A stretch of DNA of 64,000 nucleotides from an uncultured Chthonomonadaceae bacterium (lineage in GTDB: Bacteria; Armatimonadota; Chthonomonadetes; Chthonomonadales; Chthonomonadaceae), in NCBI GenBank assembly GCA_963817895.1, contig CAWFQB010000005.1:448001-512000 (forward strand). The letters run 5' to 3'. The notes under the pieces were generated by a model. It searched no databases. It was given only the letters and a program-made list of their open reading frames with translations, and was not told the origin of the DNA. Below are positions 1 to 64,000 of the stretch, in pieces. The position numbers were made by a program, and so were the translations under genes. Within the stretch, counting starts at the first letter, position 1, and every line of letters starts with the position of its first letter.

Positions 1-716
1 AAGGCGGCTCCGGTTACGGCCATGCCGGTAAGGAGGGCGATGCTGCCGGGTTCAGGCACGGCGGCAACCGACGTTGCCTGGAATTCGCTGATGACGAAAT
101 TGCCGTTGTTGGGCTGTCGTCCGGGCCCTCCCGTGGGCAGGCCGTTCGCGGGATCATTGATCGCGTTTAAGAAGATGCCGGTAATCGGCGTTGCGGAGTC
201 CACGCCGGCCTCAATGGTGTAAACATCGGTGTTCGGAATGGCCCCGCCAACGAGGATATTGCCAGTTGTCGGGAACGTGAAGGTAGACCCATTCAGCGAA
301 CTTGCGCCATTGATTGTGAAGAGTGTTTCCGCGCTTGCCAGAGTTGGCGAGGCGTCGGTGGTATAGCCGAGGCTGAAATCGCCAAGCAGATGCTGCTGAT
401 CATAGTTTTGAGAGATCGTGAAGGTCAGAGATTGTGGCCCGGAAGCGAGCGCGTTTTGCAGCGTGAAAAGCGCGGATTCGCTTAATGTTTGATCGCCACC
501 GCCGTTGTTCCGATAGATTGCCCACCCGTTGAATCCTGAAAGGGTTCCATCAATCATTTCGGCGGGGTTCCAGTCCCGGTCAAATGTCTGATGGAACGTC
601 GCCTGAGCGCTGCTGAAAGTCACCGGGTCGGCCTGCGCCGCAACAGAGCCGACAATCAAACCGGTAATTACCAGTCCCGAGCAGATGAATGTTTTGAGTG
701 AAAAATATGGATTCAT
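1..716 (-). CDS. PEP-CTERM sorting-domain surface protein (3' end runs off the window)
   Basis: Not in the ORF track. Manual translation from ATG at 716 (RBS GGAGGGA): MNPYFSLKTFICSGLVITGLIVGSVAAQA (signal peptide) ... QATSVAAVPEPGSIALLTGMAVTGAA, open to the window edge. Confidence 0.9.
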   Translation of the reverse strand, partial: MNPYFSLKTFICSGLVITGLIVGSVAAQADPVTFSSAQATFHQTFDRDWNPAEMIDGTLSGFNGWAIYRNNGGGDQTLSESALFTLQNALASGPQSLTFTISQNYDQQHLLGDFSLGYTTDASPTLASAETLFTINGASSLNGSTFTFPTTGNILVGGAIPNTDVYTIEAGVDSATPITGIFLNAINDPANGLPTGGPGRQPNNGNFVISEFQATSVAAVPEPGSIALLTGMAVTGAA

Positions 717-787
717 GCAAATGTCCCTCCACGTTGAGACGGACGCGAACAGTATACGCGCAATTATTCCGTCCTTATTGTCATTAT

Positions 788-804
788 TGCAAAATTCATG
801 CCAA
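788..804 (-). promoter_or_regulatory. sigma-54 (-24/-12) promoter of the PEP-CTERM gene
   Basis: Minus strand TTGGCATGAATTTTGCA = GG-N10-GC, about 70 nt upstream of the ATG. Confidence 0.7.
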
Positions 805-880
805 ACTGCGCTTTTTTGCTATCCTAAATAAAAATTTTTGAAATAAATTTCTTTTGAGATAAAAAATATCTTGAATTCAA

Positions 881-916
881 AAAAGGCAGGATGAGTTTTA
901 ATTCATCCTGCCCTTT
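881..916 (-). terminator. intrinsic terminator after the beta-propeller gene
   Basis: GGCAGGATGA/TCATCCTGCC stem; the flanking A-run is a U-tract on the minus strand. Confidence 0.7.
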
Positions 917-951
917 CGTGTCGTTATGGCGTTCGCAAAGCGCGTTCGGAC

Positions 952-2292
952 TTAGAAGGTCACGACGCCGTGCGGATGGGCGGCGTCCGTCAGGTTCAGA
1001 TTGACCGCGCTACCCTGTTCCGTCACGGTTCCGTCGCTGTTCACTTTCAGGGTGTGCATGTAGTTGCCGCCGTGATACGTCGGGTCCGGGTTCATGCGGT
1101 GCGAAACCACGTACAGGTACTTCTCATCCGGGGTGAGCGACAGTTCCGCCGAGCCGCTGGAGGTGATTGTCAGAATATTGGGAATCGCCACATACGTCGC
1201 GCCGGCATTTTGCAATTGGAGATGCTGAACCTCGCGCGGAGCCAACGGATTGGACAGGTCGAACATGGAAATGCTGTCGTCGCCCGTATTGGAGGTGTAC
1301 ATGCGGCTTGCGCTTTTGTTGATTTTAATCCAGCAGTTCGCGACGCCAGCAGATGCAGCGAAGGAATTGAAGGTCATTGCGCCGCTGGAATCATACGGGT
1401 ACACGCCGACTTCATGGGTGAGGGGCGAGCAGGCATAAACGATGCGCTGCGTGGGATGTACCTGTACTCCCTGCACAACGCTGTATAACGGCGCAAACAT
1501 GTCAGGCGTGCCGGCGGGAACCGGCACGGGCGGAGTCAGCGCGGCCCCGTTCTGAGTGAGGCTGCCATCCGCATTGATCTTCCAGGAGCGCAGAGGGCCG
1601 GTAGTCGGCGTCGCGATAACGGCGAAGAAGTCGTTGGTGAACATCGTCTTGCCGTCGGGCGAGGCCAGAATCTGCGCGGCGGACGCGCCCGGATTGGCTG
1701 TCACGGTATCGCCCGGTATTTGCGTGAGCGCGCCGTCTGAGGCCACATTGAAGACCGTGTAGGTTGGCGAACCGCTGCCGCCCGCGCCCGACGCCACGTT
1801 CTTGTTGGCGCAGTACAGCTTGTTGTTCAGCAGCGCCAGTGAAACGGGGTTGACGCCCCCGGACGCAAAGGGCGAACCGGAGATGTGCGTGAGCGTCCCG
1901 TCTGTGTTGACCTTCATTACGGCAATGGTATTGCTGCCGCCATTGACCGCAAACAGCAGTTTATGATCCGAGGTGGTAATGATCTGCTGATCATTGTCGG
2001 GCGGGCCGATGGTTTCCGTAGGATTGGGCAATCCCTGCCCGCGCAGGTCGAACGGGCTGCCGGCAAGCGTGGTCAGATTGCCGCTGCTGTCGGCGCGGAA
2101 GGCGAGAATGGCATTCTGGCCCGGTTCGTTGGACTCGGTGTAAACGAGGCGGGTCGGTGTGGAGGTGCTGCTCTTGCCGCCGTCACACCCAAACAGACTC
2201 AGGGACAGGCCCACAGCGGCCAATCCGGTGAAAACAAGGCGGCGTCCATTTCTTTGCGCGGACATCTTTGTGCGCGTAGTTGCAAACTTCAT
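952..2292 (-). CDS. lactonase-family 7-bladed beta-propeller lipoprotein
   Basis: Lipobox-like SLSLFGC; repeated blades (GSPFASGGVNPVSLAL, SPDGKTMF, TPDEKYLYV). Start codon uncertain. Confidence 0.8.
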   Translation of the reverse strand: MKFATTRTKMSAQRNGRRLVFTGLAAVGLSLSLFGCDGGKSSTSTPTRLVYTESNEPGQNAILAFRADSSGNLTTLAGSPFDLRGQGLPNPTETIGPPDNDQQIITTSDHKLLFAVNGGSNTIAVMKVNTDGTLTHISGSPFASGGVNPVSLALLNNKLYCANKNVASGAGGSGSPTYTVFNVASDGALTQIPGDTVTANPGASAAQILASPDGKTMFTNDFFAVIATPTTGPLRSWKINADGSLTQNGAALTPPVPVPAGTPDMFAPLYSVVQGVQVHPTQRIVYACSPLTHEVGVYPYDSSGAMTFNSFAASAGVANCWIKINKSASRMYTSNTGDDSISMFDLSNPLAPREVQHLQLQNAGATYVAIPNILTITSSGSAELSLTPDEKYLYVVSHRMNPDPTYHGGNYMHTLKVNSDGTVTEQGSAVNLNLTDAAHPHGVVTF

Positions 2293-2500
2293 TTCTACAT
2301 GTTCTCCTGTCAAACGTTTACCCCTGATTTTCATGGCATCAGGCGGTTTACTGCGCGGAATTGTCAACAACGATGTTGATGTTGACATGCAGGCGAAGTA
2401 TTCGTTCTGCATGCCTGTTATTCCTGCGTGGTCAACAGACAAAATAGAGCAAAAGTTCACACGAGGAACAAAAAACTTTCAGAACGCAGGTTTTTTCAAC

Positions 2501-2542
2501 AAAAACTCCCTTTTTCCAGACGGATGCTGGAAAAAGGGAGTT
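2501..2542 (-). terminator. intrinsic terminator after the DUF4142 gene
   Basis: 16-bp stem AACTCCCTTTTTCCAG/CTGGAAAAAGGGAGTT followed by a T-run on the minus strand. Confidence 0.75.
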
Positions 2543-2620
2543 CAATTATGCGAGTGAAGGGATAAGGTTGAAGGAATGTGTTGAGAAAGCGGGAGAATCA
2601 AAACCACCCGCTATCATTCT

Positions 2621-3220
2621 CTACTTGCTCATCTTATCCATTTTGTCCATTTTGCCCATAGACTTCATCGCCTTCATGTCCGTAATCATCTTGTCGTGTT
2701 CCTGAATGGCGGGCAGGTATTTCTGCGCATAGGCTTTCACGTCGGCGTCCTTGCCGCTGCTGATCTCTTTCTGGAATGCCGCGATAGTCTTATCGTGGCC
2801 TGTTTTCTGTACTTTGGAGTAGCTGGCGTCGAACGCCGCGCCATTGAGCGTCATCAGTTTGGCAAGCGCAGCCTTGTTATCCGGGCTGGTGTCACCCTTC
2901 AGTTTCACGCTTTTGCTGGCAGCGAGTTGTTTCAACTCGTCCTCCGCCGTTTTATGGTCATCAATCATCTTCTGACCGAAATCTTTGAGCGGCTGTTTGG
3001 TAGCCTTCTTCAATGCCACTTCGCTGGTCTTGATCTCGGCGATATTAGAGTATTCCGCCATCTGCATGAACATTTTGTCCTGCGCGCTGACCATACCCAT
3101 TTTACCCATCTTGTCACCCTTGCCCATTTTGTCCATTTTATCCTGGGCAATCGCAAGGCCACTTAGGGTCGTAAGCGCAACGGCGGTCAAAATCAGTGTG
3201 GGCTTCACGGCATACTTCAT
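2621..3220 (-). CDS. DUF4142 (ferritin-like) secreted protein with Met/Lys-rich termini
   Basis: Signal peptide; DKMFMQMA...AEIKTSEVAL...FGQKMIDDH...FDASY...H...LPAIQEH pattern. Confidence 0.85.
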   Translation of the reverse strand: MKYAVKPTLILTAVALTTLSGLAIAQDKMDKMGKGDKMGKMGMVSAQDKMFMQMAEYSNIAEIKTSEVALKKATKQPLKDFGQKMIDDHKTAEDELKQLAASKSVKLKGDTSPDNKAALAKLMTLNGAAFDASYSKVQKTGHDKTIAAFQKEISSGKDADVKAYAQKYLPAIQEHDKMITDMKAMKSMGKMDKMDKMSK

Positions 3221-3326
3221 TGTGTAAACTCCTTGGAAATCTGTCGAACTCGCAAACATTTCTGCTGAAAAACAAATGGGCATTGCAGCCGACAAGTGTT
3301 TTTTCTGAAGACGGCGGCGTTAGTAA

Positions 3327-3352
3327 AACGGAACGCGCGGGGAAAGTGTTCC
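3327..3352 (-). promoter_or_regulatory. ECF-type promoter GGAAC-N17-CGTT
   Basis: Minus strand GGAAC actttccccgcgcgttc CGTT, upstream of the DUF4142 gene. Confidence 0.45.
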
Positions 3353-3418
3353 CGAAAAATTTAATATACAGGTGTTCAAGTGTTCAGGTATTTGAAAAGT
3401 GAGCAAAGTACGATGGAA

Positions 3419-3446
3419 ACAGGATAAAACTCCACAAAAGTAGAAT
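3419..3446 (+). promoter_or_regulatory. SigH-like promoter
   Basis: ACAGGATAA-N12-GTAGAAT, 50 nt before ATG 3497. Confidence 0.6.
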
Positions 3447-3496
3447 AACAGCAGCAGAGAAAAGCCTGAACAATTGTTTTACAGGAGCAAACGATC

Positions 3497-4333
3497 ATGG
3501 ATACGACATTGCAGCCGACGACGGCAATGCAGCCTATGGTGACGCTGACACAGGAGCAGATTGACTTTTACCATCGGGAGGGCTATCTGACTCTGGAAGC
3601 GATTACCACGCCCGAAGAGGTAGCGTGGCTGCGCGACATATACGACCGTCTGTTTGCCAGTCGCGCCGGACGCGAAGAGGGCAATCAGTTCGATCTGGGC
3701 GGCACGGATGAGGAGGGTAAGGAGGCTACTCTGCCGCAGATTTTGAACCCGGCCAAGTACGCGCCCGAACTAAAGAACGGGCAGTTTCGCGTGAACGCCC
3801 TGCATGTCGCGCGGCAACTGCTCGGCCCGGACGCGCAGGCAATGGGCGAACACGCCATTTTCAAGCCCGCCCGCATTGGAGCCGCTACGCCCTGGCATCA
3901 GGATGAAGCGTACTGGAACCCCAACATGCGCTACAATTCGTTCAGCCTGTGGATACCGCTTCAGCCGGCCACACCGGAAAACGGCTGTATGCAGTTCGTT
4001 CCGGGCAGCCACCGCTCGGACATTCTGCCGCATCACAGCATCAACCATGATGTAAGGATTCACGGCCTGGAATTAGATGAGGTGGATACGAGCTGCAGCG
4101 CAGCCGTCGCCAATGCCGTTCCCTGCCCGCTGCCTCCGGGCGGCTGCACTATCCACCACAACCGAACCCTGCACTACGCCGGCCCCAACATTTCCGACAT
4201 TCCCCGCCGCGCCTACATCCTGGGTTTCGGCCTGCCGCCCACGCCACACGAGGAACCCCGCGCCTTCCCCTGGAACGACAGCAAGCAGACTCCACGCGCC
4301 GAGCGCGCAAAGCAGGCGGAGAAAGAGAAATAG
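3497..4333 (+). CDS. phytanoyl-CoA dioxygenase (PhyH)-family Fe/2-oxoglutarate dioxygenase
   Basis: TPWHQD, WIPL..AT.ENGCMQFVPGSH, TLHYAGPN....RR motifs; RBS AGGAG. Confidence 0.9.
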   Translation: MDTTLQPTTAMQPMVTLTQEQIDFYHREGYLTLEAITTPEEVAWLRDIYDRLFASRAGREEGNQFDLGGTDEEGKEATLPQILNPAKYAPELKNGQFRVNALHVARQLLGPDAQAMGEHAIFKPARIGAATPWHQDEAYWNPNMRYNSFSLWIPLQPATPENGCMQFVPGSHRSDILPHHSINHDVRIHGLELDEVDTSCSAAVANAVPCPLPPGGCTIHHNRTLHYAGPNISDIPRRAYILGFGLPPTPHEEPRAFPWNDSKQTPRAERAKQAEKEK

Positions 4334-4353
4334 CCCCCCGCGGCTCCGCCTAT

Positions 4354-4442
4354 CCCCGGCCCCTTCTCCCAAAAAAGCCTGGGAGAAGGGGAGTCACCAA
4401 TTATCAGAATGTACGGCGAACGGAGTTCATCAGGCTAATCCA
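4354..4442. repeat. ~90-bp dispersed palindromic repeat, copy 1
   Basis: CCCCGGCCCCTTCTCCCAA.AAAGCCTGGGAGAAGGGGAGTC...GCGAACGGAGTTCAT.AGG.TAAT.CA; second copy at ~58730-58819. Confidence 0.85.
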
Positions 4443-4481
4443 TAAAACCTAAAACCATAGAACCTTAAAACCATAACCCCC
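4441..4481. repeat. degenerate heptamer tandem array (AAACCAT/AAACCTT)
   Basis: cataaaacctaaaaccatagaaccttaaaaccataacccc. Confidence 0.6.
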
Positions 4482-5677
4482 TACTCGTGATGCTGTTTTT
4501 CCAGAGGCTCGCCGCCCTGATCTATAACGTTTGTCCACGCCTGAATCAAGCGCTGATAAGCGCGTCCAACCGGGCGCAGTTTGCGGTCTAAATCGTACAG
4601 GCCCACTTTGTACACGCGGTTGTTCTCCTGCGTCAGGCCGGTATCCCAATCCATCTGGTCGGTCAGGCTGTACCAGGTGAAGCCGACAATGGGGATGCGG
4701 TCATCGCGCAATCGAATCATGCTGGACCACTCTTTCCATAGCCACGTTACGGCCTGATCGGTAACGGCGTTGGTTTCGGTGTGCATCACGGGCAGATTGT
4801 AGCGGTCATAATACTGCTTGGTGATGACGTAGTAGCCCAAAATCTCGCCGGACGGGACCCACTCATCCTCGCGCGTCATGAGATGCTCGTTCCACTGGTA
4901 GTAGTCGTTGCCCATTACGCAGTTGCGTGGCTGTTTGCGGTTCATAAACAGCTCGTAATCCTGTTTGGGAAAGCCGTGCGCCAGCAGGTGTTCGTAGATG
5001 GAAACGCGGGCGTCGTGTCCGTAAGTGAAATCGAGGGGCAGAAAGCGGATACGATTCCAGAAGCGGGCGGCTTCGATCATGTCGGGGTGAGCGGGATGCC
5101 AGTATTCGCTGCTTTCGCTCTGAATAAAGATGGGGTCGCGGATGTGTTGGCAGATCACGTCCATCGCCAGCACGTTCATCATACACATGTGGCGCATCGC
5201 CGTGAGAAATGGGCCATGCCCGCGTTCGCGCTCGTTCCACATTCCGAGCCAGCCGCTGAACAGGGACGCGACAAAAATCTCATTTACGGGCGTCCAGTAG
5301 CGCACCCAGGGGTAGCGTTTGGCGCAGGCTTCGGCGTACTCCACGAAGTAGCGGGGCAGGTCGGGATTCTGGAAGTTGCCCATCCAGTCGGGAACTCCAA
5401 AGTGGCACAGGTCGAGAATGGGTACGATGTCAAGCCGCCGCATTTCCGCCATTGCCGCGTCCGTCCATTCCCAGTCGTACCGTCCCGGCCCGAGCCAGAC
5501 TTTGTGCAGGGGCGGCCCCCAGCGCAGATAGCGGATGCCCATTTCGCGGGTCAGGGCAAAATCTTCCTGAAAGCGGTCATAGTGGCCGCATTTCTCCATC
5601 TGGTCAATGCGTTTCCCGTCCGCGATGGTCGGGTAGCTGTTCTCAATGCCTGTGGAAAACAGAAAGGGGGCTGTCAT
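4481..5677 (-). CDS. glycoside hydrolase family 1-like protein (beta-glucosidase)
   Basis: TGIENSYP, HYDRFQEDF, DLCHFGVPDW, WTPVNE (acid/base), MHTETN (nucleophile), GFTWYSLTDQMDW. Confidence 0.85.
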   Translation of the reverse strand: MTAPFLFSTGIENSYPTIADGKRIDQMEKCGHYDRFQEDFALTREMGIRYLRWGPPLHKVWLGPGRYDWEWTDAAMAEMRRLDIVPILDLCHFGVPDWMGNFQNPDLPRYFVEYAEACAKRYPWVRYWTPVNEIFVASLFSGWLGMWNERERGHGPFLTAMRHMCMMNVLAMDVICQHIRDPIFIQSESSEYWHPAHPDMIEAARFWNRIRFLPLDFTYGHDARVSIYEHLLAHGFPKQDYELFMNRKQPRNCVMGNDYYQWNEHLMTREDEWVPSGEILGYYVITKQYYDRYNLPVMHTETNAVTDQAVTWLWKEWSSMIRLRDDRIPIVGFTWYSLTDQMDWDTGLTQENNRVYKVGLYDLDRKLRPVGRAYQRLIQAWTNVIDQGGEPLEKQHHE

Positions 5678-5733
5678 GGCGTCCTCGGCGTGAATGGAAT
5701 GTCCGGCGCGCATACTTGCGCGTGAAACCCCCA

Positions 5734-5761
5734 CTTCCCCACCATGAACATGAAATCCTTC
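5734..5761 (-). promoter_or_regulatory. SigH-like promoter
   Basis: GAAGGATTT-N12-GGGGAAG on the minus strand, 56 nt before ATG 5677. Confidence 0.45.
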
Positions 5762-5928
5762 TCATTTTCAACGGGAATTACTGATTTCAGAGTTCGATTA
5801 TAAAACTGCTTTCGTTACTCATCAAAAGCGACGGAAGTTCCGAATTTTCGTTGCAGCAAAAAGACGCGGGGAGAATCGGTTTTACGCGACAATCCCTGCG
5901 TCTTCTTTATGATTGTTCCTGTTGCGCT

Positions 5929-6117
5929 TCACGCGGCGATATTCACCCGATGGCCCGCGTCTTTGGTCAGGGCGACGCGGTTGGCGGCTTCCTGTGGCTT
6001 TACGTGAGTTTTCACGGCAGCGGTGGCCGGGACGCGAGGGGCAGCCGGTTTCTGTTTTGCCACGCGATTAACAGCAGGTACGTGAGTGATGCGTCTTGGT
6101 GTCGTGTCGATGTTCAT
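5929..6117 (-). CDS. small basic protein (62 aa), probably of the sigma-28 regulon
   Basis: RBS AAGGAG; MNIDTTPRR...KDAGHRVNIAA; downstream hairpin ~5857-5905. Confidence 0.65.
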   Translation of the reverse strand: MNIDTTPRRITHVPAVNRVAKQKPAAPRVPATAAVKTHVKPQEAANRVALTKDAGHRVNIAA

Positions 6118-6161
6118 AAGTGAACTCCTTTCCCTCTGAAAGGCTCCGACACGCAACCATG

Positions 6162-6188
6162 TTATCGGCAAGCATCGCGCTCTCCTTA
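6162..6188 (-). promoter_or_regulatory. sigma-28 (FliA) promoter
   Basis: TAAG-N15-GCCGATAA on the minus strand (consensus TAAA-N15-GCCGATAA). Confidence 0.75.
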
Positions 6189-6208
6189 ACCGGTAAAGTT
6201 GCGGAAAA

Positions 6209-6285
6209 AGGGAGTAGGTTGTAGGGAGTAGGGGAAGCCTTGTTCAACTTGCGTATTGTCCTACTCCCTACAACCTACCCCCTAC
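6209..6285. repeat. inverted heptamer array (GGGAGTA...TACTCCC)
   Basis: agggagtaggttgtagggagtagg, a ~25-nt spacer, then cctactccctacaacctaccccct. Confidence 0.85.
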
Positions 6286-7586
6286 ATCCTGCCAAACAAA
6301 TCGCCTTCAGGCCACGTTTTCACTTTTCCGGCGGCGACGTGCAGAGCGCCGTCTATTTCGCCGTCCGAGGGCATATTGCCCGTAGAGCGCTGATTGAACA
6401 GAGCGGCCCACGCGAGGCCGTCCCACCGGCGAATCAGCCATGTGCTTGTGCCGGGAAGACTGCCGGTATGCCAGATATTGCGCTTTGCCTGCGCCCCGTT
6501 TTCGACTTCGCGCGCCTGCCAGCCACAGCCGTAATAGACCGGGTTTGTTCCGGCGTCGGCATCCTGTAGCGCGTCAGGACGGGCGTACATGGCGCGGACG
6601 CTTTCGGGTGTCATCAGCGGTCTGCCCTGTGGAAAGTCTAAACCTCCTGCAAACCGCGCCAGATCAACCGCCGAGGCCAGCCAGCCGCCGTGCGCGTCCA
6701 TCGCCTCGATGTTGAACCCGCCATAGCACCACGACACCTGTTCACCATTGGATTCAGGGAAAATGGAAGCGGTTTCCTCCCCCGGCTGATAATAGCAGAC
6801 CTCGTTTTCGCGCCGATTCTTGCGCAGTGAACGCCCCAACGCCATGCGCTGAATGTGCAGGGGCGCGAGAACCGATTGCTGTACGTAGGTTCCATACGGC
6901 AATCCTGTCACTTTCTCAATCACGCGGCCCAACACGCAGTAGCCAAAGTTGGAGTAGGCGTAATGTGTTCCCGGATCGGTATCCAGCGGCTTGCCGAGCG
7001 TCCAGCGGATGATGGCGTGGGCGTCGGCGGGCGCGGGTGTGCCGAGGGCATGGGCGATTTCCAGCGGCCTGAACATCGGGTCGCCGGACTTGTCGCGATC
7101 CCAACCGGCCGTATGCTGCAGCAGTTGCCGAATGGTGATGAATTCAAGGCGCGGGTCGAGTTTTGCGCCGGGTTCCAGATGCGGGGCCAGTCCGAGCAGG
7201 GGAAACGCGCGAGTATCCAGCGTCAGTTTGTAGCGCGGGTTCTGTATCAGCGTGAATATTGCCACAGCGGTGAACGGCTTGGAAATGCTGGCGATGCGGA
7301 ACAGCGAACCCGGCTGAACGCGCTGCCCGGTCGCTTTATCCGCCACGCCATAACCCCGCGCATACACTAATCGCCCGTCCTTCACGACGGCAAGCGAACC
7401 ACCCGGCACATTGCGCTTCTGCATAAAGGCGGTCATGGTATCATCGAAACTTTGCAGGTCGGGATTGAAAACGCCCGTTGTAGGAAGCGCGTCGCCCCAT
7501 GGCGCGGCTTCGGAACCCTCGGTCATAGCCTGAACTCCCAATGTAGATAGCACAGTAGTCTGCAGCAGTTGTCGGCGTGTCAGCAT
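6282..7586 (-). CDS. Tat-exported serine hydrolase (class C beta-lactamase-like family)
   Basis: TRRQLL Tat motif; FRIASISKPF (SxxK), YAYSNFGY (YxN), WHTGSLPG. Confidence 0.9.
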   Translation of the reverse strand: MLTRRQLLQTTVLSTLGVQAMTEGSEAAPWGDALPTTGVFNPDLQSFDDTMTAFMQKRNVPGGSLAVVKDGRLVYARGYGVADKATGQRVQPGSLFRIASISKPFTAVAIFTLIQNPRYKLTLDTRAFPLLGLAPHLEPGAKLDPRLEFITIRQLLQHTAGWDRDKSGDPMFRPLEIAHALGTPAPADAHAIIRWTLGKPLDTDPGTHYAYSNFGYCVLGRVIEKVTGLPYGTYVQQSVLAPLHIQRMALGRSLRKNRRENEVCYYQPGEETASIFPESNGEQVSWCYGGFNIEAMDAHGGWLASAVDLARFAGGLDFPQGRPLMTPESVRAMYARPDALQDADAGTNPVYYGCGWQAREVENGAQAKRNIWHTGSLPGTSTWLIRRWDGLAWAALFNQRSTGNMPSDGEIDGALHVAAGKVKTWPEGDLFGRM

Positions 7587-7628
7587 GTTTCTTCTTTCTT
7601 TCAGGATTGTTCTGTTTGATTATGCCTG

Positions 7629-7656
7629 TTTCGCCATTGTCCGTGACGCTTCCTGC
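7629..7656 (-). promoter_or_regulatory. SigH-like promoter
   Basis: GCAGGAAGC-N12-GGCGAAA on the minus strand, 42 nt before ATG 7586. Confidence 0.5.
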
Positions 7657-7715
7657 CTTGCTTTGGACGTATGCACTGTTGAACACACTATACAAAAGGA
7701 GTTCTGCCCCTTCCT

Positions 7716-8765
7716 ATGACAGACAGCACCGAACTGATTCGTGAACTGATTGCGCTTGTTGGCCCGCCCGGCGAAGAAAAAGCCGTTGCCGCGTGGGTGA
7801 CGCAGAAACTTACGGAGTTGGGTTACGCGCCCGAAACCGACGCCAAAGGCAATGTTCTTGCCCGCTTACAGGGGCGGCAGGATGGCCCGAACGTGCTTGT
7901 CACCGCGCACATGGACGAGATCGCCACGATGATTACCCACATCGAGGAGGACGGCAAAATCCGAATCGCGGCGTATGGCGGCTCGTACCCGTGGAAATGG
8001 GGCGAGGGCGCATTGGATATACTGACCCGTGAGGGAACCGTGACGGGCATTTTATCGTTCGGCGGCATTCACACCAATAACGAGAAAAGCGTGGCCGAAT
8101 ACGCCCGCCACAATCCGCTGACATGGGATCGCGCCTACGTTTTTACCGGCCTGAACCGGGCGGAACTGGAAGCGCGGGGCGTTCGGGTCGGGCTGCGTGT
8201 CGTCCTTTCCCCTTCCCGGCGCGGCCTGACCGAGTTCGGCGCGTTCATAGCCGGGTATTTTCTGGATGACCGGGCGGATATTGCCGTGATGCTGCTGGCG
8301 CTGGAGATGCTGAAATCACAGCCCGACGGCGAAAACGCGCGATACGGGCAGATAACCTTTGCGGCTACCGCGTCTGAAGAAGTAGGCGGCGAGGGCGCGT
8401 TGTGGATTATGAACCAGAAGCCGCCCGACATCTGCATCGCGCTGGAAATCGGCCCGAAAACTGTAGACGCGGATTTCCCCATTGACGCGCAGCCCACGCT
8501 CTGGGTACGCGACGCATACGCCGCTATGGACGCGCATGACGGCGACCTGCTGACAGACTGTTGCCGCGAATTAGGACAGACTCCCCACTGGCAATACCTG
8601 TCTCGTGGGGGAAGCGATGCAAGCTGCGCGGCGGCGAAAGGTCTGTGCGCCCGTCCCGTCACGCTCGGCCTGCCCGTTGAAAACTCGCATGGCTATGAAA
8701 TTATGCATCGCGACGCCCCGAATGAACTCGCCCGCCTGCTGCTTGCCTACTTGAAAGCGATTTAA
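7716..8765 (+). CDS. M42/M20-family metallo-aminopeptidase
   Basis: AHMDEI, LDDRA, SEEVG, ALEIG, GGSDA, NSHGYE motifs. Confidence 0.9.
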   Translation: MTDSTELIRELIALVGPPGEEKAVAAWVTQKLTELGYAPETDAKGNVLARLQGRQDGPNVLVTAHMDEIATMITHIEEDGKIRIAAYGGSYPWKWGEGALDILTREGTVTGILSFGGIHTNNEKSVAEYARHNPLTWDRAYVFTGLNRAELEARGVRVGLRVVLSPSRRGLTEFGAFIAGYFLDDRADIAVMLLALEMLKSQPDGENARYGQITFAATASEEVGGEGALWIMNQKPPDICIALEIGPKTVDADFPIDAQPTLWVRDAYAAMDAHDGDLLTDCCRELGQTPHWQYLSRGGSDASCAAAKGLCARPVTLGLPVENSHGYEIMHRDAPNELARLLLAYLKAI

Positions 8766-8781
8766 CAGGAGAGACAGAAGA

Positions 8782-8950
8782 AATAGACAGGATTAACAGG
8801 ATTTTCAGGATTAAACAGGATTAAAATCACGAAAAGAGGTTATTCACATTGCGTAACCACGTTTGTAAATCGTGTTGACAGAACAGCCTCTTCATCTTGC
8901 ATCCGAACTAATCCTGTTTAATCCTGAAAATCCTGTTAATCCTGTCTATT
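8782..8950. repeat. MITE-like element with perfect 42-bp inverted repeats built of CAGGATT(A/T)(A/T) ~9-mers
   Basis: 8782-8823 is the exact reverse complement of 8909-8950; 85-bp spacer. Confidence 0.9.
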
Positions 8951-8959
8951 GTATCCATC

Positions 8960-10121
8960 ATGCTTACTTACCAGATCATCGTTACTTTGTTGCTGCTGAA
9001 CTTTGTCTTTCTGGTGGCGCGGAATTTGCGCGATTATGCCGTTTTGCCGCCCGATTTGCCGCCTGCGCGTCCGCTTGAACGCTTGTTCGTGCTGATACCG
9101 GCGCGGAACGAGGCGGAGAATATTGGGGATTGTTTGAACGGGCTATTGGCGCAGCCGGAACACGCCGCGCCCTTTCCGTTCACGCTGCTGGTACTCGACG
9201 ACGCTTCGGACGATGGTTCGGACGCTATTATTGAGGAGATTGCCGGTCGAGATAACCGCGTTCATCTGCTGCGCGGCAAGCCCATCGAAGCGGGATGGGC
9301 GGGCAAGGTGTGGGCGTGTACTCAGTTGGGAACCGAAGCGCTGAACCGGGGCGCAGACTGGCTGCTGTTTCTGGACGCGGACACGCGGGCGAAACCGGAG
9401 TTGTTGAGCGCATCCTTGGCCCACGCGCAGGCAACCGGCGCGGGCATGGTCAGCACGTTTCCCTATCAGGTGACAGGCACGTTCTGGGAGCGGGTCGTCC
9501 TGCCCATGTTGCATTTTCTGATTATCACATTTTTGCCGATTCGTATGGTGTGGGAAAGCAAGTTTCCGCAACTGGTGGCCGCGTGTGGGCAGTTCGAGTT
9601 GTTTTCTGCGGAAGCGTACCGGGCGGTCGGGCGGACACGGCAGTATTCCCCACTCGTTTCACGATGGCCTGCAACTCGCGCGGCGCGTCAAGGCGTCAGG
9701 CCGGAATGTTCGCCTGTGCGACGCCAGCAGTCTGATTTCGTGCCGCATGTACGCGGGCGGGAAGGCGGTCTGGAACGGCTTCACCCGCAACGCCTATGAG
9801 GGATTGGGCGGCGTTGCGCCCTTGATTGTGATGAGCGGCCTGCAAACTATTTTGTTTCTGCTGCCATTTGTGTTTGGGGCGTTGGCTGTTGGCTGTTGGC
9901 TGTTGGGCATTCGAGTATGGGGCGTCTCTTTTCCCTTGTTGGGAGTACAAATTTTGCTAATTCTGCTGATACGGGTGATGCAGGCGCGGCGGTTCGGACA
10001 CGTTGATAGTATCTGGCTGCACCCGCTTTCGATTGCCGCGCTGGTCATTATTCAATGGGCGTCGTTCTGGAAAACGCTTCGCAAATCGCATGTCGCGTGG
10101 AAGGGCCGCGTGTATTCGTGA
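8960..10121 (+). CDS. GT2 glycosyltransferase (carotenoid CrtQ/CruC-like), +1 frameshift at ~9630
   Basis: IPARNE, DDASDD, GWAGK, FLDAD; ORFs 8960-9799 and 9585-10121 join as AYRAVGGH if one G of GGG is removed. Confidence 0.8.
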
Positions 10122-10260
10122 TATGGCGCATGGGGACGGGGAACAAAACGGCATTGTTCCCCGTCCGTTATCATAACGCCCATTTAACACGCTCGATGTT
10201 GAGCCGCTATGCCGGGGTTGCTATGAAGCAGCCCGCTGAAGAAGGATCACAAAAACCATT

Positions 10261-10608
10261 ATGAAGACACTCTTTACACTGCTGACGGTGTGCGCGTTGG
10301 CCGGATCGTATCTGCTGCCGGTTCGCGCCGATGGCAAAGACGACCTGAAACACGCGACCGCGCACCTGAACCGCTCCCTGAACAAGGCGTCGAAAAGCGC
10401 CAACCGAGACTTGAACAAAGCCTCCAAAAGCGCGAACCGCGACACCAACCGCGCTTCCAAGAGCGCGAACCGCAACGTGAATAAAGCGTCCAAAAGCGCG
10501 AACCGGGATACCAATCGCGCTTCCAAACATGCCAACCGGACGGCAAATCAGGTATCCAAGGACGTGAACCACACGGCGCAGGGCAAGCCGGACGCCGACA
10601 AAAAGTAA
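10261..10608 (+). CDS. secreted hydrophilic protein with 11-residue tandem repeats (LEA-like)
   Basis: Signal peptide followed by six NRxxN(K/R)ASKSA-type units. Confidence 0.8.
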   Translation: MKTLFTLLTVCALAGSYLLPVRADGKDDLKHATAHLNRSLNKASKSANRDLNKASKSANRDTNRASKSANRNVNKASKSANRDTNRASKHANRTANQVSKDVNHTAQGKPDADKK

Positions 10609-10663
10609 CGAATGCCAGGCTGCTTTGCCGCTTCGAACCATTCGTTCAAAAACAATAACAATC

Positions 10664-10701
10664 AAGCGCACAGGAGAACCAACTGATTCTCCTGTGCGCT
10701 T
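10664..10701. terminator. bidirectional hairpin terminator
   Basis: AAGCGCACAGGAGAA/TTCTCCTGTGCGCTT between convergent genes. Confidence 0.75.
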
Positions 10702-10746
10702 CATTTATTCCTGTTGGTTGGATGCAATTCAGAAGCGACAAAGGAC

Positions 10747-10956
10747 TCACTGAATGTGAAGGACGTTGCGGAGATAGGCGATGGTAATCGCGCCCGTGAC
10801 GAACGCGACGAACAGGAAAAAGGCATACGCGGCAATCATGGGGCGGTTCACATCGCCCCGGCGCAGGACGCGGCAGCGCGGGCATTGCGTTTCTTCGTCG
10901 CCAAGCGCCTGACCGCACGAGTGGCAGGCCGTTTTTTTCGCCTTTGCCATCATCAT
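10747..10956 (-). CDS. small zinc-ribbon membrane protein
   Basis: CHSCG...CPRC followed by a transmembrane helix; start overlaps the upstream stop (TGATG). Confidence 0.7.
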   Translation of the reverse strand: MMMAKAKKTACHSCGQALGDEETQCPRCRVLRRGDVNRPMIAAYAFFLFVAFVTGAITIAYLRNVLHIQ

Positions 10957-11259
10957 TCCACTTCTCCCAATGAGGGTTTGTTCAGCGTCAGGCGCACCGA
11001 ACCCTCTACAAACGTCGTAATCTCTTCTTCCTGTCGAATGGCCGCGATCTGCTTATCCAACTCCGCGATTTTGGCGGACATGGCGGACTTTTCGCGCTCG
11101 TTCGCGCTGCGCTCCCGATCTCGATTGAAATCCGCTTCGCCGCTGTTCCAGCGCGCCGCGCATCAGGCGCAATTCGCGCGCGCGCGGGTTTTCGCCCATG
11201 AATTCGTCAAGGATTTCCTCTTCGTCCAGCACGTCATCATTGTAACCTTCGATCCGCAT
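10953..11259 (-). CDS. small coiled-coil hypothetical protein, frameshift at ~11136
   Basis: RBS AAGGAG; MRIEGYNDD...LEQRR continues as ADFNRDRE...IAELDKQIAAIRQEEEITTFVEGSVRLTLNKPSLGEVE* after removing one base. Confidence 0.65.
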
Positions 11260-11487
11260 TTTTCGCTCCTTCCATTCTGGAAGTGTTCAGGAGGAGTTCC
11301 TCTGGAGAATACTGCTGCCTTTATAGAATACGAATTTGGGAGGGTTACTGTTTGCCGAAACATCGGAAAAACAACAAGGACGCGGGAAGCCTGATTGTTT
11401 CTGCTCCACGCGCCATTGTTTAGGATTGAGTTTGAGAATTGCTGTCAGCATTGAACGTGGTCGTTATTCATGCCAACTTGCGCCGGG

Positions 11488-12174
11488 TTAGCGCAGGGTG
11501 GCGTTGACAAGCAATTCGCTCAGGTTGGCAAGCCCGAGCGGAACAGTGGACACTTTACGCTTGATACGCGCCAGAGCATTGTCTACGGATTTGGTTTTGC
11601 AATGCAGTTCGCAGGCGATTTCCCGGTACGATTTCCCGATCTGATAGCCGGCGAGCACATGCCATTCAAAATCCGAAAGCACCTGTTGAAGCATCTCATG
11701 AAGAACTTTGGTGTCTTCGCCCTGAATGACGAGGTCTTCAGGGTCCAGCGTCTCGGTGGCGGGAATGATGTCGGAGAGGTTCCAGTCGGGGCCGGAGTTT
11801 TCGGCGGGACTTTCCAGCGAAAGCGACTGGTTGAGCGGCATCTGTTTCTGGCGCGTGGCCGTTTTGATGGCCGTGATGATATGCCGCTGAATACAGACTT
11901 TGGCGAAGGCCGGGAAAGAGATAGCCTTGTCACAGCGAAAGTCAATGATCGCCTGCCAGAGTCCGATCATCCCGACCTGAAGCAGGTCTTCTTTCTCGGC
12001 GCCGACGAGAAAGTAGGATTTGACTTTGGTGCGAACGAGATTACGATATTTGTAGAGCAGGTATTCCGAAGCGGTTTCGTCGCCCCGCTGCGCCCGCTCG
12101 ACAATGTCCCGATCCGCCATGTCGCAAAATTTGATATGGCTGGCGGGCAGATGGTGCTGCAAGTCACTGATCAC
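11488..12174 (-). CDS. sigH: SigH (Spo0H)-like RNA polymerase sigma factor
   Basis: YLLYKYRNLVRTKVKSYFLVGAEKEDLLQVGMIGLW, TAIKTATRQKQMPLN, SYREIA....KSVDNALARIKRK. Start (GTG 12174 vs ATG 12120) uncertain. Confidence 0.9.
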   Translation of the reverse strand: MISDLQHHLPASHIKFCDMADRDIVERAQRGDETASEYLLYKYRNLVRTKVKSYFLVGAEKEDLLQVGMIGLWQAIIDFRCDKAISFPAFAKVCIQRHIITAIKTATRQKQMPLNQSLSLESPAENSGPDWNLSDIIPATETLDPEDLVIQGEDTKVLHEMLQQVLSDFEWHVLAGYQIGKSYREIACELHCKTKSVDNALARIKRKVSTVPLGLANLSELLVNATLR

Positions 12175-12351
12175 CCTGTGGCCCTCGATCCATGGAGTGT
12201 AGTTTCTTCGATAACCGTCTGGCGCGATGTGAGGCTTCGTGGATCCATCGCAAGACCCGAGGAATTGCAGCAATGTGCTTCCGGCCTATTATACTAGAAA
12301 AACGATGATTCTACAACCCTCCGCAATAATTTTGCGACCACGTTCGATGCG

Positions 12352-12432
12352 AGGGAGTAGGAAATAGGGAGCAGGGAGTAGGGGAATACAGAATTGCTTT
12401 ACCTCTACTCCTATTTCCTACTCCCTGCTCCC
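12352..12432. repeat. inverted heptamer array (GGGAGTA/GGAAATA/GGGAGCA)
   Basis: agggagtaggaaatagggagcagggagtagg ... ctactcctatttcctactccctgctccc. Confidence 0.85.
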
Positions 12433-12615
12433 ATCTATGACTTACTTCACAAGCGCAGCGTGTCCGGCTTCACGGCGAAAAGAGAACAAATGGGACATAA
12501 TAAGTCATGTTCGCTTCTCCGGCAGCCAATGACGCTTGTTGGAGGGGCGAATAGGACAACCGGCGCCGGAAGGCCGGTTCTGTGAAAAGGGACAACGCGC
12601 TAATACAATAATTTG

Positions 12616-12758
12616 CTTCAAGCAGATTGTTTCGCAATCCTGTCGCGCCGTGTTCCTCGCCTCGACGCGGGAAAGAGAAGTCCGGGGACCTGCGTGCGTC
12701 CTCGCGCTGACAGGCGCATTGCCCGATGAACGTTGTAACGTTCATCGGGCGCTTTTTT
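12616..12758 (+). ncRNA. candidate structured RNA / attenuator leader
   Basis: TACAAT at 12604-12609; predicted three-way junction 12639-12714; perfect hairpin GCCCGATGAACGTT/AACGTTCATCGGGC plus T6 at 12721-12758. Confidence 0.4.
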
Positions 12759-12830
12759 GTATGCCCCAAAATTGGGTATATTTAAGGGGACGCGAAAACG
12801 CGCGGGGCGCAATGTAAGAGGAGCAACAAC

Positions 12831-13394
12831 ATGCGGCTTCAGGAAAGAAGTAAGGGCGTAGCGAGGGCGGCAACAGGCGCGGCGGTTTGTTTTGTTTTGA
12901 TGGGCGCGAACACGGCGGGAGCGCAGGAACTGCCCGCCCAATTTGCCGTTCGCGGCGGGTTCCATCTGGGCAACGATTTCAACAACAACGGCGCGCGCAA
13001 TCATCTGGAGGGCTTTGAAATCGGCGCGGACCTGCCCCTTATCCACAAGGTCAAGTATCTGGGCGGCATCTACTTTTCCCCAACCATCACTCTGGGCGGC
13101 AGCAACCGTTCGGGCGCGGATACGGACGGCAACATCTACCGATTTCTGGTCAACGCGAAATACGGCATTGCCAACACGGGCGCGTATGGCGGATTGGGAT
13201 TGGGGTATAGCTTCACGCAGGCGCGGGTTCACGAGTTCCGCAACGTCAACGGGTTCGCGACCGAATATCTGTTGGGCTACAACTTCCACGTGCCGCATCC
13301 CAAACAAACGCAGCCTTTCCTCGAACTCACCTACCACGACGGCGAACACAATCAACTGCGCGGCTTCTCCTTCAACGTCGGCGCAAGGTTCTGA
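12831..13394 (+). CDS. outer-membrane beta-barrel protein
   Basis: Signal peptide, alternating beta-strands, terminal FSFNVGARF; RBS GAGGAG. Confidence 0.8.
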   Translation: MRLQERSKGVARAATGAAVCFVLMGANTAGAQELPAQFAVRGGFHLGNDFNNNGARNHLEGFEIGADLPLIHKVKYLGGIYFSPTITLGGSNRSGADTDGNIYRFLVNAKYGIANTGAYGGLGLGYSFTQARVHEFRNVNGFATEYLLGYNFHVPHPKQTQPFLELTYHDGEHNQLRGFSFNVGARF

Positions 13395-13410
13395 AAATCA
13401 GGCTTACCCC

Positions 13411-13716
13411 CTACTTCCCCTCTACCAGAGTGTAGGCGTGTTCGCGCGCGGCGCACAGCTCTTTCGCCATAATGGAGACAATTCTAGGCGCGGCATGTTG
13501 CAGTACATCTTCTTCTGCCGCGTCCTCGAAATGATCTAGAAATACGCGTTTGTCCAGATCAAGGCGAACGCCGTATTGCATCTCCTGCCCGTACTGTTTA
13601 TAGCGAATCAAAGCAAGAGAACTGCGGACGCCTGCGGGCATTTCTGCCCGTAAGAATTCAATTCCCGCGCTTCCCGGAACACGTCCGTGTAAGGGAATGA
13701 TGAATAGTTCGGGCAT
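13411..13716 (-). CDS. small protein (101 aa), putative antitoxin/immunity partner of the upstream ART
   Basis: RBS TAAGGAG overlaps the reconstructed upstream stop; MPELFIIPLHG... The function is inferred from gene position. Confidence 0.7.
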   Translation of the reverse strand: MPELFIIPLHGRVPGSAGIEFLRAEMPAGVRSSLALIRYKQYGQEMQYGVRLDLDKRVFLDHFEDAAEEDVLQHAAPRIVSIMAKELCAAREHAYTLVEGK

Positions 13717-13726
13717 ATATTTCTCC

Positions 13727-14287
13727 TTACCATACAGCAATACGGTTAATGACGCGCGAATTCGGTAATGATGTTCGCCAGAATCTCTGCATCTCGCAAC
13801 GCGCGTACAAACGTTTCCACTTCAATCGTTAGATTGGGACGGCGCGGCGTTGCGCCACCGGAAGGCAACAACGCTGGCTTTGGCGTGATAGTTATATCAA
13901 TATATCAATGACGCTGAGTAGAAAGTCCTGCCCTCCGTCGTGTTGGTAGGGCGGATTGAGAGGAGTGGTAATAGCCGTTGCTACCTCCTTGACGGGATCA
14001 AGAAGGATGACGCCTGCCGGCAGCGGGTCATTTAATTCAATCTCATACACGTATCCCGGAACTGTTGAGGTTGGCACGGCATTTCCATTTACGGCGTAAT
14101 CCCAGGCAATGGCGTAGGAGCGTGTCAGTGAGATATAAGGGCTATTTGTATTGCCCCGCGCAATGTGATGCATCAAGCGATCTGAAGTTTGCGGCATTGT
14201 TGAAGTGTGCGGTGTGAAACCTAATAGCCGAGCGTCGTTTTTGTGCCAGTATGTTCCAACACCAGCCCCTTTGTAGTAAATCGGCAT
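13727..14287 (-). pseudogene. cholera/pertussis-toxin-like ADP-ribosyltransferase, disrupted
   Basis: YYKG, LMHHIARG, SPYISLT, GYVYEI; a tandem 8-bp duplication (13894-13909) creates the stop; the restored frame gives RALRDAEIL. Confidence 0.65.
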
Positions 14288-14639
14288 ACAGCGTCCTCAA
14301 TGGTTTGGATTTGTTTTGTCGCTCGTCCATTATAACATAGTCAGGCTGATGCGTCAACATGACGTCATGGGTTGCTGTCTTGACTTTTGCCGCCCGGAAA
14401 TGCTACGCTTGCCGGAAGCGCGCGCCACCTTTCGCCTCTGTTATTCAGCCCTGTACCCAGTGTTTTCGGCACTGTTCGCGTTCCTCCATTCTGATTTCAG
14501 GAACGGGTTCGCCGTTCTGCGCCGTATGATAAGCGTAGCCTTCGCATTTTTCAGTGTCTCTTTTTTCATTGTTTCGCTGTTATTCTGTGTCTTTTATTCT
14601 GCGCGCGGACTGCGCGGTTCGCGAGGAAAGCAACTTCTC

Positions 14640-15949
14640 ATGAGTACCCGACAATCCACTTTGCCCGACTGGTGGCAGCGCGAAAAGCAGCGGCGGCAGA
14701 TACATCTGCTGATTCTGCTCGGCCTGCTCGGTTCCCTTATCGCCTTCTTCTATTATCTTTCCCATGCCGGCGTGACGGGCATCACCGGCAGCATTGATTT
14801 CGACACGAGCAACACCATTGCGTTTATCCGGCAAAACGACAAAGGAGAAGCCACGCTATACGATATTCGCGCCGATGGAACCGGTTTGATTCCCCTGACA
14901 CCTGGCGACGACACTTCCGACAAGAGCGCGCCCGCGTGGAGTCTGGACGGCAAGCAGGTTTACTACTCTTCCAATCGCGGCGACCGCAAAAAGATGCAAA
15001 TTTTTATTCGCGGCGCAAATGACGTTTCACAGCTTACTTACGGCACGGGCCGCAAGGAGAATCCCTTCGCCTCGCCGGACGGTAAGCGCGTCGGGTTCCT
15101 GACGCTCGGCGCGGTGAAGACCGTGCTTACCAACGGCAAAGGTGTGGAGCAGATTTTGCCGCCCCCCGCGAAGAGAAGGCTTCAGGCGACGAAAACGGCC
15201 CCCCTGCCGAGGCGGGACTGAACGGCGCGTATTTGAACGCCGCGCTTGCCTCCGACAGCGAGGGCATCGCGGGCGTGAAGGAACTGGGATCAGACAATGA
15301 CTTTCGCTTCGATCCGCGCCTGCAGGGACTTACCAACGGCGATCAGATGGTGGAAGCGGTTCCGGCAGGCGGCAAGCTGCTGACGCTGGTGGGCGCCAAC
15401 GCCGTCAGCATCGCGTGGGAACCCAATGGCAACCGCCTGATGGTGGCGTATGCCGAAAGCCCGCAGCCGGTTCCCGGCAAGGGAACGGAACTGGTAAGCG
15501 GCATCGTGCTGTACAATTTCCCCAAACCCGGACAGGTCGAGGCGCATCCGTTGATGATCAGCGTGGGCAACAACATTGAGCCGCGCAACCTTGTCTGGTC
15601 GCCGGACGGCAGAAAGATCGCTTATGAGACGTGGCTGCTCAAAGGCAATAAGGAGCGCCAGCCGCTGGGTATTCGCGTGGACGATATTCCCGAAAAGCCG
15701 CTGCTCTTCCGCCCGCAGGACGCCGCGCAATTTCAGGCCACTCTGCCCACCAACGCGCAGGGAACGCCGCATGTGCCGCGCTTTTCGCCGGACGGTTCGC
15801 GCCTGCTGTTTCAGGTCACGCGCCCCAACAACAAAAACGATCTGTTCGTCATCAATACTGACCTGACCAATGTGACCAACCCGCTCGCCCTCACCAAAGG
15901 CGAGGGCGACAACACGCAGGCAGTCTGGTCGCCGGCAAAACCGAAGTAA
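14640..15949 (+). CDS. membrane-anchored TolB-like (PD40 repeat) beta-propeller, frameshift in a C-run at 15162-15167
   Basis: N-terminal TM helix; PAWSLDGK, ASPDGK, WSPDGRKIAY, FSPDGSRLLF. Confidence 0.8.
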
Positions 15950-15977
15950 TCGGCCCCAATTACGTCCAGCCTCTAAT

Positions 15978-16015
15978 CGTAAGTGGGCGTCCCATTCCCG
16001 ATAGTCGGTACGCCC
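15978..16015 (+). repeat. REP-like palindrome, copy 1
   Basis: CGTAAGTGGGCGTCCCATTCCCGATAGTCGGTACGCCC. Confidence 0.8.
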
Positions 16016-16079
16016 CCCTTACAGCCTTTTTCAAAATTAATCGCTAACTCGCCTCGCCGCATATAGGTACAATATTTGC

Positions 16080-16679
16080 ATGAGCAGCCCAATCACGCCC
16101 GATCCTATGCCGCAACTTCATGCGGATGTTACTGCCCTGATCGGCGCAACGCAACAACTAACCGGGCGAAAGTCTACATGGAGCGGGCGCGTTATTATCG
16201 GCACGGAATTGAACGCTTTAGGTCGTCCCGCCTACTTTGGCGCAAAGCCGTGGAACTGTGACATCGTGATCCATCAGGATAGGATTGCGCATATCGGCAG
16301 GTACTCTACGCTACTCCACGAAATTTTCCATTCTGTCAGTGTCGGCCTCAAGAAGCCTGATTTTCAGTTGCTGCGGGGATTTGAAGAGGGTGTGGTGGAA
16401 GCGTGTACCCGCCTGTTCCGCGATTCGCTTCTGATTGCAGCCGGATTGCCGCCTGCCGCTGATGTCCGTACTTCTTATAACCGCTACCTGACTGCTTTAG
16501 AAACGCTCAGAAGCCGAACGCTAAAAACCGAAGCAGATTTTTATCTGGCGCTTCTGGCTATGCCTTTATTCAATCGGGAAGCCACTGTGTTACAATGGAT
16601 ACAAGATGTTGAGCCGACAAATTCTCGCGTACAAATCGCGCTGGATACCGATGCGGCGAGACAGGAGTTGCAACGATGA
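16080..16679 (+). CDS. HEXXH zincin-like metalloprotease-domain protein (toxin-like), probably leaderless
   Basis: TLLHEIFHSVS...GFEEGVVE (HExxH plus a downstream E); TACAAT 6 nt before the ATG. Confidence 0.7.
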   Translation: MSSPITPDPMPQLHADVTALIGATQQLTGRKSTWSGRVIIGTELNALGRPAYFGAKPWNCDIVIHQDRIAHIGRYSTLLHEIFHSVSVGLKKPDFQLLRGFEEGVVEACTRLFRDSLLIAAGLPPAADVRTSYNRYLTALETLRSRTLKTEADFYLALLAMPLFNREATVLQWIQDVEPTNSRVQIALDTDAARQELQR

Positions 16680-16891
16680 CACTTGATGATGTGCTGCGCT
16701 TTATGGGCGGCGTTCGGACGCTGGAAGACTGCAAGCGGGCGTGGGAATTACAGGCGGAATGGCTGCGCGAACATCCTGAAGACGAAGTAGTCATTGACGA
16801 AGGCGAAGCCCTGTTTATGCACGAGGAAGCCCTCAAAAACATGGCCGCGCAAAAGCAGGAAGTACCGCAACAAGCCGAGCGCGCCGCCTGA
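16676..16891 (+). CDS. small acidic protein (71 aa) coupled to the zincin gene
   Basis: ATGA overlap; RBS AGGAG. Confidence 0.7.
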   Translation: MTLDDVLRFMGGVRTLEDCKRAWELQAEWLREHPEDEVVIDEGEALFMHEEALKNMAAQKQEVPQQAERAA

Positions 16892-16918
16892 CTCGCAAAC
16901 CCCGCAACCATTCCTGAC

Positions 16919-16957
16919 CGTAAGCGGGCGTACCGTTCCCCGATAGTCGGTACGCCC
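16919..16957 (+). repeat. REP-like palindrome, copy 2
   Basis: CGTAAGCGGGCGTACCGTTCCCCGATAGTCGGTACGCCC (10-bp stem GGGCGTACCG/CGGTACGCCC). Confidence 0.85.
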
Positions 16958-17382
16958 ACCCATCCTTATTGCCTTTCTAAATGCCTTGTGTGAGACGCCA
17001 TTTTTCATGTAAGTTCTCTGGTACGCATGTTTCGCTCGTTCAAGAAGCGTGTGCGTTTATCCGCATAGCGTGTGCGCCCAAAATACACGATAAACAGATA
17101 AGCATACAACGTTCATCGTCTTGCATACATGCTTCTCCGCTAAGGTATATTGGCATATAGACCACAAAACATGGTTCCGCAATGCCCCTAACCGTTTTTC
17201 GGGAGGACGCAACGCCCATCACGACCGGCGCAAGCTACCTCATACCCGCCTATTCCCATCGTCGGGCAGCACTCCCGACCCGGTGAGCGTGAGCGGCGTG
17301 TGTAACCCCGTCTTGCATCAGGCCGTGCTGATATAGACCCCTTCCGCGGCCTGAATATTTTTAAAGGCTATCAGGGTGGGTG

Positions 17383-17407
17383 GGGCGTACCGACTATCGG
17401 GGAACGG
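17383..17407 (-). repeat. REP-like element, copy 3 (inverted)
   Basis: GGGCGTACCGACTATCGGGGAACGG is the reverse complement of the copy 2 core. Confidence 0.85.
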
Positions 17408-17449
17408 GATTCCTTCGGTTACGCCCCGGCTGTGCTTGCGAGTACGATT

Positions 17450-19861
17450 TTAGAGAAGTTTGTCCAGCGTGATGGGCAGTTCGCGGATGCGCTTGCCGGT
17501 CGCGTGGTAAACCGCGTTGGCGATGGCGGCGGCAACACCGGTAATGCCAATTTCGCCCACGCCGCGCGCGCCCAACGGATTGATATGCGGATCGGGAATG
17601 TCCAGGAAATGAACGTCGAAAACGGGAATGTCGGCGTGTACCGGGACGTGATACTCGGCAAGGTCGGCGTTCAGGATGCGGCCGGTGCGACTGTCAGCGA
17701 TGGTATGCTCGTGCAGAGCCATGCCGATGCCCATTGTCACGCCGCCCAATATCTGGCTGCGGGACGTTTTGGGATTCAGGATGCGCCCGATGTCGAAGAC
17801 GTTGACCACGCGCGCCACGCGAATTTCCCCCGATTGCGGGTTGACACGCACCTCGACGAACTGCGCCCCGAACGACTGAAACGCATACTTCGACTGGTCG
17901 GCATTGCTGTCGGCGGGAATATCGGCGGCGATGGCGTTGGGCGCGCTGCCGCCCGGAGCCACTTTTGTTCGGGTATCCGGTTGGCTGCCCTTCCCGCCAC
18001 TCGTTTGCCCGCCCGTATTGTCCGCCGCGTTCGCGCTGTGACCTTTCTTGCCGCCGCCGCTGGCGTCCGACGCGCTTGACGCGGGCGGGGGCGCGGTTTT
18101 CGCGTTTACAACCACTTCAACGCGCTCCTGGCCCGTTTGCTTTACCACGTCCCCGAACGATACCATGCGGGCGGGCGCGGCGCGTACCAGCAGTTTGCCG
18201 TTTTGCGCGTCAATATCGGAGGGCGACGCGCCATACAGGGGCGAGTTGGAATCCGCAAGCGTGAGCGCAATCAAGCGGTCAATCAAGGCCTTTGCCGCCG
18301 CCTGCACCGCAGGACTGACGCTTGCAACCGACATGGAACCGCCGGATACGGGCGCGGGCGGCAGGCTGCTGTCACCGAGCGTAAAGCGCGTCTGCTCAAG
18401 CGGCAGTCCCAACGCGTCCGCCGCCACCTGCGTCATAACCGTGTACGTGCCGGTTCCTATATCCTGCGTGGCGCTTGAAACTACAGCGCGTCCGTCCGCG
18501 AACATCTGCGCCCGCGCCGACGCGCCCTGCCGATAACCGGGATAGGTGGCCGTCGCCATGCCGTACCCGATCAGCCAGCCGTCGTCCGATACCATGCTGC
18601 GCGGCTTGGGATTGCGCTGCTTCCAGCCGATTTTTTCCATACCCAGCGCGTAGCATTGCAGCAGATTTTTGCTCGACCAGGGCTTGTTGACCTGTGGGTT
18701 GGTGTCGGCATGGTTGCGGATGCGCAGTTCCACGGGGTCTATGTTCAGCGCGTACGCCAGTTCGTCCATTGCGGATTCGAGCGCGAACATGCCGGGAGAC
18801 TCGCCCGGAGCGCGCATGAACGTGGGCGTGCTGCGGTTGAGGCGCGTGAGGGTGTGCGACACGTCCAGATTGGGGCAGGCGTACAACATTCGCGTGGTCA
18901 GGCCGCAGGGTTCGCTGAACTCGTCTACCGTGGAGGTGTGACTGAGCGTAGCGTGATGAATGGCTGTGAGTTTTCCGTCCGGCGTGGCTCCCAAACTCAT
19001 TTTTTGGATCGCGCGAGCGCGATAGCCGTTGGACGTGAACATCTGCTGGCGGGCGAGAACCACTTTAACCGGCCTGCCCACTTTGCGGCTGGCAATCGCC
19101 GCCAGAACCGTATGCCACCAGAACGACCCCTTGCAGCCGAAGCCGCCGCCGACAAACGGCGAAATCACCTGCACATTGTCGGGCGAAATTCCCAACACCT
19201 GAGCGCAGATGGCCTGATCCGCGACGACGGCCTGCGTCGCCTCGTACAGCGTTACTTTATCGCCGTTCCACGCGGCGATACTGGCGTGAGGCTCCAGCGG
19301 GTTATGATGCTCGATGGGCGTGGAATACGTCTGCTCCACCTTGACGGGCGAAGCGGCCAGCGCGTTTGCGGGATCGCCGCGCTTTGTTTGCAGCGGCTCA
19401 TAGCCCATGAACGAGGACGGCTTGTAGGTGTGGCCCATGTTCTGCTCGATCTCGACGGCGGGCTTTTCCACCTCATACGTAATCGTGACCAGGTCGGCGG
19501 CGAAACAGGCCTGCTCGAAAGTTTCCGCGACCACGACGCCCAGATGCTGCCCGTTGTAGTGGATGATGTTGTCTTGCAGCGGCGCATACGCCTCGCCCGG
19601 CTTGCCGCCTGCCGGGTCTTTGGGATCGGGCAGGTTTAGTTTGGGCGCGTTGAGATGCGTGATAATGGCAAGCACACCCGGCGCGGCCTGCGCCCGCGTG
19701 AGATCAAATGCCTTCACGCGCCCCTTGCTGATCGCGCTTTCAATCAGATAAGCGTGGGCGAGATTATCCAGCGGATGTTCGGCGGCGTAGACGGCGGTTC
19801 CGGTCACTTTCAGCCGTCCGTCCACGCGGCTGATCGGCTGTCCTACATTTCCAAATCGCAT
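17450..19861 (-). CDS. paoC: aldehyde oxidoreductase molybdopterin-binding subunit (PaoC/YagR-like)
   Basis: RVDGRLKVTG, VGGGFGCKG, FMRAPGE, QDIGTG, GARGVGEIGITG. Confidence 0.9.
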   Translation of the reverse strand: MRFGNVGQPISRVDGRLKVTGTAVYAAEHPLDNLAHAYLIESAISKGRVKAFDLTRAQAAPGVLAIITHLNAPKLNLPDPKDPAGGKPGEAYAPLQDNIIHYNGQHLGVVVAETFEQACFAADLVTITYEVEKPAVEIEQNMGHTYKPSSFMGYEPLQTKRGDPANALAASPVKVEQTYSTPIEHHNPLEPHASIAAWNGDKVTLYEATQAVVADQAICAQVLGISPDNVQVISPFVGGGFGCKGSFWWHTVLAAIASRKVGRPVKVVLARQQMFTSNGYRARAIQKMSLGATPDGKLTAIHHATLSHTSTVDEFSEPCGLTTRMLYACPNLDVSHTLTRLNRSTPTFMRAPGESPGMFALESAMDELAYALNIDPVELRIRNHADTNPQVNKPWSSKNLLQCYALGMEKIGWKQRNPKPRSMVSDDGWLIGYGMATATYPGYRQGASARAQMFADGRAVVSSATQDIGTGTYTVMTQVAADALGLPLEQTRFTLGDSSLPPAPVSGGSMSVASVSPAVQAAAKALIDRLIALTLADSNSPLYGASPSDIDAQNGKLLVRAAPARMVSFGDVVKQTGQERVEVVVNAKTAPPPASSASDASGGGKKGHSANAADNTGGQTSGGKGSQPDTRTKVAPGGSAPNAIAADIPADSNADQSKYAFQSFGAQFVEVRVNPQSGEIRVARVVNVFDIGRILNPKTSRSQILGGVTMGIGMALHEHTIADSRTGRILNADLAEYHVPVHADIPVFDVHFLDIPDPHINPLGARGVGEIGITGVAAAIANAVYHATGKRIRELPITLDKLL

Positions 19862-19876
19862 AGTGGTGTTCTCCGG

Positions 19877-20863
19877 TTAGGCCATGCCTGCCACGATGGT
19901 CAGGGCGCGGATAATAGTACGCTTGGCGAGTTCAGGCTTGAATCCGTTGTGTTTGTATTTCTTCGCGCTGCGCATAGCCGCTTCCGCCGCCATTTTGAAG
20001 GTGTTTTCGTTCGCGGGCTTGCCGGTCAATGTTTTTTCGGCTTCCAGGCTGCGCCAGGGCTTGTGCGCCACGCCGCCAAGCGCGACGCGGCAATGCTGTA
20101 TTACGCCGTTCTGTATGTCGAGCGCGGCGGCAACGCTCACAAGGGCAAACGCGTAACTGGCCCGGTCGCGGACTTTAATATAATGCGAGCGGGCGGCAAA
20201 CGAACTTGCCGGCAGTTCCACGCCTGTAATCAGTTCGCCGTGTTCCAGAACGGTTTCGATGTGCGGGGTATCGCCGGGAAGCAGATGAAAGTCGTTGATG
20301 GCAATGCGGCGCGCGCCCTTCGGCCCCTGCGTCAGCACAACGGCGTCCAGCGCGTTCATCGCGACCGCCATGTCGGAGGGATGAGTGGCGATGCACTTGT
20401 TGCTCGTTCCCAGAATGGCGTGGATGCGGTTGTAGCCCTCGATGGCGGGACAGCCGGTTCCGGGTTCGCGCTTGTTGCAGGGCGTGGCCGTGTCGCGGAA
20501 ATAGTAGCAGCGGGTTCGTTGCAACAGATTGCCGCCCGTTGTCGCCATGTTGCGCAATTGCGCCGACGCGCCCGACAGCAACGCCTCGCTGAGTACGGGA
20601 TAGTTCTTGCGGATAGTCGGGTCATACGCCAGATCGCTGTTGCGGACAAGCGCACCGATGCGAACCCCGCCGTCCGGCAACCATTCGATTTTATTCAGCG
20701 CAAGACTGTTGATGTCCACAAGCTGTAACGGCGTCTGCACATTCAATTTGATGTTGTCGATCAGGTTGGTTCCGCCCGCCAGGAAAGCGGCCTGCGGATT
20801 GGCGGACACGTCCGCGATGGCGCGGTTTTCTTCAGTGGCGCGGCTGTATGTAAACGGCTGCAT
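19877..20863 (-). CDS. paoB: aldehyde oxidoreductase FAD-binding subunit (PaoB/YagS-like)
   Basis: LAGGTNL, GASAQLRNMATTGGNLLQRTRCYYF, KVRDRASYAFA. Confidence 0.9.
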   Translation of the reverse strand: MQPFTYSRATEENRAIADVSANPQAAFLAGGTNLIDNIKLNVQTPLQLVDINSLALNKIEWLPDGGVRIGALVRNSDLAYDPTIRKNYPVLSEALLSGASAQLRNMATTGGNLLQRTRCYYFRDTATPCNKREPGTGCPAIEGYNRIHAILGTSNKCIATHPSDMAVAMNALDAVVLTQGPKGARRIAINDFHLLPGDTPHIETVLEHGELITGVELPASSFAARSHYIKVRDRASYAFALVSVAAALDIQNGVIQHCRVALGGVAHKPWRSLEAEKTLTGKPANENTFKMAAEAAMRSAKKYKHNGFKPELAKRTIIRALTIVAGMA

Positions 20864-20866
20864 CTG

Positions 20867-21670
20867 TTACTTGCTCCCTTCTGAAACCAACCCCGAAGCG
20901 GCGAACGCGGCAGTGTTGGGCATTGTCGCCTGCGAAGCCGTGTCCCTGCCGTTTTTGCCCTCCAAAACCGATTTCACGGCGGCCACGATGTTGGGGTACG
21001 CGCCGCAACGACATATATTGCCGCTCATCTGCTCCTGAATTTCCGTGTCGGTATGCGCGTGGCCCTCATGGACAACCGCCACTGCCGACATGATCTGTCC
21101 GGGCGTGCAATAACCGCACTGATAGCCGTCGTGTTCGATAAACGCGGCCTGCATCGGGTGCAGGGTTTCGCCCTGAGCCAGCCCCTCAATCGTGGTGATC
21201 TTCTGTCCCTGGTGCATGACGGCAAGAGTCAGGCAAGAATTTACGCGCCGTCCGTCAATATGGACGGTACACGCGCCGCACTGCCCATGATCGCAGCCCT
21301 TTTTCGTTCCGGTCAAATGAAGCCGTTCACGCAGGGCGTCCAGCAACGTCACGCGGGGTTCCAGAGACAGGGCATGATCCGCGCCGTTGATATTGAGCGT
21401 AACATTCACGGGCGGTACGGTTGGAGCGACGGGCAGCGCGTGGGGCGTCAGGGTTTGCGCCCCGGCCTCTCCCTCGCTTTCCACAAGCAGGGGCGCAATG
21501 GCAAACGCGGCGGTTACGCCCGCCGCGTTTGCCAGAAATTCGCGCCGGGACGCGCCCTCCTGCGCCGCGTGAGAGGACGGGGAATCAGGCGTGTCCGGCT
21601 TGAAATCCAGCACATGCGGGCGGGCAGGCGCTTCCTCTACGGGATTACAGTGTTGATGAGTCTCTTCCAA
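20867..21670 (-). CDS. paoA: aldehyde oxidoreductase 2Fe-2S subunit with Tat motif (PaoA/YagT-like)
   Basis: SRREFL; TGTKKGCDHGQCGACT, QCGYCTPGQ, NICRCGAY; TTG start after GGAGGT. Confidence 0.9.
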   Translation of the reverse strand: MEETHQHCNPVEEAPARPHVLDFKPDTPDSPSSHAAQEGASRREFLANAAGVTAAFAIAPLLVESEGEAGAQTLTPHALPVAPTVPPVNVTLNINGADHALSLEPRVTLLDALRERLHLTGTKKGCDHGQCGACTVHIDGRRVNSCLTLAVMHQGQKITTIEGLAQGETLHPMQAAFIEHDGYQCGYCTPGQIMSAVAVVHEGHAHTDTEIQEQMSGNICRCGAYPNIVAAVKSVLEGKNGRDTASQATMPNTAAFAASGLVSEGSK

Positions 21671-21760
21671 TGGGAACCTCCACGGGCTGACAGAGCGGAT
21701 ATGCAAAATGGGTTATTGGCAGTATAACTTACGAAGTAAATGGCTTTATGTTGCGGTGAT

Positions 21761-22819
21761 CTATCTCTGATTGAGGGAAGCCATGTCAATGACGAAGCGG
21801 TAGCGCACATCGCTTTTCAGGACGCGCTCAAAGGCCTGGTTGATGTCCTGAATGTTAATCATTTCCACGTCACAGGCAATACCGCGTTCGGCGCAAAAGT
21901 CCAGCACCTCCTGCGTTTCCGCAATGCCGCCCGCGCCGGAACCCGCAATGGATTTGCGTCCTGCCATGAGCGCCACACCCATAACCGGCGGTTCGAGCGG
22001 ATCAAGCTGCCCGACAAGTATAAGCGTGCCGTCCCGTTTCAGCGTTGCTAAATAGGGGTTAAGGTCGTGCGGGGCGGGTACGGTGTCGAGTATGAAGTCA
22101 AAGCGGTTGACGGTCGCCTGCATCTGCGCCGCATCCGTTGAGAGAATCACCTCGTTCGCCCCCAATCGCCGCGCTTCGCTCTCCTTGTTCGGTGTTCGCG
22201 TGAACAGCGACACCTCCGCGCCCATCGCGTGGGCAAACTTCAGTCCGATATGGCCTAATCCGCCCAACCCGACAACCGCCACTCTGCTGCCGTCGCCAAT
22301 GTTCCAGTGGCGCAGGGGCGAATACGTGGTAATTCCCGCGCACAGCAGGGGGCCGGCGGATTTGGGATCGAGTTTTTCCGGCAGGCGCAGCGCGAACTTA
22401 TCGGAAACGAGGATGCGTTGCGAGTAGCCGCCGTATGTGGGCAGGCCGTCATGCCGATCTTTGTCGTTGTAGGTTTGGGTGCAGATGTTTTCGCAGTACA
22501 CTTCCAGTCCCGCCAGACACGCCTCGCAATGCAGGCAAGAGTCCACCATTACGCCCACGCCCACCATGTCACCAGGCTTGAACTTTGTAACATCGCTTCC
22601 CACGCTTGCCACTCGCCCGATGATCTCATGGCCCGGAACCATTGGGTAGACGGCATTGCCCCACCCGTTGCGCGTCTGGTGGATGTCGGTATGGCAGACA
22701 CCGCAGTAAAGGACGTCAATCACGACATCATCCGGGCGCGGGTCGCGCCGCTCGAAGTCAAATGGCGCGACGGGCGTTGTAGCGGACTGCGCCGCGTAGC
22801 CTGAAACATTCATACTCAT
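21761..22819 (-). CDS. Zn-dependent NADP(H) alcohol dehydrogenase (AdhC/YahK-like)
   Basis: CGVCHTD, PGHEI, GPLLCAGITTYSPL, GLGGLGH, DVRYRFVID. Confidence 0.9.
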   Translation of the reverse strand: MSMNVSGYAAQSATTPVAPFDFERRDPRPDDVVIDVLYCGVCHTDIHQTRNGWGNAVYPMVPGHEIIGRVASVGSDVTKFKPGDMVGVGVMVDSCLHCEACLAGLEVYCENICTQTYNDKDRHDGLPTYGGYSQRILVSDKFALRLPEKLDPKSAGPLLCAGITTYSPLRHWNIGDGSRVAVVGLGGLGHIGLKFAHAMGAEVSLFTRTPNKESEARRLGANEVILSTDAAQMQATVNRFDFILDTVPAPHDLNPYLATLKRDGTLILVGQLDPLEPPVMGVALMAGRKSIAGSGAGGIAETQEVLDFCAERGIACDVEMINIQDINQAFERVLKSDVRYRFVIDMASLNQR

Positions 22820-23031
22820 TGTTTTCTCCCTGTTTTCCTGTTTCTGGCCGGATTTCTGTATTCCGGTGTTCATTGCGGCAAAACGGTTCGTCGCAGCGTA
22901 CAGGAGTATATAACTATCCTACTCGCGGGGGTGAAGAAACGAGTAGCCGGATACTGCAAGAAATTTGCCCGATCCTGCAAATGCGAGCCTTTCACAGGGA
23001 AATCAGGCGACACAGAACGAGGACAGAAACG

Positions 23032-23987
23032 ATGCGGCAAATTGAGCTTTCCGGTCAGGACAAGAATAGTAGTCTGGAAGACGCGCTTCGACATAAACAC
23101 GAGGAACTGGTCCAATTGATTGACAGGCTGGCCGACGCGGACGGCGCGTATTCGACCGCCATCGCGCCCCTCACTTTGTACCGGCTGTCAGCCGCTTCTC
23201 AGCCGGTTTACGGGATTCAAAAGCCGACATTTTGCATTGTCGCCCAGGGCTGCAAGCAGGCCACGTTGGGGGAGGAATACCATCTGCACGAGCCATCCCG
23301 GTATCTGCTGGTGACGGTCGGCCTGCCGATTACCGCGCAGATTATTCAGGCCTCGCCTGAAGCGCCGTACCTGGGATTTTGCCTCGACCTTGACCCCCGC
23401 GATATTGCCGCATTGCTGATGGAAATGGACTTTGCGGAGAACGTCCCGCGCGATTATGCCGGGGAAACGTCGGCGCGCAGTCTGTCCATAAGCCGCACAG
23501 ACGCGCCCCTGCTCGACGCCGTCGTGCGCCTGCTGCGCCTGCTGGGTACCCCGCGAGACATTCCCGTACTGGCCCCCTTGCGTTGCGCGAAATCCTGTAC
23601 CGTCTGCTGACGGGAGAACAGGGCATGCGGCTGCGCCAGGTTGCTTTGAACAACAGCCCGACACAACGCATCGCGCAGGCGATTGACTGGCTTAAGCGTC
23701 ACTACGCCGAACCGTTAGATATTGAAACCCTCGCGCAAAACGTGTGCATGAGTCCGTCCGGGCTGTATCACCACTTCAAAGCCGTCACCGCCCTGAGTCC
23801 GCTTCAGTATCAGAAACATCTGCGCCTTCAGGAAGCGCGGCGATTGATGCTGGTGGAGGATACGGACGCCGCGCTTGCCGGTTATCGCGTTGGTTATAAC
23901 AGTTCCTCCCAGTTCAGCCGCGAATACAGCCGATTGTTTGGGACTCCCCCATTACGCGACATTGTCCGGCTTCGCCGCGCCTCCTGA
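23032..23987 (+). CDS. AraC-family regulator (YqhC-like), frameshift at ~23581
   Basis: N-terminal AraC_N-like domain; REILYRLL...MSPSGLYHHFKAVTALSPLQYQK...SQFSREYSRLFG; divergent from the ADH gene. Confidence 0.85.
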
Positions 23988-24092
23988 AAATTTCTTCTAG
24001 CTTTTTGGCCTGTCAAGGTAGAATGTAGGAGTAAATTGTATTGGGAGCGGGCGACCATCTGTGAACGCCCGGAGTGAGGCACTTAAAATGGC

Positions 24093-25007
24093 ATGGGGCA
24101 AACGCGCAAAAAAGAGGAACCGCTGGTTTACAATTCGCTGGATGAGCTGCTGGCATTGCTGGCAGAAGAGCGGCAAAAGACGCTGAAACGCCGTCGCAAT
24201 GCGAAAATCGGCCTGAGCATCTATCTCGGCGTTGTTATTCTGATCCTGATTGACGGGATATTAACCAACTTTCACGGCTTCGGAGGCATAGGCAGTATGT
24301 TCGGCAGCCTGAGCGGAGTAATTGCGAGTATGTATGCGGCAACCAGTACGCAGAAAAAAGGCGTTCAGGCGCTGGCAGAATACAACGACCTTCGCGCCGC
24401 GCCGCGCTTGATTGAAATATTGGAATACAACGATAATTCTCTCAAAGCAGACGCCGCCACGCTGCTGGAAAAGTTGCTGCCGAAGCTGCAAGCCTCCGAC
24501 GCGCCCATGTTCACGCCGGAACACCACGCCATTCTGAACCGGGTGCTTGCCGGCAAAGTGGCGCTTGCCGGCAAAGATAAAGCGCTGGCCCTAACCTTAA
24601 CAGCCAAACTGCTGACAGCCATTCTGGTGGCGTTGCGGCAGGTCGGAACGGAGAGTTCCCTGCCCGTTGTTACCGAACTGGCGGAAGGCAAAGGCAGGGC
24701 TAAACAGTTTCCTCAGCTGAAGGAGGCGGCGCAAGAGTGCCTGCCGTTCCTCCAAAGCCGTGTGGAAAATCAGCGACAAACCCAAACCCTGCTCCGCGCT
24801 TCCGATGGCAACCGGACACCTGCCGACATGCTGCTGCGCCCCGCGCTGGATTCACCCTCAACGACGCCCGCCGACGAACTGCTGCGCGCTGCCCCGGAAA
24901 CAAATGCGTTGCCACCCCTGTCCGTTTCCACCGCGCCCGCTTTCAATCCCACGCCGCATCTGGAACCGGAAGCGCAACCGGAAGCCCAAATCGCGCGTTT
25001 GTCGTAG
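24093..25007 (+). CDS. two-TM membrane protein with HEAT-like helical repeats
   Basis: Two hydrophobic segments; ALAEYNDLRAAPRLIEIL, ALRQVGTESSLPVV; C-terminal LLR repeats. Confidence 0.7.
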   Translation: MGQTRKKEEPLVYNSLDELLALLAEERQKTLKRRRNAKIGLSIYLGVVILILIDGILTNFHGFGGIGSMFGSLSGVIASMYAATSTQKKGVQALAEYNDLRAAPRLIEILEYNDNSLKADAATLLEKLLPKLQASDAPMFTPEHHAILNRVLAGKVALAGKDKALALTLTAKLLTAILVALRQVGTESSLPVVTELAEGKGRAKQFPQLKEAAQECLPFLQSRVENQRQTQTLLRASDGNRTPADMLLRPALDSPSTTPADELLRAAPETNALPPLSVSTAPAFNPTPHLEPEAQPEAQIARLS

Positions 25008-25083
25008 GGCTTTTGTTTCCGTTCCTCATCCGGCTGCCAGCCATGTAACGGCTTTTCGTTGAATGTTGGCGGCTTCTGTATCT

Positions 25084-25113
25084 CTATCAACTACAAACTA
25101 TCAACTATCAACT
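25084..25113. repeat. heptamer tandem array (CTATCAA)
   Basis: ctatcaactacaaactatcaactatcaact, overlapping the stop of the TIGR01777 gene. Confidence 0.7.
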
Positions 25114-26064
25114 TTTCAGCAACGATTGCAGCGCGGGTTCTAATGTGGGAAAGCGAAAACGGTAGCCCTGCTGTTCCGCGACGGCAGGCAGGACTTTCTG
25201 CCCGGTGAGCAGGGTTTCAGCAAACTCGCCCAGCAGGGCGCGGAGAGCGAAGGCGGGTACGGGCAGAATGGTGGGACGATGAAATATGTGGCCGAGCGCG
25301 TGGGCGAAATCCGCGTTGGCGCGGGGATTAGGCGCGGTCATATTGACGGCCCCCTGTACCTGCGCGTTCGTCATGGCCCACGTAATCAGCCCCAATACAT
25401 CATCCAGATGTATCCACGACAGCCACTGTTTGCCGCTGCCAATCGGCCCGCCCGCGCCGAGTTTGTAGGGATTGAGCGGCAGGGGAAGCGGGTGCAGCAT
25501 CTTTTCCAGCGCGCCGCCATGCCCTAAAACCACCCCGATTCGCAGCCTGACGACGCGAACGCCCAATGCTTCCGCTTTCTGCGCTTCCGCTTCCCACGCT
25601 TTGCACACGTCCGCCAGAAAATCGTTTCCCGGCGCGTCCGCTTCTGTGACCGTTTCATCCTTGCGGTCGCCATAGTAGCCGATACCGGACGCGCTGAGGA
25701 ATACGGGCGGGCGACGTTCCGATGCGCGCGCGGCGTCCACCAACCTGCGCGTCGTATCCACGCGGGAATCGAGAATTTGCTTCTTGTACTCCGGTGTCCA
25801 GCGCTGTCCCGCAACCGGGGTTCCCGCCAGATTGATAACGGCGTCTGATTCAGCAATCGCCTGCTTCCACTCGTCGGCAGGAGCAGACGCGGCGGCATCA
25901 CCGGCTTTCTCTTCCCATGCCAGACTGCGTACTTGTTTCCCCAATGTCGCCTGCGCCTTTACCGCGTCTCGCGATACAACTGTGACCTGATGCCCGCTCC
26001 CGACTAATTCGGCGCACAATGGCGGCCCGATAAACCCCGTTGCGCCCGCGATTACAATCTTCAT
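25108..26064 (-). CDS. TIGR01777-family NAD-dependent epimerase (YfcH-like)
   Basis: GATGFIG, VINLAG, SASGIGYYG, FLADVCKAWE, GSGKQWLSWIH. Confidence 0.9.
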   Translation of the reverse strand: MKIVIAGATGFIGPPLCAELVGSGHQVTVVSRDAVKAQATLGKQVRSLAWEEKAGDAAASAPADEWKQAIAESDAVINLAGTPVAGQRWTPEYKKQILDSRVDTTRRLVDAARASERRPPVFLSASGIGYYGDRKDETVTEADAPGNDFLADVCKAWEAEAQKAEALGVRVVRLRIGVVLGHGGALEKMLHPLPLPLNPYKLGAGGPIGSGKQWLSWIHLDDVLGLITWAMTNAQVQGAVNMTAPNPRANADFAHALGHIFHRPTILPVPAFALRALLGEFAETLLTGQKVLPAVAEQQGYRFRFPTLEPALQSLLKS

Positions 26065-26151
26065 GCTGTTTCCCTCTGCCTTTCCACAAAATCCATTAGT
26101 ATTCAATGATACGTTGTAAGTGTCTGAATTTCTGCCTGTCGCGCGACAAAC

Positions 26152-26183
26152 AAAAAACCGAGCGTAACTAATGTACGCTCGGT
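26152..26183 (-). terminator. intrinsic terminator
   Basis: ACCGAGCGTA/TACGCTCGGT stem with an A6 run (U-tract on the minus strand). Confidence 0.7.
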
Positions 26184-26206
26184 CTTGCCGCTCTCACTCT
26201 CCACTC

Positions 26207-26992
26207 TCACTTTTTGGTATGCTGCAAAAACCACGCGCCCAAATCTTCCTTGCCGTAGGCGTTGTCCCACGAATTGTGGCCGACGCCGGGATAGGTAGTC
26301 AATTTCACGTCGCCGCCCGCCGCTTTCACGGCATCCACCATCTCATGCGATTTTTCCACTTTCACGGTCGGGTCGGCCTCCCCGTGAAAACACCAGATGG
26401 GTAGGGGCTTGAGGGTTGTGGCGGTGGCGACATCGCTCCAGCCGCAAACCGGCGCAAGGGCCGCGAACATTTCAGGATGCTTCGCGCCAATCATCCATGT
26501 GCCGTGTCCGCCCTGCGATAGGCCCGTCAGGTACAGGCGGGTTGTATCCACCTTGTAATCGGCTTTGGTCTGATCCAGCATCGCCATGACAAGCGCGTCG
26601 TGGTCTTCCCAATTGGAGCGCGCCGTGGGCTTTTGTGGAAACACAACCAGAAACGGCCATTTAGTGGCGTCCTTCATAATGGCCGGACCAAGCCCCGTCG
26701 CGACGTGCTTCCAGCCATCTCGCCCGCACTCGCCCGCGCCGTTCAGGAAGACAATCGTGGGATACGCTTTGCTGCCGTCGTAATCGGCAGGCACGTACAC
26801 CACGTATTTGTATTCTTCCGCGCCCTGTTTGATGGTTTTGGTTAAAAAGCCTTTAGACACAGTTTCCGCCTCGCGCCGCGCTTTCGCTTTGGGGGCGCGG
26901 GGCGCGGCCAAAGTCATTGGAGAAACAGCAACCGTTCCGCTCGCCAGCAGCAGCGCGGCAGCAGTGAAAAATAGAGAACGTAGACGCAACAC
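26207..26992 (-). CDS. secreted alpha/beta-hydrolase (esterase/peptidase-like)
   Basis: YLTGLSQGG (GxSxG), FHGEAD, GHNSW; GTG start after AAAGGA. Confidence 0.85.
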   Translation of the reverse strand: MLRLRSLFFTAAALLLASGTVAVSPMTLAAPRAPKAKARREAETVSKGFLTKTIKQGAEEYKYVVYVPADYDGSKAYPTIVFLNGAGECGRDGWKHVATGLGPAIMKDATKWPFLVVFPQKPTARSNWEDHDALVMAMLDQTKADYKVDTTRLYLTGLSQGGHGTWMIGAKHPEMFAALAPVCGWSDVATATTLKPLPIWCFHGEADPTVKVEKSHEMVDAVKAAGGDVKLTTYPGVGHNSWDNAYGKEDLGAWFLQHTKK

Positions 26993-27042
26993 TTGTTTAT
27001 CCTTTCCGTCACCCTGAATACGAACTCTCCTGCCAGCCTTGA

Positions 27043-28347
27043 TTACATACCGGTCAGCATGGCAATTATGATCGCGATCAACGCCAGCGCGTTCAGCCCC
27101 ACGCCGATACCTGCCAGCCATAATGCGGCGGTGGCGGTTCCCTGCCCGCCGAGGCGCGGGTCGGCCTGCATCATGCGCCGCGCTTTCAGGGCGAGGTACA
27201 GCGCGATAGGAGAAAAGACGATTGCCAAACCGGTACAGCCGAGCGGCAGGCCAAGAATAGCCAGAATCAGCGCCACAGTCGCTTCTTGCGGAACTACAGG
27301 CTGCGTCACCACATACTGCTGCGCCCCGCCGTACCCATAAGCTCCGGGGGGCGCGTATCCCGCGCCATACGGCGGCTGGCCGTAGGGCGGCTGACCATAA
27401 GGCGGGGGCTGGCCGGGAATTGGCGGCTGTCCATACGGCTGCGGTTGACCGTAGGGCAGTGGCTGTCCGGGCATTTGCGCCTGCTCCGAGCGTGGCGGCG
27501 CGTATCCCGGCCCATATCCCGGCGGCGTTGGCCCGTATCCGGGCGGCGGGGGCAACGCATAGGGGTTGGCGCCGTATCCGGGCGCGTAGGGATTGAGAGG
27601 CGGCGGAACATTCGGCGGAATGGCGGGCGAATATTCGGATGCGGCGGGCAACGGCGGCGTTGCGCTCGACGCGCCTGCTGAAGCGGAATTAGCGGGCGTG
27701 CCGCTCTGATGCCCCGCCCCGTGTTCCGTCGGAAAGGCCGGGGTTGCGGAAGAGGTCGGCGTGTATTCGGAGGGAGTGGGCGCGGCGGGCAATGTAACGA
27801 AAGCGGGCGCGGCCTTGCCGAACGAGGAGTTGACCGGCCTTGCAAAGATAGGCTTTTCCCCGGCAGGCGAAGCGTCCGCGTTCGACGCAGAATTGCCGCT
27901 CGTTGAGGAAATACCACTCGAATTGGCAGCGCTTCCCGGCGCAATCGTAAGGTCCGGTTCGGAGGCGGAACGCGATTGGGCGGCAAAACTCGGCCCGTTC
28001 AAACGCGCTTCCACCCGCTCCAGAGCCTCGTGCGCGACAGGGTACTCCGCCTGTAGCAAAATGGCCTGCTGAAACGAGGACTGAGCGCCAATCAAGTCGC
28101 CGCCCTGCTCCTGCGCGATTCCCAGATTGAACCGGGCTTGCGCGCTGTCGGGCTGAAGTTCTGTGGCCCGCGATAATACCCGCGCCGCGTCCCCGTGCCG
28201 CTTCATCTGATGGTACACGCCGCCCAGATACAGGTGAGTCTCGAAATCCTCTTTATTCTGTCGGACAACCTGTTCCAGCAAAATCGCGGCTGTCGGCAGG
28301 TCGCCTTTTTGCAGCGCGGCCAAACCGTCCTCGCGTTCCCTCGCCAT
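27043..28347 (-). CDS. TPR + Pro-rich linker + DUF4190-like two-TM protein
   Basis: TPR helices at residues ~1-115; PYGQP repeats; ATVALILAILG...A....GQGTATAALWLA. Confidence 0.8.
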   Translation of the reverse strand: MAREREDGLAALQKGDLPTAAILLEQVVRQNKEDFETHLYLGGVYHQMKRHGDAARVLSRATELQPDSAQARFNLGIAQEQGGDLIGAQSSFQQAILLQAEYPVAHEALERVEARLNGPSFAAQSRSASEPDLTIAPGSAANSSGISSTSGNSASNADASPAGEKPIFARPVNSSFGKAAPAFVTLPAAPTPSEYTPTSSATPAFPTEHGAGHQSGTPANSASAGASSATPPLPAASEYSPAIPPNVPPPLNPYAPGYGANPYALPPPPGYGPTPPGYGPGYAPPRSEQAQMPGQPLPYGQPQPYGQPPIPGQPPPYGQPPYGQPPYGAGYAPPGAYGYGGAQQYVVTQPVVPQEATVALILAILGLPLGCTGLAIVFSPIALYLALKARRMMQADPRLGGQGTATAALWLAGIGVGLNALALIAIIIAMLTGM

Positions 28348-28363
28348 GTCAATCTCCTGAAAA

Positions 28364-28429
28364 TGATGAATGATGAATGATGAGTGATGAACAGAATTCT
28401 ATTCATCACTCATCATTCATCATTCATCA
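28364..28429. repeat. perfect 28-bp inverted heptamer array (TGATGAA)
   Basis: 28364-28391 is the exact reverse complement of 28402-28429; the loop contains the palindrome AGAATTCT. Confidence 0.9.
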
Positions 28430-28464
28430 ATGTTGTTTCCTCTCCACTCTCCACTGAAATGAAC

Positions 28465-30096
28465 CTAATGCGCCATCGAAGACGCCATGCCGACAAACAT
28501 TGAAGCCAGCGCGAAACTCAGGACAAAACCAATGCCTATCATCACGATGAAACTGACGATGACGGTGCCGATGGCCCCGCCCGTGGAAAGGTTCTGCGTG
28601 GCGCACAAGCCCATGCCCAGGAGGACAGCCATCCAGACGCACATGCCCAGCCCAATCAATCCCATAACCATGAGTATGCCTAATCCCATAGCCGCGAAAG
28701 GGTTGGCACGGGAAGAGCGGGAAGAGTAGGGGCTGTTATAGGGGCTGCCGTAGCCGGACTGCATACCACCGGGCGTGTAAGCTCTATTGCCGGGATTACC
28801 GAAGGGAGACCGACTGGTACTGGGCTCGGTATACTGCGCGTGGAGGAGAACGCCCTGTGGCGCGGCGGAACCCATCCGATTGCCGCCCATCATAGCAGCG
28901 CGAATCGTGCCCATAAAGCCCATTCCGATAACCATTATCGTTACCAGCACGGCGTAGGTAGGAGCCATGGAGTAGATATAGGCCCCGACCGTGCCTGAAT
29001 ATTCGCCATTGCCGCCGAACAATCGGCTCACGCCATGGATGATTCCTCCGATGATGAACACGCAAATCAGGGAAATCACCGCGCCGATAGCCGCCCCAAT
29101 TATCGCGCCTATCCCTCCGGCTATGCCCAATGTGAGCGAGGCGATTATCATATACACGCCCGCATACGCCAGCATATACGCCGTGAACATGGCGAGCGGA
29201 GCCATGAGGCCGGATGCGCCCTGCCGCGCCGCAAAGAAGGCGCGGGGCGTAAACAGCAACTGGAACCAGCCTTTATAGGCTTCCACCAGGCTGAAATTGT
29301 CTTCTATAGCCATCTGCCCCTGCGCGGGATAGGGCGACCACTGCTGCCCCTGATAGCCGGCAGGGCCGGGGGGCGGCGCTGCCATGCCGGGAGCGGCCTG
29401 CCCGTAGGCCGGCTGCGCGGGGGCAATGGGATTTCCGGCAAGGTCGTACTGCTGCGGCTCACCATAAGCCGTAGGCTGCGCGTAACCGGGCGGAACGTTG
29501 GGCTGCGCATAGCCCGATTGGACGGGTGGCACGGGCGGGGCATAGCCGGGTTGCGCCGGGGGCGCATAGTTGGGCTGCGCGGCATACGGCGCGACGGGCT
29601 GCGTTTGATCCTGCATGTAGGGCTGCGCGGTGGGCGCGGACTGATAAGCGGGCGCGGCAGGCGAGGCGTAGGTCGCTGTATTTGTGGTTGCTTCATAGCC
29701 GGTGGGCGCGGGGGCCGCGCCGTACATGCCGGTCGGTGGCGCGGCTTGCAGCGCTTTTTGCATCCGCTCGATACCCTGTTGCGCCAGCGGGTAGTTGTCC
29801 TGTAAGGCCGTCGCTCTGCGATAAGTCTCCAGGGCCTGCGCCTGCGAACCCAGCGCTTCCAGCGCGATGCCGAGATTGTACTGCGCCTGCGAACTCATGG
29901 GCAGCAGTTCGGTCGCCCGCGTCAACACGCGAACGGCATCCATATCGCGTTGTTGTTGATGGTATACGCCGCCCAGGTACAGATGCGCCTGCGCGTCCTG
30001 CGGATTCTGGGAAATGGCCGCTTCCAGTTTCGTCTGCGCGGTTGCAAAGTCGCCGTTTTGCAGCGCGGCCAGCCCTTCTTCACGTTCGTTTGCCAT
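28465..30096 (-). CDS. TPR + Pro-rich linker + Yip1-like multi-TM protein
   Basis: N-terminus paralogous to the neighbouring gene; LLFTPRAFF, IIHGVSRLFGGNGEY...AYIYSMAP, LSTGGAI. Confidence 0.8.
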   Translation of the reverse strand: MANEREEGLAALQNGDFATAQTKLEAAISQNPQDAQAHLYLGGVYHQQQRDMDAVRVLTRATELLPMSSQAQYNLGIALEALGSQAQALETYRRATALQDNYPLAQQGIERMQKALQAAPPTGMYGAAPAPTGYEATTNTATYASPAAPAYQSAPTAQPYMQDQTQPVAPYAAQPNYAPPAQPGYAPPVPPVQSGYAQPNVPPGYAQPTAYGEPQQYDLAGNPIAPAQPAYGQAAPGMAAPPPGPAGYQGQQWSPYPAQGQMAIEDNFSLVEAYKGWFQLLFTPRAFFAARQGASGLMAPLAMFTAYMLAYAGVYMIIASLTLGIAGGIGAIIGAAIGAVISLICVFIIGGIIHGVSRLFGGNGEYSGTVGAYIYSMAPTYAVLVTIMVIGMGFMGTIRAAMMGGNRMGSAAPQGVLLHAQYTEPSTSRSPFGNPGNRAYTPGGMQSGYGSPYNSPYSSRSSRANPFAAMGLGILMVMGLIGLGMCVWMAVLLGMGLCATQNLSTGGAIGTVIVSFIVMIGIGFVLSFALASMFVGMASSMAH

Positions 30097-30286
30097 GGTG
30101 GTTCCTCTCGTTAAATCGCCCGTTGTTGCTCACAGCGCAAAACTTGCTTTGCGCTGCCGTTCCTGATAAATGAGTGCAAAAACTCAGACCAACCCGTAAA
30201 AACAGGGGACATATTATGATTTTACGGCCTTTCGGCGCGATGTAAACGCCGCTACCTGTCATTACGCAAACATTCTGTAGTCGGCA

Positions 30287-31934
30287 TCAGCGCAGTTTCA
30301 CGACGCGCTCTTCCGTGCGCAGGTCGCGCTGACGCTGCAAGTCGTGAATGGTGGCGCACAGATAGCGGTTGGCGTCAATGGTGAAGTCAATGCGCAGACG
30401 CGCCTGCGTGCCCGAACCCGGCGGAGCCAGGCGCAGGGCATCGCCCTCGTTGAGCGTAATCACGCACTCGCCCTCTTCCTGCCCGGTGGGAAGCCAGTAT
30501 TCGTTGCCGTTGATGCGCTTGCCCCACGGCAGGGACACGCGCCCGCCATAGCCCACCTCGCAGATCGGCAGGCGGAACAGCTGCTGCCCTTCCGTGACCG
30601 CGTAATAGCGGGTTTCAAACGGGTTGGGCGTGGGGTAGCCCGTGCCGCGCTTGACCAAGCCGCTCGTATTCGGGTCGTTGCTGGCTGTCATTATACACGC
30701 GAATGGCGTAATCGTGGTGAACGATCTGATCCACGCTGAAGCCCGCGCCGAAGACCGCCGCGCCCTTGACAACCGCCTCGAACGGCTCCCAGTAGTGGAC
30801 GCGCTGCGGCCCGAACAGCCGCTCGAACAGTTCGCGGACACCCGGCAGCAGGGTCGAGCCGCCGACAAGCAGAATGGCGTCAATCTGCGCTTCGCTGATC
30901 TCGTGCTTGCAGTCGTCGAGCGTGGCGTCGGACAGGATTTCCAGCGTTTTGTACAGGCCGCGCTCTTCCAGCATGTCGAGGAAGTCCTGCCGGTTCACTT
31001 CGATGCGCCCGCCGCCCTGCAGCAGGAAATAGCTGCTGTCCGATACCGCCGCTTTGTTGCTCAAATCCTTTTTAATGGCCTCGGCCTGATTAAGCAGCAT
31101 GGGGCGCAGGGTATCCTGATGCGCCATCAGGCGCGAACAGCCCAAATCGGCGATCCAGCCGTCAATGGTTTCGCCGCCATAATTGGCTCCGCGCGCCGCC
31201 AGAAGAGTGGCGCGATGCTGGCCTACCGCGTCCTTGCCGCCCGAAGATGTGGGCGGATGGGTGCGGACAATGGCAAGGTCGAGCGTGCCGCCGCCGAAGT
31301 CCACCACCATGATGTGCTTTTCGTCGGTCAAATCCACGCCGTAGCCGAGCGCGGCGGCGACGGGTTCATCCAGGGTACGAAAGCGGCTGCGGGAGATGCC
31401 GAGTTTGCCCGCGATTTGCGACAGTTCGGCGCGGTACGGCTCGTAGCTTTCTACGGGAACGGTCATGGTCAAGTCCGTGACCTGTCCCTCCTTGCGCCAC
31501 CAGCGCAGGGCGCGCATGATTTTCTGCATGGCCGTCTGGTGCGGGTCGGCGCGCTGCCGCTCATACTCCCCACTGGCTTCCAGCAGCTCTTTCAGGAAAA
31601 CGGTAGCGCATTGCCGGGCGGAAATGGTCTGCGAACCCACCTGCGCGACGGACTGCTGACTGGCGCGGGCCAGCGTTTTCTTGAACGAGCGGGCGAGCGG
31701 CCCCATCGTCTGCATATCGCTGCCGTGCATAAATTCGCGGGCGGCGAGCGCGGGCCTGCCGATGATGGCGCGTTTTTCGTCCTGAAAAAAGATGGCGGAG
31801 GGAATCAGCGGCGTTCGCCAGGCCGGTTCGTAATCCGCGAGTTCTTCCAGCGCGACGGTAACGGCGTGTGTGCCAACCCACTTGGCGATCAGCGTGTTGG
31901 TCGTCCCCATATCAATGGCCCAGTGCGTTTCCAT
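30287..31934 (-). CDS. divergent Hsp70-family protein, frameshift at ~30657
   Basis: IDMGTTNT, TLDEPVAAALGY, VVDFGGGTLD, LLVGGST, EAVVKGAA; continues as VKRGTGYPTP...FTIDANRYL. Confidence 0.85.
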
Positions 31935-32101
31935 AGGTTAAGCGACGTGCCCCTTACTTTATAAAGCGTGATAAAACGTGGTCGGACCGGATGAAATTTA
32001 CCCATCGGTCGCAATTCGAAATATTTGTGAATTTGCGCACAATCTATTATACGCCTATCCGTCTGCTTCCGTGTCAAACCTTGAAGTAAAGCGATGACCT
32101 T

Positions 32102-33151
32102 TCAGGCTTTCACAGTGGCAAGACGCGGCAATTTGTTTTCCAGGTTCAGGAATAGTTCGTCGCGCAGGGGAACGTCACTGGCTTCCAGCGCGATCAGGGC
32201 GGCTCCCACGGCAAGCGACACGCGGGCGGGCGCAATCGTGGCGTTGGGCGCGACCTGCTTGACCATTTCGCGGAACGTCCGCAAAACGGCTCGCCCCGCC
32301 CGAAACACGCCCCCGACTGTGCCGACCACAACCGGCTCCTGCTCCATGTTGAGTTTGCGCAGGACGGCCTGCGCGCTCAAGGCCAGTTCTTTCCCGGCCT
32401 CGCGCAGAATTTTTCGGGCGGTTTTGTCGCCCTGCGCGGCGGCGCGGCTGACGATTTCGGCCATGTTGGTAATCTCGGAAGCGTTCAGCGTTTCCGACAG
32501 AACCGCGCGCTGCAATTGCCCTAAATCGGTCATTTCCAGATGCTTGAGCAGCAGGGTTTCCAGGAGGGTGGGCGGTTCCACGCCGTCATGGGCGCGGCAG
32601 CAGGCGTTCAGGGCGCGGCAGGCAAGCCAGTACCCGCTTCCTTCATTGCCGAGCAGCGTTCCCCATCCGCCGCATTGCGCTTGCTCACCCTGTCCATTGA
32701 GTCCGTATGCGATAGCCCCGGTTCCCGCGCGCACAACGACGCCCGGACGCCCGAACGTGACGGCATACAGAGCGAGGCGCGAACCGCTTTCAAAGATCAG
32801 GCGCGAAGTCGGGAGAACGCTCTGGCAGGCAGAGGACAGAAAATCGTTGCGCTCTTCCTCGTTCAACAGTAAGTTTGTTCGACTGTATGTGTGGGAAAAT
32901 CCGAGACAGGTTGCGGTGATGCGCGCGTTTTCCAGATCGGCCATGCGGATTGCGCCCTGCGTGGCGTCCGTCAGAGCGCGTTGGATACGCGCGGTATCGG
33001 GCATATCCTTTGTTTCGCGGTCCGAGTCGCGCGTATCTCCGCCCGCCCGCATCGCGTTGCCGTGACCGATGCCGAGGACACAGCCCGTTTCATCGGTGAT
33101 AACGGCTGTTGTCGTTGCAGTTCCCCCCTCGATTCCCAGAACATAGCGCAT
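32102..33151 (-). CDS. BadF/BadG/BcrA/BcrD-type sugar kinase (GlcNAc/MurNAc kinase-like)
   Basis: GIEGGTATT, AGTGAIAYG, GGWGTLLGNEGSGYW, VGGVF. Confidence 0.85.
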   Translation of the reverse strand: MRYVLGIEGGTATTTAVITDETGCVLGIGHGNAMRAGGDTRDSDRETKDMPDTARIQRALTDATQGAIRMADLENARITATCLGFSHTYSRTNLLLNEEERNDFLSSACQSVLPTSRLIFESGSRLALYAVTFGRPGVVVRAGTGAIAYGLNGQGEQAQCGGWGTLLGNEGSGYWLACRALNACCRAHDGVEPPTLLETLLLKHLEMTDLGQLQRAVLSETLNASEITNMAEIVSRAAAQGDKTARKILREAGKELALSAQAVLRKLNMEQEPVVVGTVGGVFRAGRAVLRTFREMVKQVAPNATIAPARVSLAVGAALIALEASDVPLRDELFLNLENKLPRLATVKA

Positions 33152-33187
33152 TACCGGCTGGCTCCAAATAGCAATTAGTATTTGCCA

Positions 33188-33215
33188 GTTCTCCACGCGG
33201 GCGCGGGATTCCTGC
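33188..33215 (-). promoter_or_regulatory. SigH-like promoter
   Basis: GCAGGAATC-N12-GGAGAAC on the minus strand, 36 nt before ATG 33151. Confidence 0.5.
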
Positions 33216-33342
33216 TTTGGCGAAGAAAACGGGCGGAATTCAAAAATTAGACACGGAAGGCGGCTCAAACTACAGCGCGAGATGCCTTGAAATTGAAACG
33301 CCGTTGGGAGGGATACGGGCGGAATTTGCGGAATAATGGGGT

Positions 33343-33873
33343 ATGAAAATACAAACATCGCGATTGTGGCTGGTTCCCGCTACGGCGGAACTTGTGGGTC
33401 TGGAAATCAGCAGCCGGGAAGCGTTCGGGCAGGCGCTCGGGGCGGACATTCCCGCAAACTGGCCGCCGGAATTGGTGGCGGACGCGCTGCCCTGGTTCCT
33501 CCGGCAATTGGAAGCGGACTCGCGCTTGTCCGGCTGGCTCTGCTGGTACGGCGTGGAGGGGAAGGGTGAGAACGGTAAACCGGTGTTGGTGGCAAGCGGC
33601 GGCTTTTTCGGCCCGCCGCAGGAGGGGACTGTCGAGGTGGGCTACTCGACCCTGCCGCAGTTTCAGGGACGGGGCTATGCGACTGAAATGGTGGAGGGAT
33701 TGATAAATTGGGCGCTCTCGCAATCCATGCTACGGCGTGTCGTTGCGGAAGCGAGTTCGTCAAACAGTGCCTCGCTGCGCGTGCTGGAAAAACTCGGCTT
33801 CGCGCAAAGCGGCATCGGACGCGAACCGGACAGCCTTCAGTTTGAGCGAACCTCTATCGCGCAGGAAAGATGA
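33343..33873 (+). CDS. GNAT (RimJ/RimL-like) N-acetyltransferase
   Basis: VEVGY...FQGRGYATE, NSASLRVLEKLGF. Confidence 0.9.
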   Translation: MKIQTSRLWLVPATAELVGLEISSREAFGQALGADIPANWPPELVADALPWFLRQLEADSRLSGWLCWYGVEGKGENGKPVLVASGGFFGPPQEGTVEVGYSTLPQFQGRGYATEMVEGLINWALSQSMLRRVVAEASSSNSASLRVLEKLGFAQSGIGREPDSLQFERTSIAQER

Positions 33874-33889
33874 ACCACAGGGTTCTCTG

Positions 33890-36800
33890 TCACAGCAGAT
33901 GCGTCGCCTGTTCCCAGGGCAGAGCGCTGCCCTCCTCCCAGGCAATAGTGAAGGCCGCTTCGCCCAGGGCGGAACGCGCTTGCTCCAGATACTGATCACG
34001 CGCTTTTCGTTTGTTGTCAGGCAGTGGGAAGCCCAGCGTTTCACGCAGCATTTCCGCCGCTCCCCATAGCTGTACGGCTTTCCCAGGTTCGGCCTGGATC
34101 AGCAATACAATCGCCAGGTCTTCCAGACTTGCCACAACGGCGGGTTTATCGTCCGGCCTTTGCAGAAGGCGCAGTCTCCTGGTATACAATGCCCGCGCTG
34201 AAGCGTAGTCGGCCTGACTTTTGGCGATGTCCCCCAGGTTGCCCAACGCCTGAGCGATCCCGCGCCTGTCCCCCAGTTCCTGAAATAGGTTCATGCTCTC
34301 TTCAATGCAAGCCCGCGCCGCTTCCCATTCGCCCGCATTGTTCAGCGCATTGCCCCTGTTGCCGAGCGACCGGGCGATCCCCTGCTTATCCCCCAATTCC
34401 CTGAAGAGGCTCAAACTCTCCTCGATACAAGTCCGCTCCAAAACAGGATCGTCTTGATTTGATGCCACGTTGCCCATGTTCAAAAGCGCGCGCGCCATGC
34501 CAAGTCTGTCCTCCAGAAACCTGGCAATGCTCAGGCTCTCCTCGAAGCAATTTTGTGCCGCCGCGTAATCCCCCTGTTGTCGCAGCACAATGCCCGTATT
34601 GCTCAACGCGAGCGCAATGCCGGCCCGGTCGTCCAGTTTTCTTTTGAGCGTCAGACTCTCCTCATACAACGTCAGCGCCGAACCAATCTCGCCAACCGCA
34701 AGAGCGATATTGCCCAGGTTGCCCAGCGGGTTGGCGATGCCCGGGGTATCTTCCCGCTCCCTTGCGATGCTCAGGCTCTCCTCGAATAACGCGCGCGCCG
34801 CGCCGTAATCGCCCTGATCATAGGCCAGCGCCCCGGCTCCGTTCAACGCCTGCGCCCGCGCCAACGTTCTCTCTTGCGCGTCCTCCCGCTCCAGCGCGCC
34901 GCGCAGATACCCCCGGCCCTCACTATAGATGCCGCGCACATACCAGAACCGCCACAACGCGCTCACCAGTCGCAATTCTGCCTTTGCCCCCGGCCTGTCT
35001 GGGGCGCTCCATGCCAGCGCCGCCCGCAGATTGTCGTATTCCCGATCCAGCCGATGCAGCCAGTGTTTCTGGCCGCCGCCTTTCAGATGCAGCGCAGCCT
35101 CCTCCGCCAGCAGCAGAAACCAGTCCCGATGTCTGTCCCGGACCTTTTCCTCTTCATTGCGCGCGCGCAGTTTCTCCGCCGCGTACTGCCGAACCGTTTC
35201 CAGCAAACGGTAACGCCCGCCGCTATTCTCTTCCGGTTCCTCAAACGTGACCAGCGACTTGTCTACCAGCCCCGTGAGCAGGTTCAGTATCTGTTCCGCC
35301 TCCATACCTCCTCCGCTGCCTGTTTGCTCCGCGGCTTCCAGCGTCCAGCCCCCCGCGAAGACGGACAATCGCCCCAGCAGCGCGCGCTCCGCTTCCGACA
35401 GCAGCGTGTACGACCAGTCCAGCGTTGTTCGTAGAGTCTGCTGCCGCGATTGCGCCGCGCGATTTCCCACCGTCAGAAGCCCCAGGCGGGAGTTCAGGCG
35501 GGCCGCGATTTGTTCTACTGTCAGCGACCGGACACGCGCCGCCGCCAACTCGATAGCAAGGGGAATGCCTTCCAGTTGAAAGCATATCTGCGCTACAGTC
35601 ATGGCGTTGCCTGGCACGAGAGCAAAGTCTTTCTGGCCGGCTTGCGCGCGTTCGACGAAGAGCTGAACACTCTCACAGGCTCCCAATACTTGCGTCAGGG
35701 CGGCATCTCCCTCCTGCAACTGTTTTGGATCCGGCACGGCCAGGGAAGGCACCTGCCAGACGGTTTCGCCCATGATGCTCAGGGCTTCCCGGCTTGTGGC
35801 GAGGATACGAACGCGCGCGCACTCCTGCAAGAGGTGTCCAACCACTTGAGCGCACGATGTCAGGAGATGTTCGCAGTTATCCAGCACCAGCAGCAGCCGC
35901 TTCGCGCGCAGATGATCGGTCAGGCTTGCCAGCAGGGAACGTTCCGGTTCCTCCCGCAGCCCCAATATGGAGGCAATCTGCGTCACAACCTGACTGCCTT
36001 CGGAGAGGGTTTCCAGGGCCACGAGCCACACGCCATCCGGGTAGGCGGTCCCGTCCTGAACGCTTTCACCGGCGACTTCGATAGCGAGCCGGGTTTTGCC
36101 GATGCCGCCTGATCCGGTCAGCGTCACCAGACGGGACCCGCGCAGTTTTGCCGCCACCTCACCGCGCTCCACTGCGCGTCCAATCAGATTGGTAAGGGGA
36201 AAGGGGAGATAGCCACTGACGGCGGGAACTCCGGCTTCATTGCCAACAGGTTCCCGCGCCAAAACAGCAGCCTGAGCCTGAGTTTGAGCCGGAGAATGAA
36301 ATTGAGACTGCGATTGTTGACGCGCTTCGGTTCGCAGGCGCGCGTAAAGCGCGCTCGTCTCCTCATCGGGAACAGCGTTGGGATCGCCGCGAAGCTGTTC
36401 AACAAACTCCCGATAAACCTGCATCGCGGCGTTGCGATCCCCACTTTTTGCCAGCGCCTCCATCCATCCGCGCCGCGCCGCCTCCGTCCAGGGATCCAGG
36501 CTGATGGCCCGCCGATAGAAAGCAATCGCGGCGGCATAGTCGCCTGCCGTCAAAGCCCTATCTGCCAGCGTTTGCAGCGCGCGCAGACAGTCTTGTTCGC
36601 GCGCATTGCGCTCCTGCCCGATCCACTCCTCGGCGCAATCTTCCAGCAGCGGCCCGCGATACAACTCCACCGCCTGTTTGAGCGCGTCCGGCTTCTGGCT
36701 GCGAATCGCGGCATCAAAGGCGAGGATGTCCACATTCGCGTCCGCCAGGTTCAGGGACAGGGTATGGCGTCCGGGCGATTGCAGCCGGACGCCCTGATCT

Positions 36801-37060
36801 CCCAGCGCGCCGCGCAATTCGCTTAAATTCGCCCGCAGGTTCGTGAAGGCGCGACCTGTGTCCGTATCGGGCCACAGAGTTCCGGCCAGCCATTCCCGCT
36901 CCACAGCCCGCCCATGCCGCAAGGTGAGCAGCGCCAGCAGCCAGAGCGCTTTGCGCGATCTCAAACGCGGCAGGGGCAGGCCATGCGCCAACACCTGCAT
37001 CGGTCCGAAAAGATGGATGGTGAGCGAAGGCGAGGCGACAGCGGAAGGTGTGACGGCCAT
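33890..37060 (-). CDS. AfsR/SARP-type regulator: wHTH-BTAD + NB-ARC-like ATPase + TPR
   Basis: LFGP..., LAGTLWPD, LYRGPLL, GSGGIGKT, LVLDNCEH, GIPLAIELAAAR, C-terminal TPRs. Confidence 0.9.
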   Translation of the reverse strand: MAVTPSAVASPSLTIHLFGPMQVLAHGLPLPRLRSRKALWLLALLTLRHGRAVEREWLAGTLWPDTDTGRAFTNLRANLSELRGALGDQGVRLQSPGRHTLSLNLADANVDILAFDAAIRSQKPDALKQAVELYRGPLLEDCAEEWIGQERNAREQDCLRALQTLADRALTAGDYAAAIAFYRRAISLDPWTEAARRGWMEALAKSGDRNAAMQVYREFVEQLRGDPNAVPDEETSALYARLRTEARQQSQSQFHSPAQTQAQAAVLAREPVGNEAGVPAVSGYLPFPLTNLIGRAVERGEVAAKLRGSRLVTLTGSGGIGKTRLAIEVAGESVQDGTAYPDGVWLVALETLSEGSQVVTQIASILGLREEPERSLLASLTDHLRAKRLLLVLDNCEHLLTSCAQVVGHLLQECARVRILATSREALSIMGETVWQVPSLAVPDPKQLQEGDAALTQVLGACESVQLFVERAQAGQKDFALVPGNAMTVAQICFQLEGIPLAIELAAARVRSLTVEQIAARLNSRLGLLTVGNRAAQSRQQTLRTTLDWSYTLLSEAERALLGRLSVFAGGWTLEAAEQTGSGGGMEAEQILNLLTGLVDKSLVTFEEPEENSGGRYRLLETVRQYAAEKLRARNEEEKVRDRHRDWFLLLAEEAALHLKGGGQKHWLHRLDREYDNLRAALAWSAPDRPGAKAELRLVSALWRFWYVRGIYSEGRGYLRGALEREDAQERTLARAQALNGAGALAYDQGDYGAARALFEESLSIAREREDTPGIANPLGNLGNIALAVGEIGSALTLYEESLTLKRKLDDRAGIALALSNTGIVLRQQGDYAAAQNCFEESLSIARFLEDRLGMARALLNMGNVASNQDDPVLERTCIEESLSLFRELGDKQGIARSLGNRGNALNNAGEWEAARACIEESMNLFQELGDRRGIAQALGNLGDIAKSQADYASARALYTRRLRLLQRPDDKPAVVASLEDLAIVLLIQAEPGKAVQLWGAAEMLRETLGFPLPDNKRKARDQYLEQARSALGEAAFTIAWEEGSALPWEQATHLL

Positions 37061-37268
37061 TGCGATTTTCTCCCAACATGGGCATCGTTCCCAAAAATTG
37101 GGCGCGCAAAACAGTATTAGCGGCGGCGGAACGTTTTTCCTCCCAAAAGAATTACGTTGCGGCTAACAGGGGCGGGGCATACTTGCTCAGGTCTGAAGCG
37201 ACAAGTAAGACCGAACCAACAAGTTTACTGCAAGTTTGCTGCTAGTTTTCTTTAAGAAAGGGAAACCC

Positions 37269-38076
37269 ATGAAGTTTCACATTCTCGCGGCCGCTCTCGC
37301 GGCGACCCTGGCTTCTTTCGGAGCCGCTGTTCCGGCCCCCGTCCTGCATCGGGCAGCGCAGGAGCAGAGCGCCAAACCGACCATTGTTCTCGTACACGGC
37401 GCGTTCGCGGATGGCACGGGCTGGCAGAGCATTATCCCGCTTCTGGAAAAAGACGGCTATCCAGTGATCGCCGCGCAGAACCCCCTTGCCTCGCTTGCCG
37501 GGGATGTCGCCACCACCAAACGTTTGATTGATGCCCAAAAGGGGCCGGTTGTGGTTGTCGGACACTCCTACGGCGGCGCGGTCATTACGGGAGCCGCCGC
37601 CGATAACCCCAACGTCAAGGCGCTGGTGTATCTGGCGGCCTTCGCTCCGGAGGCCGGGGAACCTCTCGGCGCGCCGGGCGAAAAGTACCCTGCCGCGCTT
37701 GGAAAGGCGCTTGTCCCCGACGCGGCAGGCTTCCTGACGGTTGACCGCGCCAAATTCCGGGCAGTCTTCTGCGCCGATGTGCCGGAAGAAGAGGCGCGGA
37801 TCATGGCCGCCACGCAGAAGCCGCTTGCCGGCGCGATCTTCGGCCAGTCGTATTCATACTCCGGCGTGGAAGACAATTCCCACCTGGTACCTCGTTTCTC
37901 AGGAAGATCAGGCCATCAACCCGGATCAGGAACGTTTCTTCGCCAAACGCATGGGAGCGCATACCTCGGAGATCAAGGCGAGCCATGTGGCCTTTATCTC
38001 CCATCCCAAAGAGGTCGTGGCGCTGATTGAAAAGGCGGCAGAGGCCACAGCCTCCACCACAAATACAAACAAGTGA
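37269..38076 (+). CDS. secreted alpha/beta hydrolase, frameshift at ~37851
   Basis: LVHGAFAD, VGHSYGG; continues as PAWKTIPTWYLV...D...ASHVAFISHP. Confidence 0.85.
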
Positions 38077-38236
38077 ACAGGTTAGATTCGTATCCTTTTT
38101 CTTGTTGTTTTTGTACCAACAGTCGGCGGCAAAGGGGCCGCTGATTGTCGGGACGCCCACAAACCCCATACGCAAGCATTTTGGATACTTTCAGATACGC
38201 TTGCAAGTCGCACAGGAGATCTAACAGGAGATCACG

Positions 38237-39370
38237 ATGTCAACACTTTTTTCGCCGGTTCAGGTCGGCCCGTACACCCTGCCGCATCGCGTGGTGATGG
38301 CGCCCCTCACGCGCTCGCGCTCTGCGCAGCCCGGAGATATTCCCACAGACCTGATGGCCGAATACTATGCGCAGCGCGCGTCCGAACAGGGGTTGATTAT
38401 TGCCGAGGCGACTGCGGTGGCAATCAGCGGGCGTGGCTGGTTCGGCGCGCCCGGTATCTATTCGGATGACCATATTCCCCCCTGGAAGCGGATCACAACA
38501 GCCGTCCATGCCAGGGGCGGGCGCATGTTCTTGCAGCTCTGGCATGTGGGGCGGGTGTCCCATATCTCTATGACGAATGGGGCCGCGCCCGTCGCGCCTT
38601 CGGTTGTTCCCTTCGCGCAGGTGGTTGCCACTCCTGACGGATGGGTTCCGGTTTCGCCGCATCGGGCGCTTGCTATGGACGAGATTCCGGGCATCATCGG
38701 AGCGTATCGCCGGGGGGCGGAGCGGGCGATGGAAGCGGGGTTCGATGGGGTCGAACTGCACGGAGCCAACGGCTATCTCCCGGATCAGTTTCTTCAGGAC
38801 GGCAGCAACCGGCGAACCGACGCTTACGGCGGCCCGGTTGAAAACCGCGCCCGCTTTCTGCTGGAAATCATCGAGGCGCTGGCATCCGTGTGGGGCGGCA
38901 ACCGCGTGGGCGTAAGGCTCGCGCCGAGCGGCGTCTACAATGGGATGGCGGACAGCATCCCGAAAGTGACTTTTGGTTATGTCGCCGGACAGTTGAACCG
39001 GTTCGGCCTCGCGTACCTGCACGTCATCGAGCCGCGCATTAAAGGCTCGGAGGTTGTTGAGGAGGGCCAGCCGCCGATTGCTTCCATGCAACTGCGCAAG
39101 ATATTTACGGGCAACATCATCGCGGCGGGCGGCTTTGAACCCGCTTCAGCGGAAGCGATTGTAGCGAACGGCGATGCGGACATGGTTGCGTTCGGGCGGC
39201 ATTTCATCGCCAATCCCGATTTGCCGGGGCGCATAAAGTTTGGACTTCCGCTGAATACGTATGATCGCGCTACTTTCGATGGCGGCGATTATCATGGCTA
39301 CACGGATTACCCGTTCTACCGGGCCGCCGCCGCGCCTGATACGCCTGTAGTTCAGGCAACACTTGCCTGA
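38237..39370 (+). CDS. old yellow enzyme alkene reductase (NemA-like)
   Basis: MAPLTRSR, LQLWHVGR, GFDGVELHGANGYL, FGRHFIANPDL. Confidence 0.9.
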   Translation: MSTLFSPVQVGPYTLPHRVVMAPLTRSRSAQPGDIPTDLMAEYYAQRASEQGLIIAEATAVAISGRGWFGAPGIYSDDHIPPWKRITTAVHARGGRMFLQLWHVGRVSHISMTNGAAPVAPSVVPFAQVVATPDGWVPVSPHRALAMDEIPGIIGAYRRGAERAMEAGFDGVELHGANGYLPDQFLQDGSNRRTDAYGGPVENRARFLLEIIEALASVWGGNRVGVRLAPSGVYNGMADSIPKVTFGYVAGQLNRFGLAYLHVIEPRIKGSEVVEEGQPPIASMQLRKIFTGNIIAAGGFEPASAEAIVANGDADMVAFGRHFIANPDLPGRIKFGLPLNTYDRATFDGGDYHGYTDYPFYRAAAAPDTPVVQATLA

Positions 39371-39462
39371 ACTACAGGGAAAACTTGGACGCGCCGACGC
39401 GAACAGGTGACATTTTCTGAAAACGCGACATCAAACAAACACAACTTAACAGGGAGAAGCAA

Positions 39463-40212
39463 ATGAAATTGACAGGCAATACGGTCTTTATTACCGGGGG
39501 CGGTTCGGGAATCGGGCGCGGCCTTGCGGAAGCTTTGCACACGGTTGGTAATCGGGTGATTATCTCAGGCCGACGGCAAAGCCACCTGGCGGAAACAATC
39601 CGGGCCAATCCGGGGATGCAGGCCATGGAACTGAACGTTGCGGATCCTGCGAGTATCGCAGCGGTTGCGGCGCGGCTGATTGCGGAACATCCGACCCTGA
39701 ATGTGTTGATTAACAATGCGGGTATCATGTCTGTGGACGATGCCGCGAACGCTGTCGCTGAAGATATGCTGATGGCGACGGTGACGACAAATCTGATGGG
39801 GCCGATCCGCATGATGTCCGCGTTGATCGAACACTTGAAGCGGCAGGAGGCAGCCACCATTATCAATGTTTCCTCCGTGTTGGGGCATGTGCCGATGGCT
39901 TCGGCGGCGGTCTACTCGTCCACAAAGGCGGCGATCCATTCGTATACGCAGTCGCTGCGGTACAGGCTTCGAGACAGTTCGGTAACAGTGTTGGAACTGA
40001 TCCCGCCCTGGGTGCAGACCGACCTGTTGAACAGCAGCAACGAACCCCGGGCGATGCCGCTCACCGAGTTTATCGCGGCAACCCTGCAATTGCTGGGAAC
40101 GGAGGCAGAGGAGATCGTGGTGGAGCAGGCCATGCGGGTCAGGAACAGCGCGGTTCCGGGGAACACGGCATTTGTGACGCAGTTCAATGATCAGGTGGAG
40201 AAACCGCATTAA
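39463..40212 (+). CDS. short-chain dehydrogenase (DltE-like)
   Basis: TGGGSGIG, NNAG, YSSTK. Confidence 0.9.
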   Translation: MKLTGNTVFITGGGSGIGRGLAEALHTVGNRVIISGRRQSHLAETIRANPGMQAMELNVADPASIAAVAARLIAEHPTLNVLINNAGIMSVDDAANAVAEDMLMATVTTNLMGPIRMMSALIEHLKRQEAATIINVSSVLGHVPMASAAVYSSTKAAIHSYTQSLRYRLRDSSVTVLELIPPWVQTDLLNSSNEPRAMPLTEFIAATLQLLGTEAEEIVVEQAMRVRNSAVPGNTAFVTQFNDQVEKPH

Positions 40213-40277
40213 TTGGCTGTCGTATAACAGATGGGTTACGTTATAGACGTGGGCGGGCAGGCTATTGAGGCAAAACA

Positions 40278-40766
40278 ATGACCGATGATCTTCAATTGCG
40301 GGATGTGGCGGAAAGCGATCTCGCCACGTTTTTCGCGCAGCAATTGGACGAGGGCGCAAACGATATGGCCGCTTTCACGCGGAAAGACCCGGCAGACCGG
40401 GAAGCGTTTATGGCGCACTGGACGCGGATCAGGAGTAACACAACGGGGCGTATCCAGACGGTCGTTTTGCAGGGGCAGGTCGCGGGTTATGTCCTGTGCT
40501 ACGAACAGGACGGGGAAACCGAAGTCAGCTACTGGCTCGGCAGGGAATACTGGGGCCGGGGGCTTGCCACACGCGCGCTTGCCGCGTTTCTGCGTTCGGT
40601 ACAAGTTCGTCCGCTGTCCGCCCGCGCTGCTAAAGACAACCACGCTTCGCTGCGGGTTCTGGAAAAATGCGGGTTCGCGATCATCGGCGAGGATAAAGGC
40701 TTTTCCAATGCGCGCGGCAAAGAGGTCGAAGAATTCCTCTTGAAACTGGAGGCGAGTCAACTGTGA
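40278..40766 (+). CDS. GNAT N-acetyltransferase
   Basis: YWLGREYWGRGLAT, NHASLRVLEKCGF. Confidence 0.9.
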   Translation: MTDDLQLRDVAESDLATFFAQQLDEGANDMAAFTRKDPADREAFMAHWTRIRSNTTGRIQTVVLQGQVAGYVLCYEQDGETEVSYWLGREYWGRGLATRALAAFLRSVQVRPLSARAAKDNHASLRVLEKCGFAIIGEDKGFSNARGKEVEEFLLKLEASQL

Positions 40767-41547
40767 AAAAACGCCGTCGTTTTCCTTTTTTCTTCCTGTT
40801 GCTTGTTGGGCTGCTCATCGGTTGCGCAATCCCGGTTCGGCAGATTCGCCAACAGATGCGGCAAACACAGATCAACCAGCAGCTTGTACTTGCGGTACAC
40901 GCCCTTGACGTGTCCCAGGTTCAGGATTGTCTGCGCGCGGGAGCCGATCCCGATATGCTCCGGCAGATTCCTCAACCGCCAACACTCTGGCAGGTCTTCA
41001 TCCGCTTGTTCCACCCTTCGTCTCCACGATCCACGAAGTCAGGCGAACGGGTTCTGGCCGATGCTCTGGACAGCGCCTCACACTCTTCAAACCCGGAGCA
41101 ACAGCGACGCGGATGCCAGATTGCCCTCTTGCTGCTCCACTCCGGCGCAAACCCACAGGGCGACGTCTTTTCCCGTTGGGCGTCGCGACGTGGATGCGCG
41201 CTACGGAAGTGGCGCAGGCTCTGGTCGAACACGGCGCAGACGTGAATGTGGTGGATGGCGATGGGAACTGTCCCCTCCTCGGTGCGGCAGCGGATAAAAA
41301 CTCCCCGTTAGGATTGCTGTTGCTGGCGCATGGAGCCGACCCGAACGCGCGACGCAACAACTCTCGGAGGACGCCGTTGATGGAAGCGGCAACCAGCGGC
41401 AATACCGCTCTGGCGCGGGCGCTGCTGGAAAAGAGGGCCGACCGGACGTTAAAAGATGCCCGGGGCAAGACCGCGCTGGATTTCGCGCGGGAGTACAATC
41501 GGAGAAAGATTGTTGACCTCATCAAGCAGGCCGGCGCGAAAGAGTAA
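40763..41547 (+). CDS. membrane-anchored ankyrin-repeat protein, frameshift at ~41170
   Basis: GADP, GADVN..D.DGNCPL, TPLMEAA, GKTALD. Confidence 0.8.
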
Positions 41548-41647
41548 AGGGAAATTTAGCAGGATTACCCGCATCAGCAACAATCCTACCTGCGTGGACT
41601 GTGACTGATGAAGACGTGTACCGCGCTGCGCGTGTCACCTGACGTGA

Positions 41648-42319
41648 TTACGCGCGTGTTTTGCGGCGGCGCAGGAAGCCTGCTGCGGTCATGGTCAGGC
41701 CGGTGAGCAGGGCAACGGAGCCGGGTTCGGGAACGGCGGCGGGATTGAGGGTGAACTTTGCGCCCGTACCGTCCTGAACGGAGATGAGCCTGCCATTGAG
41801 CGGGGTTCCGTCCGCCAGTGTGCCGTAGAGCGCATACTCGCTAAAGCCAGAAGGAAAGGAAACCACGAGCGTATCGGTCAGGCTGCCGAAGAAGTTGAGG
41901 GTACCGCTGTTGGCAGCGTTTAAATTACCGCCGATGCTGCCGCCGGAGATGGTGACGACGCTGCTTTCGAAAGCCGTCAGACCGTCGATGCTGCCGCCGG
42001 AGACGCTGACCACGCTGGTGTTGTAAGTGAACAGGCTGCCGCTGACGCTGCCGCCGGAGACGCTGACCCTGCTGTTGTTGAGAACATCCAGGTCGCCGCT
42101 GACGCTGCCGCCGCTGACGAGGCTGACGGTAGGACTGGCAGGATTGGTTGAGGTGAGGTAATCATTAAACGTGCCATAGCCCACAACGGCGTCTCCGTTG
42201 ACCGCGTAGTTGATGGTGGCGTCGGTGGCATAGAACCCCTGCGCGCGGGCGTTTGTTGTGGCAAGAGCGGCGAGCGCGGCAAGGGCAAAGGTGTGACGGA
42301 CAAGAGAACGGGTTTGCAT
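41648..42319 (-). CDS. PEP-CTERM protein with SGGS(V/I) repeats
   Basis: Signal peptide; VPEPGSVALLTGLTMTAAGFLRRRK. Confidence 0.9.
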   Translation of the reverse strand: MQTRSLVRHTFALAALAALATTNARAQGFYATDATINYAVNGDAVVGYGTFNDYLTSTNPASPTVSLVSGGSVSGDLDVLNNSRVSVSGGSVSGSLFTYNTSVVSVSGGSIDGLTAFESSVVTISGGSIGGNLNAANSGTLNFFGSLTDTLVVSFPSGFSEYALYGTLADGTPLNGRLISVQDGTGAKFTLNPAAVPEPGSVALLTGLTMTAAGFLRRRKTRA

Positions 42320-42389
42320 AATGAATGATCCTTCTGTTGAGGCAATGCAAATGCTTTCAAGAGTCTAAAAGCGACCTGAAACAGTATAA

Positions 42390-42406
42390 TGCAAGATTTA
42401 TGCCAA
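42390..42406 (-). promoter_or_regulatory. sigma-54 promoter of the PEP-CTERM gene
   Basis: Minus strand TTGGCATAAATCTTGCA (GG-N10-GC), about 70 nt upstream of the ATG. Confidence 0.7.
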
Positions 42407-42471
42407 ACAGCCCGCTTTCATCCTTTTTGCGTGAGATCGCTACATTATTGAGAAGAAAATAAAACCGAAGC

Positions 42472-43384
42472 GTGTGGCAGAGACACAGACCGCAGGAACC
42501 GAAGTTCTGCGGTCTGTTTAGCGCAAAGCGCGCTGCCTTCGCACAGAGAAACGTTTACGCGGACTGGCTGGCACTCTTGCGGCGGCGCAGTAGGGCGGCC
42601 CATGCCGGTGAGGAGAGCGACGCAGGCTTGTATCACGCCACTAATCAGGGCAGCGCTACCGTTATGTCCCGCTTTAACCGCAAGGGGGTTCGCGCGCCTG
42701 GGTATGCGACGGCAATAGAGGCTTTTGAGGAGATCGGCAGGGCGCTGTGCGTGAAAACAGCCACCATCAAACACATGCGCGAACTCGTTCGATCCCTACT
42801 GTTCGCAGGTGCGCGTCGGCTGGTATCAGCGTCCCATTCTGCGTTCACGCGCCAACGTGATTCAAGCCTACGATGAGATCAGCGAAGCGGCAATGGCGGA
42901 AATCGTGCGCGAATTGCTCAACAACAGCGCGGAAGCGGTTGAGCCGTATATTGCCCCGGTGAGCGAAGTCGGAGTTGGGGCGGAACTGATGCTTGACGAC
43001 GAGAATGCGTTTGCGGCGCGGTTACGAACGGGTGAGACTGCCGAAACCTTCTTTATGCAGCAGTTCCCCACGGTTGCCATGTTTCAGGGCAGCAGGCTGG
43101 AAGATACGCGCAAGTTCGGCATCGGCTTCGATTTCCGCGCTTCGTTTCCGCAATCCTACCGGGCTATCAAAGTGAAGGGCGTCCGCGAATCGCATGGCTG
43201 TATCTCCTTCACCGACAAAGAATGGTCGGTAGCGCAGTTGATGAGCGACGATTACGTACTGGCTCTGGTTCGCGCCTTGGACACAAAGCCGCTGTTGGAG
43301 TTGGTTCCCAATCCCTGCCAACACATTCCCGTCAAAATGCGAACCATCGAATCCGTTTCTGTCTGCTGGAACGCGAAAGTGTGA
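42472..43384 (+). pseudogene. DUF3883-like restriction-fold nuclease, degenerate (5' end uncertain)
   Basis: TIKHMR|NSFDPY..RVGWYQRP across a frameshift at ~42781; GETAE, GIGFDF, AIKVKG (K where EVKG is expected), TDKEW. Confidence 0.6.
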
Positions 43385-43921
43385 GAAACCTCTTTCTTCT
43401 CAAGAACATTCTTCAACAAAATTGTCCGTCTTTGTAATAAATTTTCAAAATCATTTTTGCGTCCGGCACTTCTAGCAGGAATTTGCTTGATCCGGTTGAA
43501 TAAATGTGCTAATATTATAATCATCCATAGATTTATACAATATTTTCGGCCTTCTGGTAGGTTCCCTACTCAAAGCAGAAGGGAGTGACACATACTCTGA
43601 CCACCGATACTCGCGAAGGTATCGGTAGTTATAAAACAGCACTAGCGATAAGTATAAACTTGCATACTTTAACCCAAAGTTTTCACAAATCTGGCATCTT
43701 TGCAGGAATATGCCTCCTATATCACGAAATGCGGTGTGAAGTGGTACAACCACAAACAGTGTCGTTCAGCACTTATCTACAACCCTGTGAGATCAACTGT
43801 GCTGGCCCATAAGGTTGTTTTATGTGTACATACTGCTTTCAGTAAGGGATATATATAGCAACAATAACTTGATTTAATATTAGTATACCAATACTATTGA
43901 TAATGGAAGGAGTTCTAGGTA

Positions 43922-44944
43922 ATGATATCTCCAGGTCAGAAACAGGTTGCTCTTACCGCACTTGATGAACTTAGATGGGCTAATGGCGCAAGGCAGTACG
44001 TTCTCGAAAAACTTAATCAGGTAGGTAGCGGGCAACTCACACCAGCAGCCGATGACCTTGTCTATCATTACACGGACGCCAATGCACTTCAGGCAATCTT
44101 ACAATATGGAGCGCTCCGAGCTTCCAGTATGGCCTTTCTGAATGACAAGACAGAATACAAGTTGGGTATCTCTAAGTTTTGCGAAGCTATCAACACATCA
44201 GGAGAGCCAACAATAGTCACGATCCGTGATGCAGTGCTTGCTGTTCTCGAAGATGAACACCACCAGTTGAAGCAGCGTCTTGAGGTATACAACTGTAGCT
44301 TTAGTCACGATGGCGACCTTCTGAGTCAGTGGCGTGGATATGCAGACGCCGGTAGTGGCTTCTCAATTGGTTTCAATGCAGTGGAGGTTTCACAGTTATT
44401 GTGGCCACGAGGATGGAGCTATAATGTAGTATATAAGGGTGTTGAGCAGCTTAATACCGCAAAGGTCGTTGTTGATGCATTCGGTGAATATTTCACGGCT
44501 CAAGGGGGCGTCCAATCTATTAGTGCTGTGGACTTTTCAATCTCTCTTGCTCTTGGCACCGTAGCTGCCCTCGCTCCTGCAATGAAACACTGTGGGTTTA
44601 GCGAAGAACGCGAGTTCAGGCACGTAGTAAATAACCAGTATGGGCAGCTGACCAAGCTTGGCGAAAACGGTCAAAGGGAGTCGCTAGTGAAATGGCGCGC
44701 TCGCAACGGTGATATAATTCCATTTGTTGAACTAGATGCGGTGGAAGATGTACCGGTATTACCACCGGGCGGAGCCGGTATAGCAACTATTGAGCAGCGG
44801 CGGACTAAATTGCCCGTCAAAGTGATCTATGTTGGGCCATGCCACGATTTTGATAGAACCGAGCAAAGCCTCCATGCTCTCCTTCGCCAATACGAATACG
44901 AAAACGTGGACGTTCGTCGTGCCTGTATACCATTTCTTCCGTAA
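43922..44944 (+). CDS. DUF2971-domain protein (defence-island associated)
   Basis: YHYT...LQAIL, LNDKTE, CSFS..GDLLSQWRGYA, KHCGFSEEREFR, IYVGP. Confidence 0.8.
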   Translation: MISPGQKQVALTALDELRWANGARQYVLEKLNQVGSGQLTPAADDLVYHYTDANALQAILQYGALRASSMAFLNDKTEYKLGISKFCEAINTSGEPTIVTIRDAVLAVLEDEHHQLKQRLEVYNCSFSHDGDLLSQWRGYADAGSGFSIGFNAVEVSQLLWPRGWSYNVVYKGVEQLNTAKVVVDAFGEYFTAQGGVQSISAVDFSISLALGTVAALAPAMKHCGFSEEREFRHVVNNQYGQLTKLGENGQRESLVKWRARNGDIIPFVELDAVEDVPVLPPGGAGIATIEQRRTKLPVKVIYVGPCHDFDRTEQSLHALLRQYEYENVDVRRACIPFLP

Positions 44945-45292
44945 TAAATAAATATTTGTTAGCAAAATCGCATAACAATGTTCGTGTATCTATGATGGAA
45001 TTTTATATTATCCGTTTGGATACAGAAGACCTTCCAAAAAGCAAGATATGGAAGGTCTTAAATTTCACGGAGAGTCTTAATTGTCTGCCCGCTTTGTTAT
45101 GTAAGATCATGTCCTGTATCCTAACCTAAAAATCCTTATAGGGTCCATTCAGGCGCTTTTCTCTTGCTTACCGTTAATCTTGATTATCGTCAACCTGCGG
45201 TTTGTGCGCTCGCTGGTTAAGAAGAGTCAGGTTAAAAATGTTTATCGACTAAAATATTGGCCAAGTCTTCTAAAAGGGTACATAACCAGAAA

Positions 45293-46249
45293 ATGACAGA
45301 CACAGCTACTATCGTACATGCAGCCAATGCTCTTTCTGCTTTGCTGCCTGACGCTAAACTTGACCCCGAAGTGATGCGAATAATTGGTGCTGAACAATCG
45401 GTTCGGACAAAGTTTGCGCCTATCTTTGCACTTGAGCAGGTTCAGTCTATCACCGAAGTTGAATTTCGATCATTTCTACCTATCGGTGGAAACGGACATT
45501 GGACGGGTCTTACTCGTCTTGGTTACCAAGCCTGTGACGATATGGGCAAACTTCGGGACGGACTGGCAATATTGGTTGATGAAACGCGGCCATTAGCAGA
45601 TCGCTATGACCAAACACTGCAAATGGTTTTCGGGATGGGTAAGGGATTAGCTACTGGAATTTTGATGGTTGCCCATAATAACCGCTATGGAGTATGGAAT
45701 GGTGTCAGTGAGGCGGCTCTCCAGCGGTTAAGCGTATTCCCATCGCATAGAGGCACAGAAGGGAACCGCTACAGTGTTATCAATGAGGTATTACATTATC
45801 TCGCTGATGCAATTAACCTCAATCTGTGGCAGCTGGATGCCATACTCTGGTGGGTCGTCAACAAAACCCCGCGGCATTGGACAGTGAGCGAAATGGCTCC
45901 GGATATGGATGAGGAAATAGCATTCCCGGAAGGAGCCGTACAATACCGAATGCACAAAACCCGTGAGCGACATCCGGAACTAGTAAAACAAGCCAAGGAG
46001 CGAGCCTTGGCTGTGAATGGAAAGTTGACATGCGAATGCTGTAGCTTCGATTTTGGCCAGATTTATGGGAAGGCAGGAGTTGGATATATCGAGGTGCATC
46101 ATAATGTTCCAGTTTCTCAACTCCAAGCTGGAGCCAGTACCAAACTTAGCGATTTAACACTGCTGTGTTCCAACTGCCATCGTATTATTCATCGTCGTCG
46201 GCCTTGGCTAACAGTTGAGCAACTAAGGACTATCTTGCAAGCGAAGTAA
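45293..46249 (+). CDS. HNH endonuclease (McrA-like C-terminus)
   Basis: EG....H..RER, CECC.FDF..YG..G..YIEVHH..P, LCSNCHRIIH. Confidence 0.85.
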   Translation: MTDTATIVHAANALSALLPDAKLDPEVMRIIGAEQSVRTKFAPIFALEQVQSITEVEFRSFLPIGGNGHWTGLTRLGYQACDDMGKLRDGLAILVDETRPLADRYDQTLQMVFGMGKGLATGILMVAHNNRYGVWNGVSEAALQRLSVFPSHRGTEGNRYSVINEVLHYLADAINLNLWQLDAILWWVVNKTPRHWTVSEMAPDMDEEIAFPEGAVQYRMHKTRERHPELVKQAKERALAVNGKLTCECCSFDFGQIYGKAGVGYIEVHHNVPVSQLQAGASTKLSDLTLLCSNCHRIIHRRRPWLTVEQLRTILQAK

Positions 46250-46450
46250 AGAATAGAGCGCCCATTCTTCAAAGAGCGGCCAGGCAGTCGCTCTCTTTCA
46301 TTAATCTTGACCGCTAGGCATATTCCTCTTCTGTCTACCTACTTTCCCAAACGCCATTTTGAACTAAAATATGCCACAATAGCTCGCTCGGCGTTACTAC
46401 GTGATAATCCCTTTTATCACGTAGACAGAACCAGTAAAGCGGCGAATTAG

Positions 46451-46783
46451 TTATATTGCCCAATCCTGCGCGTCACGTTCTGCAAGCAGGCTGCGACTGC
46501 CAGGGCGCATGGCGTTCAGCAGTTCCGTGTCTGACATGCCCTTGCCATCGTCTATCACCGCGATATGTGATTTTGCGCCATCCCAATAAAATTCCAGCCA
46601 GATGTTTTTGGCTGAAGCGGCAATGCTGTTGTCAATCAAATCCGCAAGAGCGGTGGCAAGGTCATATCCGAACGCGCGCAGGGAGTGAATCATGGCCTCG
46701 GCGCGAGGTTCGGCAATATCGTAGTCCTGTTCCTCTTCCAGAGCCTCCAAATGCGCAGGTACAGCCGGCTGTCGTTTTGGCAT
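46451..46783 (-). pseudogene. truncated MORC/GHKL ATPase (N-terminal fragment)
   Basis: SLRAFGY.LATALADLIDNSIAA, DDGKGM, AMRPGS; ends just before the expected DLGRFGxG motif. Confidence 0.8.
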
Positions 46784-46860
46784 TTTCGTTCCCTTGTTCG
46801 CTGTGATTTATGCCAGCACTATACGGTATTCGCCCCGCGCTCCGTTACCCATGACAAAGT

Positions 46861-46888
46861 ATTCTACATCTGTTGAAATTTCTCCTGC
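46861..46888 (-). promoter_or_regulatory. SigH-like promoter
   Basis: GCAGGAGAA-N12-GTAGAAT on the minus strand, 77 nt before ATG 46783. Confidence 0.55.
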
Positions 46889-46923
46889 GCAAAAATCAAC
46901 ATTGCCGTCCTCTACTCTAAATT

Positions 46924-46988
46924 TCCTCCGTGTCCTCCGTGGTTGTTCTCTCCCCTTTTCTCCTCCCCGTGTCCCCCGTGTTCCCCCT
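46924..46988. repeat. nonamer tandem array (C(T/C)CCGTGTC)
   Basis: cctccgtgtcctccgtggtt ... ctccccgtgtcccccgtgttccc. Confidence 0.7.
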
Positions 46989-46991
46989 GGT

Positions 46992-49121
46992 TTATTTCTT
47001 CGGCGGTTCGGTGACGGTCAGCATAATGGCGGGCGTGGCGCGGTCGAGCTGCACGAACTGGCTTTGCGAGACGACGCAGCTCACCGTGATCGGGGTTGCG
47101 CCTAAACGGGCGGCGGGAGCGGCTTTCAGTTCCACGACGCCTTCCGATTTGTCGCCCGCAATGGCAACGTCCGCCGCTGTTACGCCATCGGGTAGGCCCA
47201 TTATCCGCAGGGTCACGGGCTTGCTGTAACCGGGCTGGCGCGTCAGTTTCACGCTCAGAGTTGCGCTTGCGCCCCGCGTCAGGGACAGGGTTGTTGTCGC
47301 GGTTGTGGGCGCGATCTCGAACGGTTCGCGCGTGGCAAACATCGGCAGGCCAGGCGGCGCGGGTACGTTGAAACGCGCTATCGTCTTCCATTCCCAATCT
47401 GCCGCGCTTTCCAATCCGCGTTCCACCGTTTTTCCACCCACCTGCCCGGTTCCCACAATATGCAGCGGAAACGCGGCCAGGGACGCGGCTTTGTCCGCCG
47501 ACAGAATGAGCAGCCCTTTCCCCACTCCGGGCGGCACAATACACGTCGAGGCCGTCACGCCCGGAGGTAAATCCCGTATGCTTAACGCAACAGGCCCGTC
47601 CCAACGGTCGCGGGTTACGGCCACTTCAAGCGGCACGGCGTTTCCCTGCCCGACAGCCCGTTCTCGCGTTTCCGTCGCAAGGGCAAAACCGGGCAATGGC
47701 GTTTGTACCGTCAGGCAATAGACATGCGCGGGACTGTTGCGCCCCCGCGCTTCCGCAATGCGAAGCGCGTACTCTCCCCCGGCGGGCAGTACCATATCCA
47801 GATGCGAGTCGCGCCCGTTCGTGTCGTCGTTTTCCGCTATCGGCTTGTCGTCCGGGCCGAGCAGGGTGACAATCGGATCGGCGGGCGAACCTAATTTCTG
47901 GCAAATGACATCAATCACCACCCGCTGGCCCGCCACGCCCGTAAACTTGAAAACGTCCACGTCCGGCGCGGCGACACTCGCTCCATTCCGCCCGTTCTTG
48001 AACGATTCGCGCCAGAATTGCCCGTTGACAAGGCAGGGGATGGCAATTGGCATGGCGGATGCGCGGCTGTCGTTGGGTTCCTTTTCCGTGAATGTGGGAA
48101 GCCCGGTCAGCAGGGTTGGCAGGCTGTTGGAGATGGGGCCGGCGGGCGCGTTGTTGAGGAAAGTCGAGGCCACTCCCGCGGGTTCCGCAGTGTTCAGGGA
48201 CACGGGTTGAGCCGAAGTTCTGTCGAAAACGCTACCGAGATTGAAGCCGATTGCCTGTCCCGTCGCGCTTTGTCCGGCCTGCGCCCCGGCGGGATACACG
48301 GAAGTCAGCAGGGGCAATACGCCCATTTCCAGCCGGTACGCATGGCTTGGACTGGCCCCTCCGTCCGAACTCGACAGAGTCAGATAGTAGGTTCCCGACG
48401 TTTTGGGCGTGTAGACGAGCAGCGAATCGGAGCCGTAATAGTCGTCGTTGTCGGCAACCTGCTGCCCGTTCGCGTCCCGCAGAGTCAAGAGCGAATCGAG
48501 CGGCAGTCCCACGCGGCTGGACTGAACTTCCGCCACAAACGCCTGCCCCGCCGTCAATGGAACGCGGTACACGTCCTGTTCACCGGGCGTAGCGATATGC
48601 CCGTTCACCGCCATTGGCAGCGTCACAACCTGCGCCGTGTTCAGGTCGTTATGGGGCTGCTTTTCTCCGGTTTGCGGCAGGTCGCGGCCTATCATCCACG
48701 CGCCCACATCGGACAGGCCGGAGGGCGACTGAACGCGGAAATGGCACACTCCGGGCGGAACCGATTTCGCCACCGTGATCGCCACAACGATGTTGGGGTT
48801 GCCGTCCGTGTCCAATGTGGCGGGGGCAAGGGTGGAATTGACTTCGGGCAAAATGACTGCCGTAATGCCCGGACGGTCGAAAAAAATGTTTTGGGCGTGG
48901 CGCAGGCTCATGCCGCCAATCGTGACCTGCGTGGTCGCGCCCTGACTGCCCCCGACCGGGAACATGCCGCGCAATTCGGGCGGATGCCGCTGCGCCGTTG
49001 CGGGCGTAACGAACAGGAGAACGGCGCAGGGCAACGCGCCGAATAAAAGCGCGATGCGCGAAAGCAGACAGGCTGGTTTGAAGGCTGATAAAAGTGTCAT
49101 GGCAAGAGCGTACTTCGACAT
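46992..49121 (-). CDS. large secreted protein with PPC (pre-peptidase C-terminal) domains
   Basis: FPVGGSQG, two EKxPN-type repeats, DSLLTLRD...ADNDD, DPIVTL...AENDD. Confidence 0.75.
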   Translation of the reverse strand: MSKYALAMTLLSAFKPACLLSRIALLFGALPCAVLLFVTPATAQRHPPELRGMFPVGGSQGATTQVTIGGMSLRHAQNIFFDRPGITAVILPEVNSTLAPATLDTDGNPNIVVAITVAKSVPPGVCHFRVQSPSGLSDVGAWMIGRDLPQTGEKQPHNDLNTAQVVTLPMAVNGHIATPGEQDVYRVPLTAGQAFVAEVQSSRVGLPLDSLLTLRDANGQQVADNDDYYGSDSLLVYTPKTSGTYYLTLSSSDGGASPSHAYRLEMGVLPLLTSVYPAGAQAGQSATGQAIGFNLGSVFDRTSAQPVSLNTAEPAGVASTFLNNAPAGPISNSLPTLLTGLPTFTEKEPNDSRASAMPIAIPCLVNGQFWRESFKNGRNGASVAAPDVDVFKFTGVAGQRVVIDVICQKLGSPADPIVTLLGPDDKPIAENDDTNGRDSHLDMVLPAGGEYALRIAEARGRNSPAHVYCLTVQTPLPGFALATETRERAVGQGNAVPLEVAVTRDRWDGPVALSIRDLPPGVTASTCIVPPGVGKGLLILSADKAASLAAFPLHIVGTGQVGGKTVERGLESAADWEWKTIARFNVPAPPGLPMFATREPFEIAPTTATTTLSLTRGASATLSVKLTRQPGYSKPVTLRIMGLPDGVTAADVAIAGDKSEGVVELKAAPAARLGATPITVSCVVSQSQFVQLDRATPAIMLTVTEPPKK

Positions 49122-49272
49122 CCACGCCTGACACTCCTTCCTTATTTTGCCTACAGGTACGCTTTGGGGTATGATATAAGACATAGTGGCCGCGTTGACC
49201 CTACAGGCGCAATCCTGCAAGGAGATGGCCGCGTCAGCAACTTCAGCAGAACAAAGCGGCAGGGAGCAGGCC

Positions 49273-50383
49273 ATGCGGCGCAGCGAACAACCGGGGCTGG
49301 TGGTGCGGCAGAAATCGCCGCTCAATCTGGAATATCAGTTTTCCACGCTTGCCGACTGGCTGGTTCCCACAGAACAGTTTTATGTCCGCAGCCACTTCGC
49401 CGCGCCGGAATTGGACGAAGTCCACATGGCGGCTGCGCGTCGAAGGCGCGGTGGAAACGCCGCTGGAACTCTGCCTCGCTGATCTCAAAGCCATGCCCTC
49501 CGCAACGTTTGCCGCCGTGATGGAGTGCGCCGGAAACGGGCGCGTCTTTTACGAGCCGGTAAGAGAGGGGCTGCAATGGCAGAACGGCGCGATTGGCAAC
49601 GCCGCGTGGACGGGCGTTCGCCTGCGCGACGTTCTGGCGAAGGCGGGCGTAAAACAATCGGGAATGGAAGTGGTTTTGGTGGGGGCGGACAGGGGCATTG
49701 TGGATGGGGGCAAAAAAACCGCGTCACCCGGCTCCATTGCCTTTGCCCGCAGCCTGCCGCTGGAAAAGGCGATGAGCGATGGCGCGTTGCTCGCCTATGC
49801 CATGAACGACGAAGCATTGACGCCGGAACACGGATTTCCTTTGCGCGGCGTTGTGGGCGGCTGGTTTGGCATGGCATGGGTGAAATGGATCACGCATATT
49901 TATGTGGTAGAGCGTCCGTTTCTGGGGTACTGGCAGGCGCGGGACTATTTCCGATGGGAGCGCAGTTTCGGCGAACCGATTCTTGTGCCGCTGTCGGAAA
50001 TGGCCGTAAAAGCGCAGATCGCCCGCCCGGTCAATGGCGCGATTGTGCGCGTGGGGCAACCCTGCCGCATCTTCGGCGCGGCCTGGAGCGGCGAAGCGGA
50101 AATCTCGGAAGTGCAGGTTTGTACGGAGGGCGGTACAGACTGGCAGCCCGCCACGCTTCTCGCGCCCCATTCCCGTTACGGGTGGCGGCTGTGGGAACAC
50201 CGCTGGACGCCGCCGCAGTCGGGACGCTATACCCTGCTTTGCCGCGCCATAGACGCGCAGGGCAATATGCAGCCCAATACGCAGCAGCCCGACCGCGAAA
50301 GCTACGTCGCCAACTGGAGCATCCCCGTCGAAGTGAAAGCCGTTGAGGAACCCGACCGGTATGAAGCCGAATTTATGATCTAA
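49273..50383 (+). CDS. sulfite oxidase-family molybdoenzyme, frameshift at ~49417
   Basis: PLNLE, FYVRSHF, MECAGNGR, FARSLP, HGFPLR, VKWI. Confidence 0.85.
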
Positions 50384-50403
50384 ACGCCAGAAAGGGACCG
50401 CGT

Positions 50404-51525
50404 ATGTACTTCAAGCAGATGCTCAATGATCGCTATGGCTGCGCGTCCTATGTGATCGGGTGTCAGACGGGCGAAGCCGCGATAGTGGACCCCGCTGTGG
50501 ACATCGAACCGTATACGGCCCTGCTGGAAACGCGCGGGCTGCGGCTGCGCTATGTGATTGATACGCACGTTCACGCCGACCATATTTCGGGCGCGCGCGA
50601 ATTGGCGAAGCGGCACGAGGCGCAACTGCTGATGCACGAGAACTCGCCCGCGTCCTATCCGTTCCTCCCCCTGCGCGACAATCAGGAGGTGGAACTCGGA
50701 CAGTTGCGCCTGCGCGTTTTGCATACGCCCGGACACCGGCAGGAATTGATCTCCCTGCTGGTCATCAACCCGCTTCGCAGCCCGGAGCCGTCCATGGTTC
50801 TGACCGGAGATTCGCTGCTTGTGGGGGATGTGGGGCGTCCCGATTTCGGGGGCGGGGATGCCGCCGCGCAGTACGACAGTTTGAGCCGCCTGCTGCGCCT
50901 GCCGGATTGGGTGGCTGTCTTTCCCGGCCATTTCGAGGGACCCTGCGGTAAGGGCATGTGCGGGCGGCCCAGTACCACCATCGGCTTCGAGCGCCTGTAT
51001 AATCCGCTTGCCCGCCTGAACCGGGCCGACTTTATTGAGTATCTAACCCGCGAAATCCCGCCGCGCCCGCTCAACATGACTGCTGTGGAGGCCACCAGTC
51101 GCGGACAGGCCGATATGCCCTGGGCCATGCTGGACGGAACGCGAAACGCGCCGGAAGCGAATATTGCCACTCTTACCGCTCGGCCTGAAACGTCCGTTTT
51201 GCTGGATGTGCGCGAACCGGAAGAGTTTGCGAACGGCCACATACCCGGCGCGATCAATCTGCCGCAGGCCGATCTCGCCACGCGACTGGACGCGCTGCCC
51301 CGCGACAGGCCGCTGTACATCGTGTGTAAGGGTGGCGCGCGTTCGCTGCGCGCGGCGCAATTTCTGGCGCAGCGCGGGTTTGAACAGGTTTGCAGCGTGG
51401 CGGGCGGAACGGACGCCTGGCGCGCGGAGGAGTATCTTCTGGAGGGAGAAACGACGGGCAGGCAACTGCCGCGCATCAAAGAAAGCGAGTGGGCGCATGC
51501 AGGCGGCTACGATTACGAAATATGA
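50404..51525 (+). CDS. MBL-fold persulfide dioxygenase-rhodanese fusion
   Basis: THVHADHISG, HTPGH, GDVGRPD, LDVREPEEF..GHIPGA, VCKGGARS. Confidence 0.9.
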   Translation: MYFKQMLNDRYGCASYVIGCQTGEAAIVDPAVDIEPYTALLETRGLRLRYVIDTHVHADHISGARELAKRHEAQLLMHENSPASYPFLPLRDNQEVELGQLRLRVLHTPGHRQELISLLVINPLRSPEPSMVLTGDSLLVGDVGRPDFGGGDAAAQYDSLSRLLRLPDWVAVFPGHFEGPCGKGMCGRPSTTIGFERLYNPLARLNRADFIEYLTREIPPRPLNMTAVEATSRGQADMPWAMLDGTRNAPEANIATLTARPETSVLLDVREPEEFANGHIPGAINLPQADLATRLDALPRDRPLYIVCKGGARSLRAAQFLAQRGFEQVCSVAGGTDAWRAEEYLLEGETTGRQLPRIKESEWAHAGGYDYEI

Positions 51526-51896
51526 ACCCTAACAAGTGGAAAGTTATTTTTATAATGCTGGTGTCGGTGGGGGCCGTTTCGCTGGGTGAGGCGTTGCTGT
51601 CCAAAGGCATGAAGCAAATGCCGATCGGCACGTTTGCGGTTGTAATGCGTTCGTTTCTGGTCAACGGCTATACGATGGGCGGCATGCTGCTGATGATTAT
51701 CTATTTCGGCTTTTATACGTATTCTCTGAAACTGGCCGATTTCAGTTTTGTGCTGCCGCTCACCGCCATGTCGTATGTGCTGGGCGCCCTGCTGGCAAAA
51801 TATCTGCTGCATGAGACCGTGAACACAGCCAAATGGATCGGCACGTTCGTTATCACGCTCGGCGTCATTATCGTAGGACTGGGGAGCGACGGCTAA
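51522..51896 (+). CDS. small four-TM EamA/ArnE-like transporter
   Basis: GEALLSKGM, ADFSFVLPLTAMSYV, LHE.V...WIG; ATGA overlap with the upstream gene. Confidence 0.8.
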   Translation: MNPNKWKVIFIMLVSVGAVSLGEALLSKGMKQMPIGTFAVVMRSFLVNGYTMGGMLLMIIYFGFYTYSLKLADFSFVLPLTAMSYVLGALLAKYLLHETVNTAKWIGTFVITLGVIIVGLGSDG

Positions 51897-51900
51897 TTCT

Positions 51901-53199
51901 ATGGCGCACGGATGGGTAGAGATGATGCTGATGATTTTGCGCGTCCTGCTCGGACTGTGCCTGTTCGCGTACAGCGCGTATGCGGGCGCGTGCGTGTGGG
52001 CGGCGCGGCAGTGGCATCGCGTTCGACAAGTGATTGACCCGGACTGGACGCCGCCCGTCACCATTCTCAAGCCCGTGCGCGGCAACGACGCTTACGCTTA
52101 CGACAACTTCGCCAGTTTTTGCCGTCTGGACTATCCCACCAATCGCGTTCAAATCGTATTCGGCGTGCTGGATGCGAATGACCCCGCCATTCGCGTGGTG
52201 CGCCAACTTCAATGCGACTTTCCAGACCGCGACATCACCATTATCGTTCCCCCGCCTGCCCCGCTTCGCGGCCACAACCTGAAAGTGTGCAACCTCGTCG
52301 CCATGCTCCCCGCCGCCAAGCATAGCCTTTTAGTCCTGTGCGACAGCGACATCCGCGTCGGGCCGGACTATTTGCGTCACGTCGTCGCGCCGTTTCGGGA
52401 AGAGGAAAGAAAAGGAGAAAAGGAGAAAAGGAGAAGAGGAGAAGAGGGGAAGATACGAGATACGAGATACGAGATACGAGAAGGAGAGGATTCATCCCTC
52501 ATCCTTCATCCTTCATCCTTTGCCGTCGGCCTTGTCACCTGTCCATATCGGGGGTTTTTGCCGCAGAATTTGCCATCGTATCTGGAAGCGTTGGGATTTG
52601 GGGCGGATTTTATACCGAGCGCGTTGGTCAGTCGGGCGTTGAGCGGAATTGATTTTGCATTTGGGGCAACGATTGCCATTCCGCGCGTTATTCTGGATGA
52701 AATCGGCGGTTTTGAGGCCATTCTGGATGACCTTGCCGATGATTTTTTGTTGGGCAACCGCGTGAAACATGCCGGGTATCAGGTTGTCTTATCCAATTAT
52801 GTAGTGGAGAATGTATTAGGAGCCGAGCCATTCGATACGATGTGGGCGCGGCGGCTGCGTTGGGCGCGAACCGTGCGCGCCTGCCGTCCCATTGGGTATC
52901 TGGGCGCGTTCATCACACAGGGCAGCACGCTCGCGCTGCTGTTCGGCATGGCGATGGGCTTCAACGCGCCCGGAATTTCTATCATGTTTGGCGTTCTCGC
53001 GGTACGCATTGCTGCCGCGACATGGATTGCCAACGTATATACCCATGATGTCAGTGTGCGGCGCGGCTGGCTGTTGCTGCCCCTGAGTGATCTGCTGCAA
53101 AGCGCCCTGTACGTCGTCAGCTTTTTTGGCAGCAACATCGTATGGCGCGGACAGAAGTTTCGATTGCTGACGGGCGGCAAAATTATTCGTATTCCCTGA
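51901..53199 (+). CDS. hpnI: hopanoid-associated glycosyltransferase (HpnI-like) with a 41-aa repeat-derived insertion
   Basis: PPVTILKPVRG, NLKVCNL, DSDIRV.PDYL, VGLVTCPY, LADDFLLG, RRLRWART. Confidence 0.8.
   Translation: MAHGWVEMMLMILRVLLGLCLFAYSAYAGACVWAARQWHRVRQVIDPDWTPPVTILKPVRGNDAYAYDNFASFCRLDYPTNRVQIVFGVLDANDPAIRVVRQLQCDFPDRDITIIVPPPAPLRGHNLKVCNLVAMLPAAKHSLLVLCDSDIRVGPDYLRHVVAPFREEERKGEKEKRRRGEEGKIRDTRYEIREGEDSSLILHPSSFAVGLVTCPYRGFLPQNLPSYLEALGFGADFIPSALVSRALSGIDFAFGATIAIPRVILDEIGGFEAILDDLADDFLLGNRVKHAGYQVVLSNYVVENVLGAEPFDTMWARRLRWARTVRACRPIGYLGAFITQGSTLALLFGMAMGFNAPGISIMFGVLAVRIAAATWIANVYTHDVSVRRGWLLLPLSDLLQSALYVVSFFGSNIVWRGQKFRLLTGGKIIRIP
52399..52521 (+). repeat. composite 8-mer/7-mer repeat element, in frame inside hpnI
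   Basis: (GGAGAAAA/GGAGAAGA)n-(GATACGA)4-GAAGGAGAGGA-(TTCATCC)4-TTT; 123 bp. Confidence 0.9.
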
Positions 53200-53327
53200 A
53201 ACTACCTTTTGAAGCTATTGGGTACGCAATGGGATTGCCGCCGCCGCCCATTCGTGCTATAATCAGATACGAACACTACATTAGAATACGAACACAAATT
53301 CCGGCCCGGAAAACTCAGGAAACTATT

Positions 53328-54272
53328 GTGACAACTTCGACAACCCTTGCTTCTCCACATATACTAAATGCGCTGCATACATCAGGTCGCGCCGACGCGG
53401 ACGAAACCCTCCTGTCCGCCGATCTTGCCGCCAAATACGCCGACTTGCAGGCTATTTTGCGCGATATGGGCAGGTGCGTTATCGGCTATTCGGGCGGCGT
53501 GGACAGTACCCTTGTGCTGAAAGTGGCCCATGACGTTCTCGGCAACCGCGCTGTAGCCGTGACCGGCGACTCGGAAGCGTTTCCGCAAGGCGAAGTGGAT
53601 GCCGCGCTCACAGTGGCTGAAGCGATGGGCGTGGTCGTGACGCGCGTTCGCACTCATGAACTCGCCAACCCGAACTTCGCCGTCAACACGCCCAACCGCT
53701 GCTACCATTGCAAAAACGAACTGTTCAGCGAACTGCAAACGGTTGCGCGGGAACGCGACATTCCGTGGATCGTGGACGGCTCCCATGCCGACGACGGCAA
53801 ACCGGGCGATCACCGTCCGGGCATCCGGGCGGCGGAAGAGCGCGGCGTTCGCAGTCCCCTGCGCGAAGCGGGCATGACCAAAGCCGACGTGCGCGCCCTT
53901 GCCCTGCATTTAGGCGTACCCAACTGGGACAAGCCCTCGTTTGCCTGCCTGTCGTCGCGCTTTCCGTATGGCACGGAGATCACGGCTCCCCTGCTGGCGC
54001 AACTGGACGGCTGTGAAAAGTTTCTGCGCGAACTCGGCTTCCGGCAGTTCCGCGTTCGCCACCATGATACGGTCGCCCGTATCGAAGTGGAACCGCAGGA
54101 CATTGTTCGCCTTGTAGAACTGCGCGAAACCGTCAACGCCCGCTTCAAGGAACTCGGCTATACCTATGTCACGCTTGATATGGAGGGCTACCGTTCCGGC
54201 AAAATGAACGACACGCTGCCCAAAAAACCCGATCTGGTTCCGCTCTCTTCCATACATATGATTAAGAAATAG
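53328..54272 (+). CDS. larE: ATP-dependent sacrificial sulfur transferase LarE
   Basis: YSGGVDST, RCYHCK, DHRPG, WDKPSFACLSSRFPYG, FRVRHH, GYRSGKMN. Confidence 0.9.
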   Translation: MTTSTTLASPHILNALHTSGRADADETLLSADLAAKYADLQAILRDMGRCVIGYSGGVDSTLVLKVAHDVLGNRAVAVTGDSEAFPQGEVDAALTVAEAMGVVVTRVRTHELANPNFAVNTPNRCYHCKNELFSELQTVARERDIPWIVDGSHADDGKPGDHRPGIRAAEERGVRSPLREAGMTKADVRALALHLGVPNWDKPSFACLSSRFPYGTEITAPLLAQLDGCEKFLRELGFRQFRVRHHDTVARIEVEPQDIVRLVELRETVNARFKELGYTYVTLDMEGYRSGKMNDTLPKKPDLVPLSSIHMIKK

Positions 54273-54421
54273 ACAATTTTGCTTACTCTTAATTGCCGCG
54301 CGTCGTAAAAATGCCGTCACAATGGCACTGCATCCGGGTTATAGTGAAGCAGCAACGCGCATCCGCGCATACACTGTACGCTTCATTGGACTTTGGACGC
54401 ATTTGTCAAAAGGGGACGACC

Positions 54422-55243
54422 ATGAAAGCTATTAACCTGACGGGCAAAACATTCGCAATCGCCGGTTTGTGTCTGCTGACGACAACCGGTATGACGCAGC
54501 AGCAGAATCCTGCCGATGGAACCGCTTCGGCGGCAGACCCGGCGGCAAGCGCGGCCCAGGCAACCAACCGGCAGATGGCCCGCTCGATTTGGGAACGCGC
54601 CCACATCGGGCCGAAAGGCGAAAAGTCCGCGCAGGTGGAATTCACAATAGATATTGCCTCCAGTGACAGCGGCGCAGCCTCTTTTACGCTGAAAATGACG
54701 CGGGTAGGCAAGCAGTACCGCATGGAACTAATTCCCATCGGGCAAGGCATCGGCGAATTGGGACGCGACGCTCGAAAAATGCGGATGCTAGTCGTTTCCG
54801 ATGGCAAAGCCGAATACTCTCTGGCGGGCCAAGAGTACACCAAAAGAGCCGCGAGCAGCCGATCTTCGCTCCTGTTTCTTGCCGATTCCACAACAGAACC
54901 TTGTGACCTGCTGCCGCCCGTCACGCTCAACGGCCAGCCTGCTTATGTGGTGCGTTCACGGGTCGGCGACAAAGATAACAGCATTGTTATGCTTAGTTAT
55001 ATCAATCAGAATACGTACCAGATTATGAAATTCGAGGCCGGAAACGATGTCGCGAACAGTGGATTTAACATTGTCGCCGCGATAAAAAGCGAAGTCTTCA
55101 ACAGGGATGTGCCGGAAAGCCTGTTCAAATTCACGCCGCCGCATGGCGCGAAACAGATACCGGCCACAGCGGACGCTTCCGCAAACCCGTTGCAGGTCGC
55201 TATGCTCGGCATGGCGGGAAGCGGCGCAAGCCACACTAAATAA
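54422..55243 (+). CDS. secreted LolA-like fold protein
   Basis: Signal peptide; VVSDGK, YINQNTYQI, FKFTPPHGAK. Confidence 0.65.
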   Translation: MKAINLTGKTFAIAGLCLLTTTGMTQQQNPADGTASAADPAASAAQATNRQMARSIWERAHIGPKGEKSAQVEFTIDIASSDSGAASFTLKMTRVGKQYRMELIPIGQGIGELGRDARKMRMLVVSDGKAEYSLAGQEYTKRAASSRSSLLFLADSTTEPCDLLPPVTLNGQPAYVVRSRVGDKDNSIVMLSYINQNTYQIMKFEAGNDVANSGFNIVAAIKSEVFNRDVPESLFKFTPPHGAKQIPATADASANPLQVAMLGMAGSGASHTK

Positions 55244-55273
55244 CCCAAGTTGAATAAGGAACTCAAAATACTG

Positions 55274-56026
55274 ATGCAGAAACTATTCGGAATGGTCGCA
55301 GGCGCGGCCTTTACGCTGCTGGCCGTTCAAACCGCGCAGGCGCAGGACGTGAAAGCCATTGTCGCCAAAACCAACGCGGCCTACCACAACCTGAAAACCA
55401 TCAAGCTTTCGCTGCAAACCACGATGACAATGGATAAACAGAGCAGCAACGTGACCACGGAAGGCCAGTTCATTCCCGGCAAAAAGGCCAATCTTGTCGT
55501 GACGCCCAAAACGCCCGGCAAGCCGATGATGCGTACCAAAGACGGCAAACTGGTTCCCACCCCGACCGGAAAACAGGGCGCGATGGTGGTGGACGACGGG
55601 CAGGCCAGTTACATGATGGACGTGGGGACCAACCAGTATGTCAAGCAGCCGCACAACCCCAACATCTTTCCGATTATGGGGATGAAGTACGGCCTGCCGT
55701 TCGGCGGCATGGACCCGAAGGCTTCGTATTACAAACTGCTGGCCCCGGCCACCATCAGCGGCGTCCCCTGCTTTACGCTGCAACTGACGCCGCCCTCCAA
55801 AGACGTAACTACAACCGTCTTGATCTACGTGGATAAAGCGACGTATCGCGTTAAAGAGGCCAAAATCACCCAATCCAACGGCAAGCAGACGATGATTGCC
55901 CAAACGCTGGTGAAATCCGAAACCATCAACGCGCCCATTGCCGACAGCGTCTTCACCTTCGCCCCGCCCAAAGGCGCGCAGGAAGTCAAGCCGCCGCCGC
56001 CTCAACCCGGACCGACAGGAAAGTAG
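55274..56026 (+). CDS. secreted LolA-like fold protein (paralogue)
   Basis: Signal peptide; VVDDGQ, NQYVK, YVDKATYRV, IADSVFTFAPPKGA. Confidence 0.7.
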   Translation: MQKLFGMVAGAAFTLLAVQTAQAQDVKAIVAKTNAAYHNLKTIKLSLQTTMTMDKQSSNVTTEGQFIPGKKANLVVTPKTPGKPMMRTKDGKLVPTPTGKQGAMVVDDGQASYMMDVGTNQYVKQPHNPNIFPIMGMKYGLPFGGMDPKASYYKLLAPATISGVPCFTLQLTPPSKDVTTTVLIYVDKATYRVKEAKITQSNGKQTMIAQTLVKSETINAPIADSVFTFAPPKGAQEVKPPPPQPGPTGK

Positions 56027-56031
56027 GTAGG

Positions 56032-56125
56032 AGATACGAGATACGAGATACGAGCATAAGAGTTGACACATCATACGGTTTATGAAGTCTGTCCCCTTCT
56101 TGTATCTCGTATCTCGTATCTTCCT
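56032..56125. repeat. inverted GATACGA heptamer array; the right arm matches part of the composite element
   Basis: (AGATACG)3 ... TCCCCTTCTTGTATCTCGTATCTCGTATCTTC. Confidence 0.85.
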
Positions 56126-56135
56126 CACTAAAACT

Positions 56136-56942
56136 ATGGATGCCGAACGACTCCGACAATTGCTGGAACATGTGCGGGGGGGCGAAACCTCGATTGAAGA
56201 GGCGATGGCTCTCCTGCGTTCCCTGCCGTATGAAGATTTGGGTTTTGCCAAACTGGATCACCACCGCGCCCTGCGCAACGGTTTTCCCGAAGTGGTGTAC
56301 TGTCCGGGCAAAACAACCGAACATATCCTTGCCATTCTGGATCGCCTCATACTCCGCGCTCCCAAAGTGCTGGCGTCCCGCGCCTCGCCCGAAGTCGCGC
56401 AGGCCGTGCTGAACCAGTTTCCCGACAACGCTGTTTATCACGAATTGGCGCGGATGTTAGTAGTAAAAGAAAAGGATGAAGGCGGAAGGATGAAGGATGA
56501 AGCCGAATCCAGTTCATCCCTGCCTTCTCCCAATACCCTCGGAACCATTCTCGTCGTGTCTGCGGGAACGGCGGATTTGCCGGTTGCGGAAGAAGCGGTG
56601 ATAACGGCCTCGGAGATGGGGAGTACGGTCGAACGGCTGTACGATGTGGGCGTAGCGGGTATACACCGCCTGCTGAATAATCAAGAACGGTTGTATGCGG
56701 CCAATGTGCTGGTTGTGGTGGCGGGGATGGAGGGCGCGTTGGCTTCCGTAGTGGGCGGGCTGGTATCGCGTCCCGTAATCGCCGTCCCGACCAGCATCGG
56801 CTATGGCGCGAGTTTTCAGGGATTATCCGCCCTGCTGACGATGCTGAATTCGTGCGCGACGGGTGTAGGGGTGGTCAACATAGACAACGGCTTCGGCGCG
56901 GGCTATCTGGCGCACCTTATCAATCAAAGCGTTGAGCGTTAA
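56136..56942 (+). CDS. larB: nickel pincer cofactor biosynthesis protein LarB, with a repeat-derived insertion
   Basis: DHHRALRNGFPEVVYCPGK, SAGTADLPVAEEA, DVGVAGIHRL, AGMEGAL, VNIDNGFGA. Confidence 0.9.
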   Translation: MDAERLRQLLEHVRGGETSIEEAMALLRSLPYEDLGFAKLDHHRALRNGFPEVVYCPGKTTEHILAILDRLILRAPKVLASRASPEVAQAVLNQFPDNAVYHELARMLVVKEKDEGGRMKDEAESSSSLPSPNTLGTILVVSAGTADLPVAEEAVITASEMGSTVERLYDVGVAGIHRLLNNQERLYAANVLVVVAGMEGALASVVGGLVSRPVIAVPTSIGYGASFQGLSALLTMLNSCATGVGVVNIDNGFGAGYLAHLINQSVER

Positions 56943-57001
56943 TACAGGCGGATACAAAAACGCAGGCAAGCACGATCCTAAGTGATGATCGCAACATACC
57001 G

Positions 57002-57068
57002 GTAGGGACACAACATGTTGTGTCCCATCTTGTTGTGCCAATGCGGACACAACATGTTGTGTCCCTAC
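57002..57068. repeat. GTAG-type REP doublet (REPIN-like)
   Basis: GTAG-GGACACAACATGTTGTGTCC, a 19-nt spacer, then GGACACAACATGTTGTGTCC-CTAC. Confidence 0.85.
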
Positions 57069-57086
57069 GACCTTTGACGGTAACGC

Positions 57087-57812
57087 TTACTTATGTGAAA
57101 TCAATTTCACGTCCCCGCCACTCGGAACTTCGCGGACAACGCCGATGTTGGGCGCATAATATTTGTACTCCGGGGCTTCGCCGCTGACGGTTTCCTTAAC
57201 CTTGACGCAATGTTTGTACGCGCCGGAGGGAATCGTGACGGTTTCCTCGACGGATACGACCTCATCGTCCTCGACCGCGATACCGGGCACATCTTCGGAA
57301 CGGAACTTGTCGCCCACTTTGGGATGCGCGGGTATCAGCAGTCCCGGCTTTGCGCTGTGTTCTCCGACCAGCCACGCGCCCTCGTGTCCGATGATTTTGC
57401 CATCGCGGTACATATCCACTTTTTCGCCAAGATAGTAGACGGCCCCGGCATCGGACTGCGCGAAGTAGTCCAGCGTAATTTCCTTCAGTTTGCCGCCCAC
57501 GAACTCGCGGTCTTCCATGATACGGGCTTCCACCTTTTGCCCGTCAATGGTAAACGCGCGCGAACCCGGCTTCATGCCGCGTTCCACGCGCAGGGTCTTG
57601 CCGTCCTCTTTGCCCGTCAGTATGTCCTGATGCAGGCTGTTCAACGGCAGGTAGGCGTTGGTAATCGCGGTGGGGTTGGCAAAGCGCAATTCCGCTGTTT
57701 TGGCAGGGGTAGACGGTTCGATCTGCGCGCGCAGGAGTTGCATAGAGGAACCGGACAGCGTTGCCAGCGTAGCACAGTAGAGCAAGATGCGCGAACGGGA
57801 AAGCGTGTTCAT
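57087..57812 (-). CDS. conserved-looking secreted hypothetical protein
   Basis: Signal peptide; ITNAYLPL, DYFAQ..GAVYYLGE.VD, HEGAW, YKYYAPNIGVV. Confidence 0.75.
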   Translation of the reverse strand: MNTLSRSRILLYCATLATLSGSSMQLLRAQIEPSTPAKTAELRFANPTAITNAYLPLNSLHQDILTGKEDGKTLRVERGMKPGSRAFTIDGQKVEARIMEDREFVGGKLKEITLDYFAQSDAGAVYYLGEKVDMYRDGKIIGHEGAWLVGEHSAKPGLLIPAHPKVGDKFRSEDVPGIAVEDDEVVSVEETVTIPSGAYKHCVKVKETVSGEAPEYKYYAPNIGVVREVPSGGDVKLISHK

Positions 57813-57882
57813 ACAAGCGTGTTCCTTTCATCTGAAGGCGCATGTCTGCCAGAGCAGGCACGATTGCAGTGTCTCATCCACC

Positions 57883-57928
57883 ATGATATACGGAAGAGTC
57901 TCACAGTGGGCTTAGAATTTTCTTAGAA
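57883..57928 (-). promoter_or_regulatory. tandem TTCTAAG boxes plus -10 element
   Basis: Minus strand TTCTAAG-aaaa-TTCTAAG-N22-TATCAT. Confidence 0.55.
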
Positions 57929-58005
57929 TATACGTTATAGATTTGTGCTACTCTGATAGCGCGACAAGAGCGTTGAACACCCTTTAAAGCCGGAGAACGA
58001 TCAGA

Positions 58006-58716
58006 ATGCTTAGAAAAGACCTTCTTTATGCAATGCTGGCAGGCGCGACCCTGTCGGGGATTGGCTGCCTGCTGCTGGCCCCGCGCCATACAACGCAGAC
58101 TGTTCCCGCGCGGGAAACTGCGTCCGTATATAAAGAGAGGCAATCCGCGCCGCCCGTTTCGGCTGTGGTCAATGAGGCAATTCGGGATGCCGCGCCTGTG
58201 ACCCGCGAGGCCGATGTTCATGCTGTAGCTGTCATGCGCCCCACGAAGCCTGCGAAGGCGTTCAAAAAGCCAATATTACTGCCGGAAACGCCGCCGGCAC
58301 GTAAAGCCGTCGCTTCCAAATCGTCCGTCGCGGTACAGGAAGCCCCGCCTGCCCCCGCCCTGCCGATTATGCAGAATTCGGCTCCGTCTGTTGCCGCGCA
58401 GGTATTTACGGCGCAGGAAGCGCGCATCGCGTTGGGCAAAGTGGGAACCGATCCTGAAGCGGAGGCCGTCTGGATTAGCGCCATCAACGACCCCAACATG
58501 CCCGCCAAACAGCGCAAAGACCTGATCGAAGACCTCAACGAAGAGGGCTTTGCCAACCCCAAACAACTGACAGGCGCGGACCTGCCCCGCATTGAGAATC
58601 GATTGGCCCTGATTGAAGAACTCGCGCCCGAAGCCATTGACCAGACCAACGCCGATGCGTTTCAGGAAGCCTACAAAGACCTCAAAAATATGCAAAGCCG
58701 CCTGAGCAAACCGTAG
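58006..58716 (+). CDS. membrane-anchored hypothetical protein
   Basis: N-terminal TM, Ala/Pro linker, helical C-domain (RKDLIEDLNEEGF). Confidence 0.7.
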   Translation: MLRKDLLYAMLAGATLSGIGCLLLAPRHTTQTVPARETASVYKERQSAPPVSAVVNEAIRDAAPVTREADVHAVAVMRPTKPAKAFKKPILLPETPPARKAVASKSSVAVQEAPPAPALPIMQNSAPSVAAQVFTAQEARIALGKVGTDPEAEAVWISAINDPNMPAKQRKDLIEDLNEEGFANPKQLTGADLPRIENRLALIEELAPEAIDQTNADAFQEAYKDLKNMQSRLSKP

Positions 58717-58729
58717 GATTGCCCTCAAC

Positions 58730-58819
58730 CCCCGGCCCCTTCTCCCAATAAAGCCTGGGAGAAGGGGAGTCGATTGATCTTCCTCTGTTAAAGCGAACGG
58801 AGTTCATAAGGTTAATTCA
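58730..58819. repeat. ~90-bp dispersed palindromic repeat, copy 2
   Basis: Matches 4354-4442 in both conserved blocks. Confidence 0.85.
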
Positions 58820-58829
58820 CAATCAGCAA

Positions 58830-60101
58830 TTACTCGAAGCGCAGGGCTTCAATGGGGTGCAGGCGGGAGGCTTTGTTCGCCGGGTAGATGCCGAAGAACA
58901 GGCCGACACCGGCAGACACCATCAGCGCGACAAATACCGCCGTCAGGTTGACAACCGCGCTCCACCCGGAGAAATACGCCAATATCTGCGCAATCCCAAC
59001 CCCCATAACGATTCCGAGCAGGCCGCCGAGCAGCGAGATAATCGCGGACTCGATGAGGAACTGCATCATAATATCGCGGGGCGTGGCTCCGATAGCCTTG
59101 CGGATGCCGATTTCGCGGGTTCGTTCTGTTACGGATACGAGCATGATGTTCATAATGCCGATGCCGCCCACAACGAGCGAGATAACCGCGACGGCGGAAA
59201 GCAGCGTGGTCATGGTTCCCGTAATGCTCTGCTGCGACTCCATCAGTTCCGTCTGGCTGCGGATTCGGAAATCGTCGTTGTCGGGAAAGGGCGGCGTCAG
59301 TCGGTGGCGAACGCGCAGATAACTGGAAATTTGCTCCTGCGCCAGCGGCATCATGTCCTGCGTGGTGCAGCGTATTAGAATGTCGTTGAGGTAGTTCCGG
59401 TTCAGAACACGCCGCATGGCCGTTGTCACGGGAACCAGAACAACGTCGTCCTGATCCTGTCCCCATGAGGTTGAGCCTTTGGGGGCCAGCATCCCCACGA
59501 CGCGGAACTTCTGCCGATTGATGGCGATGGTTCGGCCTGTCAGGTCGGTATGCGCGTCCCCGGTCAGATGTTCGGCAATAGTCTGGCCCGCGACACAGAC
59601 TTTGAAACTGCCCTCCTGTTCGGCCTCGCTAAAGAAACGCCCGGACGCCACTTCGGTATTCTTCACATACAGGTAGTCGCTCGTGGTTCCGATGACATCT
59701 GTGTTGGCGTCCACGCTGTCCATTCGCACCTGAACGCCCGAATCAATCTGCGGCGCGACGCGGTCTACCGCCTGCGCGAAGTTTTTGGCGATGGCATTGG
59801 CATCCGCAAGCGTCAGGCGGTTGGGCGCGACGCTGTTGGCGATTGCGCCGTTGGCAATTGTGGCCGCGCGGGACGTCACCGTGCCGACGCGCAGGCGGTT
59901 GCGATTGGTGGAAACGGAAAGCAGATTGGTTCCCAGCGAGTTGACAGTTTCTGTCACCCGCTGGGTCGCGCCCTCTCCGATAGCGACAACCACGATCACC
60001 ACGCCGACGCCGATAATCATGCCGAGCATGGTGAGCGCGGTTCGCATTTTGTTGCTGGCAAGCCCGCGCAGGGCCACCCGCAACCCTTCAAGTAAGTTCA
60101 T
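58830..60101 (-). CDS. MacB/FtsX-family ABC transporter permease
   Basis: RTALTMLGMIIGV, LVVGGIGIMNIMLVSVTERTREIGIRKAIGA, PIEALRFE. Confidence 0.95.
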   Translation of the reverse strand: MNLLEGLRVALRGLASNKMRTALTMLGMIIGVGVVIVVVAIGEGATQRVTETVNSLGTNLLSVSTNRNRLRVGTVTSRAATIANGAIANSVAPNRLTLADANAIAKNFAQAVDRVAPQIDSGVQVRMDSVDANTDVIGTTSDYLYVKNTEVASGRFFSEAEQEGSFKVCVAGQTIAEHLTGDAHTDLTGRTIAINRQKFRVVGMLAPKGSTSWGQDQDDVVLVPVTTAMRRVLNRNYLNDILIRCTTQDMMPLAQEQISSYLRVRHRLTPPFPDNDDFRIRSQTELMESQQSITGTMTTLLSAVAVISLVVGGIGIMNIMLVSVTERTREIGIRKAIGATPRDIMMQFLIESAIISLLGGLLGIVMGVGIAQILAYFSGWSAVVNLTAVFVALMVSAGVGLFFGIYPANKASRLHPIEALRFE

Positions 60102-60121
60102 AAGTATCTATCGCGAGAAAA

Positions 60122-60589
60122 CTATTCCTTCTCGCCCTTCTCGCCCTTCTCGCCTTTTTCTCCGGCTTCGCCCTTTTCGCCCGCTTCCGATTTGGAGGCT
60201 TTCGCGCCCTTGCCGGATTTGTCCATTTTGCCGGTCTTCTTGCCCGTCTTTTTGGCTTCTTCGGCCTTTTTTTCCGCCGCTTCTTCTTTGGCGGTGACCG
60301 TCTCTTCCGAGTCGATCTTGCCCGTGTTGGCGTTGACCATCACTTCATGCGTTTTGCCGCCGGCCTTGACCATCACGGCGTATTCCCACTTGCCCTCTTC
60401 GTTTTCGAGCGCGGTTTTGCCCTGAACCTTGCCGCTCTTGTATTTCTTCAGCGCGACGGCTTCCGCCTGTGTGGAGGACAATTTGGTTTTGGGCGTTTGC
60501 TGCGCCCGGACGGTTGCGGTTCCGGCGCAAAGCAGGCTAACGAGGGCAAGACTGCCGAGGGCCGTCCGCAGAGTACGATTCGTGTTCAT
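60122..60589 (-). CDS. PepSY-domain secreted protein with a GEK-repeat tail
   Basis: AEAVAL....GKV...LENEEG..EYAV....HEVMVNANTGKI. Confidence 0.85.
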   Translation of the reverse strand: MNTNRTLRTALGSLALVSLLCAGTATVRAQQTPKTKLSSTQAEAVALKKYKSGKVQGKTALENEEGKWEYAVMVKAGGKTHEVMVNANTGKIDSEETVTAKEEAAEKKAEEAKKTGKKTGKMDKSGKGAKASKSEAGEKGEAGEKGEKGEKGEKE

Positions 60590-60645
60590 GTGGTTTTCCC
60601 TTTCAGGAGGAAGGATTGGAAGCGCGATCAATGATGCGCAACGCC

Positions 60646-60690
60646 ATTATACCAGCGGACGGGGCAAACGAAACTTAGAATGTATTAAGA
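60646..60690 (-). promoter_or_regulatory. TTCTAAG box plus extended -10 element
   Basis: Minus strand tcttaat-aca-TTCTAAG-N22-TATAAT (TGgTATAAT). Confidence 0.55.
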
Positions 60691-61254
60691 GGCTTGCTGG
60701 AGGAAATTGCGGAGGAGGTCTTTGCCGCTGGCAGTCAGCGCGGATTCGGGGTGGAATTGAACGCCCTCTACCGCGTATTCCCGATGCCGGACGCCCATCA
60801 CTTCGCCCTCGGCGGTTTCCGCCGTGATTTCCAGACAGGCAGGCATGGTGTCGCGCTTGATAACGAGGGAATGGTAGCGCGTCGCCTCGAACGGCTGCGG
60901 CAGGCCACGAAACACGCCCTTGCCCTCGTGGTGAATCAGCGACGTTTTGCCGTGCATGATGCGGTCATTGCGCACCACGTCGCCGCCGAACGCCGCCCCG
61001 ATGCTCTGATGCCCCAAACACACGCCAAAAATGGGTATCTCGCCCGCGAATCGCTGTATCAGCGGCACGCTAACCCCGGCCTCATTGGGAGTGCAGGGGC
61101 CGGGCGAAATCAGAATACCCTCCGGGTTGAGGTCAGCAATCTCGTCCAGCGTAATGCGGTCGTTGCGCCGCACGTCCACGCTTGCGCCAAGTTCGCCCAG
61201 ATACTGCACCAGATTATAGGTAAAACTGTCGTAATTATCAATAACCAGAATCAT
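60685..61254 (-). CDS. pabA: anthranilate/aminodeoxychorismate synthase glutamine amidotransferase (TrpG/PabA)
   Basis: [37 protein letters not shown]. Confidence 0.9.
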
Positions 61255-61282
61255 CATTTTCCTCATCGCTATAAAATAGACT

Positions 61283-62959
61283 TCAGCGCAGATGCCGCGC
61301 CAGGAAGATGGCGTACAGGCGGCAGCGGAAGCGGGCTTCTTCGAGAGATGCGCCTGTCAGGACGCCCGCCGCGCGCAATCGGTAAAAGGTTTCCGGCGTG
61401 GCGCAGCGTTGCCCGAGGGACAGGGCGCGTACCGCTTCTTTCAATTCCGGGGCGCGGGACAGGGCGGCAAGCATTCGGCGCAGATGTTCGCCAAACGGCC
61501 CGTTCTCCTGATCGGCCTCGGCTTCCAGCGCATCCAGAGGGAGTTGGCGCGTTACCATTGTATCATAGCCGCGCCGCGCCAGGTAGGGATGCCCGCCGAT
61601 CAGGTCGTAAAAACGCGACACTTCCCACTCTGAAAGCGGGCTGCCGTAGCGCCGGTTCAGGTCGGCAAGCTGGTCCGGCGTGAAATCGTCAAGCTGCAAG
61701 CGCGTACCGACATTGAACGGGGACTGGTTGAGGTCCTGAATAAACAAATGCGCTTCCGTCGCGTAGGCAATGGCAAGCGTAAGCCGGGACCAGGGGCCGT
61801 CCGGGTCCAGGGCGCGGCGATTGTGCCAGGAGCGGAACAAGCCGAACACTTCATTGCCGCACGGCAGGGTAAACAGCCTGTCCACCTCATCCAGTCCCCA
61901 CACGAGCGGCGTGTCCGAAGCGGCTAAGGCGACGTTGCACAAAAAGCGCTCCAGATTGCGATTGGCGCTGCGATTGGGATTCCAATGCGCTTCCGGGTCG
62001 GTATCCAATGCGAGCTGGTCCGCCATCTCCTGCGCCAGTTCGCGGTACAGCGCATCGGAGGAACCGAGCGTCGTCTGGGAAAGGCTGTCGAAGTCGGTCA
62101 TCACGACGCGGCTGCCGTTTTGTCGCGCCGTCTGCAAACCGCGCGCCAGCAGGCTGGTTTTGCCCACCTGCCGCGCCCCCTTGACAAGCACGATGCTGTC
62201 CTGTCGCGTAATCGCCTGCGCAAAATTGGCATCGGTGTCATGCAGAATATAAAACGGCGAATTCAGCGGCACGGCTCCGCCATCGGCGTCGAGGGGAAAG
62301 GATGAAGGATGAAGGATGAAGGATGAAGCCTCCCCTTCTTGTATCTTGTATCTTGTATCTTGTATCTTCTCCTCTTCTCCTTGTCTCCCTATCTCCTTGT
62401 CTCCCTCCGGCGCGGGCAGGGACGCCAGCAATGCGGTTATACGTGCGTGGGAACGCTGACAGCGGGCGCGGGCTTCCACTGCCCATGTTTCGCGCCAGCC
62501 GTCAAGGAGAGGCGCGGAACAGAGTTGTAAGGCTTCCCGCCACCCTGCCGCGTTGATTTCCGACTGTGCCAGTTGTTCAAACCGAAGCAAATCCACGTTC
62601 GCGTCATCGAGATTGAAGCGTATCACGCCCCGGCCCGCGCTTTCCACCCGCCACTCGTGATCGCCCAGCGCGCGGCGCAGGGCGCGAACGCCCTGCCGCG
62701 TGGAGGGAAAGTCGCCGCCCGCATATTCGTCGTTCTGTTGCGCTTCGGACGGCCAGAACAGCAGGGCGAGCTGCCGGTATGTGACGAGTTGCCCGTGCCG
62801 AAGGGCGAGATACGCCAGCAGGCGCTCCCCTTCGCGCAGATGCAATCCGGTTAATGGCTTATCGTCAATGGATGCTTCCAGCGCGCCGAAAAGACGCAGC
62901 GTGAGTTCGGAGGAGGCCAACTTTTCTTTTCCCTGCCTTTGCTGCTGTATCTGCCCCAT
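61283..62959 (-). CDS. SARP-like wHTH/short BTAD + AAA_35-type ATPase regulator
   Basis: [72 protein letters not shown]. Alternative start at 63016. Confidence 0.85.
62297..62407 (-). repeat. composite 8-mer/7-mer repeat element, in frame in the regulator's linker
   Basis: Minus strand (GGAGACAA/GGAGATAG/GGAGAAGA)n-(GATACAA)4-GAAGGGGAGGC-(TTCATCC)4-TTT; 111 bp. Confidence 0.9.
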
Positions 62960-63022
62960 GCCTGTTTGCCGCGCTGCATCAAAGCCCTGTCCGTCACACA
63001 GTTTTTGCCTGCACATATTGAT

Positions 63023-63050
63023 ATTCGCCTGCCTGCGCTTTGTTTCCTGC
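63023..63050 (-). promoter_or_regulatory. SigH-like promoter
   Basis: GCAGGAAAC-N12-GGCGAAT on the minus strand. Confidence 0.6.
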
Positions 63051-63057
63051 TCATCTG

Positions 63058-63121
63058 GTCACGTTAAAATAAAAACTCTGTCACGCTGGTCACGTTAGCG
63101 TCACGCGAAATGGTTTAGAAT
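63058..63121 (+). promoter_or_regulatory. four GTCACG direct repeats plus -10 element (SARP-like operator)
   Basis: GTCACG at 63058, 63080, 63089 and 63100; TAGAAT at 63116-63121. Confidence 0.55.
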
Positions 63122-63270
63122 AGGTTTGTGCCTGCCGGATACGCCCGGACGCGTATCCGGTTCCGGTACAAAAACGGCCTGCCCATTTCCGCAGCAGTTT
63201 TGCAGGACACCGGCTTTGCGCAGGCCGCTCTTATTTTTGCCGTCGCTTTTGCCGTACACAGGGAGAAACC

Positions 63271-64000
63271 ATGATTTGCACTCGTATTTCACTTTTGGGC
63301 GCGTTCGCTCTGGGCGCACTGGCTCTCGCCGCCTGCCGTCCCGCGTCGGCGCAGCTCACGTTTACGTACACGTCCTTCGATGTACCGGGCGCATATACGG
63401 GCGATATAGGCTATGGCACGTACTTCCACGGCATCAGCAACAACGGAACCATCGTTGGCGACTATGATGTAGACGCAAACATGGGTTCAGCCTTCGTCCT
63501 TCAGAATGGCAGCTACACCCATCTCAACTATCCGGGCGCTGTCGCTGGCGACTACACGTATCTCCACGCAGTCAATTCTTCGGGCGTGATGGTGGGCAGT
63601 TATTACCAGGCATCTACCGATAGCCTCATTGATTACATCTACCGCAATGGCGCGTTCATCATTCCTACGCCTACCCATCCCATAAAAGGCCCTCCTGGTT
63701 TTAGCGCTGTGACCGATTCCGGCCTGGTAGCCTCGCAATACCATGATGCCTCCAATGTTGTGCATGGAGCCATCTACAATCTCAACACGGACACGTTCGC
63801 GGATGTCGCTTCGGTTCCCATCAGCGCGACGCAGGATTTCTTTTTGCTCGGCGTCAATGACAGCGGCGATTACGTGGGAAGCTATCTGGATGCCAACGGA
63901 AACATTCAAGGCGCGTTCAATCAGGGCGGAACGTTCACCTACCTCAGCCTTCCGGGCGCGGACTCGACCCGCCCTTCAGGTATTAATTCCAGCGGAATGA
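63271..64000 (+). CDS. secreted HAF-like repeat protein (partial; PEP-CTERM tail possible but not visible)
   Basis: Not in the ORF track. RBS GGGAG; MICTRISLLGAFALGALALAACRPASAQ...GISNNGTIVGDY...AVNSSGVMVGSY...GVNDSGDYVGSY...GINSSG, open to the window edge. Confidence 0.85.
   Translation, partial: MICTRISLLGAFALGALALAACRPASAQLTFTYTSFDVPGAYTGDIGYGTYFHGISNNGTIVGDYDVDANMGSAFVLQNGSYTHLNYPGAVAGDYTYLHAVNSSGVMVGSYYQASTDSLIDYIYRNGAFIIPTPTHPIKGPPGFSAVTDSGLVASQYHDASNVVHGAIYNLNTDTFADVASVPISATQDFFLLGVNDSGDYVGSYLDANGNIQGAFNQGGTFTYLSLPGADSTRPSGINSSGM

Follow-up and report, generated by a model that had tools for sequence, protein, structure and literature searches.

How do two unrelated genes come to encode the same repetitive peptide, in frame and in the same orientation? 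We analysed a window of 64,000 nucleotides from an uncultured Chthonomonadaceae bacterium (genome G000, 81% complete) in which hpnI and a regulator gene each hold a composite tandem-repeat insert (Table 1), and both inserts were confirmed in the sequence to be in frame, as initially annotated. The hpnI product matches TIGR03472 at 347.8 bits (cut-off 310), carries the predicted peptide EGEDSSLILHPSSFAVGLVTCPYR and is modelled with a pLDDT of 91.7 that falls below 50 at residues 190–196 alone. The regulator had been labelled SARP–AAA; Pfam places AAA_35 at residues 247–572 and some homologues are named SARP family, but BTAD has no match at E ≤ 0.01 in the window's protein, with weak matches in 3/3 homologues scanned. 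Neither insert has a palindromic fold (z 0.30 and −1.10) or terminal inverted repeats, the ends of each belonging to different arm families, and neither shows a clear target-site duplication, the longest word common to the two edges being 5 nt (with no close unfilled DNA allele for comparison). The repeat at 56082–56125, previously read as a partial intergenic copy, is in fact the right arm of a matched hairpin with a fold z of −8.1. Chance origin is excluded because GATACRA x3 is expected 1e-5 times per genome and matches 211 times, and an assembly artefact appears unlikely because separate records have arms at the same HpnI loop. Two patterns for the composite junction gave 0 matches in JGI metagenome contigs, and none of the four public sequencing runs listed (shares 0.05–0.07) is an RNA data set.

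Table 1 Repeat elements and their host genes in the window (G002, a genome of the same genus as G000)
Feature	Positions	Strand	Basis or remark
hpnI, intact host gene	51901..53199	+	TIGR03472 match; structure model
In-frame insert in hpnI, 123 bp	52399..52521	+	Outer limits known to within a few codons
hpnI insert, outer left arm, 8-mer array	52414..52445	+	
hpnI insert, inner left module, GATACGA x4	52452..52479	+	Module missing from P0002 (95%-identical homologue)
hpnI insert, 11-nt non-repeat junction	52480..52490	+	Commonest form, 5/27 composites
hpnI insert, right arm, TTCATCC-type x4	52491..52518	+	Arm type common to P0002, P0241 and G002
Matched intergenic hairpin, arms 56033–56053 and 56100–56120	56033..56120	.	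G002 has an other-unit hairpin in the same gap
Third in-frame element, core, in larB	56488..56501	+	GGATGAA-type left arm, decayed right arm
AAA_35-domain regulator, host gene	61283..63016	-	Pfam
In-frame insert in regulator, 111 bp	62297..62407	-	In the linker before AAA_35
Regulator insert, right arm, TTCATCC x4	62300..62327	-	
Regulator insert, inner left module, GATACAA x4	62339..62366	-	
Regulator insert, outer left arm, 8-mer array	62365..62404	-	

The two inserts belong to a family of some 1,100 tandem-repeat elements spread across the genome, with arms built of 7–10-base units, bearing out the proposal of a modular, dispersed repeat that gives unrelated proteins the same peptide. Exact heptamer arrays predominate (557, against 31 hexamer and 7 nonamer), and the commonest units differ from published heptamer repeat units. 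At least 19 unit families combine in a fixed order with the purine-rich arm first, reversed in only 1 of 537 two-sided clusters; the arm combinations are many, and a single conserved full-length sequence is absent. Between genes the arms usually match and form hairpins (333/442 non-coding elements, compared with 11/95 coding; p 8e-32), whereas 84 of the 95 in-frame elements have mixed arms; 147 of 1,106 clusters lie in open coding frames. Further copies with the shared non-repeat junction, whose existence had been predicted, were found as 27 GATACRA-junction-TCATCC composites, 24 of them with a junction of 11 nt, which varies at G as well as A. The GATACGA module, specific to G000, is innermost in 43/48 elements. 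Exact tracts of 41–70 nt spanning module and junction are common to unrelated loci, one 53-nt tract occupies two different frames, two intergenic elements have a 70-nt interior in common, and particular junctions and spacer families are met repeatedly at loci with no relation to one another. Uniform G/A variants, as described for each copy, hold for the window's two inserts, but genome-wide for 33/51 unpaired arrays of at least four units; all-A and all-G arrays are nevertheless more frequent than independent variation predicts. A comparison of the two arms of hairpins for mirrored variants, with 6 A–A pairs and 32 mismatched ones, was uninformative. Two of four insertion copies, presumably of an IS982-like family, are located in arms, which we read as insertion into arrays. 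The idea that spacers are remnants of cassette genes was rejected, as an ATG near the arm occurs 74 times against 67 in shuffled sequence and the best cassette matches are arm sequence.

Comparison with relatives demonstrates that the same sites are occupied with different content, down to near-identical strains. Orthologues had been expected to lack the inserts; they do carry inserts at the HpnI loop, but these differ. P0002 and P0241, known as proteins and not as DNA, are identical at 383/388 positions (98.7%) outside the loop, yet within it the left arm, the middle and the right-arm variant all differ. The outer arm types of P0002 are those of the window's HpnI, with the GATACGA module alone missing, and P0001 has GATACGA x4 in addition. 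The 88%-identical P0003 has a 6-residue loop nested among filled homologues in a quick tree of 46 rows, and therefore loss or re-insertion occurs; in other lineages, 23/112 homologues have unrelated repeat types at this loop, as judged by peptide motif. In G002, arrays fill 28 of 30 comparable in-frame sites (20/22 in regions not selected for repeats), with the same arm set in 4 and at least one arm in common in 13, and with a length differing by a non-multiple of three in 4/30. The larB element keeps its GGATGAA-type arm there beside three further modules, and the element in the only full-length glmS of G000 has its left arm swapped relative to G002. Module use is lineage-specific, GATACGA occurring at 25.4 per Mb in G000 and 2.0 in G002, and GGGAACA at 1.1 and 29.5. 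Likewise, G002 has an array in 112/130 intergenic gaps where G000 has one, as against 78/367 where G000 has none. The unit differs in 98 of these 112 shared gaps, by at least three edits in 55; 34 (30%) are within one edit, compared with 7% at random. Spacers at shared intergenic sites are mostly unrelated (5/33 score higher than the 95th percentile for non-orthologous pairs), as would be expected equally if elements were replaced whole or inserted anew. Element edges in shared gaps coincide within 5–6 nt, a coincidence of little weight because the free part of a gap is only about 36 nt long, and the intergenic counts, taken by themselves, would also be obtained if insertions had occurred independently in a restricted set of permissive gaps.

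The shared peptide and orientation, true of both inserts, are partly arithmetic: a heptamer array encodes the same seven residues in all frames, and TTCATCC arrays contain TGA when read on the other strand. Element peptides are hydrophilic (mean hydropathy −1.64, against +0.49 antisense), and 23/27 composites have no open antisense frame; it follows that orientation in genes is explained by stops and hydrophobicity. Neither accounts for phase (29/35), as the other sense frames are equally hydrophilic (−1.74) and two or more are open in 30/35, which counts against the explanation we favour below. Avoidance of mRNA hairpins was set aside as a cause of chimerism, being inseparable from the peptide filter.

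Because relatives have different modules at the same loops, in-place rewriting is likelier than one jumping cassette. We give about an even chance to the reading that the inserts are in-frame, unpaired family members whose content is rewritten in situ with modules copied from elements elsewhere in the genome, with stop-free, hydrophilic arms selected. A tolerated hairpin would first land in a permissive loop; the element centre would then break, and templated fill-in would be primed by short arm likeness, with its own donor for each half, so that order would be kept and a single step would yield chimeras, with no intermediate that contains a stop. The right arm would pass on its phase across the 11-nt junction, whose length is fixed, and in genes selection would probably keep the stop-free, hydrophilic combinations. 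A first guess for the cutting enzyme is host SbcCD (two sbcD genes in G000 score over the cut-off), and a second is an arm-flanked GxxExxY or four-helix-bundle protein. The elements themselves would most likely be kin of the cassettes that hold those genes, but devoid of any gene. Against rewriting, we observed neither an intermediate nor a breakpoint nor an enzyme. The short P0003 loop, the unrelated repeat types at the HpnI loop of other lineages and the four length differences that are not multiples of three also weigh against it. Outer arms are also replaced, in hpnI and glmS, which centre-out growth does not simply explain, and nested matched pairs between genes favour whole-element insertion.

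Such arm-flanked genes suggest a second reading, possible but doubtful, in which a dedicated enzyme of the GxxExxY nuclease-fold or four-helix-bundle type, encoded between like arms, recognises arms and inserts elements or halves while old arms shrink by slippage. In G000, inverted arrays bracket both four-helix-bundle genes and each of the four GxxExxY genes (6/6), as well as one XisH locus; among relatives, arrays lie on both sides in 14/14 cassette loci examined of 20. The arm units of the four-helix-bundle cassettes of G002 and G023 are those of their own hpnI inserts, nested element pairs exist, and a 400-kb sample of a further relative, G001, compared at six sites, combines no PF05635 match with a short hpnI loop and heptamer arrays at 15 per Mb, as against 74.5 and 170. 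The search for an enzyme gene flanked by the window's arrays was answered in part: PF05635 genes at two loci elsewhere (L076 and L094) are bracketed by GATACGA arms, but no cassette in the 81%-complete G000 has GATACGA, TTCATCC or GGAGAAAA arms, and such a gene stands at only 2/108 GATACGA loci elsewhere (43/103 neighbouring ORFs scanned). Inserting a whole hairpin would, moreover, mostly burden a gene like glmS with a stop or a hydrophobic arm. That the elements form an undescribed homing system, in which four-helix-bundle or GxxExxY proteins encoded between arms home to elements already in place and exchange halves of them from one locus to another, is a tentative proposal that we likewise hold to be possible but doubtful. 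Other partners were rejected: the three PF01797 (RAYT/Y1) genes of G000 have no heptamer arms within 500 nt on each side, and its one reverse transcriptase has none beside it (0.5–1 kb examined).

The last result also bears on RNA-templated retrohoming, in which an Avd-like four-helix-bundle protein and a reverse transcriptase would use the transcript of one element to overwrite another. The in-place replacement is reminiscent of retrohoming, and matched hairpins lie a median of 6 nt behind stop codons and are rare in divergent gaps (9/255, against 479/3352); but the reverse transcriptase is one we take, from its motif, to be retron-like, the junction changes at G as well as A, and no template–variable pair was seen. 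We consider this very unlikely. PF05635 does resemble Avd in the accessible part of PMC10053308. The earlier view that the composite is one mobile unit entering empty sites, like a Rickettsia palindromic element (RPE) or a MITE, is quite unlikely and largely refuted for GATACGA sites: G002 fills 6/6 in-frame and 10/11 intergenic GATACGA sites with other arms, P0002 lacks the middle module alone, and the inserts show neither palindrome nor clear target duplication. The junction common to the 27 composites, the shared 70-nt interior, the short loops of relatives and a glucosidase-like site that is occupied in G002 and empty in G000 agree with it, and unit mobility may account for first colonisation of a loop. 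Purely local change, with point mutation and slippage converting units at each site, could explain the near-identical units in 34 shared gaps and the excess of all-A and all-G arrays, but is highly improbable, as a given new unit is present at numerous loci within one lineage and as recurring junctions, spacer families and identical junction-spanning tracts at unrelated loci point against it.

Dispersed heptamer repeats are known in cyanobacteria as STRRs, and Elhai and colleagues reportedly studied small dispersed repeats in 2008. Unlike a diversity-generating retroelement (DGR), the G000 reverse transcriptase has no adjoining arms and variation in the junction falls at G and A, not adenine only; unlike a MITE, the window's inserts end in different arm families. 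In the excerpts available of the following papers, heptamer simple-sequence repeats are described in Xanthomonas and Nostoc (PMC4692102), and Beggiatoaceae TAACTGA repeats have their ORF orientation set by stop codons (PMC4679880). Like these and STRRs, the elements have about four units per array, are dispersed, form convergent inverted pairs (in 333/442 non-coding elements, not in the window's two inserts) and lie partly in genes; but each such study treats one unit family, against the 19 or more combined here, in-gene copies here are chimeric with sites rewritten, and module swapping is described in neither excerpt. As in RPEs (PMC10969869, in the part seen), a recurrent peptide is inserted in frame in tolerant loops of unrelated genes, but RPEs are palindromes of about 150 bp with one conserved sequence, not non-palindromic tandem mosaics whose content changes at a fixed site. 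Intervening sequences of 23S rRNA share inverted ends, heptamer repeats before an ORF and the S23p/four-helix-bundle family of the arm-flanked G000 genes, but bear ORFs and are excised by RNase III, whereas the window's inserts have no ORF or strong stem of their own and are read through (PMC4990558, in part). REPIN–RAYT and Ssn–NTS systems, as excerpted in PMC3116915, PMC3733652 (which also describes intragenic REPs) and PMC11893778, likewise comprise hundreds of gene-less hairpin doublets tied to an enzyme gene; unlike REPIN–RAYT, the arms here are tandem arrays and the candidate genes are of other families.

What is new is a chimeric, module-swapping and presumably translated form of heptamer-type repeats; our searches of the published literature found neither this form nor a mechanism matching the one called unknown at the outset. 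The arrays follow a set order, have candidate genes as partners and behave in ways that can be measured (sites stay fixed, content turns over fast, a clear filter acts within genes), which opens the way to direct reporter and biochemical tests, and they map protein loops that tolerate 30–70 extra residues as short peptide modules are shuffled among about 150 proteins. They bear on the abundance of bacterial heptamer arrays and on the role of four-helix-bundle and GxxExxY genes. If the homing proposal is true, such a system would re-code some 150 loops in the proteins of one bacterium, those of housekeeping enzymes among them, faster than strains diverge; the loop variation, drawn from a small peptide kit, would come neither from transposition to new sites nor from a DGR, and the system would account for the excess of bacterial heptamer repeats.

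The tandem-repeat inserts in hpnI and in the gene for an AAA_35 regulator are genuine, as is the repeat family to which they belong. Both are present and in frame as initially annotated; the supposed intergenic partial copy proved to be a single arm of a full hairpin, and larB holds a third in-frame element within the window. The AlphaFold model of HpnI with its insert (pLDDT 91.7) draws the insert as a helix extension and a low-confidence loop. Close homologues that carry a name come from Chthonomonadaceae. Exact arrays in the source Chthonomonadaceae genome (G000; 7.48 Mb, 81% complete) number 557 for heptamer and 173 for octamer units, with 20, 31 and 7 arrays at unit lengths 5, 6 and 9. 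The 1,840 arms of 19 unit families, which we defined from these array counts, group into 1,106 clusters, and the purine-rich left arm lies ahead of its complement with a single exception among the 537 two-sided clusters.

Positions of repeat elements and associated genes in the window (C5:448001-512000) and elsewhere in G000
Feature	Location	Strand
hpnI insert	window 52399..52521	+
AAA_35 regulator insert	window 62297..62407	-
Further family member, 9-mer hairpin	window 8786-8946	
Further family member, AATGATG/ATTCATC pair	window 28362-28455	
Further family member, 9-mer right arm	window 46925-46981	
Tandem repeat, 33/66 nt	window 10369-10559	
All-A GATACAA x4 arrays	window 62339-62366; C9:90377 (regulator homologue P0130)	
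Unit changes at shared gaps, examples	C3:181311, C8:4415, C3:182032, C10:201404	
24-bp element CGGGCGTCCACCCGCAGGGAAGGA, examples	C1:185887, C2:477884, C3:342974, C5:157149; also loci L255, L258 (relative G002)	
XisH gene between matched GAGACACA arms	C1:1582413-1583400	
Transposase-like genes in hairpin elements	C3:336340-337390, C4:327134-328191, C14:676215, C2:121374, C3:364036	
Y1 transposase genes with flanking REP/TIR-like palindromes	C5:223662-224000, C2:68237-68578	

With coding status assigned by our own gene caller, 147 clusters lie within open coding frames. Matched hairpins, whose arms are complementary, make up 333 of 442 non-coding elements versus 11 of 95 coding elements, and sit a median of 6 nt behind a stop codon; among chimeras, which join arms of different families, an open frame connects to the end of a gene in 56 of the 109 classed as non-coding. 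By sequence arithmetic, a heptamer array encodes the identical seven residues in every frame. One strand of most arm families encodes stops or a hydrophobic run, and genes are therefore mostly limited to a tolerated left arm plus a tolerated right arm of a different family. FILHPSS (hydropathy 0.67, 47 copies) is an exception. The stop-codon argument was already made for TAACTGA repeats in PMC4679880. Genome-wide, 42 of 225 matched-hairpin spacers have AATGC no more than 12 nt from an arm (3.6 expected); it spans arm families and is a possible binding or cutting motif.

GATACGA arrays (n = 214) divide into 120 paired and 94 unpaired. Coding frames contain 38 arrays, of which 36 are unpaired (35 sense, 1 antisense). 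Phase is identical in 29 of the 35 sense copies and common to 13 of 14 GATACGA–TCATCC composites internal to genes, the junction measuring 11 nt in 24 of 27 such joined arrays. In 43 of the 48 multi-arm cases, no other arm on the same side lies further in than GATACGA. Neither stops nor hydropathy explains the phase: two or more sense frames are open in 30 of 35 copies, and the other sense frames are just as hydrophilic. The very same 53-nt tract appears in two phases. We infer that phase is inherited from the right arm, which keeps a single register in 32 of 47 cases. Triple GATACRA is found 211 times in G000, 4 times in the same-genus relative G002 and in 0 of 39 other relatives; the unit itself is found in many phyla (an estimated 670 or so stretches), and triple TTCATCC in 10 of 251 phylum genomes. 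Of the four all-A GATACAA x4 arrays, two occupy one and the same linker in a pair of paralogous regulators. All four GATACRA matches in G002 are all-A as well, so this form may be the older one.

Comparison with G002 (2.0 of about 8 Mb, plus 33 loci) sets persistence of sites against change in content. Counterparts were matched for 30 of the 147 in-frame sites, 8 of them from repeat-chosen loci; 28 hold an array (20 of 22 without those loci) and 4 the identical arm set. Length differences that are not multiples of three (4 of 30) may reflect errors or genuine frameshifts. Taken the other way round, 10 G002 in-frame sites had a clear G000 counterpart, 9 filled and 1 unfilled. Of the 497 intergenic gaps (among 3,933) that were comparable, 130 are filled in G000, and G002 has an array in 112 of these versus 78 of the 367 others; within the 112, the unit differs in 98 and most spacers are unrelated. 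Changes of unit seem to be paired by lineage, with TAGGCAT in G002 opposite G000 GATACGA hairpins (4 of 11) and AGTAGTC opposite GGTAGAT-type.

Homologous loops vary likewise. HpnI P0002, 95% identical outside the loop, shares the outer arm types of the window's hpnI insert and lacks the GATACGA module; P0241, 98.7% identical to P0002, carries different left and right variants and an extra right module; the loop of P0003 (88%) is only six residues, and that of G002 HpnI (73%) holds five modules. Regulator homologues P0129, P0130 and P0134 contain other composites in the same linker, and P0122 a long non-repeat stretch. At six sites compared by eye in the relative G001, five loops were short or non-repeat and one repeat-like.

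XisH matches number 13 in G000, one between matched arms; PMC4679880 describes XisH/XisI and heptamer repeats as similar in distribution. Transposase-like genes sit in hairpin elements, and one IS has 2 of 4 copies within AGGTTGTT arms. Two Y1 transposase genes with flanking palindromes represent a separate repeat system. The CGGGCGTCCACCCGCAGGGAAGGA element (majority form; 30 G000 copies) lies inside other repeats, including CCCTCTCC repeats and heptamer arms, some in frame; one REP-like repeat has 14 unfilled copies (22 nt) versus 4 filled (46 nt), differing by exactly this 24-nt element, which resembles Nostoc small dispersed repeats.

Unrelated loci share exact, junction-crossing tracts of up to 70 nt, and the same spacer families accompany different arms. 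Our preferred reading, held at about even odds, is in-place templated rewriting: a break at the element centre would be repaired by templated rewriting of the element where it stands, and a filter at the peptide level would act on the rewritten arms. SbcCD cuts hairpins, and G000 has two sbcD genes. The main rival, a dedicated cassette enzyme, is less likely, and could be combined with rewriting. Inverted arrays in G000 bracket two four-helix-bundle and four GxxExxY genes, with arm units that differ from the window's; in G002 and the relative G023, cassette-arm units also occur in their own hpnI inserts. Among 108 GATACGA loci in other bacteria, 2 have a PF05635 gene between GATACGA arms, on a scan of 43 of 103 neighbouring ORFs. 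The Y1 transposases and the single RT of G000 have no tandem-repeat arms of this family beside them. Several points weigh against both readings. Neither an intermediate nor a breakpoint nor any activity was observed, and change reaches the outer arms too; the wholesale replacement found in intergenic gaps, together with the six-residue P0003 loop, also counts against both and shows that entire elements are inserted or lost as well.

Heptamer arrays with inverted pairs, in-frame RPEs and IVS cassettes with heptamers are already known; a full-text literature search, outside which most subscription papers fell, returned no account of how the arms are ordered, of translated copies with chimeric arms, or of modules being exchanged at a fixed site. 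Favourite modules differ lineage by lineage.
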